DNA of 60,792 bases. Source: Candidatus Aminicenantes bacterium. Its GTDB lineage: Bacteria > Acidobacteriota > Aminicenantia > Aminicenantales > Saccharicenantaceae. The stretch is taken from contig PNJE01000075.1 in the NCBI GenBank assembly GCA_002877915.1, positions 1 through 60,792 on the forward strand, given 5' to 3'. A model generated the notes under the pieces. That model did no database searches. It was not told the origin of the DNA and worked only from the letters and a program-made list of their open reading frames with translations. This document shows, piece by piece, positions 1 to 60,792 of the stretch; within the stretch, counting starts at the first letter, position 1; every line of letters starts with the position of its first letter. A program made the translations under genes and the position numbers.

Positions 1-119
1 TTTTAAGCTCCAATTATCTGTTTATATTTATCATAGCTCAAAGCCTATTCTTTTACGATTTAATTATACCATTTTTTGAGTCCGCCGACAGAAACTGCCT
101 CTGACTGCTGTTTTAATGG

Positions 120-521
120 ATTGATGGTTTATCGTCATTCAGTAGCCTCTAAGATGCCCGGCCTGAAATCTTGGAAAATTCAGTCCTGGGTTTTTTTCTT
201 GGGACTAGGAATAAAATACCTGTTTTCCTGATTTCCTGCGGCTAAAATCACCGTCCTTAGGATGAATGCTAGCCCAAGGCAAATTGTGCTTATTTGAGCA
301 TTAATAACTTGCATGCTATCTTATTTCCCAGGGCCGGCAGTTAGGCTGCCCCCCGGTGAATTTATATAAAAATAAAAATCCTTCTCTTGGGCCTCATCTT
401 CCAGACAAAGCAATCGAGCCATCACTAAAAAGATTATCCGACCCTTTAGCCGCCGAGAATGCATATTATCACCACGCTCGCTGCGGCCATCAGATTTAAT
501 TACGAATGGAATTAAGACCAT
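120..521 (-). pseudogene. clpP: Degraded clpP (ATP-dependent Clp protease proteolytic subunit) remnant
   Basis: ORF 321..521 reads [40 protein letters not shown], matching the ClpP N-terminus with ~12 aa missing. Past the in-frame TAA (321-323) the same frame continues DSMQVINAQISTICLGLAFILRTVILAAGNQENRY (ClpP DTMQ..VSTICxGxAASMxxxLLAAG..KR) to a TGA; a MTINHQS fragment (cf. IMIHQP) lies near 120-138. It sits directly downstream of tig. Confidence 0.85.
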
Positions 522-530
522 AGAAAAACT

Positions 531-1811
531 TTATTCTATTATAATATTATTGGCCAAAAAGTCAACGACTTTGTTTAAAAGCAGGCTATATTTCCAATCT
601 TCCAGCCTGTTTTCTCTATTCAATGCTGCTTTTAGCTGGTCCAGGGGTATATGACGCTCGGCGGAAGCCTTTTTTAAATCTTCTTCCAACTCTTCTTCAG
701 ATACTGATAAGCCCTCTTTTTCAGCTATTTTCTTCAACAGCACCTGGTATCTGAGATTATCCTCAGCTTTTTTCCTGGCTTCTTCAGCAATTTGAGGCCA
801 AATTTCCCGCGGCATCTTTTGCAATTGTTCCCGAGTGAATTCTTGGCTTATTATTGATTGAGCTTCTTCTTTTACCAGACTTTCAGGAAGAGTCAAATTA
901 ACGGCCGTTGCTAATTTCTGCAGAAATTCATGGATAGCCCTTTCTCTCGCTTCGGCCGCTAAATGATTAGTCAAATCCTGACGGATTTTACTCTTCATTT
1001 CTTCGAGACTGGCTACCTCTGCCCCGAAACTTTGAGCAAAGTCATCATTTAACTCTGGCAATTTCTTTTCTTTTATCTCCAACAATTTCAGGCGGTATTC
1101 AATTTGCTTGCCGGCGAATTTTTTTTGCTGATAATCTTCGGGGTAGTTTACCTGAAATACCTTCTCTTCTCCAGGCTTCATCCCAGCTAAAGCCTTGTTC
1201 AACTGGGGTTCATTTTCAGAATGTCCGATGAGGACAGCCACTTTTTCTAACGGCAGATACTTTTTGCTGGCCAAGTCCTTTCCTTGAATCTCAATAATGG
1301 CATAATCTCCATCTTTGGCCCCTCGGTCATTCACTGGCAGGTATTCAGCGGCTTTTTCCTGAAGGTTTTTGATTATCCGATCAATTTCTGAATCGTCGAT
1401 CTTTATTTCTGGTTTTTTTATCTTATTATCCAGATAATTATCCGGCAAGCTGAATTCGGGCCAAATTTCCAAGGAAACCCGGTACTTGATGCCTTTTTCC
1501 AGGTCAAAGTCGACCGATTTAACTGTGGGCACACTAACCGGTCTAATGTTCAGAACCTCAAGCTCCCGTTGTAAATTTTCTGGAATTAAATTATCCAGGA
1601 CTGCTTCTTTAATCTCGGCCTCAAACATCCTCTGGACCATCTCTTTTGGGGCATAACCTTTTCGGAAACCAGGCAATTTAGCTTTGCTGGTATATTCCTT
1701 AAGGATTTTCTCATATTCCTTTTTAACCACCTCAGGCGAAATTTCCAGGTCCAGTTCCCGGATGGTAGGATTAGTGGTTTTCAACTCATCTTCCTTAGGC
1801 TTTTCTTCCAT
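531..1811 (-). CDS. tig: Trigger factor
   Basis: 426 aa with the GFRKGxAP ribosome-binding motif, an FKBP-like middle region and a C-terminal SurA-like helical region; canonical tRNA-Leu/tig/clpP context. Confidence 0.95.
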   Translation of the reverse strand: MEEKPKEDELKTTNPTIRELDLEISPEVVKKEYEKILKEYTSKAKLPGFRKGYAPKEMVQRMFEAEIKEAVLDNLIPENLQRELEVLNIRPVSVPTVKSVDFDLEKGIKYRVSLEIWPEFSLPDNYLDNKIKKPEIKIDDSEIDRIIKNLQEKAAEYLPVNDRGAKDGDYAIIEIQGKDLASKKYLPLEKVAVLIGHSENEPQLNKALAGMKPGEEKVFQVNYPEDYQQKKFAGKQIEYRLKLLEIKEKKLPELNDDFAQSFGAEVASLEEMKSKIRQDLTNHLAAEARERAIHEFLQKLATAVNLTLPESLVKEEAQSIISQEFTREQLQKMPREIWPQIAEEARKKAEDNLRYQVLLKKIAEKEGLSVSEEELEEDLKKASAERHIPLDQLKAALNRENRLEDWKYSLLLNKVVDFLANNIIIE

Positions 1812-1885
1812 TTTATTTCCTTATCAGGTAATTAGATATTAGATTATTTCCCTGCCCTTTTTCTCTGTCTATCCTTTAATTTTAA

Positions 1886-1973
1886 TGGTGGGCAGAGCGG
1901 GAATCGAACCCGCACTCCTTATTCAGGAACTAGGTCCTAAGCCTAGTGCGTCTGCCAATTCCGCCACCTGCCC
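1886..1973 (-). tRNA. tRNA-Leu(TAG)
   Basis: Reverse complement GGGCAGGTGGCGGAATTGGCAGACGCACTAGGCTTAGGACCTAG...GGTTCGATTCCCGCTCTGCCCACCA: anticodon stem CTAGG/CCTAG around TAG, long variable arm, TTC T-loop and encoded CCA. Confidence 0.97.
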
Positions 1974-2078
1974 ATTTTTAAAGGTTGATTTTAAATGCTT
2001 TTACCTGCGGGCGAAAGGAAAAATAAGATACTTAAATACCATAAATTTATAAATCAGTCAATCTGCAGCCCGAAGCGG

Positions 2079-3908
2079 TTATTTAATAAGTTTCCTCAGG
2101 CGATCAGCCAAACTTTTATCCAGTCTTTCGAGAACCTTCAGTACTTCTTGGGCGCTATAATTATCGTGAAGATTGAGATAAGTTATTGCCAGGTTAAACT
2201 GGGCCACCGGATTATCCGGTTTCAGCTGAACACTTTTTTCCAGATACGGCAGGGCCTTTTCAAAATTTTTCATCAGCATATACTCCAACCCAATGTTCAA
2301 CCAGCCGTTAGGATCATCAGGAGCCAGGGAATTGTACTTTTTAAAAGCTTCGACCGCCTCTGGATGTTTATTCATCTTATTGTAGACCAGACCGAGGTTA
2401 TACCAGGCATAGGTATAATCATTTTTTAAAGCTAAACAATCATTCAGAGCCTTTACTGCTTCTTCCAATTTGTTAAGCTTGAAATACATTATGGCCAGGT
2501 TATAGATAGCTACTTCATTTTTGGGATTAATTTCTATAATTTTTTTAACTGCTTCTATTGCTTTTTCATAATCTCCAGCTCGGTCATACATCTGAATAAT
2601 CTGATTATAATAGGTAACTGCATCTTTGGGATTTATTTCTATCAACTTCTTAAAGGCCGCTTCCGCTTCGGCATACTGGCCGGCGGCGGCCAGCAGCTGC
2701 CCTAAACTATAATATGATTTGATATCATCTGGCTTGAGTTTAATAGCTTCCTTATAGGCCAAAATAGCCTGGTCAATGGCTTTAGAATTCTGATAGGCCT
2801 GGGCCAGTTTTAACCAGCCACTCCAGGGATTCTGGGGCTGGCTCTGGACATACTTTTGATAGTTTTCAGCCGCCTTAGGAAAGTCCTGCAATTCTTCATA
2901 AGCCGAGCCCAGTTCAAAATAAATTTCTTTGGAGTCAATTTTATTAGCCACTGCTTTTTCCATCTGCTCAATTGCTTCCTTGAACTTCCGTTGGGCTAAA
3001 AAATTAAGTCCCAGGCCATAGAACACTTGCGGGTCATCGGGCTTCAGCCGGAGAGCCTGGACGAAATTATTATATGAGTCATTAAAATTTCTCAGCTGAT
3101 AATAACAACGGCCGAGGCAAAGATAAGCCTCAAAATCGTCGGGCTTCAGCTTGACATATTTTTCTATGTACCTAGTCGCCAGGCCGGGCTCATTCAACAG
3201 GTAGGCGGCTTTCCCAGCCAGGTATGCCCCTTCTGAGGTATCAAAATAATTTTCTTTTTTAATGGCCTTTAATTCGGTGCCCTTGGCAAATCTATTCATC
3301 GCCAGGATGGGCTCCAAGGAAACTCCAAATTTAACTCCCTGTTCCAGAACTAAAGCCAAACCGACGACTTTCCCTTGAGGGTTAAAAAGGGGCGAGCCGC
3401 AAGCCACCTTTTCCAGAGTCATAGCAATATCCATCACCCTAATCCCCGGAGATAGCTCCAGCCAATCTCGCAGCTGCCCTTCGGTAATAATGACCTGATT
3501 ATTTATTTCACTCAGGGCGCATAGCCGGGCGCCTTTTTCCAGAGTAGCTCCACTTTCCAACGTGAGAAACTCAAACTTACCTTTAGCCCGGACAATAGCC
3601 AAGTCATATTTTGGGTCTGCAGCAACCAAGGCTTCCACTCTAAATTTTTTGCCAGAATTAGTAGTAATTTCAGCTTCTGAAGCAGAGGACACGATATGGT
3701 AAGGAACGAGAATTATATTTTCACCTATTATGAAGCCAGTTCCCTCACCGACGACATTTTGGCTATTGTCCCAGGCTGTGATTATTATTACTCCATAAGA
3801 ATTCTTGGCTAAAATGTCAGTCGACTCCTGTGATTGTGGCAAAGCCAGAGGGCAAATTATGAAAATCACCAATAAAAAAATTGTTAGAAAATGAAAATGC
3901 CTTTCCAT
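2079..3908 (-). CDS. Exported trypsin-like (S1/HtrA-like) peptidase domain plus long TPR array
   Basis: Signal peptide; GTGFII, PYHIV (His), DLAIV (Asp) and xxCGSPLFN..GKVVG; C-terminal ~11 TPR-like repeats (AYYNLG-type). Confidence 0.8.
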   Translation of the reverse strand: MERHFHFLTIFLLVIFIICPLALPQSQESTDILAKNSYGVIIITAWDNSQNVVGEGTGFIIGENIILVPYHIVSSASEAEITTNSGKKFRVEALVAADPKYDLAIVRAKGKFEFLTLESGATLEKGARLCALSEINNQVIITEGQLRDWLELSPGIRVMDIAMTLEKVACGSPLFNPQGKVVGLALVLEQGVKFGVSLEPILAMNRFAKGTELKAIKKENYFDTSEGAYLAGKAAYLLNEPGLATRYIEKYVKLKPDDFEAYLCLGRCYYQLRNFNDSYNNFVQALRLKPDDPQVFYGLGLNFLAQRKFKEAIEQMEKAVANKIDSKEIYFELGSAYEELQDFPKAAENYQKYVQSQPQNPWSGWLKLAQAYQNSKAIDQAILAYKEAIKLKPDDIKSYYSLGQLLAAAGQYAEAEAAFKKLIEINPKDAVTYYNQIIQMYDRAGDYEKAIEAVKKIIEINPKNEVAIYNLAIMYFKLNKLEEAVKALNDCLALKNDYTYAWYNLGLVYNKMNKHPEAVEAFKKYNSLAPDDPNGWLNIGLEYMLMKNFEKALPYLEKSVQLKPDNPVAQFNLAITYLNLHDNYSAQEVLKVLERLDKSLADRLRKLIK

Positions 3909-3992
3909 CCGGCCGGCCTCCTTCCATTCCTTATTGGAAAATTTATCTTATTTATTGGCTCAAAGTCAAATTTTTATTAAAATCCAATTCTA

Positions 3993-4466
3993 ATGGGAAA
4001 ATATGAAAAAATCGGCTGGTGGCTGACTATTATTATTTCTGGTTTGATATTGTTTAGTGTTTTTTTGGCCCCATTATTTTATAACCGACAACCGACCTTA
4101 AGCGCTTTCATTTATCTCCTCTATTCTCCCCTCTGCCATCAGCAGCCATCTCGAAGTTATTTTATCTTTGGTCACCAGCTGGCGGTCTGCAGCCGCTGCT
4201 TGGGAATTTATGCCGGCTTTTTTCTCAGCGCCCTTATTTATCCTATCTGGAAAAGGAAGCTGACTGGCTGGATAAGTTCCCGGCCAATGTTAATTATTGT
4301 CTCAGCTATTCCAATGGGAATAGATTTTTTCAGTAATTTGCTCGGGATAGCCTCCTCTCCCCTTTGGATAAAAACTATATCTGGTGTCATCTGGTCGGCC
4401 ATTATCCCTTTTTTCTGGTTTAAAGCCATTAGTGAGCTGGCTGATAGACTGAGTACTAAATTTTAA
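3993..4466 (+). CDS. DUF2085-like membrane protein
   Basis: Hydrophobic helices with the CHQ..RS...CSRCLGIYAG motif. Confidence 0.75.
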   Translation: MGKYEKIGWWLTIIISGLILFSVFLAPLFYNRQPTLSAFIYLLYSPLCHQQPSRSYFIFGHQLAVCSRCLGIYAGFFLSALIYPIWKRKLTGWISSRPMLIIVSAIPMGIDFFSNLLGIASSPLWIKTISGVIWSAIIPFFWFKAISELADRLSTKF

Positions 4467-4528
4467 CTTGCTTTAAGACGGGCTTTAGTTTTAAAATTAA
4501 GCGGTTTATCGAGTGTTGAGGTTTTAAT

Positions 4529-5053
4529 ATGAATAATAAAGAACCGAGCTATTTTCTTCCAGCCTTGATTGGGGGATCTCTGGCCGGTTTTATCTCGGCT
4601 GTCTCTTTAAATTGTCTCTGCTGTCTCTGGGTGATAGCCGGAGGCTTTTTCTCTGCTTACCTATTAATTAAGCAAACACCGTTCCCGCTTAAAACTGCTG
4701 ACGGCCTACTGGTAGGCGTTCTTTCAGGCGTATTTGCGGCGATAATAAACAGTCTCCTGGCCATTCCTCTCAGTCCAGTGTATTTCGCTGCCACCAAGAG
4801 ATTCCTGGCCAGCCTTTCCAGATTTTCTGATCAATTGCCTTCCGGTTGGAATGGATTATTAGCCGCCCGCTATCAGGGGTGGAACCCGACTTTTTTCCTG
4901 GTTAATATATTGATATCGGGCGTGATTTTTGCCTTTTTTGGAGCTATTGGGGGCTTAATCGGTTATTCACTTTATGAACCCAAAAAATCGAAGGAAGCTC
5001 AAAATGAAACACCGGTTGCTAAAAACCCGAGTGATAGTCAACCCAGCCTCTAA
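4529..5053 (+). CDS. Hypothetical multi-pass membrane protein
   Basis: 174 aa with about four Gly-rich hydrophobic helices and an LNCLCC motif. Confidence 0.7.
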   Translation: MNNKEPSYFLPALIGGSLAGFISAVSLNCLCCLWVIAGGFFSAYLLIKQTPFPLKTADGLLVGVLSGVFAAIINSLLAIPLSPVYFAATKRFLASLSRFSDQLPSGWNGLLAARYQGWNPTFFLVNILISGVIFAFFGAIGGLIGYSLYEPKKSKEAQNETPVAKNPSDSQPSL

Positions 5054-5954
5054 TAATGGTAAGACCAGACACCGCTGGTCAGAGATAAAAGAAGGCTTAA
5101 AGAGTTTCTTTAAAGAATTCAAGTATGATTTTACCGAAAGACCATTTCAGGCTACCGAGCTGGCCCGAGAAGCTTTAAAAGAAGGCACCGAGCTGTTGAT
5201 AGGAGTCGGTGGCGATGGAACAGTCAATGAAATTGCCAACGGCTTTTTTGATCAACAGAAAGTAATTAATCCTCAGGCTACGTTGGGTATTGTTCCTTCT
5301 GGAACTGGCTGCGACCTGACCCGCAGCCTGAATATTCCTCGCAATCTGAAAAATGCGATTAAGTTCATTTCAGAAGCTCCAGATCAATCAATCGATGTCG
5401 GTCGAGTAAATTATTCCAGTCCTGACGGTCAGCAGGCCAGCCGCTATTTTTTAAATATCGCTGATTTCGGCCTTGGAGGAGAAGTGGTCAGAAAAGTCAA
5501 CGAAGAAAGACTGAAAAGGAAAGCTTCTTCTTATGTTCGCTGTCTGATTGAAACGATGATTTCTTTCCGGGGCCAAAAAGTCAGGGTAGCGGTTAATGAC
5601 CAACCAGAAGTCTCTGGGCATTATCTTATTGGGGCTATCGCCAACGGCCGGATATTCGGCAAAGGCCTGAAGATTGCTCCTCTGGCTAAGCTCGATGATA
5701 ATCTTTTTGATATTGTCCTGGTGAAAAGCTTAAAGTTTATCGAATTCTGCCTTCACGGCTGGAAACTGATTAATGGCAGCCACCTCTCCTACCATAAAGT
5801 AACCATGCTTCGAGGACGTCAGATTAAGGTATTTCCATTAACTCCCGAACCTGTCCTTATTGAATTAGATGGGGAACAGGTCGGCCGGCTGCCGGCCAGT
5901 TTTGAGATAATTCCCTCCTCTCTCCAGGTAAAAGGATTCTTGAAAAAGGAGTAA
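5004..5954 (+). CDS. Diacylglycerol/lipid kinase (YegS/DgkA-cat family)
   Basis: IVNPAS, GVGGDGTVNE, GIVPSGTGCD and ELDGE motifs. ATG at 5004 (after AAGGAAG) is chosen over the ORF-track start at 4974. Confidence 0.9.
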   Translation: MKHRLLKTRVIVNPASNNGKTRHRWSEIKEGLKSFFKEFKYDFTERPFQATELAREALKEGTELLIGVGGDGTVNEIANGFFDQQKVINPQATLGIVPSGTGCDLTRSLNIPRNLKNAIKFISEAPDQSIDVGRVNYSSPDGQQASRYFLNIADFGLGGEVVRKVNEERLKRKASSYVRCLIETMISFRGQKVRVAVNDQPEVSGHYLIGAIANGRIFGKGLKIAPLAKLDDNLFDIVLVKSLKFIEFCLHGWKLINGSHLSYHKVTMLRGRQIKVFPLTPEPVLIELDGEQVGRLPASFEIIPSSLQVKGFLKKE

Positions 5955-5965
5955 CCCCTAATTTT

Positions 5966-6532
5966 TTATTCGGCTTTTCTCGAAAGATAATAGGGGTTAT
6001 TGGTCAGGCAAAGTCGCCCTCTTTCATCATAATAGCGATAAATAATTGTCTTAGTTTTAATATAGGGCTTATCATATTCCACCCTTTTTAAATAATTTCT
6101 GGTTTCCGGGTAAGGTGGCACACCATTATGTTTTTCCACGGCCAGCTGACCGGCGTTATAAGCTGCCAGCACCAAATTGCGGTTACCCTGATATTGTTTA
6201 ATTAGATCCTTAAGATACTTAACTCCACCTTCTATATTCTGCTCGGGATCAAAAATATTCACCACCCCATATCTCCGGGCAGTTTCGGGCAAAAGTTGCA
6301 TTAATCCAAAAGCCCCTTTTTCTGAAACGGCCAAAGGATCATAATTGGATTCAGCCTTAATCACCGCCCGAACAAAATCGGCTGGCACTCCATGCTTAGC
6401 GGCCACCTTTTGAATAATTGGATCAAATCTGGCCTTCAATTCTTCAACGGTTGAAGAAAACCCCAAAGAGGAAAGAGCCACCCCCAAGCAAATAATAATT
6501 CCGAAAATTAATCCTGCCTTCCCTCTGGCCAT
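5966..6532 (-). CDS. Soluble lytic transglycosylase (SLT domain)
   Basis: Signal peptide; AVIKAES (catalytic Glu), GAFGLMQL, AAYNAG and PPYPETRNY. Confidence 0.9.
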   Translation of the reverse strand: MARGKAGLIFGIIICLGVALSSLGFSSTVEELKARFDPIIQKVAAKHGVPADFVRAVIKAESNYDPLAVSEKGAFGLMQLLPETARRYGVVNIFDPEQNIEGGVKYLKDLIKQYQGNRNLVLAAYNAGQLAVEKHNGVPPYPETRNYLKRVEYDKPYIKTKTIIYRYYDERGRLCLTNNPYYLSRKAE

Positions 6533-6588
6533 CTTAATTATTCAATAATTAATATTGCCTTTTTTGGCAATCACCTTTTGAGGTGATT

Positions 6589-9228
6589 TTATAAATTTTT
6601 TGGGAGAAAATCAAAACATTTTTCCAGAGCTTTATCAACATTTTCTACCCCGGGGCCACCAGCCTGAGCAAAGTCAGCCCGCCCCCCTCCTCCACCGCCA
6701 ATTATCCGAGCCAGATCTTTAATTAGCTTGTTAGCCTGTATTTTGCCTATTAAGTCCGGCGTCACCGCCACGACCAAAAGAGCTCGCTCATCCTTGGTCG
6801 AAGCTAAAACTATGACTCCTGATTTGATTTTCTGTTTAAGAGAATCAGCGTAGTTTCTTAATGATTCTAAATCCAGTCCTTCAAACTTCTGACTGACAAC
6901 TTTTATTCCACTGACTTCTGTAGTTTTAGCCTCGGCTGATTGCTCTGATTGAAAAAGCAATTTTTGTTTCAGCTGCTTTATTTCTTCCTCTTTTTCTTCA
7001 AGATTCTTTAACAATTTCTCTACCCGGGTTAGCAATTCTTTTGGGTTAACTTTTAACTTCCTGGAAAGCTGATGGAGCCGCTCCTCAATTTCTTCCACAT
7101 AATTAAAGGCCTCTTCTCCAGTCACGGCTTCAATTCTCCTTAATCCAGCGGCCACACTCGATTCTGATATTATCTTGAAAAGGCCTATTTCCCCGGTACT
7201 TTTCACATGAATTCCCCCGCATAATTCTTTACTGAAGTCACCTATCTTTACCAGCCTGACTTTTTCTCCATATTTTTCTTCAAAAATAGCCATGGCTCCT
7301 TCAGCCAATCCTTCTTCTAAGGAGGTAACTTTGGTAGTAACTTCAAGATTCTGGCGGATTTTTTCGTTAATCAACCTTTCTACTCGCCTAATTTCTTCGT
7401 CGGTAAGAGGAGCAAAATGAGTGAAATCAAATCTGAGCCTCTGGGGACTCACCAGAGAACCCGATTGCCGAACATGATCGCCCAGAATCTGCCTTAAAGA
7501 GGCGTGCAACAAATGGGTGGCGGTATGATGGCGGCTTATAGCTTTCCTTCTGGCTGAATCAACCACGGCCATAGCTTTTTGCCCGGTCTTAAGCTCGCCG
7601 CTTAAAACCTTAACTTGATGAACAATCAAACCGGCCAATGGAGAAAAAGTATTCTCTACCACTCCAAAAAAGTTCGGCCCTTTTAAAATGCCCGTATCCC
7701 CGACCTGACCGCCAGATTCAGCATAGAATGGAGTCACCGACAGAATAACCTCTCCGCTTTCCCCTTCGCTCAGGGAGCCGATGGTTTTCCCATCCCTGAT
7801 TATTGCCAGGACTTCGGTCTCTTCAACTTCTTCTTTCTCATAGAAAACAGCCTCAGTTTTCAAATTCTTAAAAGCCTGGTAGATTGATTTTTCTCTGGCT
7901 CTGGCTTCTCCTTCCCAGGATTGTCGAGCTCTTTCTCTTTGGACTTCAAGTTCTTTTTGAAAACCGGCTTCATCAATTTCCAGATTTTTTTCCTTAGCCA
8001 GTTCCTGCGAGAGATCAATTGGAAAGCCAAAGGTGTCATAAAGCTTAAAAATCTTATCTCCAGGAATGACCGAATCGCCCGAAGCAATGGTTTCTTCAGC
8101 CAATTGTTCAAAATAACGTAGTCCCGAGCTTAAAGTATAGGCAAATCTTTCTTCTTCGGCCAAGCAAACCCGGCTGATATAAGGCAGGGAAGTTATTAGT
8201 TCAGGGTAGGCTTTTTTCATAATATCGCCCACCGTACTGGCCAGCCGGTAAAGAAACGGTTTATCAAGCCCGAGCAGGTTTCCTCTCCGATAGGCTCGCC
8301 GGATAAGGCGCCTCAAAACGTATCCGCGGCCTTCATTAGATGGACTAACTCCATCGCCTATGAGAAAAGTGATTGCCCGGATATGATCGGCGATAATCCG
8401 GATGTAGATATCTTCTTCTCCCCCAGATGGATATTCTTTGCCGGTTTCCTGACAGATAGCCTCAATTATCGGCAGGAAAAGATCAGTTTCATAATTACTC
8501 TTCTTGTCCTGGAGAACTGCGGCCATTCTTTCCAAACCCATGCCGGTATCAATGGAAGGTTTGGGCAAAGGAAGCAACTCGCCATCCTCCCTCTGGAACT
8601 TTTCCATGAAGACCAAATTCCAGAGTTCCACAAACCGATCACTGCCTTTTTCAATAAGCTCTTCAGGAATACCTCTCTCTATCTCTTCTCCCAGGTCATA
8701 ATGAATTTCAGAGCACGGACCACACGGACCGGTCTCGCCCATCGCCCAGAAATTATCTTTTTTCCCAAACCGGAAAATCCGAGAGCTATCTATTCCTATC
8801 TTTTTATTCCAGATATTAAAAGCCTCTTCATCTTCTTGGTAGATGGTGATATACAATCTGGACGGGGGCAACTTAAATACTTCAGTAATCAGTTCCCAGG
8901 CATAACTTATGGCCAGCTCTTTGAAATAATCCCCGAAAGAAAAATTGCCCAGCATTTCAAAAAACGTATGGTGCTTGGGAGTCCGGCCAACCTGATCCAG
9001 ATCATTATGTTTTCCGCTGACCCGGAGGCATTTCTGCACGCTGACCGCCCGGGAATAACTTCTTTTTTCCAGCCCCAGAAAAATATTCTTGAACTGGTTC
9101 ATCCCGGCATTGGTAAAAAGCAAGGTGGGATCGTCTTTGGGAATCAAAGACGCACTGGGAACGATATGATGTCCTCTCTTTTCAAAAAACTCCAGAAAAG
9201 ACGCTCTGATGTCATTAGCTTTCATCAT
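6589..9228 (-). CDS. alaS: Alanine--tRNA ligase
   Basis: FTNAGMNQFK, HHTFFEMLGNFSFGDYFK, DTGMGLER, HTATHLLH, ELCGGIHV and GGGGRADFAQAGG. Confidence 0.98.
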   Translation of the reverse strand: MMKANDIRASFLEFFEKRGHHIVPSASLIPKDDPTLLFTNAGMNQFKNIFLGLEKRSYSRAVSVQKCLRVSGKHNDLDQVGRTPKHHTFFEMLGNFSFGDYFKELAISYAWELITEVFKLPPSRLYITIYQEDEEAFNIWNKKIGIDSSRIFRFGKKDNFWAMGETGPCGPCSEIHYDLGEEIERGIPEELIEKGSDRFVELWNLVFMEKFQREDGELLPLPKPSIDTGMGLERMAAVLQDKKSNYETDLFLPIIEAICQETGKEYPSGGEEDIYIRIIADHIRAITFLIGDGVSPSNEGRGYVLRRLIRRAYRRGNLLGLDKPFLYRLASTVGDIMKKAYPELITSLPYISRVCLAEEERFAYTLSSGLRYFEQLAEETIASGDSVIPGDKIFKLYDTFGFPIDLSQELAKEKNLEIDEAGFQKELEVQRERARQSWEGEARAREKSIYQAFKNLKTEAVFYEKEEVEETEVLAIIRDGKTIGSLSEGESGEVILSVTPFYAESGGQVGDTGILKGPNFFGVVENTFSPLAGLIVHQVKVLSGELKTGQKAMAVVDSARRKAISRHHTATHLLHASLRQILGDHVRQSGSLVSPQRLRFDFTHFAPLTDEEIRRVERLINEKIRQNLEVTTKVTSLEEGLAEGAMAIFEEKYGEKVRLVKIGDFSKELCGGIHVKSTGEIGLFKIISESSVAAGLRRIEAVTGEEAFNYVEEIEERLHQLSRKLKVNPKELLTRVEKLLKNLEEKEEEIKQLKQKLLFQSEQSAEAKTTEVSGIKVVSQKFEGLDLESLRNYADSLKQKIKSGVIVLASTKDERALLVVAVTPDLIGKIQANKLIKDLARIIGGGGGGRADFAQAGGPGVENVDKALEKCFDFLPKNL

Positions 9229-9231
9229 CCT

Positions 9232-10386
9232 TTAACTTTCCTCTTCACCCCCTCCTTCAGCTCTTTCAACTTTGACCATTTCTTTTTCCATTTGCTCCAG
9301 GGCAATATCCAGAGTAGATTGAATCCCCATAACCCTTAATTTAAAAGCATCCGGATTAGAAGAATACTTTATCCCCTGTTCGAAGGAGATATAGCCGTCA
9401 CGATATAATTGATATATCGATTGATCAAAAGTCTGCATTCCATATTGGGAAACTCCGGTTGCAATGGCATCTCGAATTAAACCAGTTTTATCCCGGTCAA
9501 TTATGCATTCTTGAATATAAGGGGTAGTTATCATCACCTCGACTGCTGGAACCCTTCCCTGTTCATCCATTCGTGGTACCAGGCGCATGGAGATAACTGC
9601 TCTTAAAACACTGGCCAATTGTAGTCTTACCTGACGCTGGTGATGTGGAGGGAAAGTGGCAATAATTCGGTTGATGGTTTCAGGAGCATCAAGGGTATGT
9701 AAAGTGCTGAATACCAGATGGCCAGTCTCAGCTGCCAGCAGGGCCGTTTCGATGGTTTCCAAGTCGCGCATTTCCCCAACCAGAATCACATCAGGGTCTT
9801 CACGCAAGCAGGCCCTCAGCCCGCGGGAAAAATTCAAGACATCCATTCCTACTTCTCTCTGGCTGATGGTGCTTTTTTTATCTTTGTGAAGATATTCAAT
9901 CGGGTCCTCAATGGTGATGATATTTTCCCGACGGTAGGTATTGATATAGTCAATCATGGCCGCCAGGGTAGTTGTCTTTCCGCTTCCGGTGGTTCCAGTA
10001 ACTAAGACCAGCCCACGGGGATAAAAAGCTATTTTCTCTAAAACCTCAGGCAGAAGCAATTCCCGAATGGACCTTACTTCCAATGGGATAATTCTTAAAG
10101 AAATAGCCAACGACCCTCTTTGATAATATATATTTCCCCGGAATCGGCCAAACCCCGGAAGGCTGTAAGCCAGGTCCACATCAAATTCTTCTTTTAGCTT
10201 TTTCTTTTGATAATCGGTCATAATCTGGTTGGCCAAATCTTGAGTATCATCAGGCGTTAGCCGCGGAAAACCAACCAGGGGAATTAACGTTCCATGGACT
10301 CTAATCATCGGATGGTTCCCGGCTTTTAAATGCAAATCCGAAGCATCTCTCTCAATAGCAATTTTTAAAAAATCATCAATAATCAT
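9232..10386 (-). CDS. pilT: PilT/PilU family type IV pilus twitching-motility ATPase
   Basis: ASDLHL, GTTGSGKTTT, TIEDPIEY, LREDPDVILVGEMRD and STLH motifs; ATG 10386 follows GGGAGG. Confidence 0.9.
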   Translation of the reverse strand: MIIDDFLKIAIERDASDLHLKAGNHPMIRVHGTLIPLVGFPRLTPDDTQDLANQIMTDYQKKKLKEEFDVDLAYSLPGFGRFRGNIYYQRGSLAISLRIIPLEVRSIRELLLPEVLEKIAFYPRGLVLVTGTTGSGKTTTLAAMIDYINTYRRENIITIEDPIEYLHKDKKSTISQREVGMDVLNFSRGLRACLREDPDVILVGEMRDLETIETALLAAETGHLVFSTLHTLDAPETINRIIATFPPHHQRQVRLQLASVLRAVISMRLVPRMDEQGRVPAVEVMITTPYIQECIIDRDKTGLIRDAIATGVSQYGMQTFDQSIYQLYRDGYISFEQGIKYSSNPDAFKLRVMGIQSTLDIALEQMEKEMVKVERAEGGGEEES

Positions 10387-10543
10387 CAGACCCTCCCCTT
10401 TTTTCTTTATTTCTAAATTCACCCAGGAGAATAAAAAAACTCAGGCTTTGGTCGCTGTTAAATAATTCATTAGAGTCAATCTTTTCGCCGGGATTCTTCA
10501 TTCCTTTTTACACCCTGACTCTTAAAAACTCAAGTTTGTTTTT

Positions 10544-10572
10544 ATAGTATCTCAGGCTAAATTCAAAGTCAA
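10544..10572 (-). promoter_or_regulatory. sigma70-type promoter for pilT-alaS-slt
   Basis: Minus-strand TTGACT (10572-10567), N17, TACTAT (10549-10544). Confidence 0.65.
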
Positions 10573-10594
10573 TTTAAAAACTGGCCAGGCCGGT

Positions 10595-11533
10595 CTAAAC
10601 ATTTTCTCCACAATAAGGACAAACCTTAGCTTTATAAGGCAACGGACGGTGGCAATTCCAGCACAGGGTGGTCTGGCGTTCTTCGCGAGCCTTAATTCTA
10701 ATAAAAATATCTTCCAGCTGGCCGTTTTTTTCTTCTTTTCCCTTAAGCCGAGAGAGTTCTCGGATTATTTCGGCAGCACTTTGAACTCGGTCTTCAACCT
10801 TAGGGGCTAAGCATTTCATAATCAGAACATCTATCTCTTTGGGAATTTTCATATTTTTCAGCCGGGGCGGAGTTATCTTTCCCTGCTGGGCTTTTTCCAG
10901 TATTTTAAAAGGATCAGGATCAAAAATTGGCGGGCGACCAACAAGCAATTCATAAAATATACAGCCGAGAGAATAAATATCGGAGCTATATGAAGCCTTA
11001 CCTAAAAATTGTTCCGGAGCCATATAAGGAGGCGAGCCGATTCGAGTAGAAGCATACTGAGTAGAATTTAACCAAGCTGAGGTCCCGAAATCGGTAATCT
11101 TCACTGTGCCTTCTTCAGAAACCAGAATATTCGAAGGCCGGAGATCGCGGTGGATAATTTTATTTTTATGGGCATGATCAACTCCATAGGCGATTTGCTT
11201 CACTATATCTATAGCCCGATCGCAATCAAGAATTTTCTCCTTCTCTAATATTTTTTCCAGGGATTTGCCCTTGACATATTCCATTACCATGAAAAAAACA
11301 TCTTTTTCTTTCTCAGCTGCTAATACTTTGACTATATTCGGGTGATTCAACGCGGCCTGCAGTCGCGGCTCTTTGAGCAATTTATAAAGCTCGGTAGATT
11401 GCTTATGAGGAACTTTTATCGCCACCTTAATATCCAGCCAGGTGTCCCGGGCTAAGTAGACTGAACCAAACCCACCGCTCCCTAAGGAACGAAGAATTTC
11501 ATATTTGCCGACCTTCTGTCCCTGCAAAAACAT
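10595..11533 (-). CDS. Cytoplasmic Hanks-type Ser/Thr protein kinase with C-terminal zinc ribbon
   Basis: GSGGFG, VAIK, HRDLRPSN and DFG motifs; C-terminal CWNC..CPYC; no TM helix. Confidence 0.92.
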   Translation of the reverse strand: MFLQGQKVGKYEILRSLGSGGFGSVYLARDTWLDIKVAIKVPHKQSTELYKLLKEPRLQAALNHPNIVKVLAAEKEKDVFFMVMEYVKGKSLEKILEKEKILDCDRAIDIVKQIAYGVDHAHKNKIIHRDLRPSNILVSEEGTVKITDFGTSAWLNSTQYASTRIGSPPYMAPEQFLGKASYSSDIYSLGCIFYELLVGRPPIFDPDPFKILEKAQQGKITPPRLKNMKIPKEIDVLIMKCLAPKVEDRVQSAAEIIRELSRLKGKEEKNGQLEDIFIRIKAREERQTTLCWNCHRPLPYKAKVCPYCGENV

Positions 11534-11534
11534 A

Positions 11535-12272
11535 TTACCAATTCCAAAAATGAGAGATTAAAGCCAGGGCGGAAATTGCGGCCGTCTCCGCTCGTAACAC
11601 CCGTCCTCCAAGATTCAACCCGATATATCGAGCTTTATTTAGCATCTCCTTTTCTTCCGTTGTCCAGCCTCCTTCTGGTCCGACTAACAAAGTTACTTCT
11701 TCCGGCGCTGGCTTTAATAGTATATCACGAAAACGCCATTCGCTCTCCTCATCTAAATAAAATTTTAAAGCTTCAGGATCATTATTTAGACCGGCTTTTA
11801 AGGATACAGGAAAATTTATAACTGGCAGAACAGCTCCTTTAGCTTGCTTCAGGGCTTCTCTAACTATCTTTTCCCAGCGACCTTTTTTGGCTTCCAATTT
11901 AGTCCGATTAAAATTCTGAGACCGGGCCGCTATGAGAGGTTGGATTTCCGTCACTCCGAGCTCAGTGGCTTTTTGAATTACCAGCTCAAAAGCAGCTGGC
12001 TTAATAAGACTTAGACCCAAGATAATGTTGGTTTTGAGATTTTCTTTGATCGTCAGACAGGGGCGGAGCCAGGTTTTATCCTTTTCAATCTTAATTACTT
12101 CGGCTTGAAGACGATGCCCTTGGCCATCAGTCAGCCAGATAAAATCACCAGCTTTAACCCTGGCCACCCGGAAAAGATGATGATGCTCTTCGCCGGCCAG
12201 AAAAAATTGTTCCATCCCGCCGGGAAGGGATTTTATAAAAAACTGGTTACTGGTCACTTTCGTTATTCTCAA
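11535..12272 (-). CDS. rsmE: 16S rRNA m3U1498 methyltransferase
   Basis: [23 protein letters not shown] and LRAETA motifs; canonical position after dnaJ. Confidence 0.93.
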
Positions 12273-13398
12273 TAATTTTTCTGTACCTTTCGAGAATTGA
12301 GTTATCTACCTCTTCTAATTTTTCTCCTCTCAGCTCGGCCAGTTTGCTAAGCAGAGACTTTTGCTCCCGATCGAGTTTCTCTGGTGTTTTTACTATAATC
12401 CGCACATAAAGATCACCCGGTCGACGTCCTTCCAGATCTCGGATGCCTGCATTTTTTATTTTAAATACCTCCCCCGATTGGACGCCAGCCGGAATTTTAA
12501 GAATTTCAGAATCACCATTGAGCAATGGAATGGCTATTTTTGCTCCTAAGGCGGCTTGCGAAAAACTTACTGAAATTTCGGTATAAAGGTCTCTTCCCCG
12601 TCGTTCGAAAAAGGGATGCTTTTTAATTTTTATAATTATGTAAAGATCACCTCTTGGCTGCCCCTGGTCACCAGCTTCCCCCTCACCCACTATTCTCAAT
12701 CTGGTACCTTCATCCACTCCTTGAGGTATCTTCACCCTTAATTGTTTCTTTTCTTTTATTCGGCCAGTGCCCTGGCATTCTTCGCAAGGAGTAGCTATTA
12801 TTTCTCCTGTTCCCCCACAATGAGAACAGGTCCGGGTAATAGTAAAAAATCCCTGTTGATAACGCAATTGACCACGCCCCTGACAGGAAGGACAGATAGT
12901 TTTTCTGGTTCCCGGCTTTAGTTTAGAACCATGGCAAACCGGGCAAAGCTCATGCCGGGTAATTTTAAGCTCTTTTTCTCCCCCCGCCGCCGCTTCTTCC
13001 AGGGTAATTTGTAGTTCCAAGGCCAGATCCCTTCCCCGTTGAGGCCTGGGTTTACGGGCGGTTTCCTGACCAAAAAAATTGGAAAAATTAAAACCAAAAA
13101 AGTTTCCCAAGATATCTTCAAAATCCTGAAAAATTGAGGAGTCAAAACCGCTGAATCCTTCAAACCCCTGTCCCTGGAGTCCTTGATGGCCATATCGATC
13201 ATAGATTGCCCTTTTTTCCGGATCCATCAGAACACTATAAGCTTCCGCCGCTTCCTTGAATTTTTCTTCAGCTTCCTTATTCCCTGGATTGCGGTCCGGA
13301 TGGTATTTCAAAGCCGCCTGTCGATAGGCTTTCTTGATTTCTTCAGGTGAAGCTTGCCTGGAAACACCGAGAATTTCATAGTAATCCTTCTTCATCAT
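12247..13398 (-). CDS. dnaJ: Chaperone DnaJ
   Basis: J-domain with HPD, G/F-rich region, four CxxCxGxG-type repeats and C-terminal domain. Confidence 0.97.
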
Positions 13399-14968
13399 CA
13401 GTCGCCTCTATATCCTTCTTTCTTCTTTTTTTTATAATCTCTTCGAGTTGTTCGGGCAGAAGGCCGGCCGCCGGTTTTATTTCCACTTTTTGTTCTCTTC
13501 CAGTTCCGGCATCTCTGGCTGAAACCCGGAGAATTCCATCAGCATCTATTTCGAAAGTTACATCAATCTGGGGAACTCCAGCCGGAGCCGGATCAATACC
13601 GACCAGATCAAAAGTAGCCAGAGATTTATTTTCTGCCGCTATAAGGCTTTCTCCCTGGAGGACATGAATTTTAACCCGCCTTTGATTATTCTCAACTGTG
13701 GTAAAAGCCATGGTTTTCCTGGCCGGAATGGTAGTATTTTTTTCTATGATTTTTTGAAAAATGCCTTTTTCCGTTTCTATTCCCAAGGAAAAAGGAGTGA
13801 CGTCAAGGAGTAAAACCAGCTCCTTGGCCCAGCCTTTAATTATTTCCGCTTGGAGGGCCGCACCTATAGCCACAATTTCATCCGGGTTAATCCGACCAGC
13901 CGGTTGACGGCCAAAATAATCAGCCACCGCTTGTCTTACCAGGGGCATCCTGGTTTGTCCCCCGACCAGAATGACCTCATCAACTCTGGAAACATCCAGC
14001 CCGGCATCTTTTAAAGCCTGAGCACAAATGTTTATGGTTTTTTCCACCAGATCCCGGGTTAGATTTTCCAGAAAACTTCGGTTAATTTTCTTCTGGATAT
14101 GAAGGGAACCCCGGTCACTGGAGCAGATAAAAGGCAGATTAATTTCCACTTCGGGAGTAAAAGATAGCTCTTTCTTAGCTCTTTCAGCAGCTTCTTTTAT
14201 CCGCTGGAGGGCATATTTATCCTGGCTGAGATCTATCCCCTGCTCCTTATAAAACTCGTCTAAAAGATATCCAATTAGCCGGTTATCAAAATCATCTCCT
14301 CCCAAGAAAGTGTCTCCGCTGGTCGAGAGAACATGAAAGACTCCGTCATGAATTTCTAAAACAGTAATATCAAAAGTGCCACCACCCAAATCATAGACCG
14401 CCACCTTCCCATTTTTCCTGGTATTAAAACCATAGGCTAAACTGGCGGCGGTTGGTTCATTTATAATTCTTAGGACCTTCAGTCCACAAATAGTGGCCGC
14501 ATCCTTGGTCGCCTGCCGCTGATGATCATTGAAATAAGCAGGCACGGTGATAACAGCTTCCTCCACTTTTGTGCCTAAATAATTTTCTGCGCACTCCTTC
14601 AGGTATCCGAGGATAAAAGCGGAAATTTCCTGGGGAGTATAAATATTTTTCCCCGCTTCTATCAGGATATCTCCATTAGGAGCTTCAATAATCTTATAAG
14701 GGAGCTTTTCCCGGAGCTTCTCCATTTCTGGAGAATTAAATTTTTTTCCAATTAACCTTTTAACTGAATAAACAGTATCCTCTGGATTGGTAATTGCCTG
14801 GCGCCAGGCCGGTAAGCCAACCAGCCTCTGGCCACCAGGGAGAAAAGAAACAACTGAGGGAGTGGTATTATTTCCTTCTAAGTTGGGTATAACCGCCGGC
14901 TGGGCGCCCTTCACGCCAGGCACACAAACATAAGGGGGTCCCCGATCTATCCCGATTACTTCTGACAT
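13376..14968 (-). CDS. dnaK: Hsp70/DnaK, atypical (altered phosphate-1 loop, no C-terminal lid)
   Basis: [24 protein letters not shown] and LLLDVTP are intact. The N-terminus reads [10 protein letters not shown] instead of GIDLGTTNSC, and the protein is only ~530 aa. Confidence 0.85.
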
Positions 14969-14970
14969 TC

Positions 14971-15699
14971 TCAATTCTTTTTAGGAACTATTACTTTTAC
15001 CATACTCGGTCGAAGAAGTCGATGGTGAATTAAATATCCTTTTTGCAACTCTTCCTTGATTTTTGGCTCCTGGACTTCTTCCGATTCTTCTGAAACCAAG
15101 GCGTGGTGATAAGCTGGATCAAATTTATCATCTTTCAGCTCAATAGGCCTTACTCCATATTTTTTCAACAGGTTAATCAACATCCGGTAAATCAGCTCAA
15201 CTCCATCCTTAAATGTTCGGCCGTCAGTTTCGTCCGAGGTTTTTAAAGCTCTCTCGAAATTATCAATTATGGGCAATATTTCCCTCAGCAGGTCAGTGAG
15301 AGCATACTGAAAATATTCTTCCTTTTCCTTTTCGGCCCTTTTACGGATATTATCCAGTTCAGCCAATTGCCGCAAAAATTTATCTTTAAGGTCCTCTATC
15401 TGCTTCTGTAGCTGACTAATTTCGCTTTCCTTAGCTTTTAATTCCTGCTGAAGTTTATTTATTAAACCTTCGTCTGTCAACTTACCGGGGATAGTCTTAG
15501 ATGGTTCTCCAGTTTCACAAGCCTGATCCTTGTCTTCGTCTTCAGAGGTTAGATATTCAATTTCTTCTTCCTCGCTTACCTCAAAAGGTTCTTCCTTTTT
15601 CCTTAAATCTTCAATTTCTGAATTATTAACCGCTTCCTTTTTATCTGTTTTTTCTTCTATTGGTTCTTTTTTTTCATCTTCCGGTTTTTGGTTGCTCAT
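14971..15699 (-). CDS. grpE: Nucleotide exchange factor GrpE
   Basis: AELDNIRKR, DNFERAL, FDPAYH and GY...LLRPSMVKV; long acidic N-terminus. Confidence 0.95.
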   Translation of the reverse strand: MSNQKPEDEKKEPIEEKTDKKEAVNNSEIEDLRKKEEPFEVSEEEEIEYLTSEDEDKDQACETGEPSKTIPGKLTDEGLINKLQQELKAKESEISQLQKQIEDLKDKFLRQLAELDNIRKRAEKEKEEYFQYALTDLLREILPIIDNFERALKTSDETDGRTFKDGVELIYRMLINLLKKYGVRPIELKDDKFDPAYHHALVSEESEEVQEPKIKEELQKGYLIHHRLLRPSMVKVIVPKKN

Positions 15700-16757
15700 A
15701 GCTCCACCCCTTTTTCCAGGAAAGTTATCGTCCTGGTCAAATATCGGGCGACATTATCAACCAGGGGAATAATTTTTTCATAGGGAAGCCTCTTCGGCCC
15801 GATTATCCCTAATGAACCGAGAATCTGATTTCGATGGCCATAATGAGAAAGAATCAAAGAACAATCGGCAATTTCTGGAAGCTCGAGCTCAGAACCGATA
15901 ATGACTTTCACTCGATCAAGACTGATCACCTCAGAAAGCAGCTTAACCAGATTAGCTTTTTCTTCAAAATTCTGGAATAAAGATTTTAGCTTTTGAAAAT
16001 CAAAAAGCTCGGCTTTATCCAGGAGCCTGGCTGTTCCTTGAAGGAATATCTTGCTTTTTTCTTTATCCGGGGGCGGGTAATTCTTAAGCAAGGAAATGAG
16101 CTTTTCCACCAAGTCTTCGTACTTCATCCTCAGATAGGGCAATTCTCGAAAAAGGTAATCCCGGACAAAAGCCAGATTTTTCCCCCGGAAATTCTGATTT
16201 ATGTATTGAGCGGCCCGGTCAAGTTCGGCCTGAGCCAAAATATTCTGAACTTCAAACACTTCTGTCTGCACCAGATTAAAAGTAGACAAGAGGACAATCA
16301 TTATCTTGTTATCTTTAAGCTTTATAAATCTGACCTGGTCAAAGTTCACCCTGGAGATATGGGGCGAGACCACAAAGGCCAGATTATCAGAATTATTAGC
16401 CAGGATCTGGCTAACCTGAAGAAGAAGCGAATCCAGATCCCCTGATTCAATTGAAAGCTCTTCCGGGTAAATCCTGATTGATTCCGGGATGGCAAAAATA
16501 GTCTCATTCAGCAAATTATTAACATAAAACCGAAGGCCTTCGTCTGTGGGAATCCGACCAGCCGAGGTATGCGGTTGATATAGATAACCGCTCTCCTCCA
16601 GGCTGGACATAACATGGCGGATCGTAGCTGGCGATATTTTATTTTCTAATTTCCTCGCCAGATACCCGGAACTAACCGCTTTGCCAGTTTGAAGATAGGC
16701 CTCAACCGTCATATTAAGAATAATTTTTTCTTTATTTTCTAATTTACAGTAAGACAT
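15696..16757 (-). CDS. hrcA: Heat-inducible transcription repressor HrcA
   Basis: SPATIR, QPHTSAGRIPT and GIIGPKR motifs; overlaps the grpE start by 4 bp. Confidence 0.95.
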   Translation of the reverse strand: MSYCKLENKEKIILNMTVEAYLQTGKAVSSGYLARKLENKISPATIRHVMSSLEESGYLYQPHTSAGRIPTDEGLRFYVNNLLNETIFAIPESIRIYPEELSIESGDLDSLLLQVSQILANNSDNLAFVVSPHISRVNFDQVRFIKLKDNKIMIVLLSTFNLVQTEVFEVQNILAQAELDRAAQYINQNFRGKNLAFVRDYLFRELPYLRMKYEDLVEKLISLLKNYPPPDKEKSKIFLQGTARLLDKAELFDFQKLKSLFQNFEEKANLVKLLSEVISLDRVKVIIGSELELPEIADCSLILSHYGHRNQILGSLGIIGPKRLPYEKIIPLVDNVARYLTRTITFLEKGVEL

Positions 16758-16775
16758 ATATTCCCTTTTTTCTTT

Positions 16776-16804
16776 TATTTACCGCAAAAAACATTAATTG
16801 TCAA
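16776..16804 (-). promoter_or_regulatory. Candidate sigma70 promoter for the hrcA operon
   Basis: Perfect TTGACA (16804-16799), N17, weak -10 TAAATA (16781-16776). Confidence 0.45.
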
Positions 16805-16823
16805 CCGGCCGAGAACAATAAAC

Positions 16824-17630
16824 TCAGATGACAGCCAGCCCGGCATAACCGACGACTTCCCGATAATCTCCGGTTCTATCTCCTGAAGTTTGATATTTTA
16901 TCAGCTTGCCCTCTTTTGCTCCCAGAGCCTTGGCCGCTACCAACATAGCAGCTGTCGGCTGGAAACCGCACATCGAAAGCCCATAGGAAATAACCACTTG
17001 GAATAATCCCTGGGGGTCGAGCCTTTCGATAAAAGAGATAGCTTTATGATCCAGCTCTTCCGCCATCTTCTGACTAACATAGTGACTCATATCGGTGCTG
17101 GCGACTAAAAGAACCGGCCGATCAAAATTAATTACTGCTCTGGAGATTGCCTGCCCCAGCTCCGCTAAACTCTCATAATTAGCCTGATATGAGACCAGGA
17201 TAGGAACAAGAGAAAGATTTTTCTGAAAATACTGTAAAAAGGGAACCTGAACTTCAATAGAATGTTCTTTGCGGTGAGCTTCCCGATCCCTAGTGATCAG
17301 CTGGGTTTCGCCAACTAAGAGTTCGCTTAACCTTTCCTCGATGGGCACCTGACCCAGAGGGGTAAGCCAGCTGCCGCTATCATAAAGAGCAAACAAAGAA
17401 TTTATCTGATGATGAGCTGGAGCCAGTATCACTACTGTCTCAGGTATAATTACGGCCGAATAAACCGCTGCGGCTACCGGTCCTGAATATTCATATCCAG
17501 CATGAGGCGAGACTACTCCCAGGGCTTTTATTTTTTCTTTAACCTCAGGAATGAATGATTCAATGGTCTCAATAAGAATTTCCTTCCGGTCCGGATAAAA
17601 ATATCCAGCCACATAGGGTTCTCTTTTCAC
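16824..17630 (-). CDS. MEMO1 family protein (AmmeMemoRadiSam system protein B-like)
   Basis: REPYVAGYFYP, PHAGYEYSG, EHSIEVQ, STDMSHY, MCG and VVGYA motifs; GTG start at 17630 after GGAGG. Confidence 0.9.
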   Translation of the reverse strand: MKREPYVAGYFYPDRKEILIETIESFIPEVKEKIKALGVVSPHAGYEYSGPVAAAVYSAVIIPETVVILAPAHHQINSLFALYDSGSWLTPLGQVPIEERLSELLVGETQLITRDREAHRKEHSIEVQVPFLQYFQKNLSLVPILVSYQANYESLAELGQAISRAVINFDRPVLLVASTDMSHYVSQKMAEELDHKAISFIERLDPQGLFQVVISYGLSMCGFQPTAAMLVAAKALGAKEGKLIKYQTSGDRTGDYREVVGYAGLAVI

Positions 17631-17655
17631 CTGGTCCTCCTTTTGAGCCTGAAGC

Positions 17656-18978
17656 TCAGATAAAATTTTTTTCTTCCCTGAAAGAAACACCCAAGGTTTT
17701 TAATTCCTCCAAAATAGGCTCATAAATTTCCGGATAGGTTGGGATAAGAACGCCGCGTAATTTTATCCTCCCTTCCAGTATCAGCCGAGTGGCTATCGCT
17801 GCCGGCAGGCCGACCAGCCGGCTCATTGAAGTTGGACCATAAGGAATTCCAAAATCGATCAAGGAAGAAATAATTTTTTCTTTTTTGCCATTTCGATATT
17901 CCACTATTATTTCATGGTAAAGAACCGATAAGTCTCTTTCCCCTTCCTTATATTTAAGCTTTTCAACCATCAGGGAAGCTAACAGATCCAGGGGTGAAAT
18001 TCTGTTGGCCGGCAGCCGTCGGTCGCTGAAAAGACCCAGCCAGTCAAAGCTCTTGATTACCTCAGAATCAGGACTGAGTTGGAGTTTCGCAGCTACCTTT
18101 TCTATCAAAGGTTCCTCCGGTGCTATTTTTAATAGTTCCCTAATAAAATCAGCGTAGGTCCTTGACTTCCATTCTCTCTCATTTATATCCAGGAGCCCCA
18201 GCTCGCCGATTTTTTTCATTTTAAGGCACCAGCCAGGATATCTAAGGGTACCGCGAAACATGGTTTTGACTTGCGGAATCTTATAAATTTCTTTATAAAT
18301 AATTGAGTTTCTATTGGGATAACCCTCAAAAACACCCAGTCCGGATATTTCAACCTGCTGATAATGAGAAAAAAGCTCTTCTGCCGGGATAACCACTTCC
18401 TGACCATCCTTCAAGTATCGAGCTTCATTGCGGCCAGCCAATAAAACTCCCCGAGGACTCCAAGAAAATTTATAACCAAAAGGATTATCATTAGCCTCAG
18501 GAGCAGGCAACCCGCCGCAATAAGAAATGAAACTCACTACCTTTCCCCCCTGAGATTCGGCGCTATTTATTAGCCTCTTAGCCTCCATATGATCAATTCC
18601 AGGATCAAGTCCGACCTCATTAAGGAAAATTAAGTCCTTTTCTCGGGCCAAATGGTCCAGGGCTTTCATTTCAGGGCTGACATAAGAAGCTGTCACCAGG
18701 TTACAGCCAATTTCTAAGCAGAGGTCAGCCACATACGGATGAAAAGTATAGGGCACTAAGCTGACGACGACTTCAGACCCAGAAATCAATTCTTTTAGGC
18801 TTTTTCTGTCTTGAAGATCAATTTTAACCGCTCGGCCCCGGGGATGATCCTTAATTAATTGCCGAGCCTTTTCCTCTTCGATGTCCGCCACCGTTAGCCT
18901 AATCTCGTCATAGTCAAGAAGATATTTAACCAGAGGTCCGGCTACCAGCCCGGCGCCCAGAACAGTTACTTTTTTCAT
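17656..18978 (-). CDS. Saccharopine dehydrogenase (glutamate-forming type, SDH domain of LKR/SDH)
   Basis: GAGLVA Rossmann fold; GLDPGIDHM, SYCGGLPAPE..NPFGYKFSWSPRG, RGTLRY and MSRLVGLP. Confidence 0.9.
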   Translation of the reverse strand: MKKVTVLGAGLVAGPLVKYLLDYDEIRLTVADIEEEKARQLIKDHPRGRAVKIDLQDRKSLKELISGSEVVVSLVPYTFHPYVADLCLEIGCNLVTASYVSPEMKALDHLAREKDLIFLNEVGLDPGIDHMEAKRLINSAESQGGKVVSFISYCGGLPAPEANDNPFGYKFSWSPRGVLLAGRNEARYLKDGQEVVIPAEELFSHYQQVEISGLGVFEGYPNRNSIIYKEIYKIPQVKTMFRGTLRYPGWCLKMKKIGELGLLDINEREWKSRTYADFIRELLKIAPEEPLIEKVAAKLQLSPDSEVIKSFDWLGLFSDRRLPANRISPLDLLASLMVEKLKYKEGERDLSVLYHEIIVEYRNGKKEKIISSLIDFGIPYGPTSMSRLVGLPAAIATRLILEGRIKLRGVLIPTYPEIYEPILEELKTLGVSFREEKNFI

Positions 18979-19031
18979 CTTTGGCCTCTCTTTTTATAAA
19001 AAATAAGAATAACTTCCAAATTAATCGTTAT

Positions 19032-20345
19032 TTAAATTTTAAGATATGTTTCCAGATATTTATAATCAGGAGTTAATTCTCCCTGGTAGGCAATCACTGC
19101 CTTTTTTATTACCGGTTCCAGCGACAGTTTTTCAAAAGTAACTGAATAGTCAGCCAGAGCAATCCCGGGAACATAATTTTTTAATTGCTGACTGAAAAAA
19201 GTCGAGGATTCCAGAGGCAGTTCAGCCGGCAAGTTATAAACTGCCATCACCACCGGTCCCCGCCCCTTGAAGCCAAAAGAAGCTTGGCCAGTAACCGGAT
19301 CGTAAACATAAACTGGATTTTCAGAATCAGCCGCTTGAATGGTGCTCTCTATTGAGCCATTGATATCACAAGTGATATCACCAATCACTTGCAATCTCGG
19401 CTGCTTTTCCTGACGGTAAAATTCCTTTAAAAACTCCCTGGTGATGAATTTGGGATACCTGGGAGTCCAGAAAATCCCATTAATCAACACGCTGATATAT
19501 GGGAGATAGCTTTCGACTATTGGGTAATACTTTTCAGGATGCTGGTAATAATCTTGAAGATCAAAGCTGAAATTACCCCGGGGTCGAACCATGTCTTCCT
19601 CTTTAAAGACGACTTTATAAACCCGGTGAGAAGAATAATAACCTCCTTCTACCAATTCGGCCAGGTCAGAAGGCTTGATTTCTACAGCTGGTAACAAGTC
19701 ATAAACCTCCTGAGCCCCACGGGAGACGTGTCCGTAGCCGAAAAATCCACAGATAAATGGACTTATATCCTTGGGAAGGCCCTTATCTTCTATTTCTCGG
19801 CCCACCTTTTGAACCTCTTCTTTTAGCTCGGTCAAATTGAGGTAATGAATCGCTTGGCGGAGCTTTAAAAAAGGCGTCTCTCTTCCCAATATTTTCAATC
19901 TCTGACCATAGGCCCAGAGAGAATTAACCAGGCCAGCGTGACCGGCATAATTGCCAAAAAATAAAACTCTCTGACCTTTTTCATTGGTCATTTTTTCATA
20001 ATCAATCAGGGTACAACCAAGTTCTAAAATTTTTCTTAACATGGGCATATTGTGGGCCTGTCCTTTTATCGTATGGGAGAAAAATACATAAGTTTTGCCA
20101 GGCTCTAAAAGATTCAACGGAATTTCTTTTATGGCTAAAACAATCCGGCTCGGACAGATGTCTTCCTGGACCACGGCTCCAGCCGCTAAATACTCGCTAT
20201 CAGGAAAAACTCTAATGGCTGAAGGCTGAACATAAAAAATCAGGGGATAATTCTCGCTGAGTTCCCGGACATGCGCGGGAATAAGTGGTACCCGCCTTTC
20301 CCAGCGATTAATATCTTCCCGCCTGATTCCAACCTTAATTTTCAT
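19032..20345 (-). CDS. Lysine-ketoglutarate reductase-like protein (LKR domain, AlaDh/PNT fold)
   Basis: RREDINRWERRVPL, FFSHTIKGQ..NM, DYEK, FGNYAG.AG, GDITCDINGSIE and NLPAELPLESS; ATG 20345 chosen. Confidence 0.88.
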   Translation of the reverse strand: MKIKVGIRREDINRWERRVPLIPAHVRELSENYPLIFYVQPSAIRVFPDSEYLAAGAVVQEDICPSRIVLAIKEIPLNLLEPGKTYVFFSHTIKGQAHNMPMLRKILELGCTLIDYEKMTNEKGQRVLFFGNYAGHAGLVNSLWAYGQRLKILGRETPFLKLRQAIHYLNLTELKEEVQKVGREIEDKGLPKDISPFICGFFGYGHVSRGAQEVYDLLPAVEIKPSDLAELVEGGYYSSHRVYKVVFKEEDMVRPRGNFSFDLQDYYQHPEKYYPIVESYLPYISVLINGIFWTPRYPKFITREFLKEFYRQEKQPRLQVIGDITCDINGSIESTIQAADSENPVYVYDPVTGQASFGFKGRGPVVMAVYNLPAELPLESSTFFSQQLKNYVPGIALADYSVTFEKLSLEPVIKKAVIAYQGELTPDYKYLETYLKI

Positions 20346-20382
20346 GACCTCTTGTCCTTTCAGATCAACCAATCCCTTTTAA

Positions 20383-20412
20383 ATTATGTCATATTTTGAG
20401 AAAAAACGTCAA
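20383..20412 (-). promoter_or_regulatory. sigma70-type promoter for LKR-SDH-MEMO
   Basis: Minus-strand TTGACG (20412-20407), N18, CATAAT (20388-20383). Confidence 0.55.
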
Positions 20413-20495
20413 TAAATTTTGTCTTTTAGAAAGAAGAAAAAGTAAGCCAGATTATCCTATTGACGATTTCATCCTTATTGGACATAATAACGAAG

Positions 20496-21890
20496 ATGAT
20501 TCGCTTTTTTAATACTCTGAGTGGCAAAATTGAAGAGTTTCAACCGATAAAAGAAGGTGAGGTTCGCCTGTATACCTGTGGTCCTACCGTCTATGATTAT
20601 GCTCATCTTGGCAATTATCGAGCTTATGTTTTTGAAGACTTGCTTAAAAGATTTTTGCTCTTTTATGGCTATAAAGTCATACATGTTATGAATATCACCG
20701 ATGTGGACGATAAAACTATCAGGGGAGCCAATGAGCAAGGCCTTTCTCTTAATGATTACACGAAAAAATATATCGAGGCCTTTTTCGAAGATGTAAGAGT
20801 CCTGCGTCTGTTGCCGGCGGATTACTATCCTCGAGCGACCGAGCATATTCCAGATATGGTCCGGATGATCAAAGGATTATTAGAAAAAGGTTACGCCTAT
20901 GTGAAAGATGGTTCTGTTTATTTCAGCCTTGCCAAGTTTCCCAATTATGGTCGGCTATCCAAAATAAATCTGGAAGATCTTAAAGCCGGAGTAAGAATTG
21001 AAGCGGACGAATATGAGAAAGAAAGCGTTCACGACTTTGCTCTCTGGAAGAAGGCTAAGGAAGGCGAGCCCTACTGGGAAACAGAAATCGGTCCTGGGCG
21101 GCCAGGCTGGCATATTGAATGTTCGGCCATGAGCACTCGTTATCTTGGCCCCACTTTTGATATTCATTGTGGGGGCATTGATAATATTTTCCCCCACCAC
21201 GAAAATGAAATTGCCCAGTCCGAGGCTTTTTATGGGCAAAAATTTGTTAACTACTGGCTCCATTGTCATCACCTGATTGTAGACGGCCAGAAAATGTCCA
21301 AATCTAAAGGTAATTTTTACACTCTGCGGGATCTTTTAGCCAGAAAATATGATCCAATAGATATTCGCTATTTTTTGCTTTCGACCCATTATCGCAAGAT
21401 GCTTAATTTCACCTTTGAAGGCCTGGAACAAGCCCGGGCTTCAAGGCAAAGGATACTGGATTTTGTCTATGAACTAGAGCACCGCTCACTGCCGGCCGGG
21501 GATGATCCGGAAGCAGAAAAATTATCCGAGAATTCCCTCAGCCGATTCAAAAATGAGCTGGCCGAAGACCTAAATATATCTTCGGCTCTGGCCGCTTTAT
21601 TTGATTTTATTAGGGAGATAAATTCAAGATTGGCTCAAGACAGCCTCAAACAGACTGGGGCCAAAAAAGCCCGGGAAGTAGTTTACGAGATGGATAAAGT
21701 TCTCGCCCTTCTCCCTGAAAAAAAAGAGGAAAATCTGCCCCCGGAAATAATGGAAAAAATAGAGCTCCGGCAAAAAGCCAGAAAAGAAAAGAACTTTGCC
21801 CTGGCCGACAGACTGCGAGAAGAATTAGCTCAACAGGGAATTGTCCTGGAAGATACCAAAGAAGGCGTCCGGTGGAAAAAGATAAAATAA
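20496..21890 (+). CDS. cysS: Cysteine--tRNA ligase
   Basis: YTCGPTVY, HLGN (HIGH-like), GRPGWHIECS, FPHHENE and KMSKS. Confidence 0.98.
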   Translation: MIRFFNTLSGKIEEFQPIKEGEVRLYTCGPTVYDYAHLGNYRAYVFEDLLKRFLLFYGYKVIHVMNITDVDDKTIRGANEQGLSLNDYTKKYIEAFFEDVRVLRLLPADYYPRATEHIPDMVRMIKGLLEKGYAYVKDGSVYFSLAKFPNYGRLSKINLEDLKAGVRIEADEYEKESVHDFALWKKAKEGEPYWETEIGPGRPGWHIECSAMSTRYLGPTFDIHCGGIDNIFPHHENEIAQSEAFYGQKFVNYWLHCHHLIVDGQKMSKSKGNFYTLRDLLARKYDPIDIRYFLLSTHYRKMLNFTFEGLEQARASRQRILDFVYELEHRSLPAGDDPEAEKLSENSLSRFKNELAEDLNISSALAALFDFIREINSRLAQDSLKQTGAKKAREVVYEMDKVLALLPEKKEENLPPEIMEKIELRQKARKEKNFALADRLREELAQQGIVLEDTKEGVRWKKIK

Positions 21891-22243
21891 ATTCACTCCC
21901 TTTTGGCCTCTGGGGTGAAGAGATTGCCGCTGAATATCTGAGAAATAAAGGCTATATAATTCTGGAAAGACATTTCTATTTCCACCATACGGAAATTGAT
22001 CTCATCGCCCGGGATGGAAATTATTTAGTGTTTATCGAGGTTAAAACCAGAAGCTCCGCTGACTTTGGTCTTCCGGAAGAAGCTCTGACCCCAAGGAAAA
22101 AGCAATATTTGCGGCGAGCGGCTGAAGGCTATCTTTATCTTAATAATCTGTATAACCTCGATTGCCGCTTCGATGTAATCAGCATCAGCCTGGACCAGGC
22201 TGAGCAACCTCAGATAGAACATCTGGAAAATGCTTTTGAATAG
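21872..22243 (+). CDS. yraN: YraN family (UPF0102) PD-(D/E)xK nuclease-like protein
   Basis: GEEIAAEYL, EIDLIA, VFIEVKTR, CRFDVI and HLENAF. Confidence 0.9.
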   Translation: MEKDKINSLPFGLWGEEIAAEYLRNKGYIILERHFYFHHTEIDLIARDGNYLVFIEVKTRSSADFGLPEEALTPRKKQYLRRAAEGYLYLNNLYNLDCRFDVISISLDQAEQPQIEHLENAFE

Positions 22244-22263
22244 TAAAACCAGGAGATAAAAGG

Positions 22264-24870
22264 ATGAAAAAACCAAGTTACCGGTCTATTTTAATTGTTT
22301 ATTTTCTCTGTTGTTTATTTATGGTTGCCGGGCTGAGAGCCCAGGTAATTCCGGCTCCAGAAGATATCTTAGGATTTAAGATAGGAGCCGATTACCACCT
22401 GATAAATTATAACCAGGCCATTGATTATCTTAAAAAATTAGCCTCGGTTTCAGATCGAATCAAGCTGATGGAGATGGGAAAAACAACTCTCGGCCTGCCA
22501 ATGTATTATGCCGTCATTTCTTCGCCAGAAAATTTAGCCAACCTCGATCATTATCGGGAAATAATTAAAAAGTTATCTCTGGCAGAGGGATTATCCCCCG
22601 AAGAAGCTCAGAAGCTCTCTGAAGAGGGTAAAGCCATAGTCTATATTGATGGCGGCCTCCATGCTACCGAATGCGCCCCGGCTCAGCACCTGGTCCAATT
22701 AGCTTATGACCTGGCGACGGCTCAAGATCCAAAAAATTTAAAAATTCTAAAGGAAGTAATTTGCCTGCTGGTATTTGCCAACCCCGACGGAATGAACATG
22801 GTGGCCGATTGGTATCAAAAGAATTTAGGAACGCCTTACGAAGTCTCTCCCCTTCCCTACTTATACCACTATTATGCCGGCCACGATAACAACCGCGATT
22901 CTTATATTGCTAATTTAAAAGAGACTCAGAACATCAACCGACTGGTAAACCAGGAATGGTATCCAGTAATTTTATATAACCACCACCAAACTGCTCCCTT
23001 CCCGGCCAGAATCTGGCTCCCCCCCAATTCTGAGCCCACCAATCCGAATGTTCACCCCCTTATTGTCCGTTGGCAAAATTTAATCGGGGCTGCCATGGGA
23101 GCGGCTTTTGATGCCGAAGGCAAGGAAGGAGCCATTTCGCGAATAGTGTTTGATACTTGGTACCCTGGTTATGTCACCCAGGTGGTTGATTCTCACAATA
23201 TTATTTCCATTTTAACGGAAACTGCCCTTTACCGATATGCTACTCCCCGATTTTATACCGTTCAGGACTTCCCGCCTGAATATCAAGATTTAACCATGGC
23301 TGCCTTTTATCCCAGCCCTTGGAAAGGAGGCTGGTGGCGGCTGAAAGATGCGGTCGATTACTGTTTGACCGCCTCTAAGGCTGTCCTGGAGGTAGCCGCC
23401 AAGTACCGTCAAGAGCTTCTTTTTAATAAGTATAAAATGGCCAAGGATGTTATAACCCGCTTTCAGAAAGAACCTCCCTACGCCTGGATAATTCCTCAGA
23501 ATCAAATTGACCCGGGCAACCTGGCTCTTCTCCTTAATCGCATGATCCTACTCGGTATTGAAGTCTATGAGGCTCAAGAGGAATTTTCCAGCGATGGAAT
23601 TTCCTATCCGCGGGGAACTCTCCTTATTCCGATGAATCAGCCTTTTGCCCTTTTTATTAAGAATATGTTTGAGGAGCAGCATTATCCTGATTTAAGAAAA
23701 TATCCTGACCTGTGGCAGGGCTTAGTTTCTGCTGAGAAATTTGAAGGAGCCCCCATTGAAGCTTATGACATGATGGGCTGGACTCTTCCCTATCAGTTTA
23801 ATGTCAAAGTGCAGGTAGCTTACACTCCAATCTCAGTCAGGATGACGCCGGTAAGGAAGGTTGACCCACCAGCCGGAAAACTCGAAGGTGCTGGAGAAGC
23901 TGCCTTTCTCCTTGATCATAGAGAAAATGCTTCTTTTATTGCCCTTAACCGGATCTTAAAACAAAAGGGGAAAATTGCTTGGGCTAAAAAATCTTTTACT
24001 TATGGCGGGAAAACTTTCTCCGAGGGCACTATGATTGCCAGTTCCATCAGCCGGAACTTCATGGAAAAACTGGCTGCCGACCTGCATTTAAAAATCCAGG
24101 CCTGCTCCTCCAGGCCGGCAATTGATGTTCTGGACATCAAGACTCCCAGAATAGGTGTATATCAATCCTGGGTAGCAGTAGAAGACGAAGGCTGGACCAG
24201 ATTTATTCTGGATGAACATGAGTTTAAATATCGGGTACTGCATGATGCCGATATAAGAGCCGGTAATCTGGCCACTCAATACGATGTTATTATCCTCCCC
24301 GACCATTATTCTAAGGAATTAATAATAAATGGTTACCCGAAGGGAACTATGCCGCCTGATTTTGTTGGAGGTCTCACGCTCAATGGAGTTAATAATTTAA
24401 AAGAATTTGTCAGCGAGGGAGGGACTCTGATTTTTATGAATTCTACCTGTAATTTGGCAACTGGCGAATTCAAAACTCCAGTCCGAAACATCATCGAAAA
24501 AGCCAAAAGGGATGAATTTAATTGTGTAGGTTCAATTCTCCAGGCTGAATTTGATCTCAGCCACCCGATCGCTTATGGGATGCAGAATCCCCAGCCAATT
24601 GTCTTTGCTGATAGCTGTGCTTTTGATGTTTTCCCCTCCTTTGATCAAAAAATAACACCTCGTATTGTCGCCAAGTATGCCGGAGATAATTTACTGCTCA
24701 GTGGCTGGATATACGGAGAAAAGCTCATTCAACAGAAAGCAGCCATCGTCGAAGTGCCCCAGGGAAAAGGTCGGCTAATTCTTTTAGGCTTTCCTGTCCA
24801 ATTTAGGGCTCAGCCCCGTGGGACATTTAAGCTATTATTTAATTCCATTTTTTACAGTACGGCTAAATAA
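22264..24870 (+). CDS. Exported M14 family zinc carboxypeptidase with C-terminal GATase-like domain
   Basis: Signal peptide; GGLHATE (HxxE), NPDG, DNNRD and NHHQ; C-terminal DEGWTRF..DVIILP region. Confidence 0.85.
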   Translation: MKKPSYRSILIVYFLCCLFMVAGLRAQVIPAPEDILGFKIGADYHLINYNQAIDYLKKLASVSDRIKLMEMGKTTLGLPMYYAVISSPENLANLDHYREIIKKLSLAEGLSPEEAQKLSEEGKAIVYIDGGLHATECAPAQHLVQLAYDLATAQDPKNLKILKEVICLLVFANPDGMNMVADWYQKNLGTPYEVSPLPYLYHYYAGHDNNRDSYIANLKETQNINRLVNQEWYPVILYNHHQTAPFPARIWLPPNSEPTNPNVHPLIVRWQNLIGAAMGAAFDAEGKEGAISRIVFDTWYPGYVTQVVDSHNIISILTETALYRYATPRFYTVQDFPPEYQDLTMAAFYPSPWKGGWWRLKDAVDYCLTASKAVLEVAAKYRQELLFNKYKMAKDVITRFQKEPPYAWIIPQNQIDPGNLALLLNRMILLGIEVYEAQEEFSSDGISYPRGTLLIPMNQPFALFIKNMFEEQHYPDLRKYPDLWQGLVSAEKFEGAPIEAYDMMGWTLPYQFNVKVQVAYTPISVRMTPVRKVDPPAGKLEGAGEAAFLLDHRENASFIALNRILKQKGKIAWAKKSFTYGGKTFSEGTMIASSISRNFMEKLAADLHLKIQACSSRPAIDVLDIKTPRIGVYQSWVAVEDEGWTRFILDEHEFKYRVLHDADIRAGNLATQYDVIILPDHYSKELIINGYPKGTMPPDFVGGLTLNGVNNLKEFVSEGGTLIFMNSTCNLATGEFKTPVRNIIEKAKRDEFNCVGSILQAEFDLSHPIAYGMQNPQPIVFADSCAFDVFPSFDQKITPRIVAKYAGDNLLLSGWIYGEKLIQQKAAIVEVPQGKGRLILLGFPVQFRAQPRGTFKLLFNSIFYSTAK

Positions 24871-24893
24871 TTAACGGGCCAAATAAGACAGCT

Positions 24894-25397
24894 TTAGTTG
24901 ATGGAAGGCTGCTCGGCTGGTTCTATTTTCCTGACGAGGGAAGTATCCCCAGTCAGACCGGCCAGAACAGCAATGGTTTGATGGAAAATTGGATGAACAA
25001 AATCGGGGGCAATTTCGGCCAGAGGAATCATAACAAAATTCCGGAAGCTCATTCGGGGATGTGGTATGACCAATTTTTGCGTTTGAATTACGGTTTTCTC
25101 AGCCAGAAGAATATCCAAATCAATAATCCTCGGGCCTTTATCAAAAGTCGGCTGGCGCTTCATCCTTTGCTCAATATCCTTTAGTAAATTCAACAAAACC
25201 ACTGGCTGATGGGGCGATTCTATTTCCAGAACCTGATTATAAAACCAGGGTTGATCCGGGTAATCCACCGGCTCAGTTTCATAAACAGAGGATTGCCGGA
25301 TAATCTTTATCCCTGACCTGGAAAGAAGGCGGCGAGCCTGGGCCAGGTGATGACCTCGATCCCCGACATTACTTCCGATAGAAATGAAGTATCTCAT
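24894..25397 (-). CDS. folK: 2-amino-4-hydroxy-6-hydroxymethyldihydropteridine diphosphokinase
   Basis: IGSNVGDR, SVYETEP, GPRIIDLDIL and PHPRMSFRNFV. Confidence 0.95.
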   Translation of the reverse strand: MRYFISIGSNVGDRGHHLAQARRLLSRSGIKIIRQSSVYETEPVDYPDQPWFYNQVLEIESPHQPVVLLNLLKDIEQRMKRQPTFDKGPRIIDLDILLAEKTVIQTQKLVIPHPRMSFRNFVMIPLAEIAPDFVHPIFHQTIAVLAGLTGDTSLVRKIEPAEQPSIN

Positions 25398-25628
25398 TTT
25401 TTCCCAGCTTTAGTCATAAATATTAGCACCAATTGAACAAATTTCAATAGGCAGGAATTTTTTCTTTTTTTTATTTTGTTTAACTTAGTCTCTATATTAT
25501 TTTATACAGAACCTGAGCCCACAAATTTTCTGTCGTTACCGGCCAGCGGACCTGTTCTTCGCCCGGCTCTATTTTGGGCTAAAGTCTTCAGGCTGTCCAA
25601 TCTTTTAAGCTCGTCAGCCAGCTGATGG

Positions 25629-25660
25629 TTGATTTTAAAAAATATTTTTAATAGTATAAT
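25629..25660 (+). promoter_or_regulatory. Candidate promoter for the cysteine desulfurase
   Basis: TTGATT (25629-25634), N17, TAGTAT, overlapping TATAAT at 25655-25660. Confidence 0.45.
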
Positions 25661-25769
25661 TCCCTATGACCAAAGAAGAAAATTGTAACCCTTATTGTAG
25701 TCATTTAAATCCCGCCGCTTTTTCAGCCCGGCTTTATTTATCATTAAAACCATTCAGGAGGAATAATCA

Positions 25770-26933
25770 ATGAAAATAATCTACCTGGACAACGGAGCCA
25801 CTTCTTATCCCAAGCCAGAAGAAGTTTATAAGTTTATGGATTATTTTTATCGAAATTTCGGAGTTAATCCGGGCCGCTCTGGTTATGACCTTTGCTTGGA
25901 AGCCGGGGAGATGGTTGAAAATACCCGGAAAATGCTAACTGATTTTTTTAACGGCGACCACCCTAACCGATTATGCTTTGGTTATAATTCCACTGACGCC
26001 CTTAATTTAATAATCGCCGGCCTCTTGGAACCAGGAGATCATGCTATTACCTCGACCATTGAACATAACTCGGTTCTTCGGCCCCTCTATCATCTTTCCT
26101 TAAAGGGCGTTGAGGTTGATTATGTTCCTTTTGACCACCAGGGATTCGTTCACCCTGAAGATATTGAGAAAAAAATAAAAAAGAATACTAAACTGGTTAT
26201 TATCAACCATGCCTCCAATGTCATCGGCACAGTTCAGCCTATAGAAGAAATCGGAAAAATCTGCCGAAAGCACAGAGTCACCTTCGCCATTGATGCTTCT
26301 CAATCGGCGGGAAAAGTTCCAATAGATATGAAGAAAATGAATATTGATGTGGTTGCCTTTACTGGGCACAAATCTCTTCTCGGTCCGACGGGCATAGGAG
26401 GTTTATGTGTGGCTGAAGGAGTGGATATTAAGATTACCAGAGCCGGTGGCACCGGTGTTCGTTCAGCTCAGAGGACCCATCTGGAAGAATATCCATATCG
26501 CTTAGAATACGGAACTCACAATTTAGTAGGTATTGCCGGGCTTCACGCCGGCCTCAAATGGATCCTGGAAAAAGGACTGGAAAATATCCATCAGCATGAA
26601 ATGAAACTCACCCGGAAGCTGGTGGAAGGATTGAAAAAAATTGAAGGAGTAAATCTCTACTGTCAGGATGACCTGACCAACCATATCAGTGTTGTTTCCT
26701 TCAATATTGAGGGTATCGAAGCTCAGGATGTTGGCATCAGGCTCGATGTTGATTACAACATTGCCTGTCGAACCGGACTACATTGTGCCCCCCTGGTTCA
26801 CGAGCAGTTAGGAACAGACAAAATTAAAGGGGCAGTACGTTTTGGAATTGGTCCATTTAATACCGAAGAGCATATTGAGGCCGCTATTAATGCTGTCGAG
26901 GAAATAGCCGAATTCAGAAAAAAGAAAAGGTAA
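25770..26933 (+). CDS. Cysteine desulfurase family (class V PLP aminotransferase, CsdA/SufS-like)
   Basis: YLDNGATS, EHNSV, DASQ, GHK (PLP Lys) and RTGLHCAP (catalytic Cys). Confidence 0.92.
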   Translation: MKIIYLDNGATSYPKPEEVYKFMDYFYRNFGVNPGRSGYDLCLEAGEMVENTRKMLTDFFNGDHPNRLCFGYNSTDALNLIIAGLLEPGDHAITSTIEHNSVLRPLYHLSLKGVEVDYVPFDHQGFVHPEDIEKKIKKNTKLVIINHASNVIGTVQPIEEIGKICRKHRVTFAIDASQSAGKVPIDMKKMNIDVVAFTGHKSLLGPTGIGGLCVAEGVDIKITRAGGTGVRSAQRTHLEEYPYRLEYGTHNLVGIAGLHAGLKWILEKGLENIHQHEMKLTRKLVEGLKKIEGVNLYCQDDLTNHISVVSFNIEGIEAQDVGIRLDVDYNIACRTGLHCAPLVHEQLGTDKIKGAVRFGIGPFNTEEHIEAAINAVEEIAEFRKKKR

Positions 26934-26938
26934 AAGTT

Positions 26939-27259
26939 TCAGATGCAGCCATCAGGCTTCGGCAGACCAGCCACTTTGCAGGCCCCTTTGGCCGGCCCTG
27001 AAGGAAATAATTCATAAATGCGCTTAAGCGAAATTCCAGTTTCGTTGACCATTTTGCGGATCATCGGCGCCTGTCCTTTTTCCAGGTAGTAATGGCGAAT
27101 GTAATTAATTATCTTCCAGTGTTCTTCGGTCAGCTGGTTTATTCCCTCGGCTTCCTGAGCAAGCCAACGGGCTATTTCTTCATTCCAGATTTCTGGCGCC
27201 ATCAGAAAGCCATCTTCATTTAATTTGATCTTGGTCGCCTTAAATTCTAATTCCGGCAT
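26939..27259 (-). CDS. tusE: TusE/DsrC/DsvC family sulfur relay protein
   Basis: EDGFL...WNEE, LTEEHW, YELFPSGPAKGACKVAGLPKPDGCI with two C-terminal Cys. Confidence 0.92.
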   Translation of the reverse strand: MPELEFKATKIKLNEDGFLMAPEIWNEEIARWLAQEAEGINQLTEEHWKIINYIRHYYLEKGQAPMIRKMVNETGISLKRIYELFPSGPAKGACKVAGLPKPDGCI

Positions 27260-27293
27260 TTTTCTCACTCCATTTTATTATTCTGAAAAAAAA

Positions 27294-29054
27294 TTATAGC
27301 TTATTATCTGGCCGTTGGCTATTTTCTCTCGAAAGTGGCAGCCAAACAGTAAAGGTGGTGCCAACTCCAGGAGCACTGTTGACTTCGATCCTCCCACCAT
27401 GAGCCAGAACAATATGCTTGACAATTGATAACCCCAGACCGGTCCCCCCAGTTTTTCTCGAACGTGATTTATCAACCACGTAAAAGCGTTCAAAAATTCG
27501 GGGCAAATGTTCCTCCGGAATGCCAATTCCGGTATCACTGAACTTAAGACATATTCCCTTATCTTTTTCTTTCAGGCTAATAGTAAGGCCACCCTTTTCG
27601 GTATAACGGATAGCGTTTTCTATAAGATTTACGGCCATTTGTTCCATCTGAATAGGATCAGCCATTATGACCGGGAGAGTTTCAGCCTCAATTTTAAGAT
27701 AAAGACCTTTTTCCCTAATTGGTTTCTGATAGGCTTTAGCCACCGTATTTATTATTTCAACCAGGTCAACTGGTTCTTTTTCCATTTTCAGCCCTTTTTC
27801 TTCCAGTTCTGAAAGCCGGGCCAGATCTTCCACCAAGCGGGTTAATCTATCGAGATTCCTTTCTATTATCGCCAGATAGTTTTTGCCTTCCGGGCAAAGG
27901 TTCTCCTCTTCCAGGGCTTCCAGAAATCCCTTAATGGCGGTAAGCGGAGTTTTGAGCTCGTGAGCCAAGTTAGCTACAAATTCTTTTTTTATCTGGGCCA
28001 GTCCCCTCGTTTCGGTAATATCAAAAAATTTAATTAAATATCTTTGCTTTAGAGGCAAGAAAGTAGCCAGGCAGGAAAAAATCCGACCATCTTTTTCCAG
28101 TTCTCCTTCTACTGGCTTTTTGGCTGCCTGGCTCTGCTCAAATAGCTGATTCAGCTCTGAGCAGCGCAAAGCCTGCCAGTAAAACTGTTGGCCTTCGCCA
28201 GCTTCAGGGAACATTTTCCGAAAAACCGAGTTGGCCAGGATAATCTTTCCTGTCCGATCAAGGAGCAGCCAGCCTTCCTGGCTGGAATTAATTAACTGTT
28301 GAATAAGCTCTTGATCTTCTTCTAAAAGGGCAGCTTGCTCCTGGTTCTTAGAAATTAGGTCAATAATTGGCTCTCTTAACGGATTTAGATTAACAACGAA
28401 TGATCTCCTCAGAGCCAGTTCATTTTTTCCTTCTCTGGCCTGGCCCAGAGCTTCAGCCAAATCTTCGAGAGGTCGCCAGATATTTTTTAAAATAAAATAA
28501 GACAAAATTAACGCCAGAAGAATAAACAAACTCAGATCAATAAGAAGATTTTTTCTCAATAACTTATAAGGAAGAATGGCCAAATCAAAATAACGGCTTA
28601 CCCGGCAAATGCCTGTAATAGTGGAATCCTTCTTGATAGGAACAGCGACGTAAAGCATTTTTTCCCCAAGGGTATCGCTGTACCTGATAGCCCAGCCGAT
28701 TTGGCCACCCAAAGCCTGCTCGATTTCCGGGCGGTAGCGATGACTTTCCATTTCCTTAGCTTCCTTCTCAGTATCGAAAATAACTTTGCCCTTAGGATCG
28801 ATCAGGGTTACCCTGACCCGCGAAATTCTCGCTTGAGTAGCTAACACCTGCTGCCATTGGGCCTCCTCGAGTTGTCCGTCAGACTTCGTCTCTACGGTCA
28901 TGGCAAGGGCTAATTCAGTTAATTCATTAATCTGGCTTCTTTTTTCGCTCTCTCGCCATCGCTGGCTGGTAAAAATAAAAATGAGAAAAAAGATCAGAAT
29001 GAAAACCAGCCACAGGCTAAGGAGGTTTTTCCAGAAAAACTTTTTAAGCTTCAT
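27294..29054 (-). CDS. PhoR-like membrane sensor histidine kinase
   Basis: Two TM helices flanking a Cache-like domain (H..RPEI), a PAS-like region, HELKTPL, NLIENA, DTGIGI, IFERFY and GGTGLGLSIVKH. Confidence 0.9.
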   Translation of the reverse strand: MKLKKFFWKNLLSLWLVFILIFFLIFIFTSQRWRESEKRSQINELTELALAMTVETKSDGQLEEAQWQQVLATQARISRVRVTLIDPKGKVIFDTEKEAKEMESHRYRPEIEQALGGQIGWAIRYSDTLGEKMLYVAVPIKKDSTITGICRVSRYFDLAILPYKLLRKNLLIDLSLFILLALILSYFILKNIWRPLEDLAEALGQAREGKNELALRRSFVVNLNPLREPIIDLISKNQEQAALLEEDQELIQQLINSSQEGWLLLDRTGKIILANSVFRKMFPEAGEGQQFYWQALRCSELNQLFEQSQAAKKPVEGELEKDGRIFSCLATFLPLKQRYLIKFFDITETRGLAQIKKEFVANLAHELKTPLTAIKGFLEALEEENLCPEGKNYLAIIERNLDRLTRLVEDLARLSELEEKGLKMEKEPVDLVEIINTVAKAYQKPIREKGLYLKIEAETLPVIMADPIQMEQMAVNLIENAIRYTEKGGLTISLKEKDKGICLKFSDTGIGIPEEHLPRIFERFYVVDKSRSRKTGGTGLGLSIVKHIVLAHGGRIEVNSAPGVGTTFTVWLPLSRENSQRPDNKL

Positions 29055-29227
29055 TGGCTTTTTTCCCTGTAATTTAAATTATTAAGACCACCTCTCTCAG
29101 GTCCAAGCTTTTTTGATTCAAAAATTTGACCCGGGCTATGATTATGGATTATAAGAAATATTAAGCTAAATGGGAATATTCTTTTAATCTTTCGGCTATG
29201 GTAAAATTTTTTTCAAGGAGGAAAAAG

Positions 29228-29965
29228 ATGGAAAAATTCATGGTCTTGCTAATCACCTTAATTGTTGGTCTGGCTCCTCTGATGGCTTCGGGCCAGAAAT
29301 ATGAAGAAGATATAATTTCCACCTCCAAGGGAAATTTAAAAATTACTTTTATCGGCCACGCTTCTTTATTTTTTACTTTTGAAGGAAAGGTAATTCACGT
29401 TGATCCGGTAACCAGCGAAAGCGATTATAAAAAGCTGCCACAGGCCGATCTAATCCTCATTACCCACGAACATTATGACCATTGCGACCCTGGAGCCATA
29501 AGAATCTTAAAGAAGGATTCAACCGTGGTCATCGGTTCAGCCTCGTGCGCCTCCCAGGTTCCTGGCCTGAAAATAATGAAAAATGGCGATCGCCTAAATA
29601 TTTTAGGCCTGGAAATAGAAGCTGTCCCGGCTTATAACCTTCAGCATCGTCGACCGGATGGCCAGCCTTTTCATCCTAAGGGAGTCGGCAACGGCTATGT
29701 AATTACTTTCGGAGATAAAAGAGTTTATGTGGCCGGTGACACGGAAAACATTCCGGAAATGAAGAACCTTAAAAATATCGATATCGCCTTCTTGCCAATG
29801 AATCTTCCTTATACCATGACCCCGGAAATGGTCGCCGAGGCCGCCAGCTGGATCAAACCAAAAATCTTATATCCATACCATTATGGAGAAACCGACACTT
29901 CCCGGTTGATAACCCTATTGAAGGATAAACCTGAAATTGAAGTTAGAATCCGCCGAATGAAATAG
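29228..29965 (+). CDS. Exported MBL-fold metallo-hydrolase
   Basis: ITHEHYDH, AGDT and PYHY motifs; signal peptide; ATG 29228 after AAGGAGG. Confidence 0.88.
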   Translation: MEKFMVLLITLIVGLAPLMASGQKYEEDIISTSKGNLKITFIGHASLFFTFEGKVIHVDPVTSESDYKKLPQADLILITHEHYDHCDPGAIRILKKDSTVVIGSASCASQVPGLKIMKNGDRLNILGLEIEAVPAYNLQHRRPDGQPFHPKGVGNGYVITFGDKRVYVAGDTENIPEMKNLKNIDIAFLPMNLPYTMTPEMVAEAASWIKPKILYPYHYGETDTSRLITLLKDKPEIEVRIRRMK

Positions 29966-30157
29966 GGAATTAAAGTCGAAAGGCCCTTTATCTCTTTTTA
30001 CCGCTGGGAAGAAGGATTGATTCCTTAGCTTTAATTCAGTTTATTTTTGATTTGATTTTTTTATTCAGACTAAGATTTTTAAGAACTGCATCTTAGAAAA
30101 AAGTTCAGGTCTGAGATTCGTTTAAAAGCTTAACCAATTAAACTTTAGCTAATCTTT

Positions 30158-32881
30158 TCAATAAATTTCATAAAATTTATACCGTCGGTTGAGGCGCTTG
30201 ATCAGCTCCATCGCCCAGAGAGGCAGAGAAGAAAGGCAAAAAACCAGCAGCCAATCAAAGGCCGTCAGGTTCTCGGTTTTAAATATTTTCTGTAAAAAGG
30301 GAATATAAACCACCGAAAGCTGAAGAACCAAAGAAATTCCAAGCGCGTACATCAGCTTAAGATTAGTAAAAAATCCCAGTTCCCAGATCGATTTCATCTG
30401 GCTGCGAGAATTTAAAGCGTGGAAAAGCTCGGAGACAGAAAGCACTACAAAGGCAGCCGTCCGAGCCCGGGTAAGACTTTCCTTCTCCATAAAAAGGACA
30501 TAACCAAAAGCGAAAAGCGCACAAAAAGCAATAAACAATCCCTGGACGGTCATCAACCCAGCCCTTTTCCGGTCAATAATGGGTTCATCTGGTTTCCGGG
30601 GCAAGCGCCGCATTATGTCTGGGTCTGGAGGGTCAAATCCCAGACCTAAGGCTGGTAAACCATCGGTCACCAGGTTGACCCAAAGGATTTGAATAGGCAA
30701 CAAAGGCACTGGCCAGCCAACCAGAGAAGAAGCAAACATGACGACGATTTCGCCCAGATTACAGGAAAGAAGATAATGGACGAATTTTTTTATATTGTCA
30801 TAGATAGCCCGTCCTTCTTCGACCGCCGCCACAATGGAAGCAAAATTATCATCAGTAATGATCATATCGGAAACTTCTTTGGTCACATCGGTTCCGGTCA
30901 GCCCCATAGCTACCCCGATATCAGCTTCTTTCACCGCTGGAGCATCGTTAACCCCATCACCGGTCATAGCCACCACTTCTCCCTTTTGCTTCCAGGCCCG
31001 GACGATTCTCAATTTATGTTCGGGAGAAACCCGGGCATAAACCTGAACTTTTTCCACCTGCTTTTCAAACTCTTCCTGGCTCAGCCTATCCAACTCGTCT
31101 CCGCTTAGGGCCAGCGAATCTTCATTAATCATTCCCAGTTCCCGGGCAATAGCCAGAGCGGTTATCTTATGGTCTCCGGTAATCATAACTGGCTTTATCC
31201 CGGCCCGGCGGCAAGCAGCCATAGCTTCAATCACCTCAACCCGGGCTGGATCGATCATCGCCACCAGACCAACAAAGACCAGATCCCTTTCGATGCTCCC
31301 GGCTTCCAGTTTTTCGGGCAGAGCAGACATTTTCCTGTAGGCACATCCTATTACCCTGAGAGCCTGCTGAGCTAAGGATTCATTGATTTTGAGAATTCTT
31401 TCCAGGTCTTCCGTTTTTATCGGTCTTTCCTGCCCAGCTTCATATATATATGAACAATTTTTCATAAGTACTTCGGGAGCTCCCTTGACATAAGCTACAA
31501 ATTCTCCATTGCTTTTCCGGATCATGGTCATCATCTTGCGCTCGGAATCAAAGGGTATTTCTTCCACCAGAGGCTCTATCTGTTCCAACTCTTTTTTTCC
31601 TATCCCCGCTTTCAAGCCCAAAATCAAAAGGGCTCCTTCGGTCGGGTCTCCAGCAATCCGATAACCGGTATTATCCTTCACCAGGTTGGAAGAATTGCAC
31701 AAATTACCGCAGATTAAAGTCTGCCTTAGGCCAGGAAATTCTTCTGGCCTGATGATCTTATCTCCCAGCCGGAAATTACCTGTTGCTTGGTAACCCACCC
31801 CGTCAATAGAAAAAAGTTGGCCATCAGCATACACCGCCTTGACGGTCATTTCATTTTTAGTCAGTGTTCCAGTTTTATCCGAGCAGATAACCGTAGCCGC
31901 TCCTAAAGTTTCGACCGATGGCAGCTGGCGAATTAAGGCATGCCGCCTGACCATTCTTTGGACTCCGAGCGCCAGGACAATGGTTACTACAGCCGGTAAA
32001 CCTTCGGGAATTGCTGCCACCGCTAAACTGACCGCCGTCAGGAAAACCTGAACAAAATTTCCTCCCCTCACCCATTCGAGCAAGAAAACCAGCCCGACCA
32101 AGATAAAGCAAAGATAGACGATCCAGCGGCCAAATTGCTCAAGTTTTCTCTGAAGAGGTGTCGTCTCAATAGTGATATCCTGAATCAATCGGGCTATTTG
32201 CCCGAGCTCGGTAGCCATCCCGGTATGGATCACGACTGCCCTGGCCTTGCCTGAAGAAACCGAGGTTCCGGCATAAACCATATTGGCTCGATCAGCTAAG
32301 GGCAGGTCCTCTTCCTCCAGCACCAGACTCGTTTTTACAACCGGAACTGATTCGCCAGTAAGAGCAGATTCCTGAACTGAAAAATTCTGGGTATGGTAAA
32401 CAATCCTAGCATCGGCTGGAACATTATCTCCAGCTTCCAGCTCCAGCAGATCTCCTGGGACCACTTCCTTGGCTTCAACCTGAGTTATTTCTCCGTTTCT
32501 AATAACCCTCGTCCGGGGGGCAGCCATTTTTTTTAAGGCTGCCAGGGCCTTCTCAGCCCGGTATTCCTGAAAGAATCCTAAGATGGCATTAAGAATTACG
32601 ATCCCGATAATAGCCAGAGAATCAATCCATTCTCCCAGGAAACCAGATACCACCGCAGCTACTAACAGGACCCAGATCAGAAAAGATTTAAACTGATCTA
32701 AAAAGACAACCAGCGGCGACCGACCGGGTATCTCTTGCAGTTGATTATAACCGTAAGTACGAAGATTTTTTTCGACTTGATCTGGAGAAAGCCCTTTATT
32801 TAAGTCAGTATTGAACAGGTCAGCCACTTCTTCTGGAGTCAGCTTCCAGAATTTTTTAGTTGGTTCTTTTTCCACATTCAT
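30158..32881 (-). CDS. Cation-translocating P-type ATPase, type IIA (Ca2+-type)
   Basis: [29 protein letters not shown] and WVNLVTDG. Confidence 0.93.
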
Positions 32882-33064
32882 TGGTTTCCCTTTTTCTTTG
32901 GAGTCAAAATTTTCAGGGTAAATTATATCATTTTTTATCCTTAGATGAGATTATTAATCTGTCTCCCAAAACTGGAAATACCTCATTTGGCTTGACAATT
33001 AAATTGGAATAAGGAAGATATAATTAAGTTTAGCGGCTTTATTCAGAAAAAAGGAGACCAACTT

Positions 33065-33298
33065 ATGATTGGGATTGGTGAATTAATAATAATTTTGGTT
33101 TTATTCCTGGGCATTCCTCAATTCATTCTGTTCATCGTCGCGCTGGTAGATATCCTGAAAAGTGAGTTCCCCGGCAATGACAAACTAATCTGGATTCTTT
33201 TGATAATCTTCCTCCCACTTCTGGGACCGATTCTTTATTTTCTCATCGGCCGAAAAAATAAGATTCAGCCGCCGTCAGCTTATAAGCCAACCACTTGA
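33065..33298 (+). CDS. Small PLDc_N-domain membrane protein
   Basis: ALVDILKS...KLIWILLIIFLPLLGPILYFLIGR two-helix hairpin; AAGGAG RBS. Confidence 0.8.
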   Translation: MIGIGELIIILVLFLGIPQFILFIVALVDILKSEFPGNDKLIWILLIIFLPLLGPILYFLIGRKNKIQPPSAYKPTT

Positions 33299-35013
33299 GT
33301 GCCTTCTGGATATTCAACTGAGAAACTCAGAATAAATTCCTGCTTTTTCCCTGGGTCAAGCTTTATTTTCCAGGTAATTATTCCATTCTTTTCTTGCTTC
33401 TCTGGAGAGGGATTTATTTTTATATCTTTAATTTCAATCTTGGCGTTCTGACTGACAGGAATCTGGTCAACAAGCTCTACCTCTACCGGTCGGTGGCGCA
33501 GATTTTCCAGAGTAATTTTATAGCTTAGACTAACTTTTTGAGTCTTGCCCAGAAAACCCGGCCCACTTTTTTCTTTCTTAACCAGTTCTCTCTTGACCTT
33601 AATCTCGTTATCCTCACCGAAGAAAAGTTTGAACTCTTCGCCACTGCCGACGAAATCAAGGTTCATTGAGCCGACGAAGTCCTGGCCAATAAATAAATCA
33701 GTTAGGCCGGGCAAAAGCGGAAAGCTCATCGTATTTTTAAAGCCAGCCCTCAGGAACACCAACTCCTGCAGTTTAGGAATAGAAAGATAATCAAAGCTCG
33801 CCGGCAATTTTTGAGAATCTATCGGTAGCCGACGCTCGGTGCCATCACTCAATATCGTCCAGAGATTTTTGACCTCAAAATTAATTCCCGACCAGAGTTC
33901 GGCTACCTGAGCTTTTTCTTCATAGACCGGGGCAGCGGCCGGAGCTTCCGCAGCTTCCATTTCCCGGGCAGCTTGCTCCTCAACCACCATTGATTTCATT
34001 ACCTGGCGTGGCTGGTAAAAATCAAGGTACCAGGGGCTCAATTGCCCGGGCTGATGTCCGGCAGTCGGCGAACTGGTCGAAAGAATCAGCCGGGCATTTT
34101 CCCAATTCTCACCGGTTTTCTGGGTAACTTTAGCCGCTACAGTCAGTTCTATCTCGTTTGATTCAGGTAGAGCTTTTATGGTATAGACCGGACTCCAGCC
34201 AGCGGGGCTCACTGCATAGTTCAAACTCATCGTCAGCTGACCGGGCTGATTAACCTCAACCAGCACTCGGACTGCCTTTTCCTCCTTAGACCGACCAGGC
34301 ATGATATCCTTAAGCTTATTATTAAGAGCCTCCAATTTGGCTTTCTTTTCTTTTAACAAATTATCGTTTCCCTGGAAGGATTTTTGAATGGCCTGCAACT
34401 TAGAACTGAAATAATCCAGGAATCGGTCGACGGTAAGCTGATCTAACCTTCCGGCAACAAGATTACTGGCCACCTGATGGCTTAGCGCCTGGCCAACTGA
34501 TTCCAGGAATTTCTCCTGAGAATCAAGAATGGCTTGCTGGCCTTTAATCTGATTAATTTCAGCTTCAATTTCTTTAATTGCCTCCATTAGTTTTTTGACT
34601 TCTGGCAGCTGCTCGGCCTCTAAGTATTCAGTCCTAACCTCGACTCCAAGAATTTTTACCCGGGCTGAGCCATTCCCTGAAACCCGGACTGAATCTGGAA
34701 TAAGGTTCGCCGGCAATCCAGGGAAAATAACGCTCCTGGTCTCCGGGGACAAAGCCGCCTGGGCTTCTCTAAAAACTTGAGCCCGGCCAGGATAAATGAT
34801 AACGGAGGAAATTTGACTTTTTAGCCTAATCTCTCCAGAAATCTCATTGCCCACGATTTTAGCCTGATGTCCATCAGCCGGATTGTTGACCGGCACCTGA
34901 GCCAGTAATCTAATCCCTGATAAACTCAACACCAGTATCACCGCCAGCCAAATAATTTCCTGAATAATTGGCCATGGCCTTCTTAATTTCATTTTATTCC
35001 CTTTCAATTTCAA
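33280..35013 (-). CDS. DUF4140/DUF4139 (mucoidy inhibitor MuiA-like) exported protein
   Basis: ISSVIIYPGRAQVFR, W.P.Y, QKTGENW, LSTSSP, FGEDNEIKVKR and V.DQIPVS; N-terminal signal peptide. Confidence 0.85.
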   Translation of the reverse strand: MKLKGNKMKLRRPWPIIQEIIWLAVILVLSLSGIRLLAQVPVNNPADGHQAKIVGNEISGEIRLKSQISSVIIYPGRAQVFREAQAALSPETRSVIFPGLPANLIPDSVRVSGNGSARVKILGVEVRTEYLEAEQLPEVKKLMEAIKEIEAEINQIKGQQAILDSQEKFLESVGQALSHQVASNLVAGRLDQLTVDRFLDYFSSKLQAIQKSFQGNDNLLKEKKAKLEALNNKLKDIMPGRSKEEKAVRVLVEVNQPGQLTMSLNYAVSPAGWSPVYTIKALPESNEIELTVAAKVTQKTGENWENARLILSTSSPTAGHQPGQLSPWYLDFYQPRQVMKSMVVEEQAAREMEAAEAPAAAPVYEEKAQVAELWSGINFEVKNLWTILSDGTERRLPIDSQKLPASFDYLSIPKLQELVFLRAGFKNTMSFPLLPGLTDLFIGQDFVGSMNLDFVGSGEEFKLFFGEDNEIKVKRELVKKEKSGPGFLGKTQKVSLSYKITLENLRHRPVEVELVDQIPVSQNAKIEIKDIKINPSPEKQEKNGIITWKIKLDPGKKQEFILSFSVEYPEGTQVVGL

Positions 35014-35024
35014 ATCTCCTTCTT

Positions 35025-36380
35025 TTATTTTCCCTCTTTTATCCCTTTTTTCGACTGATGAGCAAACAAGAAATAACTAATTTCAATTATAAATATGACA
35101 AAAAGGAGAGCGGGTACCAAGTTGGAGCGGCCAAAAAATAGTCCAAAAATAAAAATCAGAATCAGACTCAGGAAAGCCAGCAGTAAAAACAACAGCCAGA
35201 GGATTTTGAACCGGTTGGAGAAATCTGATTTCAATATATCAACTAAGGCTACCAGCCAGAAAATAAAGAAAAGTAAATAGACCGCCAAAAATAAAAATGC
35301 TATGGCCGGGGTACCAGACCCTCCTCTATATTTTACTCCATCAACTGCGGTTACCTTTCTTTCTGAGGCATTGAATCGCTTTAAATCGGCAATATTATCA
35401 AGCCTGACCAGCCCGCCCGAGTCTGAGAACAGGACATAAAGATTATTTTCCTTTAAAAAAATCTTTGGGGAACTTTGAACTTGCAAAAATTCCAGAGCTT
35501 TGTCTTTTTCGGCCAGTCCAACTGAATTTTGAGTAGTATAAATTAATCCAGCTGAGGAACTGAATTGAAGATCTTCAATATTTTTTTGCTCTGGATGTTC
35601 ATACCAGAGTTCAGGCTGATTATTTCCTTGAGCCAGCCGGTAAATCTTATTATCGCGCGCCAGAAAAGTGGTCAGGCCATCCCCACTGATTGCTTGAATC
35701 AGGCCCCATCCTGGTTCTTCTAAGTTAATTTTTTCGGTTACCAAAACCGGCTCAAAAATTAAGGTAGCCCTGGAATCGTCAGGACTTGTTGATATTTTTT
35801 CTGATTTTAGGCAGTATATAACCTGCTGAATATACCGGGGTGAATTATCCAGCCAGCTTCGGTTAATCAGGAAATAAACACAATTGTCTCCCCGAAACAT
35901 TCTTCCATTAACCGTATAATCGGCCCCCTCCCCTGCTTCGGGCATTGAAGCTATCGGCTGAAAAGGAAATAAGGGCAGGCCAGTCTCATCATCATAATTC
36001 AGTTCCTTTACTGGAGAGATAAACCCAAAATCACTTTCGGTCGAAAATAATAACAGCCCTGAATTTAGATGAAAAAAATCCTGAAAAGGAACGGTCAGCC
36101 GGCCACTATATTGCTTAACCGGGTTGATTAATATCCGATTTCCCAAAGCTATCAGGGGCACTCCATCTCCATCCACTGAAAAATTAATTTTATCTCTATA
36201 TTCTTCCCTCAGAGCTGGATCCATCGGCGGCAAGACCCAGTTTAACTTGACCTGAGAATTTTCTGGCAAAATCAGTAACACCCCCCGCAGGACTTCCACT
36301 TCTTGGCTCCAAGCTGAAAAATGAAAGACAACCAGAAATAAGACACTAAAGAAAAGATATTTAATTTTATTTTTTTTCAT
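35025..36380 (-). CDS. Hypothetical protein: signal peptide, extracytoplasmic beta-rich domain, C-terminal PLDc_N-like TM bundle
   Basis: 451-aa ORF in an operon (2-bp and 11-bp gaps); C-terminal LVALVDILKSDF..KILWLL. Confidence 0.7.
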   Translation of the reverse strand: MKKNKIKYLFFSVLFLVVFHFSAWSQEVEVLRGVLLILPENSQVKLNWVLPPMDPALREEYRDKINFSVDGDGVPLIALGNRILINPVKQYSGRLTVPFQDFFHLNSGLLLFSTESDFGFISPVKELNYDDETGLPLFPFQPIASMPEAGEGADYTVNGRMFRGDNCVYFLINRSWLDNSPRYIQQVIYCLKSEKISTSPDDSRATLIFEPVLVTEKINLEEPGWGLIQAISGDGLTTFLARDNKIYRLAQGNNQPELWYEHPEQKNIEDLQFSSSAGLIYTTQNSVGLAEKDKALEFLQVQSSPKIFLKENNLYVLFSDSGGLVRLDNIADLKRFNASERKVTAVDGVKYRGGSGTPAIAFLFLAVYLLFFIFWLVALVDILKSDFSNRFKILWLLFLLLAFLSLILIFIFGLFFGRSNLVPALLFVIFIIEISYFLFAHQSKKGIKEGK

Positions 36381-36382
36381 GG

Positions 36383-37672
36383 CTAATTCTTGTTCTCTTT
36401 CGACTTATCTTTGATCTGATCACCTAATCCCACCCAATCAGCCACTGACTTCTGGCCGGTATTCATATCTTTATAGTACTCGTCCCAGTTAAATTTGACC
36501 TCTTCCCCGCCCATGGATTTCAGGAAATTATTTAATTCTCCAAAAAACTTATTAACTGCCCCAAAAGTTACTTGACTGTAGACTGATTTAAAAACGCTGA
36601 TATTCATTGAGGTCAGAGGAGTAACCACTTTCCCGGCAATGAAATCGACTGTCTCTGAAATTGCTCCGGGGATGTCTTTTTGTCTTAGCTTCATGGTGAT
36701 CTTGGAGATTCCAACGGCGTTTTCACAGGTCATCAGACCACGTTTTTTACCAGTCAGGTTTATAGCTTCAGTGGCCATTTGGCCAGTTTCATCAATGGCT
36801 TGTTGAGTTCCGGCCTCTATATTGGCTTCGACCAGATTCCCTACCATTTCAGTTGGTAATGGTGGGGGAACTTTTTCCTTTTTTTTCTTCAATTCACCTG
36901 TTTCCGGAAAGCCTAAAACTGGAACCTCTTTTTCTGGCTTTTTTACCTGGATCAGCAGACGAAGCTTTTCTCTTTCTTCTTGAGACAAGCCCGGGGAATA
37001 AATGGCCTTCTGCCACAGGGCATTTCTGGCCTTAAGCAATTCAAAAAATCTCTGGGCTTCTTCATCAGAAGAAAAAGGAATCCGAGAATAAAGTTCTTCA
37101 ATTTCATTCTGATAGTTTCTGAAGCTATTCCATTCTTTCTGAGTAAGCCCGGCAATCCTGGCTTCTGGGGCTGGCTGAACCGGAGCCTCCGTAGATGGAG
37201 AAGTTTCGTTCTGGGGTTGAGTTACCGGAGGGAGAGGCGGAGGGTTTACCGGAGTATTGGGTGTGGGTGTAGGCTGGGGTTGAGGAGGAGAGTAAACTGG
37301 CGGTCTGGCAGCTTGAGATCTAAGGTAATCGGCCCGATTTCTTTTTTCTCTGGCTTGATCCTCCAGTACCTGAGCAATTTTTTCAGCCTCCTGATATGAC
37401 ACCAGCGCCCGTGCCCCATGTTCCCATTCAATACGCACCTGGCAATCAGGAGATTGTGGAGTTATTCTCTGCCGGCAATTCTCTACTGCTCTTCTCAAAA
37501 TGGCAGCCTTATTTTCCAGGTCAGCCGCCTCCCTCAGGAGCTGCTCAATTTCATCTGATTGAATATTCGGGGTGCCTGATTCGAACCGCGCAGTTGGCTG
37601 CCCAGTATTTACCAGAAACAGGAGAAAAAAGCCAAAAAAACAGATTATTACCCTAATTTTGGTTGAATTCAT
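36383..37672 (-). CDS. Hypothetical exported protein with coiled-coil N-domain and Pro-rich linker
   Basis: 429 aa; signal peptide, helical segment with a Cys pair, and PPQPQPTPTPNTPVNPPPLPP linker; 20 bp downstream of the His-repeat gene. Confidence 0.7.
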   Translation of the reverse strand: MNSTKIRVIICFFGFFLLFLVNTGQPTARFESGTPNIQSDEIEQLLREAADLENKAAILRRAVENCRQRITPQSPDCQVRIEWEHGARALVSYQEAEKIAQVLEDQAREKRNRADYLRSQAARPPVYSPPQPQPTPTPNTPVNPPPLPPVTQPQNETSPSTEAPVQPAPEARIAGLTQKEWNSFRNYQNEIEELYSRIPFSSDEEAQRFFELLKARNALWQKAIYSPGLSQEEREKLRLLIQVKKPEKEVPVLGFPETGELKKKKEKVPPPLPTEMVGNLVEANIEAGTQQAIDETGQMATEAINLTGKKRGLMTCENAVGISKITMKLRQKDIPGAISETVDFIAGKVVTPLTSMNISVFKSVYSQVTFGAVNKFFGELNNFLKSMGGEEVKFNWDEYYKDMNTGQKSVADWVGLGDQIKDKSKENKN

Positions 37673-37692
37673 TTCAGTCCAATTGCCCCGTA

Positions 37693-38232
37693 TTAACCTA
37701 TTTCCGGGCCGGGTCGGTTGGCATGCTCGACATTAGTATGAGGTTCATTGGTGTGGGGATTATCGGTGTGAGGATTATCGGCGTGCCCTTCGACATTTTG
37801 ATTGGTATGGATTTCGGTATTCGTGTGCTCAAAACCCTGGGGCTGCATATTGACATGCTTACTTTCGTTGATGTGGTTATTAAGATGCTTATCGGTATGC
37901 AGGACATTTTGATGGGCAGTATTCTTATGCGGAACGTTATTATGGGCCAGCTCACTGGCAATCACCTTAGCTGCTTTTCTGGCAGATAAAACACCTGCCC
38001 CATCGGCTTTATCTCCAACCAGGTTTTTAAGCCCGGCTGCTCGGCCTTCTTGTTTGAGCCAAGGCCAGGCCATAAGTAAAGCGGCGCCCTTAATCGCCAT
38101 TCCCAGAATCTGACGGCGGCTTTTTTCCGGCCTGGGTTCAACCAGGTCAACCGGATAGTCGGGCAGAGAAGGACTAAGGCGATCAATGGTCTTAAGCGAC
38201 TTTTTACCCTGGAATAGATTCCTTAACTTCAT
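37693..38232 (-). CDS. His-Xaa-Asn/Asp repeat protein, putative RiPP precursor
   Basis: AGGAGG RBS; SRRQILG plus a hydrophobic stretch; residues 97-172 contain 14 H-x-[N/D] triplets; 31 bp downstream of a radical SAM/SPASM gene. Confidence 0.8.
   Translation of the reverse strand: MKLRNLFQGKKSLKTIDRLSPSLPDYPVDLVEPRPEKSRRQILGMAIKGAALLMAWPWLKQEGRAAGLKNLVGDKADGAGVLSARKAAKVIASELAHNNVPHKNTAHQNVLHTDKHLNNHINESKHVNMQPQGFEHTNTEIHTNQNVEGHADNPHTDNPHTNEPHTNVEHANRPGPEIG
37750..37785. repeat. Tandem 15-bp repeat encoding DNPHT units
   Basis: GGTGTGGGGATTATC / GGTGTGAGGATTATC / GGCGTG on the + strand. Confidence 0.85.
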
Positions 38233-38263
38233 TAGGCCTCCTTTTTGCCCGAGTATAAACTAT

Positions 38264-39805
38264 TTAAATTATATTTTCAAGAAAATTAGCTTCTGGATCT
38301 TTTAGATAGTTTTTATAATAGCCTATCAGATTAATAAGGTCTGGATTTTCAGCCGTTTTCCACATCAATTCTTCAAACACCCGACGGTAAAAGTGGCACA
38401 TCGGATCTTCATGAAAAATATCTCCAAAAAATTCAAATGATTTATTGAGGCAACCTGAGCCGTGAAACCGACGCCAGGGACAGGTACGGCATTTTTTAAT
38501 ATTTTCTACCTTTCTCTGTTGCTGAATCTGCTGATTTATTTCCGACTCAACCAGAAGCTGGGGCAGAGGTTTCGGGTCATCAATTGTTCCTAAGCAAAAT
38601 TCATCTTTACCCACCAGTTCTTCACAGGGATAAATCTGCCCGTCATAGCCAAAACCTAAAATAGAGTTCCCGGCTCCGCAAGGCGCCCGGTAGCACATTT
38701 GTGGCCTGGATTTATCGGCTAAGTGGGCGATAAAAAGATTTAGGTCGTCCACACTAAGCCAATAACCGGTTTCTCGGTGGTAATCAATGGCCAGGTCCAC
38801 CAGCTTGAGCCAGTGTTCAACAAAAAGCTCTGCCCGGTCAACCTCAAAATTAAACCCCTTTTTTGCCCGTCCTTCATAGCATAAAAAATTAAGACGAAAA
38901 GAACGGCTATCAAGGTTTTCGATAAAAAATTTAGCCACTTCCACATAATTTTGCGGATCGGAAATAACTGCCAAAAGTCCTGGATTTAAACCCAATTTCC
39001 TTGCCCGGCGCAAACCTTCAATTACCTCACCAAAAGACCCTCGGCCGGAAGCAAAAACCCGTTGTCGATTATGAATGGCTTCTGGTCCATCGAGACTGAG
39101 GCCGACTTCAATTTTTAATTCTTTTAATAGTTCTGAATATCTGGTAAGCAAAACTCCATTAGTCTGAAGGGATAAGGTCAACTTTTTCTTTAGGGCTGAA
39201 GCTAATTCTCGGGCATACTTTGCTCCGGCAACCAAACAATCGATATTAGTCAGTGGTTCTCCACCGTGAAAGCCGATAATAACTTTTTCTCTGGGAATCT
39301 CTTCCAGCACCCGGCGGATAATCTTTTTGACGGTCTCAACAGACATTAATTCCCGGTCGTTGGCTTCATGATCGCACCGGCAGTAGCGGCAGGCTAAATT
39401 GCAGGATTCAGCAATATGAATATTGAAATAATGGGGATACTGCTGAACAGCCCATAGATTCGAAGACTGATAATAGGTCTGGCCGTTTAGAGTAATCATA
39501 TTGCGAAGGAAAAGAGAATAAAGCCACCAGTCAATTTCGTTCTGATTGAAGCTTTGGTCCAGTTCATAGATTTCCGCCAAGCTCTTCCAGCTCCTTTCAT
39601 TAGTTCCAGGCCTTAAAATCTTACTTCGGAGCAGGAAGCCCCGGCTGGCAGCTTGTAGAATTATCCAGGAAGCTGATTCTGGCTCTACTACCAGGGTCCG
39701 GGTATTGCGAGTGGAAAAATAAAGATCGGGCACCGAAGTAATGATCGCCTCTGGCGTCAAGACTTTTTTAAACTCAGAAAATTCAAGCTTCTTAGAACTC
39801 ATCAT
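38264..39805 (-). CDS. Radical SAM/SPASM-domain peptide maturase
   Basis: CNLACRYC (CxxxCxxC), FHGGEPL, LQTNG and SLDG; SPASM region CYRAPCGAG...GQIYPC...CRTC...GC...C; ~120-aa N-terminal extension. Confidence 0.9.
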   Translation of the reverse strand: MMSSKKLEFSEFKKVLTPEAIITSVPDLYFSTRNTRTLVVEPESASWIILQAASRGFLLRSKILRPGTNERSWKSLAEIYELDQSFNQNEIDWWLYSLFLRNMITLNGQTYYQSSNLWAVQQYPHYFNIHIAESCNLACRYCRCDHEANDRELMSVETVKKIIRRVLEEIPREKVIIGFHGGEPLTNIDCLVAGAKYARELASALKKKLTLSLQTNGVLLTRYSELLKELKIEVGLSLDGPEAIHNRQRVFASGRGSFGEVIEGLRRARKLGLNPGLLAVISDPQNYVEVAKFFIENLDSRSFRLNFLCYEGRAKKGFNFEVDRAELFVEHWLKLVDLAIDYHRETGYWLSVDDLNLFIAHLADKSRPQMCYRAPCGAGNSILGFGYDGQIYPCEELVGKDEFCLGTIDDPKPLPQLLVESEINQQIQQQRKVENIKKCRTCPWRRFHGSGCLNKSFEFFGDIFHEDPMCHFYRRVFEELMWKTAENPDLINLIGYYKNYLKDPEANFLENII

Positions 39806-40896
39806 TATTTCTCAAACTTGAGGAATCCGGACATAAATAGAGAGAAAATAAAGCTAATGGCCTCACCTCCATATTTCTTCTTTAGGCTTTTAAGAGTTTT
39901 CTTCCGATCGAGCTCCCTAATTATCTCATAACCCTTCGAGGTTACGGCCAGACCGTCCAGCCCCTTAATCAGGGTGGCTCCTTGTTTTTCTTCCCTCACC
40001 CGAAAAAGAGGAATCGGCTTTAAATCAGACTCGATTAAAAATGGCTTTTCACCAGCGACAGGCAACAGCAGCTGCTTTCTTTTTTCGGCTACATTTTCCA
40101 GGCATAGCTCTATTTCTTCTGACCCCCAACTTTCAAATATTTCTTTCAGGCGGTCTTTTAAAATATTTCCTTCTGGAAAACGGGATTTTCGGCAGGGATA
40201 GATATGGCCATCAGCAGAAATAAAACAAGAGCCCTGAGCTCCCCGGCAGGAAATTTCGGGCAGCCAGAGCTCCGGATTGATTTCAGGAAAACAATCTTCA
40301 AAGACCAAAGGTAACAATCTGTCTTTATAATTGGCAATGAGACTGGAGAATTCTGAAGCCCGATTAAGGCTGTGACCAATTTTTTTTCTCAAATAAACCG
40401 AAGCCGAAGTTTCTAAAAAAACCCTGTCCAGAAGTTTCTTCAGGCTGGAAATCTCTGTTCGGCAATCTATCTCCACCACCGCCCTGGTCCTGAAGCTGGA
40501 ATTTTCCGCTAACTTAAGTTCGTCCAATCTAACTTCGACTTTTTCTTCTGGTTCGGAGGCTTCAATGATTATTCCCAGTTCATCCAGTTTCTTCAGGTGC
40601 CTTAATCCCCACAAGGCAGAGCGAGGATCTTCTCCCAGGTTTCTTACATAAATAACCAAATTAAAATCACCCGGCTGGTCATCAAGTTTTTGTAGCCACT
40701 CAGCAAAAGAAGGAAGTTTGAAACAATCAAATTCTATCTGAAGGGAAAAAACTTCCGATAGCTCTCGAGAGACAATTTCATCAGCCAGTCCAGTATTTTC
40801 CTTAACCTCAATCCGGAAAACAAATGGGCTCAGTTTATCCAGCTGGTGGTTAGTTTTTTTGCTTTCCCTGATTGAGTTTCCGTTTCTCTTTATCAT
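39805..40896 (-). CDS. Degenerate radical-SAM-like protein with SPASM/Twitch Cys cluster and C-terminal PqqD/RRE-like domain
   Basis: No CxxxCxxC motif. Contains CRGAQGSCFISADGHIYPC..GNI and ends in a beta-strands-plus-helices segment (LAVTSKGYEIIRELD..KTLKSL..FIFSLFMSGFL). TAATG-coupled to the rSAM gene. Confidence 0.65.
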   Translation of the reverse strand: MIKRNGNSIRESKKTNHQLDKLSPFVFRIEVKENTGLADEIVSRELSEVFSLQIEFDCFKLPSFAEWLQKLDDQPGDFNLVIYVRNLGEDPRSALWGLRHLKKLDELGIIIEASEPEEKVEVRLDELKLAENSSFRTRAVVEIDCRTEISSLKKLLDRVFLETSASVYLRKKIGHSLNRASEFSSLIANYKDRLLPLVFEDCFPEINPELWLPEISCRGAQGSCFISADGHIYPCRKSRFPEGNILKDRLKEIFESWGSEEIELCLENVAEKRKQLLLPVAGEKPFLIESDLKPIPLFRVREEKQGATLIKGLDGLAVTSKGYEIIRELDRKKTLKSLKKKYGGEAISFIFSLFMSGFLKFEK

Positions 40897-41070
40897 TCGT
40901 TAAATTTTTCTCTTCCTATTTTTATTAACCAATAAAACACTACTAAAATACTATAAAAAAGCAATTGAGAGCAAAACATTTTACCCGAAACTTACCAGCT
41001 GGCCAGCTAAAAAAATCCCTGGGGGCACAATTTTATTTTGCTTTTTATTGCCTCTAAGCCCAAAAAATCC

Positions 41071-41853
41071 TTAACTTTTTTCCAGCTTTGAGGTTATGGC
41101 CTGCCCAATTTTATTCAGCACTTCCTGCACCAGGTTATTATTTATATCCAGCCCACGGGATGGCATTTGAGCAAATTCTATGGCCGTCGGGATCTGGGCA
41201 ATCAGTTCTGTCCCATACCGGCGGGCGAGGTTGTCGGTCTCATTCTGACCGTAAAAATTGGTTTTCTGACCGCAGTGGGGGCAAATAAAATAGCTCATAT
41301 TTTCAACCAGGCCCAAAGCTGGGACTTTTAGCCTCTCGGCCATCTGAATCGACCGTCCAACCACTACCGAAACAAGATCCTGGGGAGTAGTGACAAAAAT
41401 AAAGCCACTAAGCGGGAACTGTTGCATAACCGTTATGGCCACATCCGAAGTTCCAGGAGGCATATCAATTACTAAATAATCCAGTTCTCCCCAGAGAACC
41501 TCTCCCCAGAACTGCTGGATGGCTTTACTCAGCAACGGCCCTCGCCAGATAACCGGCTGCTCCTCGTTATCTACCAGGAAACTAATCGACATAACCTTGA
41601 GTCCCTGTTCAGTCTCCACTGGGCAGATGAAATCGCCGCAAACTTTCATCTGATACTTCGGAAGATGCATAATTCGCGGTATGCTGGCCCCTGTTATATC
41701 AGCATCGAGAATACCAACCGTGAAGTCTTTTTGCTTTAAAGCCACAGCCGTCAGGTAAGTTACCGTTGATTTGCCCACACCACCTTTCCCGCTCATCACC
41801 CCTATCAAGTGCTTAATTTTGTTGGGATTATCTTTTTTTTCTGGCTGACTCAT
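41071..41853 (-). CDS. Mrp/NBP35 (ApbC) family Fe-S cluster carrier ATPase
   Basis: SGKGGVGKST, DADITG, PVIWRGP, DMPPGTSD and ENMSYFICPHC; ATG 41853 after GGAGG. Confidence 0.92.
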   Translation of the reverse strand: MSQPEKKDNPNKIKHLIGVMSGKGGVGKSTVTYLTAVALKQKDFTVGILDADITGASIPRIMHLPKYQMKVCGDFICPVETEQGLKVMSISFLVDNEEQPVIWRGPLLSKAIQQFWGEVLWGELDYLVIDMPPGTSDVAITVMQQFPLSGFIFVTTPQDLVSVVVGRSIQMAERLKVPALGLVENMSYFICPHCGQKTNFYGQNETDNLARRYGTELIAQIPTAIEFAQMPSRGLDINNNLVQEVLNKIGQAITSKLEKS

Positions 41854-42166
41854 TTTTCCTCCGTTTAACTTTTTAAAAAATTCATCCAGACTAAAACAAT
41901 TAAGATTTATTATATACCTTTTGTCCATTTGGACTAAAAGAGAGAGTAGGAAAGATTCGAATAAAGGTCTTCTTGCCCTTCACCATCCGAGATTATCTTT
42001 TCCTTATATCTGGATTAAATTTTAAGAACTTTCGCTTGAAAAGCTCTTCTAAATTGCCACTTGCTCCGCTGAGAAATTCCCGTCTGATTCAGACTGCGCT
42101 TTTTAGCTTAGGTTTAAGGTCAATCTTTAATTGAGCAAACCCATAGGTTATTTAATTTTCTAAAGA

Positions 42167-43513
42167 TTATTTAATTTCCTGAAAAGTATATTCCAGCCGG
42201 CGATGGGGCGGCTGGCGGTAAACGGAAATCAGACTTTCCAGACCATTGGTTCCAACCGCTGAAACCCCAAAAGTCCAGTCATCAATAGAGACATTCGGCC
42301 AGGTAAAAGAATCAACCCGACCGACAAAATAGCCTTGTTTCCAGAATGGTGCCTTGGTATCCTTCTGGTAAATTTTAAAACCGGCTAATTTTCCTTTATC
42401 GCCTTCCCACTTCCAGCGAAGCTCAGCCTCATATCCCTGCCCCCGGCCGAGAAGAGGTGCTCCATGTTCATTGGTCACCTGCGGAGCTTCTGGAGCACAG
42501 GCCAGTGACAGAAGCGAAGCCAGCACCACCCGGGTAACCTCGGCACAATAAGGCACGGAAAGATTTTCTAAAGTATCAGAAGTAGTATGCTGGTTGGAAT
42601 AATTTTCTCTGGCCTCAGTGAATCTTATCCCAGGGAAACCTTCCAGGACAAAAGGAATATGGTCACCACCTCGCCCGAATCGGTCAGCTCGAAAAATTAA
42701 ATTAACCTCGAACTCCGGATAAACCCACTCGGCGATTCTCTTAACATAACGGGCTAACTCCCGGCTGGGAGAATCGTTGGGGTCATCGCTGAACACCCGG
42801 ACCTGGGTAGAATCTAAGTAGCCATTGCCGGCTTTAACATTGGAAATCATATCCATCGTCAGAACTGCTTCCACATTTTTTCCCAGTTGCTTCATTTTTT
42901 GAGCGTAAAGGGTTGAGCCCACCAGTCCCTGTTCTTCTCCGGCAAAAGCTATGAAATGGATAGTGGCTTCTGTCTCGAGCGGCGCCATAATCCTGGCCAT
43001 TTCCAGCAACGCAGCGACACCTGAAGCATCATCATTAGCTCCAGGAGCGGGCGTATTGACATCCTCATAATTGAATTTTCCATCCTTGCTCCTGGCAATA
43101 GAATCATAATGAGCATTAACAATTATGATTCTTTCTTTCCTGGCCTGACCTTTTTTTATAGCCACAATGTTATGAAGCTCAGTATCACGAACAATTCTGC
43201 TGCCTTGCTTCGGCAGAAGATAACCATCATCCACTACCTCCAGGCCTGGAATTTTCTGGAATTCCTTAATTAAATATCGCCGGGCGGCACCAATACCAAA
43301 ATTAACTGCCTTCTGCTCTGAAAGCAGGTTCCTGGTCTTAAAACCCTGCAGCGTTTTTATCGTAGCGGTGATATTCTCTTCTGAAACCTGGTCCAGAGCT
43401 TTCTTCAGTAATTCATAACCACGACCTTCGATTTCTTGACCGGGCAAACTCAAAGAAGCCAGAAAAAATACCAGGAAAAAACAGTTGGCCGTAAGAATTA
43501 GAACTTTTTTCAT
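42167..43513 (-). CDS. Exported M28 family metallopeptidase
   Basis: NAHYDS, GANDDASG, AGEEQGL, DMI and GDH motifs; signal peptide; FN3-like C-terminus. Confidence 0.88.
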   Translation of the reverse strand: MKKVLILTANCFFLVFFLASLSLPGQEIEGRGYELLKKALDQVSEENITATIKTLQGFKTRNLLSEQKAVNFGIGAARRYLIKEFQKIPGLEVVDDGYLLPKQGSRIVRDTELHNIVAIKKGQARKERIIIVNAHYDSIARSKDGKFNYEDVNTPAPGANDDASGVAALLEMARIMAPLETEATIHFIAFAGEEQGLVGSTLYAQKMKQLGKNVEAVLTMDMISNVKAGNGYLDSTQVRVFSDDPNDSPSRELARYVKRIAEWVYPEFEVNLIFRADRFGRGGDHIPFVLEGFPGIRFTEARENYSNQHTTSDTLENLSVPYCAEVTRVVLASLLSLACAPEAPQVTNEHGAPLLGRGQGYEAELRWKWEGDKGKLAGFKIYQKDTKAPFWKQGYFVGRVDSFTWPNVSIDDWTFGVSAVGTNGLESLISVYRQPPHRRLEYTFQEIK

Positions 43514-43642
43514 TTTTTCTCTCCACGACGATAAAACCCAATAAAGATCCACCTACGGTCATTTCTTTAAACCATTTATTTAAAGCACTAGATTGTTCTT
43601 TTCCCAAAAAATTACGGTCGCTTTTAAATAGGCCTTTAATTT

Positions 43643-46600
43643 TTACTTTTTCGGATAAGGCGGAACAGCCGGCATTTTCGGCTCGTTGGTCTTCAGCTGT
43701 TCCATTATTACCTCAATAGCTTTGTTCAGCTGTTCATCTACTCCTTCATATTCCTTGGCTGGGTCGTTATCCACATAAATATCAGGCTCAACTCCCTCCC
43801 CTTCAATTATCCACTGTCCCTGCAAACTATATGGGGCAAATTCCGGCTTGTTAAGATAACCGCCATCAATTATCGGCAGGCTTCCCCGAATTCCTATAAC
43901 TCCGCCCCAGGTTCTTTTGCCAATAAGTTTTCCCAGCTGGTAATGCCGGAAGCGATAAGGGAAAATGTCTCCATCAGAAGCAGAAAATTCATTAATCAAG
44001 CAAACCTTGGGTCCCATGATAAGAGCCGCTGGATCCCATCTGGGTATCGACCCCCGGGCAATCTCAACAAAGGCGGCCTGCCGGGCTAATCTTTCGATTA
44101 ACATTGGAGAAACATTTCCGCCTCCATTTCCCCGCACATCAACGATGATGGCTTTTTTGTCTCTTTGCGGATAAAAATGTTTTACAAATTCATTGAGACC
44201 ACTGACCCCCATATCTGGAACATGAATATAAGCCACCTGACCGTTGGTCGCTTTCTCTACCAGTTGAGTGTTAGTCCTTACCCAGTTGTAATAATATAGG
44301 CTATTTTCTCGGGCAATCGGAACAACCACTATTTGACGGGCGCCTTTTTCCACCGGTTGAGAATTTATTTTAAGAGTTACCTGTTTACCAGCTGTATTTA
44401 AAAGCAACTCGTAAATGTCCTTAACTTCATTTACCGGCTTTCCATTAACCGCCAAAATATAATCTCCTTCCTTAACGTTCAGCCCTACCTCGGTCAGAGG
44501 CGAACGCAATTCTGGGTCCCAGTTCTGTCCTTCAAGTATTTTCTCGATCCGATAAAAGCCAGTATTTTTATCACGTTCCAATTTGGCTCCTAACCGACCT
44601 ACCGAAATCCGCTCGATCTTGGGTAAATCACCACCTCCAACATACGTATGGCCGCAGTTGAGCTCTCCGATCATCTCTCCAATGACATAGGTTAGATCGG
44701 CCCGGTGATTAACCGATTTAGCCAGGGGTTCGTATTGGAGCCTGACCTTTTCCCAATCAACCCCGTTCATATTGGGGGCATAAAAGAAATACTTCATCTG
44801 GCGCCAACATTCGTTAAAGATCTCCACCCATTCAGCCCGACGGTCGAGCGTCATTTCGAGGCCGCTCAAATCGAGCTTTTGTTCAATCTTCAGAGGGGCC
44901 ACAGGCAGATCAATGATGGCATAATCTTTTCCCTGAGCCACCAGCATTTTTTTCTGGTCAGCGGAAATTATATAACCAGAAACCTTGCCCAGTTCTTTTT
45001 CTTCCTTTTTAGAAAGATCATAATATTCGAGAACGCTCTGCCGATCGGTTAGAGATCTTCTAAGAAAATAGAGTTTATCTCCTACTGAGGTTAGAGCAAA
45101 ATAATTAGCCACCTCGACTGGCAAGGCCACAATCCTATCCTTGAGCCCGGCTTCATCCACTCGGACAGTTACTTTTTCTGCTGCCGGTTTTTCAGCCGCC
45201 GGCTTCTCTTTTTCTGTTTTTCCTGCTTTGATTGGCTCAACCGCCGGGGCAATTTTCACCTCATCGCTTTTTGGTTCGAAAGGCGATTTGACTCCGGCAT
45301 TTAAGGTTACCAGGTAAATCCTGGACATTGAAAGATAAGCATGGTCAAACTCGGTTCGGCTATAAACCGGATTAAAATCGCGATCAGAAACAAAGAACAG
45401 GTACTGCCCATCTGAGCTAAAGCAGGGTGAATAGGAAGAATACCAATAATCGGTCGCCTCGATCGTCTTTCCAGTGGTCAAGTTATAAAGGTAAATTTTA
45501 TCTACATAGTTTATTTCCTGCTGGGAATAGGCAATCCAGTTGGAATCAGGAGACCAGGCATAATCGTGAATTTCCCAGACTTTTCCCTTAGCCACCTCCA
45601 CCACTTGCTTTTTATCGAGATCAAAATAACGGAGGCGGAACAGCCGGTCTGACCAAAGGATTTTTTTGCTATCGGGTGACCAGCTGAGGGAATATAAGTA
45701 GGTATCTGAATTAGAGGTCAGCTGGGTCGGTGGAGCGGAGCCATCCTGGGGCAGGAGATAAATTTCATCTCGGCCACTTTTATCAGAAATGAAGGCAATC
45801 CACCGGCCGTCAGGGGACCAAGCAGGTTCGCGCTCATGAACTCCGGAAGTATTGGTAAGATTGCGGGTATTGCCGTTTTTGGCCGGAACAGTAAAAATTT
45901 CTCCCCGGGCTTCAAAAAGAGCCCGGGAGCCAGATCGGCACCAGCGATCATCTCTGAAACCTTGACCAGCTCGGTGCGGGAACCGATTTGATCATCGGCT
46001 ATATAAACTGGAATTTTATTTACTTTTTCTGTGGCTAAATCCAGCTTATAAAGATAGCCGCCGTTTTCGAAAATAATGGCCTCAGGTCCAAGAGAAGGAA
46101 ACTTGATATCATAATCTTTAAAATCAGTTACCTTCCTGGTTTCCTTGGTCTTCAGATCATAGACATAAATATTGAAGCGCTTGTTTTCGTCCCGATCAGA
46201 CAAAAAGTAAATTCGATCGCCGCTCCACATCGGGATAATGTCTGAAGCTGGATTATTGGTTATATTTTCTGTTTTCTTGGTCTTAAAATCATATATCCAG
46301 ATATCATCAACCATCCCCCCACGATATCTTTTCCAGGTGCGAAATTCCCGGAAGATGCGATTGAAGGCCAGCTTAGAGCCATCGGGAGAATAGGAACAGA
46401 ATCCTCCCCGGGGTAAGGGCAATTCTTCAGGAGTTCCCCCTTCTTTTGGAACCAAATAAAGATGTCCATTGAAGTCATTCCACTCGGCCATCCGGGAACG
46501 GAAAATAATATTCCGGCCATCAGGAGTCCAGCCCATGACAATATTGTTTGGCCCCATCCGGTCAGATATATCATCGCGAGTTAAAACAGGGGTATAAGTC

Positions 46601-46941
46601 AGGCGAACCGGCACTCCCCCTTCGGCTGGCATAAGATAAACCTCGCGGTTGCCATCGTATTCGGCTGTAAAGGCTAAATATTTTCCATCAGGAGAAAAAC
46701 GAGCAAAAGCTTCATAGCCAGGGTGAGAAGTTAATTTTCGAGCCACCCCGCCAGAGGCTGGAACAGTATACAAGTCTCCGCCATAAGAAAAGACAACCGT
46801 ATCTTTATAAATGGCTGGAAAACGGAGCACCCGGGCTTCTTCACTCGAAGCCATTAGAGGCAGGCCTGAAAAGCTTATAATTAAAATTAAAAAAATTACT
46901 GGCCAGAACCAACTAAGCCCTCTCTTGGCTATAGTTTTCAT
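43643..46941 (-). pseudogene. Tricorn protease (S41B, beta-propellers plus PDZ) split by a frameshift near 45920-45932
   Basis: ORF 45718..46941 has the signal peptide and first propeller (LRFPAI, FSPDG repeats); ORF 43643..45604 has PDZ and S41 motifs (DVRGNGGG, SASDGD, RTWGG). The frame of the second ORF is open and tricorn-like (RALFEARGEIFTVPAKNG..WSPDG) from ~45925. Confidence 0.88.
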
Positions 46942-47113
46942 ATTCTTCTTCCTTTTTCTTGATGATTTTCATTGTATTACTCTATTCGGTTTTCTGGCAA
47001 GAAATTTTTTCTCTTAAATCCAAACAGGTTTTTGGCTTAAGCTAACTGTTTTTTAAAAAAGAACCTACGCCTTTGGGATTTATTCAATAAAAGATTATTG
47101 GAGCTTTATCCAG

Positions 47114-49192
47114 TTAATTTTTTTTATCGTCCTTTTTAATTTTCTTTTCTAATTCTGAAATAAAACTCTCCTCAACTTTAAACCCAGCTTGAATAGCTTT
47201 TTGGCAGAATTCCCAGCTTAAATTATATTTTTTCTGATGAAAATAAATTACAGCAATATTATTGTACAAAAGTCCATTTCGCCGATCATTTGGATTCAAA
47301 GAGACCGCTTTCAAAAAGAGCTCCAAAGCCCGCTCTTCATTGTTGAGCGATAATTCCACTGTTGCCAGATTCATCAAGGCGTCCCGGTCCTCTGCCTTTA
47401 ATTTCAGGGACTTTTCCAGAACAGCCCGGGACTCTTCCAGCCTGTTTTGCTGGGCTAAAGCAATCCCCAGATTGTTATAAGCCAAAGCCAGGTCTGGTTG
47501 TTCACTAATCGCCCTTCTGGCTTCTTCCTCTGCTTCTTTCCAATCCTTTTTATTCATATAGGCATAACTCAAATTGACATTGAGAGCTGGATTCCGATAA
47601 CCAAGTTCTCGGGCCTGTTTCAAATAGCCGATGGCTTTATCCCAATCTCCCACTTGAAGATAATAAAGACCAAGGCCGGCATAGCCCTCAGCAAAATTCG
47701 GCTGCAATTTTATAGATTTCCAAAAGAATTCCTTCGCCCGTTCCCATTGTCCTAAATCCGAAGCCGCCACTCCCAGGTTATACCAGGCCTTTTCATAAGT
47801 GGGATCTAAATCTAAGGCCTTTTGATATTCTTGCTGAGCCTCTTCCACCCTGCCCTCCTGCCGCCGGAGATTACCCAGAATATTATGAGCTGAAGCTAAC
47901 TCCGGATCTATTTTAATCGCCCTTTCTACATAGTATTGTGCTTTCTTCAGTTGCTTTAAACGCAGGTATAAATCAGCCAGGTTAGAATAACTCAAGGCAA
48001 ACTCCGGTGCCAATTCTACGGCCTTCTGGAATTCTCTTTCGGCTTCCTCAAGCCGGCCCTCCCGCAGATAAATTTCGCCCAGGTTATTATGGGCTTCTAC
48101 CATCACTGGACTCCGACGTAAGGCTTCTTGATAAGCCTTCTCCGCTTCCTGCAGCTGGTTTAATTTACTATAGGCTATTCCTAAGTTAAAAAGGACAACT
48201 GATGGCTGGTAATCGTTTTTTAGAATAAACTGATAAATAGCCACCGACTTATCAACCTCACCCGACCTTCTTAAGGCGATAGCTTTAAGGTTTAAGGCTT
48301 CAAAGTCATCCGGATTTATTTTCAAGGCTTCTTCGCAAAACTTAACGGCCGGCTGATAATTCTTCTTTTCTAGCTCAATTTGAGAAAGCATTAAAAAACA
48401 ATCGCTGAGACAGCGATAAGGATTCAAATCGACTGAATCCAATCCAGAAGGATGAGGCCGGTTGGCCTCATTAAAAAACTGGGTCGGTCTAACCAGGCGA
48501 AGTATTTTTTCCCTTATTTTCAAGTAATATTCTTCGATTGAAGATTGAATTTCTACTGGCCAGGGAAATTTATATCGCTCGAACCGGCGGTTCCGGCCGA
48601 GCCTGATAATGGCCTGGTTATCCGAATCAAACCGATTGCCACTGCCGTGGCAGCTCATCACGGAATCTTCCATCGGAACATGAACTCCCCCAAAGGCGTG
48701 CCCTAACTCGTGAGCCAGCAGGCGTTTCAATTTTTCCTGCTCTGGCGTATAAATTATAATTACAACTGCCGCTTTAAAAACAGAAATCCCCGAATATTCC
48801 TGATCAATTCCTTTCTGGCCGGTAACAGCTAACAAAATATCTGCTTTTTTGTTTCGCTGAAAAGACCCCAGGCTATCGGCCAGAGCCTCAACCTTTTTTA
48901 AATTATTTTCAGAATAAAAACTGGACCAACCCAGCAGGTTGAACCTCAGGCCGAAAAGCTCCTCAAACTCCGCAGAAACCTCTGATAAAGCTTTTTCTAC
49001 CTTCTGTCGACCATCGGGAATGGCCGCAAACTCTTCATCACCTATCAGCTGAAGATTAACTTCCCTCAAGCTGATTTCTGTCGACTGGCCAGGGTTTTCC
49101 TGGCATAAAAGCGCTGGCGAATTATAGAAAATAAAATTAAAACTCAGACTAAGAAATGTTAGGAATTTTAAGTAAATTAAAAACCGACTCAT
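47114..49192 (-). CDS. Exported metzincin-like zinc peptidase domain plus TPR array
   Basis: Signal peptide; HELGHAFGGVH (HExxHxxGxxH) followed by an SVMS Met-turn; about 11 TPR repeats. Confidence 0.85.
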   Translation of the reverse strand: MSRFLIYLKFLTFLSLSFNFIFYNSPALLCQENPGQSTEISLREVNLQLIGDEEFAAIPDGRQKVEKALSEVSAEFEELFGLRFNLLGWSSFYSENNLKKVEALADSLGSFQRNKKADILLAVTGQKGIDQEYSGISVFKAAVVIIIYTPEQEKLKRLLAHELGHAFGGVHVPMEDSVMSCHGSGNRFDSDNQAIIRLGRNRRFERYKFPWPVEIQSSIEEYYLKIREKILRLVRPTQFFNEANRPHPSGLDSVDLNPYRCLSDCFLMLSQIELEKKNYQPAVKFCEEALKINPDDFEALNLKAIALRRSGEVDKSVAIYQFILKNDYQPSVVLFNLGIAYSKLNQLQEAEKAYQEALRRSPVMVEAHNNLGEIYLREGRLEEAEREFQKAVELAPEFALSYSNLADLYLRLKQLKKAQYYVERAIKIDPELASAHNILGNLRRQEGRVEEAQQEYQKALDLDPTYEKAWYNLGVAASDLGQWERAKEFFWKSIKLQPNFAEGYAGLGLYYLQVGDWDKAIGYLKQARELGYRNPALNVNLSYAYMNKKDWKEAEEEARRAISEQPDLALAYNNLGIALAQQNRLEESRAVLEKSLKLKAEDRDALMNLATVELSLNNEERALELFLKAVSLNPNDRRNGLLYNNIAVIYFHQKKYNLSWEFCQKAIQAGFKVEESFISELEKKIKKDDKKN

Positions 49193-49205
49193 GGCTAGAT
49201 AATTT

Positions 49206-52200
49206 TCATTTGACTATCTTCCCCGGTCGGCCCCTTTCCCTGGTCAGCGGGAAGAAAGGACCCTGGGTGCCGGAAGTAGCGATCACCCGATTATAACAAT
49301 CAAGAGCCTCAACCCGGTAGGTATAGGTTTGGCCCTTGTCTAAATATTTATCAATGTAAACCAAGCGACCATAACTGAAATCAGCCTCAGTAAATTCTTT
49401 CCTCAATTCATCAGTTCCACCATTGGCTTTTCGCCACAACCTATACTTAGCAACGGTAAAGGGAGCTTCCTTATTTACGACAATAGTCAGCCGACCATAA
49501 TCCCGGCTAATAATCCAGGCTTTCTCCGTGCGGCGCTCTACTTCCAGGGAAATAGTAATTACCGGAATAAAACCGGTCCCTGAAACATTGAAAGAAGCCG
49601 TGGGATTATCAGCATCGTTACTGAGAAGGTTAAAAGTAGCTTCGACTGCTCCGACGTTAGAAGGGGCAAATCTGATGGTTATAATTTTTGAGCTAAAAGC
49701 CGGCACGGTAAAAGGAAACGCTGGCCCAATGTAGATAAAATCACTGGAACCTGAAGCCCGGGAAATTGAACTGACGGTTAAATCGCCTCCGCCATCATTA
49801 TATACAATCGTTGCGCCATCAGCCTGGCTGCAGACATTGACATTTCCAAAAGAAATGCCGGCTATTGGCACCCGCAACTTGGGCTTATTTTCGGGAGTGG
49901 TAACTGAAGCTTCGTTAGAATAATCAGAATCACCAGCTTGATTATAAGCTCTAACCCGATAATAATAGTTCGTCAACTCAGTAACACTCCCATCAAGATA
50001 GCGAGTGACATTAGCCCCAACAGTAGCTGCCTGGTTCCAGGTTCCGCCTGCTCCGGTTTTCCTCTCAATCTTAAATCCATCTTCGTTATAGGAATTATCA
50101 GTCCAGCTCAGGCTTACCTGGCTGGCGGAAACAGCTTGGGCCTGAAGATTACTCGGGGCCAAAGGAATCGTCAGAGCAGGAGTGGTTACAGTAACTTCAT
50201 TGGAAGAAGCCGAATCACCGCTGCCGCTAAAAGCAAACACTCGGTAGCTGTAGGTCGTGGTTTCAATCACGCTGGTATCAGAGTAAGAAGTTACATTAGC
50301 GGCCAGGGTCGTCAGAGTAGTCCAGTTCCCACTTCCAATTTTTCTTTCTATCCGGAAGCCGGTTTCTCCACTGGAATTGTCATTCCAGGTCAAATCAATC
50401 TGGCGTTCATTTATGACCTTAGCCACCAAATTGCTGGGGGCAGCTGGCCTGGTCAAGACACTCAATTCATTAGAATAAAGGGAATCACCGATATCGTTAT
50501 AAGCTCTTACCCGGTAATAATAAGTAGTGGCTTCGGTCAGACCCGTATTTTTATAGGCGGTAATATTGGCCCCAACCAAGGCTATCTGATTCCAGCTTCC
50601 TGGCACTCCGGTTTTTCTTTCAATTTTAAAACCATCCTCGTTATTTGATTTATCATCCCAGGCCAGATTGGCTTCAGTATCAGTAACATTTACCAGACGT
50701 AAATTTTGTGGAGCCAGCGGGGGAAGCTTTCCATAGATTCTGGTAATAAAGGCATCCTCAATCAGATAACCAATTCCACCGCCAGGATTTAGAAAAGGAC
50801 CATTTAAAGTTGGAAAATCAGCCGAACGGGTAAAACCAGCCACATAAATATTGCCAGCGCCGTCAGCAGCCACTCCGTTGGCTTCCTCCAAATCGGAGCC
50901 ACCCAGAAAACTTGAATAATAATACCCCTGCCCATCGGCCCGCAGGACACAGACAAAGGCATCGCGATTCCCATGATAAGTCAGAAAAGGGCCGCCAGTT
51001 ACCGGAAAATTAGCCGACTCGGTTGCCCCCACCAGATAAACGAGACCGGCAGCATCAACCGCTATCGAAGTCCCAAAATCATCCGCCGAACCACCAACAT
51101 AGCCGCAGAAAAGCAGGGCCGTACTGGTTGGATTGATTTTAGCTACAAAGGCATCGGAGCCACCATTATAACTGACATCCGGTCCAACAGTAGCCGGGAA
51201 ATTAGTCGCCGAAAGAGTAGCCCCAGTTATATAGGCATTTCCTGAGCTATCAACTGCAATACTTGAACCATAATCGTCCGAACTCCCACCTATATAACCG
51301 CAATACAACAAAGAAGCCCCAGAAGTATCAACCTTAGCCACAAAAGCATCCAACCCACCAGATTGAGTCAGCTTGGGGCCATTCTTAACTGGAAATTGGT
51401 TGGCCGGTGTAGAGGCAGTATACCCGGTTACATAAGCATTCCCAGCCGAATCCACGGCGATAGAACTTCCAATATCATCCCTCGTTCCACCGATAAATCC
51501 GCTCCAATCCACTTGGGAACCAGAAGCAGCTATTCTTAAGACAAAGGCATCTTTAAGACCGCCAGATCGAAGAAAAGGACCCGTTTTGGTAGGGAAATCA
51601 GAAGATTCGGTCGTGCCACAGACATAGGCTCGACCAGAGCTATCAACCGCCACCCCGTTAGCCTGATCTGCTAAGCTCCCGCCCAGATACCCACTGTATA
51701 TCAAGGCGGTGCCATCAGCATTAATTTTGGTGATGAAGCCATTGCCATATTGAGTGATATTTCCATTAGCGTTAGTGAATGGTCCAACCACCACTGGAAA
51801 GTCCGGCGATTTGGTAAACCCACAGACATAAGCATTACCCGAACTATCAACGGAAATACTATTGCCAGAATCATCAAAACTTCCGCCAAGATACCCGCAA
51901 TAAATAAGACCTGTGCCTGAAGGATTAATCTTGGCCACAAAAGCATCTGTTCCCAAAGCTGGACCATTAAAAGTTGGGTCAGGACCAACAGATACTGGAA
52001 AGTCATAAGAAGCCGTCCAGCCAGTGAGATAAGCATTCCCAGCACTATCAATAGCCACCGCCAGCCCTCGGTCATTGGATGAACCGCCGAGATAGCCGCT
52101 ATAAATCAAAATGGCCGGATCAAGGTATAACGGCCGCTCTGGATCATAAGCTCCGAACTTAAAAGTATAAGTGACCGAAAGCCAGCCCGACGGCTCCCTT

Positions 52201-53075
52201 TTTTGCTCCAGTATTTTATAGCTCACCGGAATATAAATTTTTTGCCCATTTTTAATCTGATAGGCAAACGGCCGGTCATCCACGAAATTGCCAGCAGGAG
52301 TTTGAATTTCAAGCTGCCCCTCTGCATTTAAATAAATTCCTGAAATTCCTTCATATTTTAAACGAAGGCAGGAAAGATCGGCTCCTGGTTCAATAAAAAA
52401 TTCAGATTTAAGAGAATTTTGATCTCCGGCTAAATTCAGGTTAATTCCAGGCCACAGGCGAGGATAAGAAATTTTGGAATAAGTAGGAATTCCGACCAAC
52501 CAGTGATCTGGAGAACCACGGAAATAGGAAATCTTCGCTTGGGCTTTCTCCAGCCCAATGGGCGTGACCTCAGGATTAGCTCCCACAAGGGACAGCTTGA
52601 CCACCCAGCGATTCCAGTCATCGGCCGATTGATAATTATAAATATTTTTCCAACCGGCTCTATTTATATTTGCTTTTTCTTTACTCTTTATAAGCTTAAC
52701 TGCAGGGGCTTCAGCCATTGTCAATCTGGTAGCCCAAAGGGTATTATTGGATTCTATAGACTCGGTTTTTCTAATGTGATTCAGGGCAATAATCAGTCCT
52801 TCTCTATTGAAATAAATATTCTTATCGCGCCCCTGAAGATAAAAGTCCACTGGTCCATTTAGCTGGCCAAGATTCGGAATAAAATAAAGCGGCCAGGTTA
52901 TTACATTTTTCTGGAGAAACTCTATCGACTGGATTTTTCCCAATTCAAATTGGTTTAAACCTGGCCCCGAAAAATTGCCTTGAAGCGGCAAGAGTGGAAG
53001 GAAGCCACCAACTGAGATTAGGGTTCCCAAAAATAAGATAAAAATGAAAAAGCTTCGGCCAGGCTTAGATTTCAT
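49206..53075 (-). CDS. Large surface/secreted protein: SBBP beta-propeller, 3x FN3, ASH/Ig-like domain
   Basis: Seven GYxGGxxxD..IAVDxxGNAYxxGxT repeats, three PxAPxNL..WxDNSxNExGFxIERK repeats and an ISFGNV Ig-like domain; signal peptide. Confidence 0.85.
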   Translation of the reverse strand: MKSKPGRSFFIFILFLGTLISVGGFLPLLPLQGNFSGPGLNQFELGKIQSIEFLQKNVITWPLYFIPNLGQLNGPVDFYLQGRDKNIYFNREGLIIALNHIRKTESIESNNTLWATRLTMAEAPAVKLIKSKEKANINRAGWKNIYNYQSADDWNRWVVKLSLVGANPEVTPIGLEKAQAKISYFRGSPDHWLVGIPTYSKISYPRLWPGINLNLAGDQNSLKSEFFIEPGADLSCLRLKYEGISGIYLNAEGQLEIQTPAGNFVDDRPFAYQIKNGQKIYIPVSYKILEQKREPSGWLSVTYTFKFGAYDPERPLYLDPAILIYSGYLGGSSNDRGLAVAIDSAGNAYLTGWTASYDFPVSVGPDPTFNGPALGTDAFVAKINPSGTGLIYCGYLGGSFDDSGNSISVDSSGNAYVCGFTKSPDFPVVVGPFTNANGNITQYGNGFITKINADGTALIYSGYLGGSLADQANGVAVDSSGRAYVCGTTESSDFPTKTGPFLRSGGLKDAFVLRIAASGSQVDWSGFIGGTRDDIGSSIAVDSAGNAYVTGYTASTPANQFPVKNGPKLTQSGGLDAFVAKVDTSGASLLYCGYIGGSSDDYGSSIAVDSSGNAYITGATLSATNFPATVGPDVSYNGGSDAFVAKINPTSTALLFCGYVGGSADDFGTSIAVDAAGLVYLVGATESANFPVTGGPFLTYHGNRDAFVCVLRADGQGYYYSSFLGGSDLEEANGVAADGAGNIYVAGFTRSADFPTLNGPFLNPGGGIGYLIEDAFITRIYGKLPPLAPQNLRLVNVTDTEANLAWDDKSNNEDGFKIERKTGVPGSWNQIALVGANITAYKNTGLTEATTYYYRVRAYNDIGDSLYSNELSVLTRPAAPSNLVAKVINERQIDLTWNDNSSGETGFRIERKIGSGNWTTLTTLAANVTSYSDTSVIETTTYSYRVFAFSGSGDSASSNEVTVTTPALTIPLAPSNLQAQAVSASQVSLSWTDNSYNEDGFKIERKTGAGGTWNQAATVGANVTRYLDGSVTELTNYYYRVRAYNQAGDSDYSNEASVTTPENKPKLRVPIAGISFGNVNVCSQADGATIVYNDGGGDLTVSSISRASGSSDFIYIGPAFPFTVPAFSSKIITIRFAPSNVGAVEATFNLLSNDADNPTASFNVSGTGFIPVITISLEVERRTEKAWIISRDYGRLTIVVNKEAPFTVAKYRLWRKANGGTDELRKEFTEADFSYGRLVYIDKYLDKGQTYTYRVEALDCYNRVIATSGTQGPFFPLTRERGRPGKIVK

Positions 53076-53216
53076 CTCTATTCCCCTTTTTCAATTTTTC
53101 AGCCTCTAAAATTATTTTATTTCTTTTTTTAAAATAACAATTGTTACCCTTTAAAGTCAAATAAGCCAGATTTAAGATAGCCAAAACAATTTTTTTATTT
53201 TTCTTCCTTAGAAGTC

Positions 53217-53250
53217 TTGACAGAATTAAGTTATAAATATAACTTAATTC
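53217..53250 (+). promoter_or_regulatory. mgtA promoter overlapped by a perfect 13-bp inverted repeat (putative operator)
   Basis: TTGACA at 53217-53222 and TAACTT at 17-bp spacing; GAATTAAGTTATA-AA-TATAACTTAATTC at 53223-53250. Confidence 0.7.
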
Positions 53251-53306
53251 AGAAAAGCATTACTGTTGATCGCAACTGGAGTTTTTCTCCGGGAGGCAGT
53301 AAAAAA

Positions 53307-53402
53307 ATGAGTGATTCGGATGGAAGTTATAGTAGCCAGACTCATCCGGGTTCAGGATTAGAACCTGCCGGCTGGGGGCCGAGCTGTCCCAGCTGTTTTT
53401 GA
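53307..53402 (+). CDS. Putative leader peptide (uORF) of mgtA
   Basis: GGGAGG RBS at 53291-53296; 31 aa MSDSDGSYSSQTHPGSGLEPAGWGPSCPSCF with 4 Pro, located in the ~200-nt leader. Confidence 0.4.
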   Translation: MSDSDGSYSSQTHPGSGLEPAGWGPSCPSCF

Positions 53403-53411
53403 TTTTGGGGG

Positions 53412-53465
53412 CAGTCACCTCCAGCCAGAAAGATATTGGAAGCCTGGCTTGTGCGGAGGTGGCTG
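53412..53465 (+). promoter_or_regulatory. Shine-Dalgarno-sequestering hairpin of mgtA
   Basis: CAGTCACCTCC (53412-53422) pairs with GGAGGTGGCTG (53455-53465; 10 WC + 1 GU); inner AGCCAG/CTGGCT stem. Confidence 0.6.
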
Positions 53466-56144
53466 TTGGAGACCAATAAAATTCAGAAGAAGTTAAGATT
53501 TCCAGGGCGGGAAGCCAAGAACCAGAATACCCTTAGAACTGATCTCCTTAAATTTAGTGAGCCCGAGCAACGTCTGATAGAGCTTTGCACCATTCCGCTG
53601 GAACAGGCTTTCTCCCAGCTGGAAACTTCAGCCAAAGGGTTGACTCCAGAGGAAGTCGAACACCGCCTGGATGAATATGGCCCCAATGAGCTTTCCCAGA
53701 AAAAACACTTAAGTTTCTGGGCTGATATGCTCCGCCGGCTGAAGAGCCCGCTGGTCATTCAGCTTTTAGCCATCGCCTTTATTTCAGCCCTGATTGGCGA
53801 AATAAAATCAAGCCTTATTGTCTCGGCGATGGTTATTTTAAGTGTCGGGCTTTCCTATGTTCTTGATAGGCGCTCTTACTTGGCAGTCGAATCCCTGGGA
53901 AAAAGAGTCCAGTCTCGAACGTTAGTGATAAGAGGTGGCCTTGAGACAGAAGTAAAAATTTCAGAAGTAGTCCCGGGCGATATAGTTGTTCTTCATGCTG
54001 GCTCGATAGTTCCAGCTGACCTTCGCTTAATTTCGGCCAAAGATTTCTTTGTTAGCGAATCATCTTTAACCGGTGAATCAATGCCGGTGGAAAAAACCGC
54101 TTCTGGCCCGACAGCTCCTACACCATCAGCTATAGAATTGCCCAACGCCTGCTTTCTGGGAACCTTTGTTACCAGTGGTACTGCCCGCGGGCTGGTCATT
54201 AATACCGGTCAAAAAACTCTATTCGGCGCTATTTCAGAAAGGCTGACCGAAGAGCCGCCCGAAACCAGCTTCGATCGAGGAGTGCGCAAATTTACCTGGT
54301 TGATGATTCGCTTTATGGTGATAATGGTTCTGGCTGTCTTCATGATCGTTGGCTTGACTAAGGGCAACTGGTTGGAAGCTCTGCTTTTTGGCATCTCGAT
54401 TGCTGTTGGCTTAACGCCAGAAATGCTTCCCATGATTATTACCGTTAATCTGGCTAAGGGAGCCCTTTCGATGGCTAAGAAAAAGGTCATTGTTAAAAGG
54501 CTTCCAGCTATTCAGAATTTTGGGGCAATTAATGTTTTATGCACAGATAAAACCGGGACCTTGACCCAGGATCGAGTGGTATTAGAAAAGCATGTTGATA
54601 TTCTCGGGAATCCCAGCGAGGATGTGCTGAATTACGCTTATCTTAATAGCTACTTCCAGACAGGGCTTAGAAACCTTATCGACCGAGCTATTCTGGAGTA
54701 TGAGGAGCTGGAGGTAGAACAGAATTGCCGGCTGGTGGATGAACTACCTTTCGATTTTCAGCGGCGGCGAATGTCGGTAGTAGTAGACTATGAAGGAAAC
54801 CACGTGCTTATCTGCAAGGGGGCGGTGGAAGAAATTTATTCTTGCTGCACCAGCTATCAGATCGGTGATGAAGTTTATCCACTTATAGATATGATTCGAG
54901 CTGATCTTTTTGAGGAAGTGGAACAGCTCAATCGGAATGGTTTCCGGGTGCTGGGCATCGCCTACCGGGAATTTCCGCGGACGAAAACTGTTTTCAGTGT
55001 TCAGGACGAAAGCCAGCTTATCCTTCTTGGCTACATTGCTTTCTTTGATCCGCCAAAAAGCTCCGCCTCAGAAGCGGTCAAGCTGCTTAAAAAGGCCGGA
55101 GTAAAAGTAAAAGTCTTGACCGGTGATAATGGCCTGGTAACCGAAAAAATTTGCCATGAGGTTGGAATTGAAATAGATGGAATGATCAGCGGCTCAGATC
55201 TGGCTAAGCTAACAGGGGATAATTTTCTAAAAGCAGTCGAAAGCAATAATGTCTTTGTCAAGCTGAGTCCAGCTCAAAAGGAGGAAATTGTCGAGGCGAT
55301 GCGCCAGAATGGCCACGTGGTTGGCTTCCTGGGCGATGGCATTAATGATGCTCCCGCTCTTAAGGCGGCTGATGTCGGCATTTCGGTTGACTCAGCGGTA
55401 GATGTGGCTAAGGAGTCGGCCGATATAATCCTTTTAGTAAAAAGTCTGTTAGTTCTGGAAGAAGGGATTATCGAGGGGCGCCGGGTTTTTGCTAACATTA
55501 TTAAATATATTCAGATGGCCGCCAGCTCCAATTTTGGCAATATGTTCAGCGTCGTTGGGGCCAGCTACCTGCTTCCTTTTCTGCCGATGAGACCGATTCA
55601 AATTTTAACCAATAATCTTCTTTATGATTTTTCCCAGACTGGAATTCCAACCGACCGGGTGGATGAAGAACTCATCGCCAAACCCAGGCGATGGGACATC
55701 ACCAGTATCAAGAATTTTATGGTGCTTATCGGCCCGGTAAGCTCAATCTTTGATTATGCCACTTTTGGCTTGATGTGGTTCTTTTTTCACTGTCGGGCTT
55801 ATGTCAACCCGGCAATTGCCGCCAGCCAGAAAGAATTCTTGGTCAGGCTTTTCCAGACTGGCTGGTTTGTTGAATCACTGTTAACCCAGACGATGATTGT
55901 CCATATAATCAGAACAAAAAGAATACCGTTTATCCAGAGCCGGCCCTCTTCTCACCTGCTGATGACTACCCTGATTATTATGAGCATTGGAGCCTGGTTA
56001 CCCTACTCCCCCTTTGCCAGTTCGCTTGGAATGGTGCCCTTGCCGGCGATTTACTGGGTCTGGATTGCCGGTTTTCTTTTGAGCTATTCTATTCTGGCCC
56101 ACCTGGTTAAAACCTGGTTTTATAAACATTTTGGAGGTGACTGA
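53466..56144 (+). CDS. mgtA: Magnesium-translocating P-type ATPase (type IIIB)
   Basis: TGES, TPEMLP, DKTGTLT, GDGINDAP, SSNFGN, NNLLYD and QTGWFVES; TTG 53466 after GGAGGT. Confidence 0.93.
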   Translation: METNKIQKKLRFPGREAKNQNTLRTDLLKFSEPEQRLIELCTIPLEQAFSQLETSAKGLTPEEVEHRLDEYGPNELSQKKHLSFWADMLRRLKSPLVIQLLAIAFISALIGEIKSSLIVSAMVILSVGLSYVLDRRSYLAVESLGKRVQSRTLVIRGGLETEVKISEVVPGDIVVLHAGSIVPADLRLISAKDFFVSESSLTGESMPVEKTASGPTAPTPSAIELPNACFLGTFVTSGTARGLVINTGQKTLFGAISERLTEEPPETSFDRGVRKFTWLMIRFMVIMVLAVFMIVGLTKGNWLEALLFGISIAVGLTPEMLPMIITVNLAKGALSMAKKKVIVKRLPAIQNFGAINVLCTDKTGTLTQDRVVLEKHVDILGNPSEDVLNYAYLNSYFQTGLRNLIDRAILEYEELEVEQNCRLVDELPFDFQRRRMSVVVDYEGNHVLICKGAVEEIYSCCTSYQIGDEVYPLIDMIRADLFEEVEQLNRNGFRVLGIAYREFPRTKTVFSVQDESQLILLGYIAFFDPPKSSASEAVKLLKKAGVKVKVLTGDNGLVTEKICHEVGIEIDGMISGSDLAKLTGDNFLKAVESNNVFVKLSPAQKEEIVEAMRQNGHVVGFLGDGINDAPALKAADVGISVDSAVDVAKESADIILLVKSLLVLEEGIIEGRRVFANIIKYIQMAASSNFGNMFSVVGASYLLPFLPMRPIQILTNNLLYDFSQTGIPTDRVDEELIAKPRRWDITSIKNFMVLIGPVSSIFDYATFGLMWFFFHCRAYVNPAIAASQKEFLVRLFQTGWFVESLLTQTMIVHIIRTKRIPFIQSRPSSHLLMTTLIIMSIGAWLPYSPFASSLGMVPLPAIYWVWIAGFLLSYSILAHLVKTWFYKHFGGD

Positions 56145-56941
56145 TGGATACTTTGCTCGATGCTTTGCAGGAAGGACGCCTTTTCGAACTGCCGGAAAAT
56201 GATAAAACCCACGCCCTCCAATTCCTGGCCCACGTAATTGAAGCTTTTCCAGAGACTCCAGCCGGGACTGATGTGGTCGGATTGGTCCTGAAAAGAGAAG
56301 AAGCCGCCAATACCGGCCTGGGCAAAGGCTGGGCCTGCCCCCATGCCCGGGTTCCTTATGAAGAAGACTTAATGTGTGTCATTGGCTGGAGCCCGGTCGG
56401 AATTGATTACGGAGCTCCCGATAATCAGCCTGTTTCTATCATCGTAATGCATGTTGTTCCTGATAACCAGCGGAGCCATTACCTTAGAGAAATATCAATT
56501 TTAGCCAAAGCTCTTAGCCTCTATAAGGACGTAGAAAAAATTCACCAGGCGAAGAATCTTGACGATGTCCGTCTTTATCTTTTGGAAATGATTGAAACCA
56601 CCAAGATGGCCGCTGGCCCGGATGCCCGAGCCAGAATGATTAGTCTCCAGACAAAAGCAGCCGCTCCTACGTTTCCCCTGCCCGAACTGACCAATCTGCT
56701 GGTTGAGCCAATTACTGTGGTGGCTGGGCCGGGCTTAAAACCGGTAGTTCTTTCTCAGAATCCGGCGTTGGCTGACCAGTTAGAATCCTTGCCTGACTTG
56801 GTAGAAAAGCTGGAAGCCGAGGGCGTATATCAAAACGGTGGCTGGCGGATAATGCGCCGCAGCGTTACTTCCTACCAGCGGGGACGGGTAGTTTATGACT
56901 GCCTGGCTATTAAGATTATCGCTGGCAGTTCTATAAAATAG
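56144..56941 (+). CDS. PTS EIIA (Fru/Ntr-type)-domain protein with C-terminal extension
   Basis: REE..NTGLGKGWACPHAR (phospho-His motif), GIDYGAPDNQPV and HYLR..S.LA; TGATG-coupled to mgtA. Confidence 0.85.
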   Translation: MDTLLDALQEGRLFELPENDKTHALQFLAHVIEAFPETPAGTDVVGLVLKREEAANTGLGKGWACPHARVPYEEDLMCVIGWSPVGIDYGAPDNQPVSIIVMHVVPDNQRSHYLREISILAKALSLYKDVEKIHQAKNLDDVRLYLLEMIETTKMAAGPDARARMISLQTKAAAPTFPLPELTNLLVEPITVVAGPGLKPVVLSQNPALADQLESLPDLVEKLEAEGVYQNGGWRIMRRSVTSYQRGRVVYDCLAIKIIAGSSIK

Positions 56942-57015
56942 AATATAAAATAAAAATGGGTTATCGTATTAATGTCTGGGTTTTTATTTTTATAACCTGA
57001 TGATTCTTTCGAAAG

Positions 57016-57651
57016 GTGTTAGCCATTAGAAAAAATAGTTTATCAATTTTTCTGCTATGGTTGTTTAATGGCCTCCTGATAGCAGCAGGCTGGATAATGG
57101 TGGCCTATGCTTATCCCCGGCTTCCAGCCAGAATCCCTTACTGGCTTAATCTGGCCGGAAGCAGCCTGGTTAAGCTTCCGAAAACTGGCTGGTTTTTTCT
57201 ATATCCACTTTTCCAGACAATATTCATCTTAACTTTCTGGTTAGTTAGCCAGGTCTGGATAAAAAGGCCAGAATTCTTTTCGCCAAAAATAAAAAAAGAA
57301 AAAGAATTCCCCTCGAACGATGAAGATAAAATAATCACCCCAAAAATTGAACAGCCGGAAAAATTAGAGCAAATCATCGCTGGCCAGAATATTAGAAACG
57401 AACCAATAGAAATTTCTTCTGAGTTAGCCAAAGGACTTCGAAACCTGAAAATGGAAAATGTGCTGCTGAATATGATTTTCATCAACCTGATATTTATTCA
57501 CCTCCAACGTGGCCTCATCTGGCTGGCTCACGGCCTTAGCCCGGCAGTTAATAAGCCCTATCTCTTTTCGCTTTTCATCGTCATCCTACTGCTCATTCCC
57601 TATTACCGCTTCCGCCGTTCTCTATTATTAAAAATGTCAGAGCATCAATGA
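57016..57651 (+). CDS. DUF1648-like membrane protein
   Basis: TM-YPRLPARIPYW..G pattern, further TM helices and a charged internal loop; GTG start. Confidence 0.65.
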   Translation: MLAIRKNSLSIFLLWLFNGLLIAAGWIMVAYAYPRLPARIPYWLNLAGSSLVKLPKTGWFFLYPLFQTIFILTFWLVSQVWIKRPEFFSPKIKKEKEFPSNDEDKIITPKIEQPEKLEQIIAGQNIRNEPIEISSELAKGLRNLKMENVLLNMIFINLIFIHLQRGLIWLAHGLSPAVNKPYLFSLFIVILLLIPYYRFRRSLLLKMSEHQ

Positions 57652-57868
57652 GAACAACGGACTTTTACTCTGGCGCTCAGAAAAACAAATCGATTAAAAA
57701 AACACTATCAGGAATCCTTATCCAGAAGCTCGGAGAAAGTTCCGAGGACCCAAAGTTCGACTTATGAATCTATTTTCAAGCCCCTTTTTAATTTTAATAA
57801 GACTGAGATAAGACCAAAAAGCAGTCAGGACTTTTTAGCTTCGGCCAATCTTAAACCAGTTCATAAAA

Positions 57869-60214
57869 TTAAAAGTTGAAAGCTTTCCCGCCTTTCCATT
57901 TATAAAGAAGAATCTTGATTAGATCGGTAAAAAAGAGGGTTACCACCAAAGCATAAGCCAGAACCAGGAAAACATAAGAAAGGGGGACCCTAACGACGAA
58001 TATTCCCCCAGCCACCACAACGGTAGCTATAATCAAGTCCGCTACGATAAAAATCATCAACGGCCAGCTCGGAAGTGAATGGAAAAACATTTTTCTTTCC
58101 CTGAAATTCAGGATATTAAGTATTCCTGAAACCAGCAAAAGATAAAACATTAGCGATTGAACCTGTTCAAATCTGAGAGGCCAGAATTTTATTATTAAGT
58201 ACATCGCCAGGAAAAGTTCCAGGATTTTCAGGCAACCGAAAATTAAGGCCACGGTAATTAATTTTTCCAGACTCCACTTTTCTGGCCGCTCACCTCCTTC
58301 CAGATTATCGGTGGCTATGGAAATAGTGACGAAATCAAACAGGAAAAGCATTAAAATCATGGCTACTGGGGTGATAACCGGCTTCCCAAGAATCAAGGTA
58401 GCGGCAGAGACAAAAAAGACAATCTGAAAGGTCTTGACCACTTTATTGATAATCCAGAGAATTATCCTCCGGTATATCTTTCGTCCGGTTTGTATCAGGT
58501 CGACAATGTTAGAAAGCCCGGGGCTGGTGAGAATTACCTTGGCTGCTTCTTTGGCTATGTCCAAGGAGTTACTAACGGCAATTCCCAGGTCAGCCTTTCT
58601 CAGGGCTGGGGCATCATTAACTCCATCTCCGGTCATCCCGACAGTATGCCCTTTCGACTGATAAAAATTGACCAGGCTGAACTTATCCTCCGGAAGGACC
58701 TCGGCAAAAACTTCAAGTTCTTCTGGAACTGCTGAGGTCGGCTCCCGATCATTTTTCCAGACAGCCACCTTTTCTCCGAGCCCGACCGCGGCGGCAACCT
58801 CTTTAGCAATCAATTGATTGTCACCGGTAATCATTTTTACCGAGATTCCGAGGTTCTTGATTCGGGCGATGAAATCTTTGGAATCTTTTCGTGGGTAATC
58901 AAAAAAACTCAGAAGCCCAATTGCCTCCAAGCTCCGGTCTTCTTTTTTGATGGCCACAATTAAGGTTCTTTGGCCAGATGAAGCTAATCGCGATAATTGG
59001 CTTTCAATCTCGCTTTTCTTAGCCGAAGAAGGCAACTGGGCCAGCACCACCTGCGGAGCCCCTTTTATTACTTCTATTCTTTGCCCCTGATATTCAATTT
59101 CAGCCCCTGCCAACTTCGTTTCTGGATCAAACGGCTTGAAATTAAGAATATTGATGTTTTCAGCCCCTAACTGTTTGCCATATTCCAAGATGGCTGAATC
59201 TATGGGGTCAAGAGTTACCTGGTCAGAAGCCGCCCGGGCTAAAGCGACGACTTGCTTCTCGGTATAACCATCGGCTAAGCAAATTACCTCACTTATCTTA
59301 ATCCGGTTCTCAGTGATGGTCCCGGTTTTGTCCAGGCAAAGAATATCCATCATGGCGCTATTCTCTATTCCATCTAACTTTCTAACCAGGACTCCTTTGC
59401 GGGCGAGTTCCAGGCTGCCTAAGGAAAGCGAGAGAATTGTCATAGCCGGCAGGGCGACGGGGATGGAAGCAATAAGCAGAGTCAGAATAACTGGCAGAGC
59501 AGATTGGAAAGGCAGGCGCTCTAAATCAAACTTAATCAAAACAGCCACAATGAAAAAAGAATCTACCAGGAGCAGACCTCTGGTAACACTCATGGTAATC
59601 TTTTCAATAATCAATCGCGGCCGGGCTTTTTCAATTAATTCTGCTGTCCGGCCATAATAAGTCCGCGGACCAGTGGCCACTACCTGGCAGATGGCCTGAC
59701 CACGGGTTATCAGGCTTCCAGAATATATTTTTTCATTTTCTTTTTTTTCGGCCGGAATTGATTCTCCGGTCAAAGGAGATTCATCCACTGAAACTCCACC
59801 CTCGAGTATCAAGGCATCAGCTGGGACAATATCACCAGCCACTACTTTAATCAGGTCATCGGGGACAAGTTCCACTGAGGAGAGCTGCTGCCAGGCATTT
59901 TCCCTTAAAACTTTAACCGTAACCGTTATTCTTTTCATCAGAAGCTCTAACGCCCGAGAAGCCCTGAATTCCTGGAAAAAACCCATGGCGGCATTAAAAA
60001 GCAACAAAAAGGCCATCACTGCGGCTTCCAGATAATGCTTTATAAAAATCATTATGATAAGCGAGGCTTCGATAACCACCGCCGAGAGCCCGGTCAGCCG
60101 TTTCAAAAAATCCAAAACCAAATTGGTCTTTTGGCCGGTAATTTCATTGCGTCCAAATTGCTCCCGCCGCTTTTGAACTTCTGATTGATTTAATCCTGAG
60201 ATTTTTGGATCCAT
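57869..60214 (-). CDS. Plasma-membrane proton-efflux-type P-type ATPase (type IIIA)
   Basis: DESPLTGES, IPVALP, CLDKTGTIT, PFDP..K, KGAPQ and TGDGVNDAP; 781 aa. Confidence 0.85.
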   Translation of the reverse strand: MDPKISGLNQSEVQKRREQFGRNEITGQKTNLVLDFLKRLTGLSAVVIEASLIIMIFIKHYLEAAVMAFLLLFNAAMGFFQEFRASRALELLMKRITVTVKVLRENAWQQLSSVELVPDDLIKVVAGDIVPADALILEGGVSVDESPLTGESIPAEKKENEKIYSGSLITRGQAICQVVATGPRTYYGRTAELIEKARPRLIIEKITMSVTRGLLLVDSFFIVAVLIKFDLERLPFQSALPVILTLLIASIPVALPAMTILSLSLGSLELARKGVLVRKLDGIENSAMMDILCLDKTGTITENRIKISEVICLADGYTEKQVVALARAASDQVTLDPIDSAILEYGKQLGAENINILNFKPFDPETKLAGAEIEYQGQRIEVIKGAPQVVLAQLPSSAKKSEIESQLSRLASSGQRTLIVAIKKEDRSLEAIGLLSFFDYPRKDSKDFIARIKNLGISVKMITGDNQLIAKEVAAAVGLGEKVAVWKNDREPTSAVPEELEVFAEVLPEDKFSLVNFYQSKGHTVGMTGDGVNDAPALRKADLGIAVSNSLDIAKEAAKVILTSPGLSNIVDLIQTGRKIYRRIILWIINKVVKTFQIVFFVSAATLILGKPVITPVAMILMLFLFDFVTISIATDNLEGGERPEKWSLEKLITVALIFGCLKILELFLAMYLIIKFWPLRFEQVQSLMFYLLLVSGILNILNFRERKMFFHSLPSWPLMIFIVADLIIATVVVAGGIFVVRVPLSYVFLVLAYALVVTLFFTDLIKILLYKWKGGKAFNF

Positions 60215-60289
60215 TGTCCATTTCCCTATTTTGTAATTGCTTTGAGATTATAAGATAATAAAAAAGATAAAAAAACAAGGAGGGAAAAT

Positions 60290-60499
60290 TTGAGGAGAAG
60301 AAATTTTATTAAAAATGCCATGGTCACAGTTCCGGCGGTCGTTCTATGGAAGGCCACCGGAAGGGCTTTCTCCGAAAAATTCTTTTCTTCATCGTGGTTT
60401 CACAATTGCGACCGCGAACACACCCCTGCGGAATTCCACCTCTGTCCAGAGCAAAAGGTCCTTTTTGCCCAGAGCGTTGGTTATCCAATTGAGGGTTGA
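60290..60499 (+). pseudogene. Tat-signal nitroreductase-family remnant (large internal in-frame deletion)
   Basis: GGAGG RBS and TTG start; RRRNFIK twin-arginine signal fused almost directly to SWFHNCDRE...LCPEQKVLFAQSVGYP, which resembles the C-terminus of SagB-like nitroreductases. Confidence 0.6.
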
Positions 60500-60518
60500 G
60501 CCAGCCTCGGAAAATTGA

Positions 60519-60791
60519 TTAGCGTACTTCAAAAACTGATTCTGTTTTGATTTCTCCAGAAATCTTCGGGCCAGAAAATATAAAAGTTATCCTATATTTT
60601 CCGGGCGAAAGCGCACCGGTTTTAAGTTCGAGCAAAAGTTTAAGCAACTCTTCGTCTCTAATCTTGTATCGGATTAAAGGAAGCCAGCTTTTTATTTCCC
60701 CGCTTCCTGCTTTGTCTAACCGGGCGCTGACCGAAAGTCCCTCTTCGCTCCCAACCGGCGCCTGTAATCTTATAGCCGCGAAGAGGCTTTG
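60519..60791 (-). CDS. 3' end of a gene entering from the right window edge (Ig-like C-terminal domain)
   Basis: Open frame of 90 aa from the edge to TAA 60519-60521, ending LELKTGALSPGKYRITFIF...ESVFEVR; not in the ORF track because it has no start. Confidence 0.65.
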   Translation of the reverse strand, partial: QSLFAAIRLQAPVGSEEGLSVSARLDKAGSGEIKSWLPLIRYKIRDEELLKLLLELKTGALSPGKYRITFIFSGPKISGEIKTESVFEVR

Positions 60792-60792
60792 G

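What the first reader, a model, noticed from the sequence alone, without database searches (positions are those of the whole stretch)
38035..38232. Precursor has a twin-arginine-like signal and the cluster lacks a dedicated peptidase or ABC exporter
Seen in sequence: residues 38-66 read SRRQILGMAIKGAALLMAWPWLKQEGRAA, i.e. S-R-R-x-I-L, a hydrophobic stretch and an AxA-like end, preceded by a 37-aa n-region. No ABC/PCAT transporter or leader peptidase lies in the operon. Established knowledge: Tat exports folded substrates. Inference: the rigidified, crosslinked polypeptide is exported whole by Tat and may act as a periplasmic or surface metal-binding or structural protein rather than a cleaved small antibiotic.
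Basis: partly seen in the sequence, partly recalled or inferred. Interest (0 to 1): 0.7.

Follow-up and report, generated by a model that had tools for sequence, protein, structure and literature searches.

The report
Tat-like export signal on rSAM-modified protein
A small histidine-repeat protein that sits next to a radical-SAM modifying enzyme carries a long N-terminal extension, made of a conserved docking-like motif and then a twin-arginine-type export signal with a signal-peptidase site. This would let the cell's general export machinery replace the dedicated transporter and protease that peptide natural products usually need.

Summary
Residues 38-66 of the 179-aa ORF (window 37693-38232, minus strand) read SRRQILGMAIKGAALLMAWPWLKQEGRAA.

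For a Tat-type signal:
- S-R-R is invariant in 23 distinct Aminicenantes/Saccharicenans homologues, although five different Arg codons are used.
- More canonical forms (SRRQFF, TRRHFL, SRRHFL, RRTFWK, TRRRFF) recur in distant lineages.
- A maturase tree puts RR as ancestral, with at least two losses.
- The hydrophobic stretch is weak, like Tat signals. It is followed by basic residues and a family-wide A-x-A site.

The conserved core is five genes: a SPASM-only partner, the rSAM/SPASM enzyme, the precursor, a 429-aa anchored protein and a 451-aa beta-propeller membrane protein. It holds no ABC exporter or peptidase.

Against a Tat-type signal:
- RR lies at residues 39-40, later than in typical Tat signals.
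- The uncharged run is only 11-13 residues and contains a conserved Lys.
- One sub-clade has HR or no RR.
- The His-repeat domain is predicted disordered.

Best reading (about 0.55): a bipartite leader that combines a maturase-docking motif with a Tat-type signal and is removed by signal peptidase I. The closest precedents are the HXS antiphage effector HxsA and the bufferins. I rate it a new variant of a known kind.

The parts
37693..38232 (-). Precursor gene, 179 aa. N-terminal leader plus signal (residues 1-65), then a predicted mature part (66-179) with 14 His-x-Asn/Asp motifs.
   Evidence: ORF list. 17 homologues in the word-index protein search and 23 distinct sequences in all. Always lies directly downstream of the rSAM gene.
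38237..38242 (-). Shine-Dalgarno AGGAGG, 4 nt before the ATG at 38232.
   Evidence: Read directly from the sequence.
38143..38178 (-). Conserved n-region motif, residues 19-30 (L-S-P-S-L-P-D-Y-P-V-D-L). L23 and L30 are invariant; P24, P27 and V28 are at least 90% conserved. Proposed maturase (RRE) docking site.
   Evidence: Alignments A1 and A4. The motif L-S/T-P-x-L-P-x-x-P-V is kept even in lineages that lack RR. The docking role is inference.
38113..38121 (-). S38-R39-R40, the twin-arginine motif (SRRQIL).
   Evidence: Invariant in 23 of 23 distinct homologues. Arg codons seen are CGG, CGC, CGT, AGG and AGA.
38056..38112 (-). h-region, residues 41-59 (QILGMAIKGAALLMAWPWL). Weakly hydrophobic, with near-invariant K48 and P57.
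   Evidence: Best 10-residue Kyte-Doolittle (KD) window is 1.70. Hydrophobic moment (muH) 0.15 and mean Eisenberg hydrophobicity 0.58, like the TorA and SufI h-regions. AF2 helix 39-54, pLDDT 82-88.
38038..38055 (-). c-region, residues 60-65 (KQEGRA). Basic residues, then a small-x-small site. Predicted signal peptidase I cut after A65.
   Evidence: R64-A65 are nearly invariant. A/S/G-R-A or A-K-A appears at the same aligned place across most of the family. Cleavage is inferred.
37696..38037 (-). Predicted mature exported protein, residues 66-179. The His-x-Asn/Asp array runs from H97 to N172 (37717-37944). No Cys.
   Evidence: AF2 gives helices 61-75 and 84-97; the array is disordered.
38264..39805 (-). 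Radical SAM/SPASM peptide maturase, 513 aa, with a ~125-residue N-terminal extension.
   Evidence: Pfam Radical_SAM, Fer4_12 and SPASM. Below the cut-off of every named NCBIfam maturase; HxsB scores 138.7 against 370. Closest solved relatives are CteB 5WGG and anSME.
39805..40896 (-). SPASM-only partner protein, 363 aa, with no CxxxCxxC motif. Its C-terminal part looks like a PqqD/RRE domain by eye.
   Evidence: Pfam finds SPASM only. Present in all 13 Aminicenantes loci. No Pfam PqqD match, so the RRE assignment is unconfirmed.
36383..37672 (-). Co-conserved 429-aa protein: N-terminal hydrophobic anchor or signal, coiled coil, Pro-rich linker, helical C-terminal domain.
   Evidence: Present in every Aminicenantes locus whose sequence extends that far. 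A relative lies next to the Holophagaceae and L086 precursors. No family or PDB match.
35025..36380 (-). Co-conserved 451-aa protein: Sec-type signal, beta-propeller, three C-terminal membrane helices.
   Evidence: AF2 pLDDT 78. Foldseek hits are generic propellers. Syntenic in 12 of 13 loci, the thirteenth being truncated.
33065..33298 (+). Small PLDc_N membrane protein on the opposite strand. Recurs near the cluster in other loci.
   Evidence: Pfam PF13396, E=8.6e-14. Neighbourhoods.

Best explanation
The first 65 residues of the 179-aa precursor form a bipartite leader.

1. Residues about 19-30 carry a family-wide motif (L-S/T-P-x-L-P-x-x-P-V-x-L). It most likely docks the precursor on the cytoplasmic maturase pair, the rSAM/SPASM enzyme plus the SPASM-only partner.
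2. Residues 38-65 form a twin-arginine-type signal peptide: S-R-R-Q-I-L, a weak Gly/Ala-rich h-region ending in Pro, basic c-region residues, and G/A-R-A.

Proposed sequence of events:
- The enzymes modify the His-x-Asn/Asp array in the cytoplasm. By analogy, these are His-to-X3 crosslinks of the triceptide type.
- Maturase binding next to the RR motif holds back export until modification is done.
- The Tat system then translocates the product.
- Signal peptidase I cuts after A65 and removes the recognition motif and signal together.

This explains why the cluster needs neither a leader peptidase nor an ABC/PCAT exporter. The mature protein of about 114 aa then acts in the envelope together with the two co-conserved envelope proteins.

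Shown: motif, conservation, synteny, signal-like physico-chemistry. Inferred: Tat dependence, cleavage site, docking role, crosslink chemistry, function.
For: - S-R-R is invariant in 23 distinct sequences that are 51-75% identical. Five Arg codons are used and K never appears.
- In three variants the conserved Lys sits at the canonical +5 position (SRRQTLK).
- Distant precursors beside homologous maturases carry even more canonical motifs: SRRQFF, TRRHFL, SRRHFL, LRRTFWK, RRALLK, TRRRFF.
- In the maturase tree the His-repeat clade (support 87/94) has RR throughout the Aminicenantes branch and basally in the sister branch, so RR is ancestral with at least 2 losses.
- h-region hydrophobicity (best 10-residue Kyte-Doolittle (KD) window, mean 1.98) falls in the range of E. 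coli Tat signals (1.82). It is far below the Sec signals of neighbouring genes in the same window (2.78-3.42).
- The segment is not amphipathic.
- Basic c-region residues and an A-x-A site are conserved family-wide.
- The five-gene core has no peptidase or transporter. The 451-aa protein is a membrane-anchored beta-propeller.
- Precedents: HxsA, whose signal peptide is needed for periplasmic localisation and antiphage activity and which is matured by rSAM enzymes (PMC13128918); and bufferins, which are Sec-signal RiPPs without dedicated exporters (PMC12452194).
- An unchecked note reports a DUF362 protein with an MDRRDFIRNLF leader in the same genome.
Against: - It is also beyond the 35-residue limit of TATFIND as I recall that rule.
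- The longest uncharged run is 11-13 residues (16 in the K+5 variants), against 13-24 in the Tat set. A near-invariant Lys interrupts the h-region.
- One short-precursor sub-clade has HR or no twin arginine, and so does the Holophagaceae locus. Tat routing is therefore not obligatory for this kind of product.
- The mature domain is predicted disordered, so there is no fold that would demand Tat.
- Other basic positions (K48, K103, K125, R85) are equally invariant.
- Presence of tatA/tatC in this genome could not be tested.
- The Pfam and NCBIfam Tat-signal models gave no hit. The control shows this test is uninformative.
Confidence: 0.55

Rival explanations
1. This is an ordinary Sec-type signal peptide. 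The two arginines only supply the positive n-region charge, or belong to the maturase recognition sequence. The modified but still flexible polypeptide is threaded through SecYEG and cut by signal peptidase I, as in bufferins and probably HxsA.
For: - Sister lineages of the same precursor family have HR, KR or no twin arginine, yet keep the hydrophobic segment and the A-x-A site.
- The mature domain is predicted disordered.
- Known signal-bearing RiPP-like substrates use Sec or an unspecified signal.
- Both the RR position and the short h-run are atypical for Tat.
Against: - There is not one R-to-K change at either position in 23 sequences, although several other basic columns mix K and R.
- The flanks match the Tat consensus (S/T-R-R-x-Phi-Phi, K at +5 in variants), and this recurs in lineages about 25% identical.
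- In the Aminicenantes clade the h-region is much weaker and shorter than the Sec signals of the same window. It carries a Lys, and basic 'Sec-avoidance'-type residues sit in the c-region.
Confidence: 0.25
2. The segment is an uncleaved N-in/C-out signal anchor. The leader stays in the cytoplasm and the His-repeat array is displayed on the outer face of the inner membrane, inserted by Tat, Sec or YidC.
For: - The n-region has a net positive charge (+1 to +8).
- A 19-residue hydrophobic helix is predicted with high confidence.
- Some distant homologues have long, very hydrophobic segments (P0020 has 27 uncharged residues) or a poor -3/-1 site (P0018).
- Both partner proteins are membrane-anchored.
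Against: - The conserved small-x-small site with a basic c-region sits at the same aligned place in most lineages.
- A conserved Lys and Pro lie inside a segment only 19 residues long, and hydrophobicity is too low for a stable membrane helix in the Aminicenantes clade.
Confidence: 0.12
3. This is not an export signal. The hydrophobic helix is part of a long RiPP leader that binds the maturase, and the product stays in the cytoplasm or leaves through an unlinked transporter after cleavage by an unlinked protease.
For: - RiPP leaders are often helical and bound by RRE domains.
- The n-region motif is conserved together with the helix.
- No Tat machinery has been demonstrated.
Against: - The segment is uniformly hydrophobic, not amphipathic (muH 0.15).
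- The n-h-c layout with Pro and A-x-A is kept even where the sequence has diverged completely.
- The two co-conserved downstream proteins carry N-terminal signals or anchors.
- The HXS precedent shows the signal is needed for periplasmic function.
Confidence: 0.05

Closest known systems
HXS antiphage system (HxsA/HxsB/HxsC/HxsD; Li et al., Nat Commun 2026, PMC13128918)
   Same: - A small protein with an N-terminal signal peptide and C-terminal His-x-X repeats.
- It is matured in the cytoplasm by rSAM/SPASM enzymes plus a partner.
- It acts as a protein in the periplasm.
- It has no dedicated ABC exporter.
- The window's rSAM has HxsB among its best NCBIfam matches (E=2.3e-40).
   Different: - None of the HxsA, HxsB, HxsC or HxsD models is met.
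- X3 is Asn/Asp rather than Ser, and there are 14 repeats rather than 5.
- The partner lacks the rSAM CxxxCxxC motif, so there is one active rSAM enzyme, not two.
- There is no peptidoglycan-binding domain.
- The signal is preceded by a 37-residue conserved n-region and carries a twin-arginine motif.
- Two extra envelope genes are co-conserved.
- The lineage is Aminicenantes, not Pseudomonadota (99.7% of HXS systems).
Bufferins and oxazolins (MNIO-modified RiPPs with Sec signal peptides; PMC11626156, PMC12452194)
   Same: - Precursors of up to protein size carry a general-secretion signal in place of a classical leader.
- Their clusters carry no dedicated exporter genes in the descriptions I read.
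- Modification must come before export.
- The signal is thought to be part of what the modifying complex recognises.
   Different: - Different enzyme class (MNIO plus DUF2063 partner, not rSAM/SPASM).
- Cys-based chemistry, whereas this precursor has no Cys.
- Sec-type signals; no Tat signal is mentioned in that survey.
Tat signal peptides with cytoplasmic proofreading chaperones (TorA/TorD, DmsA/DmsD, NapA/NapD; established knowledge)
   Same: An S/T-R-R-x-Phi-Phi motif, a weakly hydrophobic h-region, a basic c-region, A-x-A cleavage, and an n-region or signal bound by a cytoplasmic partner until maturation is complete.
   Different: Here the matured feature would be peptide crosslinks rather than a cofactor, and the proposed binder is the maturase itself. 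RR lies unusually far from the N-terminus and the h-region is short and contains a Lys.
His-containing triceptides (HaaB, HtkB; His-C2 to X3-C-beta cyclophanes; PMC11499958)
   Same: Repeated Omega1-X2-X3 motifs with His at position 1, modified by an rSAM/SPASM enzyme. Multiple His-x-x motifs per precursor are known.
   Different: No signal, export or transporter is mentioned in that paper (0 occurrences). The window's maturase scores below the cut-offs of the cyclophane-synthase NCBIfam models. No chemistry has been shown here.
Anaerobic sulfatase-maturating enzymes and their exported sulfatases (anSME/AtsB; established knowledge)
   Same: An rSAM/SPASM enzyme modifies a signal-bearing protein substrate in the cytoplasm before general export. 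anSME is among the closest solved relatives by sequence.
   Different: There it is a single Cys/Ser-to-formylglycine conversion in a large folded enzyme, not a repeat array. The NCBIfam anSME score is 128 against 349.

Membership tests
Twin-arginine (Tat) signal peptide | Consensus (S/T)-R-R-x-Phi-Phi(-K) at the n/h boundary | tested here: met
   S-R-R-Q-I-L in the window. SRRQ[AITV]L in 23 of 23 homologues. SRRQTLK in three variants.
Twin-arginine (Tat) signal peptide | RR close to the N-terminus (within about 35 residues in TATFIND, as I recall the rule) | tested here: not met
Twin-arginine (Tat) signal peptide | Moderately hydrophobic h-region, less hydrophobic than Sec signals, with at least about 13 uncharged residues | tested here: inconclusive
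   Hydrophobicity is in the Tat range (best 10-residue KD window 1.98 vs 1.82; Sec neighbours 2.78-3.42). The uncharged run is only 11-13 residues (16 in the K+5 variants).
Twin-arginine (Tat) signal peptide | Basic residue(s) in the c-region and an A-x-A signal peptidase I site | tested here: met
   K/R at positions 60-61 and R64. G/A/S-R-A at 63-65, aligned with A-K-A or A-R-A in distant lineages.
Twin-arginine (Tat) signal peptide | Match to curated Tat-signal models (PF10518; TIGR01409) | tested here: inconclusive
   No hit at E<=10. In the Pfam control, TorA also gives no hit and SufI scores only 15.4 bits against a 22.7 cut-off. No control was run for the NCBIfam model.
Twin-arginine (Tat) signal peptide | tatA/tatC present in the same genome; export depends on RR | not testable with these tools
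tblastn with E. coli TatA/TatC found nothing in the window and the roughly 85 loci held at that point, which says nothing about the rest of the genome.
HXS system (HxsABCD) | HxsA effector (TIGR03979) with His-x-Ser repeats and a peptidoglycan-binding domain | tested here: not met
   The precursor has no NCBIfam or Pfam hit. Its repeats are His-x-Asn/Asp.
HXS system (HxsABCD) | Two rSAM maturases, HxsB (TIGR03978) and HxsC, plus HxsD | tested here: not met
   HxsB scores 138.7 bits against a 370 cut-off. The partner matches SPASM only and has no CxxxCxxC. No HxsD-type hit appears among the cluster proteins.
HXS system (HxsABCD) | Signal peptide on the rSAM substrate, and no dedicated transporter | tested here: met
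   This is a resemblance in logic only.
Triceptide (three-residue cyclophane) RiPPs | Repeated aromatic/His-X2-X3 motifs next to an rSAM/SPASM maturase | tested here: met
   All 14 His residues are followed by x-N/D. The maturase has Radical_SAM and SPASM domains.
Triceptide (three-residue cyclophane) RiPPs | Maturase belongs to a characterised cyclophane-synthase family (YhhB, FxsB, GrrM/OscB, AmcB models) | tested here: not met
   Scores of 82-110 bits against cut-offs of 310-445.
Triceptide (three-residue cyclophane) RiPPs | C-C crosslink between ring and X3 C-beta (-2 Da per motif) | not testable with these tools
   Needs co-expression and MS/NMR.
Bufferin-type signal-peptide RiPPs | MNIO (DUF692) enzyme with a DUF2063 partner, and Cys motifs in the precursor | tested here: not met
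   No such domains in the cluster, and the precursor has no Cys. This is an analogue only.

The most novel reading that the evidence does not exclude
A family of rSAM-crosslinked His-repeat proteins uses a composite leader in which the maturase-docking motif is built into the n-region of a Tat signal peptide. Maturase binding then acts as the proofreading step before Tat export, and one signal peptidase I cut removes both leader and signal. That would be the first Tat-routed RiPP-like product. It would also be a general way for large modified peptides to do without dedicated proteases and exporters, possibly feeding an envelope machine built with the beta-propeller and coiled-coil partners (an HXS-like barrier or a metal-handling array).
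Probability: 0.4. Interest if true: 0.75.

Novelty: new variant of a known kind. Interest (0 to 1): 0.55.

Why it matters
RiPP biology normally assumes a leader peptidase and a dedicated exporter. Only recently were Sec-signal precursors (bufferins) and a signal-bearing rSAM-matured protein effector (HxsA) described.

A Tat-type signal fused behind a maturase recognition motif would extend that logic to the pathway that checks substrates before export. It offers a testable model for how modification is finished before translocation, and it would flag a whole family for genome mining that standard RiPP rules miss. That family spans Aminicenantes, Holophagaceae, a MAG labelled Rhizomicrobium, and many unbinned metagenome contigs.

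It also defines a compact leader (residues 1-65) that could be tested as a portable tag meaning 'modify, then export'.

Tried and rejected
This is uninformative for the rest of the genome.
- **Pfam TAT_signal and NCBIfam Tat-signal models** on the leader at E<=10: no hit. I rejected this as evidence because the TorA control also fails and SufI is sub-threshold.
- **Scan of all held Aminicenantes sequence for other canonical Tat leaders:** only the precursors themselves turned up.
- **Literature on Tat in Aminicenantes/Saccharicenans, and on Tat or twin-arginine signals on RiPP or SPASM substrates:** nothing relevant. The Saccharicenans genome paper is not held.
- **PADLOC:** only generic viperin-like rSAM similarity.
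- **PDB sequence search for the 429- and 451-aa proteins:** nothing.
- **Pfam PqqD/RRE** in the partner's C-terminus and the rSAM N-terminus: no hit, so the RRE assignment stays an inference.
- **Amphipathic-helix reading of residues 39-59:** rejected (muH 0.15).
- **Expected link between loss of RR and higher hydrophobicity in distant lineages:** not found.
- **rSAM relatives at 42% identity or less (L024-L049, L102-L128):** they have no His-repeat ORF downstream and were treated as outgroups.
Full report
**1. What is there**

The finding's coordinates (38035-38232, minus strand) are exactly codons 1-66 of a 179-aa ORF at 37693-38232.
- The ATG at 38232 has AGGAGG 4 nt upstream, and the gene starts 31 nt after the stop of a 513-aa radical SAM/SPASM gene.
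- The protein begins with a 37-residue n-region.
- Next come S38-R39-R40-Q-I-L, a hydrophobic stretch (GMAIKGAALLMAWPWL), then K-Q-E-G-R-A-A.
- The C-terminal part contains 14 histidines, each followed by x-Asn/Asp. There is no cysteine.

**2. Is it more than chance?**

A word-index search of 5.8 billion proteins found 17 homologues, all Aminicenantes/Saccharicenans, 51-67% identical. S-R-R is invariant in all of them, while the surrounding n-region varies.
- Genome and metagenome loci add further sequences, giving 23 distinct ones with R-R in 23 of 23 and never K.
- In 14 distinct DNA versions the two Arg codons vary among CGG, CGC, CGT, AGG and AGA. The conservation is therefore at the protein level.
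- Several other basic columns mix K and R, but a few (K48, K103, K125, R85) are as invariant as RR. Invariance alone is therefore suggestive, not decisive.

**3. The wider family**

A profile search of 1.8 billion representatives, genome and metagenome scans seeded with the maturase, contig look-ups and a profile search with a diverse precursor alignment recovered about 22 further precursors only about 20-35% identical. All of those whose contig extends upstream lie directly downstream of a homologous rSAM gene.

All keep the same layout (alignment A4):
- an n-region motif L-S/T-P-x-L-P-x-x-P-V-x-L;
- roughly eight residues;
- a basic n/h boundary;
- a hydrophobic segment ending in Pro;
- in most, a small-x-small site (A-R-A, A-K-A, A-x-G).

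Twin-arginine status at the n/h boundary:

| Status | Sequences | Motif |
|---|---|---|
| RR | L086/L100 | SRRQFF |
| RR | L101 | TRRHFL |
| RR | P0018 | SRRHFL |
| RR | P0021 | IRRILF |
| RR | L088/P0097 | LRRTFWK |
| RR | P0108 | LRRAFWK |
| RR | P0109 | RRALLK |
| RR | P0112 | TRRRFF |
| KR | P0020, P0111 | |
| HR | P0100, P0103 | |
| none | one sub-clade (PGLRxxLLGSAG) and the Holophagaceae locus L022 | |

On a maximum-likelihood tree of the maturases, the His-repeat-associated enzymes form one clade (support 87/94).
- The Aminicenantes branch is entirely RR.
- In the sister branch RR is basal, with at least two losses.

The simplest reading is an ancestral twin-arginine signal that some lineages have given up.

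**4. Does it look like a Tat signal in physico-chemical terms?**

For:
- The best 10-residue Kyte-Doolittle window of the close homologues averages 1.98.
- The segment is uniformly hydrophobic, not amphipathic (muH 0.15, mean H 0.58, like the TorA and SufI h-regions).
- AlphaFold2 models it as a confident helix (residues 39-54, pLDDT 82-88).
- Basic residues sit in the c-region.
- In three variants the conserved Lys moves from +9 to the canonical +5 position (SRRQTLK).

Against:
- RR is at residues 38-46, later than in the comparison set (3-25).
- The longest uncharged run is 11-13 residues (16 in the K+5 variants), against 13-24.
- A near-invariant Lys sits inside the h-region.

The Pfam and NCBIfam Tat-signal models gave no hit. 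The control shows the Pfam model also misses TorA and scores SufI below threshold, so this test says nothing.

**5. The cluster**

In 13 of 13 Aminicenantes loci the core is SPASM-only partner (363 aa), rSAM/SPASM (513 aa), precursor, 429-aa protein and 451-aa protein. A small PLDc_N membrane gene often lies nearby on the other strand.
- No ABC/PCAT transporter or peptidase is conserved.
- The M28 peptidase, the split tricorn protease, the Mrp/ApbC ATPase and the DUF4139 gene seen in the window are mostly not syntenic elsewhere.
- The 451-aa protein folds (pLDDT 78) as a Sec signal, a beta-propeller and three C-terminal membrane helices. Only generic propeller matches were found.
- The 429-aa protein has an N-terminal anchor, a coiled coil and a Pro-rich linker, with no family or PDB match.

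Both partners are envelope proteins, which fits an extracytoplasmic destination for the precursor.

The rSAM enzyme is below the cut-off of every named maturase model; DynA, PapB, CbpB and HxsB score best. Its closest solved relatives are CteB and anSME.

**6. Mechanism proposed**

Residues 1-65 form a bipartite leader.
- The family-wide n-region motif is the best candidate for maturase (RRE) docking, because it is kept even where RR is lost.
- The RR/h/c part is an export signal.
- rSAM chemistry needs the cytoplasm, so modification must come before export. A maturase bound right next to the RR motif would delay engagement of the translocase, as Tat proofreading chaperones do (established knowledge) and as has been suggested for bufferin signal peptides (PMC12452194).
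- After translocation, signal peptidase I would cut after A65 (G-R-A in the window, A-R-A in most homologues). That removes leader and signal together and releases a protein of about 114 aa.

This explains the missing peptidase and exporter. The docking role, Tat dependence, cleavage and crosslink chemistry are inferences.

**7.

- The His-repeat domain is predicted disordered (pLDDT about 43).
- Close relatives of the RR-bearing short precursors have HR or no RR.

Tat is therefore not demanded by the nature of the product. 'Exported whole' should read 'exported after removal of a 65-residue leader/signal'.

**8. Comparison with known systems**

- **HXS antiphage system (PMC13128918).** This is the closest precedent. 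[quoted passage not shown] It is matured by the rSAM enzymes HxsB and HxsC with HxsD, and works in the periplasm. Removing the signal abolishes localisation and defence. The present system fails every HXS membership model. It also differs in repeat type and number, in having a single active rSAM plus a SPASM-only partner, in the two extra envelope genes, in lineage and in signal type.
- **Bufferins.** These are the precedent for RiPP precursors with general-secretion signals.
- **His-containing triceptides (HAA, HNR, HTK motifs).** These are the chemical precedent for His-x-X crosslinks.
- **Literature search.** No paper in the held library links a twin-arginine signal to an rSAM/SPASM substrate or to a RiPP.

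**9. Verdict**

An export signal is very likely (about 0.85). Tat routing in the Aminicenantes clade is more likely than not (about 0.55-0.6), but it is atypical and unverified. I rate it a new variant of a known kind, of moderate to high interest.

Noticed in passing
window 43643-45604 and 45718-46941 (minus strand): A tricorn-type protease is split into two adjacent ORFs. The 407-aa ORF holds PD40 beta-propeller repeats. The 653-aa ORF holds Tricorn_C1, the tricorn PDZ domain and Peptidase_S41. This could be a frameshift, a pseudogene or an assembly error.
   Followed up: partly
window 35025-35300 (C-terminus of the 451-aa protein) and 33065-33298 (+): The C-terminal membrane helices of the beta-propeller protein carry a VALVDILKS-type motif like that of the small PLDc_N protein. 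That small protein recurs on the opposite strand near the cluster in many loci, which suggests a functional pairing.
   Followed up: partly
P0019, P0022, P0023: Large proteins of 590-890 aa carry very long arrays of the pentapeptide (A/P)-H-x-(D/N)-x and match the precursor profile. The same five-residue His spacing occurs in the precursor, which raises the possibility of a shared metal-binding or fibre-like repeat fold independent of rSAM chemistry.
   Followed up: no
L026 7534-7609 (and the same translated string in L024-L040): The more distant rSAM relatives (37-42% identity, no His-repeat ORF) are followed by a tRNA-Arg(ACG) gene. That gene explains the recurring pseudo-peptide GGTRTPSLLVRSQTLYPLSYGH seen in the ORF scans.
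   Followed up: partly
window 38252-38280 (minus strand): A promoter-like site (TTGAAA, 17 nt, TATACT; 10 of 12 matches) lies in the last codons of the rSAM gene, just upstream of the precursor. It could give the precursor its own higher expression. Such sites are not enriched over shuffles in this region.
   Followed up: no
L022 9075-9737 (minus strand): In the Holophagaceae locus, a 220-aa multi-pass membrane protein with an HEACH (HExxH-like) motif lies just past the cluster on the opposite strand. It may be a membrane metalloprotease. It was seen only in this locus.
   Followed up: no
P0112: One distant precursor (222 aa) has an extra N-terminal membrane helix ahead of the docking motif and a TRRRFF signal. 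This is a different topology from the rest of the family.
   Followed up: no
window 38119-38121 and homologous loci: The Ser before RR is always encoded by AGC in 14 distinct DNA versions, while both Arg codons vary freely.
   Followed up: no

Follow-up and report, generated by a model that had tools for sequence, protein, structure and literature searches.

The window, by which we mean the whole 60,792-nucleotide stretch of DNA analysed here, carries an mgtA gene preceded by a leader that contains a short upstream ORF (uORF) and a hairpin pairing the Shine-Dalgarno sequence (SD) ahead of mgtA. The features are listed in Table 1. The mgtA product is 77–87% identical to its orthologues, and the TTG that begins the ORF lies 6 nt 3' of GGAGG. 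A promoter-like site precedes the leader, and a putative transcription start near 53250–53256 is implied. The site was not among the calls of a simple promoter scan of the window; every same-genus leader has TTGAC[AT]-N17-TA[AT]nnT at the corresponding position. The promoter also carries a perfect 13+13 palindrome, which shows that protein-mediated control operates at the locus too. The small 5' hairpin covers the first two bases of the uORF SD, and a similar sequence is present in the closest relative. An independent hot-spring metagenome contains a 218-nt contig identical to positions 53262–53479; it came from one of four DNA runs examined, the other three yielding none.

Table 1. Features of the mgtA leader, in window coordinates
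Feature	Position	Strand	Basis or remark
Promoter-like site: TTGACA (53217-22), 17-nt spacer, TAACTT (53240-45)	53217..53245	+	Sequence reading
Alternative -10, TATAAC	53238-43	+	Sequence reading
Small 5' hairpin, CUGGAG/CUCCGG	53276..53296	+	Minimum-energy fold
uORF SD, GGGAGG	53291-53296	+	Sequence reading
uORF1, 31 codons, MSDSDGSYSSQTHPGSGLEPAGWGPSCPSCF, 4 Pro	53307..53402	+	ATG 53307, TGA 53400-53402
Element 1 (anti-anti-SD), GGCUGGGGG, uORF codons 22-24	53370..53378	+	Pairs with 53418-53426
CCCAGCU (53388-94), then U-rich tract GUUUUUGAUUUU (53395-53406) spanning the uORF stop	53388..53406	+	Terminator-like call, minimum-energy fold
Element 2 (anti-SD arm), CAGUCACCUCC + AGCCAG	53412..53428	+	Pairing, covariation, within R1 match
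Element 3 (hairpin 3' arm), CUGGCU (53444-49) + GGAGGUGGCUG (53455-65), SD GGAGG inside	53444..53465	+	
mgtA, Mg2+-importing P-type ATPase, 892 aa	53466..56144	+	TTG start; TIGR01524, 1080 bits

In the SD hairpin, CAGTCACCTCC (53412-53422) pairs with GGAGGTGGCTG (53455-53465) over 11 bp with one G.U, and the pairing is extended by 6 bp between AGCCAG (53423-28) and CTGGCT (53444-49). The hairpin is contained in the minimum-energy fold. Among 11 same-genus leaders it is 95% paired (42–49% in slid controls), four pairs have changed on both sides, and the covariation score was matched by none of 500 shuffles; the check on related mgtA leaders that the earlier note had proposed thus returned compensatory changes. 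Across phyla the outer helix is 95.1% paired, with five double-change pairs. The same layout of elements recurs in each of the 10 mgtA orthologues from the genus (Ca. Saccharicenans, Aminicenantes), so both the uORF, with its own SD in each, and the stems are conserved in relatives. A covariance model of the SD hairpin (R1) was built from 27 training sequences, and it has one match in the 2.55-Mb genome of the window, at 53403–53477 (44.6 bits, E 8.7e-10), a result that is partly by construction because the window is itself a training sequence. Since the layout is genus-wide, the hairpin has changed in a compensatory manner and R1 matches the genome once, the uORF and hairpin elements are not a chance arrangement. 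The uORF, anti-SD, SD and competing segment were all found where the earlier note had placed them.

The uORF of the window encodes a peptide beginning MSDSDGSYS and stops 9 nt before the anti-SD arm. Its sequence places it, in shortened form, in an unnamed leader-peptide family that shares the N-terminus M-x-D/E-x-D-G-S-x-S. Across 29 leaders, codons 5, 6, 7 and 9 are invariant at positions 1 and 2 and variable at position 3, and across the wider family the N-terminus M-x-D/E-x-D-G-S varies only at third codon positions. This codon-position pattern indicates that the uORF is translated and selected at the peptide level. All but about three of 43 tabulated family loci have a uORF with its own SD. 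The peptide is short and hydrophilic; Pfam, NCBIfam and protein-cluster searches gave it no name, and a peptide-profile search of 5.8 billion proteins returned nine matches, all unnamed. Its C-terminal two thirds are not conserved as amino acids, whereas the overlapping RNA pairing is. The proposal that Pro codons are the key to the leader, as in MgtL, was rejected: one genus member has none, those of the others do not align, and the conserved feature of the peptide is the acidic N-terminus. An E-D-P-G-P-like mid motif occurs outside the genus and has been lost from the window.

Within the uORF, element 1 (GGCTGGGGG, 53370-53378) pairs with CCTCCAGCC (53418-53426) over 9 bp with one G.U. Its partner overlaps the anti-SD, and the two pairings are therefore mutually exclusive, as the earlier note had recognised. 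The element 1:anti-SD duplex of the window has a predicted energy of −22.4 kcal/mol (z −2.8). Judged from per-sequence duplex energies, this helix lies at a family-typical, conserved distance upstream of the hairpin in 39 analysed leaders and in 10 of 10 genus members. Within the genus it is 80% paired with three double changes, which is weaker evidence because a +1 slide still gives 71%. In 24 sequences from other phyla the homologous bipartite helix reaches 86.5% pairing (27–45% in slid controls) and has six double-change pairs, with a score matched in none of 500 shuffles. The covariation in the genus, the position of the helix and the pairing in other phyla all bear out a uORF-linked three-segment switch able to sequester an SD, and RNAalifold detected no conserved upstream partner of element 1, i.e., no four-region design.

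R1 matches 36 of 80 mgtA loci from other phyla, and the loci it matches include 15 that had no part in its training. The wider family keeps the element 1:anti-SD helix, the M-x-D/E-x-D-G-S start of the peptide, and a stop codon about 6 nt before the hairpin. The window has the traits of the R1 family: the hairpin, a uORF with its SD and N-terminus, the complementary uORF segment, and a Mg2+ importer as cargo. That cargo is always mgtA or mgtE, either mgtA directly, mgtA by way of a coupled mgtE relic, or mgtE, full-length mgtE genes being preceded by the same leader. When the leader DNA was compared with relatives by BLAST, the closest genome alone gave a match, and the family was detected only through mgtA-anchored loci and the covariance model. 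Rfam scans of the window and 35 related loci, at permissive and gathering thresholds, gave no match on the leader; elsewhere in the scanned loci they identified two tRNAs and one fluoride riboswitch. The family is unnamed in Rfam, Pfam, NCBIfam and in literature searches, and the leader device upstream of mgtA and mgtE is apparently undescribed. That the same leader stands before both genes in many bacterial phyla argues that the device is real, and it overturns the idea of an independent, lineage-specific invention.

The sequestered SD serves an intermediate ORF (ORF2) in 10 same-genus relatives and at 23 of the 36 other loci. ORF2 is, by sequence comparison, a decayed 5' fragment of mgtE, with predicted translational coupling to mgtA; its origin is seen only by direct comparison with leader-associated MgtE, and a Pfam search of ORF2 peptides gave no match. 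In the window and at seven further loci the first start codon past the hairpin is that of mgtA itself. The start codon of mgtA in the window is the codon that begins ORF2 in relatives, and its first ~28 codons differ from those of mgtA in relatives. Compared with the closest relative, about 275 nt are absent from the window, homology resuming from aa 30, although the exact ends of the deletion cannot be mapped by this comparison. The direct junction of SD and mgtA is a derived fusion in which the mgtE-relic relay has been lost. The claim that the SD of mgtA is sequestered accordingly holds for the window and does not extend to most relatives, where the SD belongs to ORF2. The mgtA-plus-leader cassette has a patchy distribution in the genus and phylum of the window.

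We consider it reasonably probable that the region works as a translational switch, controlled by a leader peptide, for a Mg2+ importer. By default, as folding and covariation show, the interrupted 17-bp hairpin hides the SD serving mgtA; in the alternative state element 1, whose pairing is evident, would hold the anti-SD arm and leave the SD free. By analogy with trp, ermC, mgtL and mgtQ, the choice would depend on how far a ribosome has progressed along the uORF during synthesis of the RNA. A ribosome that aborts or pauses early, at the acidic M-S-D-S-D-G-S or at Pro14, would leave element 1 naked to capture the emerging anti-SD arm, and mgtA would be translated. A ribosome that runs through would cover element 1 and then, at a stop codon lying a few nt short of the hairpin, mask the first bases of the arm, so that the SD hairpin would close. 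Low Mg2+ may destabilise ribosomes on short acidic nascent chains and in this way turn the pump on. The constant cargo, the single R1 match in the genome and the M-box that sister mgtA loci of the same clade carry in place of this leader connect it with Mg2+. The leader belongs to the widespread unnamed family that also precedes mgtE, and at most mgtA loci it would act through the coupled, decayed mgtE 5' ORF. The leader is probably a ribosome-based Mg2+ sensor, where sensing of Mg2+ or of translation speed is what we infer.

Folding of the RNA downstream of a ribosome, set on the codons one after another, gave a mixed picture of such a switch. In four family leaders (L002, L003, L005 and L009) predicted SD accessibility rises (to ~0.2–0.6) only with element 1 outside the ribosome footprint and is 0 once the ribosome covers it. 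In the window the SD was predicted to be closed at every ribosome position from 37 to 75 °C, and a forced ON fold is 4–4.5 kcal/mol worse than the OFF fold at equilibrium. A simple thermodynamic switch in the window was therefore rejected, since equilibrium folding never opened the SD over that range; with an ON fold ~4 kcal/mol weaker, any switching there must be kinetic, by kinetic trapping of the ON state. Other observations also count against the proposed switch: S-D-S-D-G-S holds just two acidic residues, the window peptide is without the E-D-P-G-P mid motif of the wider family, and a ribosome stalled at Pro20 (E19-P20) would cover element 1. A filled exit tunnel is reported to weaken ribosome destabilisation (bioRxiv 10.1101/2021.02.02.429294), which likewise counts against it.

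A close functional parallel in layout is offered by mgtQ-mgtB of Salmonella (Choi et al. 2021, PMC8092293), in which mgtQ, via Asp2 and Glu5, frees the mgtB ribosome-binding site (RBS) from an inhibitory stem through an alternative helix. In both systems acidic codons, which in mgtQ destabilise the ribosome, lie close to the beginning of a short ORF, an MgtA-type pump has its RBS in an inhibitory stem, and there is a mutually exclusive anti-RBS helix; both would act at translation if our proposal for the window is correct. The window has the mgtQ-type parts (D3 and D5, SD hairpin, competing helix), an analogy of function and not homology: mgtQ has eight codons and lies between two genes, whereas the family ORF has 31–46 codons and lies in a 5' leader; mgtQ has a four-region design in which the ribosome on mgtQ frees region 2, whereas here there are three regions with the competitor inside the ORF; and there is no evident sequence similarity between the two, which come from different taxa.

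The MgtL/mgtA leader of E. coli and Salmonella resembles the window in having a leader peptide with acidic and Pro residues before mgtA, and in that efficient translation of the leader ORF would go with low mgtA expression. MgtL works through Rho-dependent transcription termination; in the window the proposed read-out is sequestration of the SD. The wider family's E-D-P-G-P-R-R mid motif is reminiscent of the EPDP with which MgtL starts; the window peptide begins MSDSDG and has no EPDP-like motif. A search for the enterobacterial Mg_sensor (RF01056) that admitted E values up to 10 gave no match in the window, and 15 relatives had none at the gathering score. Translation of MgtL aborts within MEPDPT at low Mg2+ (bioRxiv 10.1101/2021.02.02.429294), and expression of corL and mgtL changes in the opposite sense to that of the gene downstream (PMC11552253). 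In corL-corA (PMC11552253), trpL and ermCL, where the ribosome stands on a leader ORF decides which of the exclusive folds forms, as we propose here, and in ermC, as would be the case for the window leader, the output is exposure of an SD. The signal of classical attenuators is amino-acid supply or an antibiotic, whereas here it would be Mg2+ and ribosome stability, and the peptide and RNA sequences of corL-corA, trpL and ermCL are unrelated to those of the window leader.

It is improbable, although the best placed of the alternatives, that the coupling is positive, with ribosomes finishing the uORF melting the hairpin or reinitiating, so that uORF translation activates mgtA and element 1 is incidental. 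The uORF stop lies ~6 nt (2–15 nt) before the first paired base of the hairpin in most family members, so a terminating ribosome touches the helix, and the window hairpin never opens unaided at equilibrium. Yet of the 11+6-bp hairpin a ribosome at the stop would cover only ~3 nt, and the pairing of the SD lies at the outer helix's inner end. Positive coupling also leaves unexplained the element 1 helix that is conserved and covaries across phyla, and if acidic codons impair uORF translation, low Mg2+ would lower synthesis of the pump.

Direct sensing of Mg2+ or another ligand by the RNA itself, with the ORF as a by-product, is unlikely. Conserved RNA helices ahead of Mg2+ transporter genes, a small conserved hairpin predicted in codons 3–8 of long leaders, and the use of the M-box by sister loci would suit such a riboswitch. 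The M-box, which also stands before Mg2+ transporter genes, is a metal-binding aptamer with no leader ORF, whereas the window leader has its uORF. M-box RF00380 had no match in the window or in 15 related leaders scanned, in keeping with the earlier note, and the test works, as the same search found M-boxes of 118–121 bits before two same-clade mgtA genes (L074 and L079). Conservation is confined to the hairpin and its competitor: neither a multi-helix junction nor an unpaired core that is conserved was found, and no Rfam family matches. The conserved ORF, SD and stop position and the codon-patterned variation would be unexpected for a non-coding aptamer.

Equally unlikely is that transcription attenuation is the main control in the window, a hairpin at 53370–53394 and its U tract terminating transcription unless a translating ribosome disrupts it. 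Two terminator-like sites (53375–53390 and 53382–53394) are followed by GUUUUUGAUUUU, and the 53370–53394 hairpin, in which element 1 has CCCAGCU (53388-94) as its local partner in the OFF fold, is part of the minimum-energy fold at every temperature tried. However, neither the closest relative nor the other family members have the hairpin and U tract, the three terminator-like sites in the region compare with 1.4 expected in shuffles, and failed uORF translation would turn the pump off. The terminator-like hairpin is thus a feature of the window only, and its logic, if it is functional, is opposite to that of the proposed leader switch. Least probable is that the uORF makes a functional small protein, or that a trans-acting protein or sRNA acts on the hairpin, with ribosome position irrelevant: the peptide-level conservation of the N-terminus and the promoter palindrome speak for it, but the C-terminal two thirds, unconserved as amino acids yet overlapping conserved RNA pairing, the short, hydrophilic and unnamed peptide, and an ORF-competitor-hairpin geometry that is that of an attenuator speak against it.

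To our knowledge, leader-peptide, ribosome-based sensing of Mg2+ has been established experimentally only for enterobacterial genes (mgtL, mgtQ and corL), and outside the enterobacteria M-box riboswitches are the accepted solution. Returning to the leader-peptide-controlled switch, we tentatively suggest that the M-x-D/E-x-D-G-S start, together with the E-D-P-G-P module in longer versions, may be a portable ribosome-based Mg2+ sensor conserved in at least eight phyla, which moved from mgtE to mgtA, an unrelated importer gene, with a stump of the old gene as translational relay. It would then be a broad non-enterobacterial counterpart, and possibly an evolutionary relative, of MgtL/MgtQ. The effect of the conserved six-residue nascent-chain motif on the ribosome is directly testable, and the mgtE relic that is coupled to mgtA clearly exemplifies a regulatory leader which a new gene has inherited via translational coupling. 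If the leader works as proposed, it would represent a third, widespread Mg2+ solution for both MgtE channels and MgtA pumps, serving Aminicenantes, Desulfobacterota, Nitrospirota, Spirochaetota, Sumerlaeota and other groups.

The SD hairpin, formed by the anti-SD and SD arms, is part of the minimum-energy structure of the window's mgtA leader throughout 37-75 °C (RNAfold). The earlier note had listed an RBS, a 31-codon uORF, an anti-SD, an SD and a competing segment inside the uORF (element 1), and all are present where it had placed them. The ORF opening at TTG 53466 encodes a magnesium-translocating P-type ATPase (TIGR01524, 1080 bits; cut-off 611). An Rfam scan of the window leader matched zero families, M-box included, even at E up to 10, and 15 related leaders likewise matched nothing, bearing out the earlier view that there is no M-box here. 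The promoter spacer and -10 are occupied by a perfect 13+13-bp palindrome, GAATTAAGTTATA-AA-TATAACTTAATTC (53223-53250), whose sequence suggests an operator bound by a dimeric repressor; a shorter dyad, CTTAAAT-ATA-ATTTAAG, occupies this site in the closest relative. The predicted mgtA-EIIA(Ntr)-like operon is conserved, and a locus of the same genus (L002) has the identical TGATG junction from mgtA to the EIIA gene.

Features of the mgtA leader and of other genes in the window
Feature	Position	Strand	Remark
Promoter-like TTGACA-N17-TAACTT	53217-53245	+	read from sequence
uORF SD GGGAGG	53291-96	+	read from sequence
uORF, 31 codons, MSDSDGSYSSQTHPGSGLEPAGWGPSCPSCF	ATG 53307 to TGA 53400-02	+	read from sequence
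Element 1 GGCTGGGGG, uORF codons 22-24	53370-78	+	complementary to CCTCCAGCC, 53418-26
Anti-SD arm CAGTCACCTCC	53412-22	+	complementary to GGAGGTGGCTG, 53455-65, one G.U
Hairpin extension helix AGCCAG:CTGGCT	53423-28 : 53444-49	+	read from sequence
mgtA start TTG	53466	+	6 nt past GGAGG; 892-aa ORF
Gene after mgtA, 265 aa, PTS_EIIA_2 (PtsN-like; PF00359, 70 bits)	56142-56941		ATG overlaps mgtA stop, GACTGATGG
Two further P-type ATPase genes	30572-32803, 58220-60208	-	28-37% identity to MgtA
1289-aa SBBP-repeat / choice-of-anchor-D protein	49206-53075	-	divergent from mgtA leader

The source genome, a MAG from a hot spring, belongs to Candidatus Saccharicenans (Aminicenantes). Full-length or near-full-length mgtA orthologues (77-87% identity) were found in 10 of 24 genomes of this genus, and an eleventh (G013) has fragments only. 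Conservation of the uORF and stems had been set beforehand as a test, and both are present in all ten, with covariation in the SD hairpin: the promoter recurs in each orthologue, and after it come a uORF of 27-36 codons, which is preceded by an SD and contains a G-rich element in its 3' portion, then the anti-SD arm, and finally the SD arm with a start codon behind it. Pairing in the anti-SD:SD helix reaches 95% in the 11-sequence genus alignment (slid controls, 42-49%), four pairs are changed on both sides, and none of 500 shuffles reached its covariation score. For the element 1:anti-SD helix the figures are 80% pairing and three double changes, a count that is weaker on its own because a +1 slide still gives 71%. 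The window and nine relatives agree in where the arm's best upstream partner lies, 21-30 nt before the arm (RNAduplex, -18.7 to -30.4 kcal/mol; L008, near-identical to L004, was omitted).

Eighty mgtA loci (69-87% protein identity) were retrieved from other genomes, and in many of them a start codon comes after the hairpin GGTTCRCCTCCGGCCGCG...CGGCCGAAACGGAGGTGAACC. A covariance model of the SD hairpin, R1, matched 36 of the 80, 15 of them outside its training set, always on the gene strand and just upstream of mgtA. The MAGs concerned are labelled Desulfobacterota or deltaproteobacteria, Syntrophorhabdia, Nitrospirota, Spirochaetia, Sumerlaeota, Thermoanaerobaculia, Latescibacterota, and Bacteroidota. 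R1 matched only once in the window's genome and, across its phylum, in only 2 of 301 sampled genomes, so the cassette is patchy and probably mobile. In a 28-sequence alignment the outer helix is 95.1% paired with five double-change pairs. An upstream bipartite segment, consensus CGCGGC...GUGAAC, which in most members ends 24-31 nt before the anti-SD arm, pairs with that arm (GUUCGC...GCCGCG); this helix is 86.5% paired (slid controls, 27-45%), has six double-change pairs and attains a score that 0 of 500 shuffles reached. At two loci whose mgtA belongs to the same clade (72-74% identity to the window's), a canonical M-box replaces the uORF leader in the same position (L074, 1163-1339; L079, 1370-1546; 118-121 bits).

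A uORF was found in all but about three of 43 tabulated loci, usually with 41-46 codons and a stop 6 nt before the arm. The family peptide reads M-[SN]-[DS]-[SP]-D-G-S-[HSY]-S ... E-x-E-D-P-G-[PS]-R .... In a set of 29 leaders, the first two positions of codons 5, 6, 7, and 9 (D, G, S, S) are invariant and the third varies, a signature of selection on the peptide. The earlier note is wrong about proline. No family for these leader peptides was found in Pfam or NCBIfam, a profile search of 5.8 billion proteins returned nine matches, every one unnamed, and no description of the leader family was found in the literature searched, a coverage that mostly excluded subscription journals.

In all ten genus relatives the start codon past the hairpin opens a separate ORF (ORF2), not mgtA. 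ORF2 is poorly conserved and has 34-95 codons, and in nine relatives its stop overlaps the mgtA ATG (TGATG) or lies up to 10 nt after it, always with a +1 junction frame. The tenth, G009 (L011, G009:C112), has an ORF2 cut to 20 codons and two in-frame TGA codons in mgtA, which points either to decay of this copy or to a faulty assembly. About 275 nt of the closest relative are absent from the window, and MgtA homology restarts at window residue 30, the relative's residue 29, which makes the direct SD-to-mgtA junction of the window a derived fusion. A contig identical to 53262-53479 in an independent metagenome argues against an assembly artefact there. Among the 36 R1-positive loci, 23 have an ORF2 (19-117 codons) ending 1-28 nt beyond the mgtA start, mostly with ATGA or TGATG overlaps; in seven the start opens mgtA directly, as in the window, which is outside the 36; and in one ORF2 stops 118 nt short of mgtA. 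ATG, GTG or TTG was not found after the hairpin in the remaining five, four of which (L040, L041, L057, L063) have ATT at the start position just after the R1 hairpin (GAGGTGAACCATTAAAAC...), and this ATT may be a non-canonical ORF2 start in a Syntrophorhabdia-like subgroup.

R1 also matches three sites directly before full-length mgtE, in G028, G336, and the Saccharicenans genome G021. The three MgtE proteins (458-459 aa) all start M[IV]NPLLAPELREL, and that of G028 has PF01769, PF03448, and CBS domains. The G028 uORF begins MSCSEEGDPF, and the G336 contig begins too near the hairpin to include the uORF start. G021 has the leader twice, before mgtA (L003, G021:C79) and before mgtE (L120, G021:C55), with different uORF peptides (MNEGDGSNS... 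and MSCCENGDPYPPG..., respectively). ORF2 of mgtA loci begins MKNKNPL...ELRE, and the L047 and L056 copies align from residue 1 with leader-associated MgtE (L047, 44% over 64 aa, E 8e-13; L056, 41% over 39 aa, E 4e-8), so ORF2 is a decayed 5' end of mgtE. A search of the window's genome found no mgtE. The earlier note misses this mgtE ancestry and the ORF2 relay, and its independently evolved device is refuted by an R1 family that spans mgtA loci of many phyla as well as mgtE.

In these leaders the SD is buried by default in a hairpin, a conserved competing segment lies within a translated ORF whose conserved stop adjoins the hairpin, and the cargo is confined to Mg2+ importers. We infer that the choice between the two helices depends on where the ribosome is on the uORF during transcription. 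If it aborted or paused early, element 1 would stay available to capture the anti-SD arm (translation ON); full uORF translation would cover element 1, a ribosome parked at the stop would mask the arm's first bases, and the hairpin would close (OFF). Computed SD accessibility in four relatives agrees with this logic, at ~0.2-0.6 as long as the ribosome footprint does not include element 1 and 0 when it does. For the window, the SD is computed to be closed at equilibrium whatever the ribosome position, and forcing the ON fold costs 4-4.5 kcal/mol, so switching there would have to be kinetic and co-transcriptional.

A terminator-like hairpin specific to the window (53370-53394), GGCUGGG...CCCAGCU, is followed by a U tract, GUUUUUGAUUUU, that holds the uORF stop (together 53370-53406); it would give the inverse logic, is not conserved, being absent from the closest relative, and is treated as incidental or an add-on. 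Positive coupling by the terminating ribosome is unlikely, since a ribosome at the stop covers only ~3 nt of the 17-bp hairpin and the covarying competitor would be left unexplained. A true riboswitch is also unlikely, as variation follows codon position and no conserved multi-helix core was found.

For the uORF-governed SD switch, which the earlier note had right in kind, the case for a link to Mg2+ comes from the cargo and from published precedent. At low Mg2+, MgtL aborts within MEPDPT (bioRxiv 10.1101/2021.02.02.429294), the Asp2 and Glu5 codons of mgtQ free the mgtB RBS via an alternative helix (PMC8092293), and downstream-gene expression is inverse to that of corL and mgtL (PMC11552253). 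As caveats to the Mg2+ reading, S-D-S-D-G-S has two acidic residues only, and the E-D-P-G-P module is lost in the window. Stalling at Pro14 would keep element 1 exposed, and stalling at Pro20 would place the ribosome over it. The closest published logic is that of mgtQ-mgtB, and relative to published leader-peptide/Mg2+ systems this family is a variant, newly described here.
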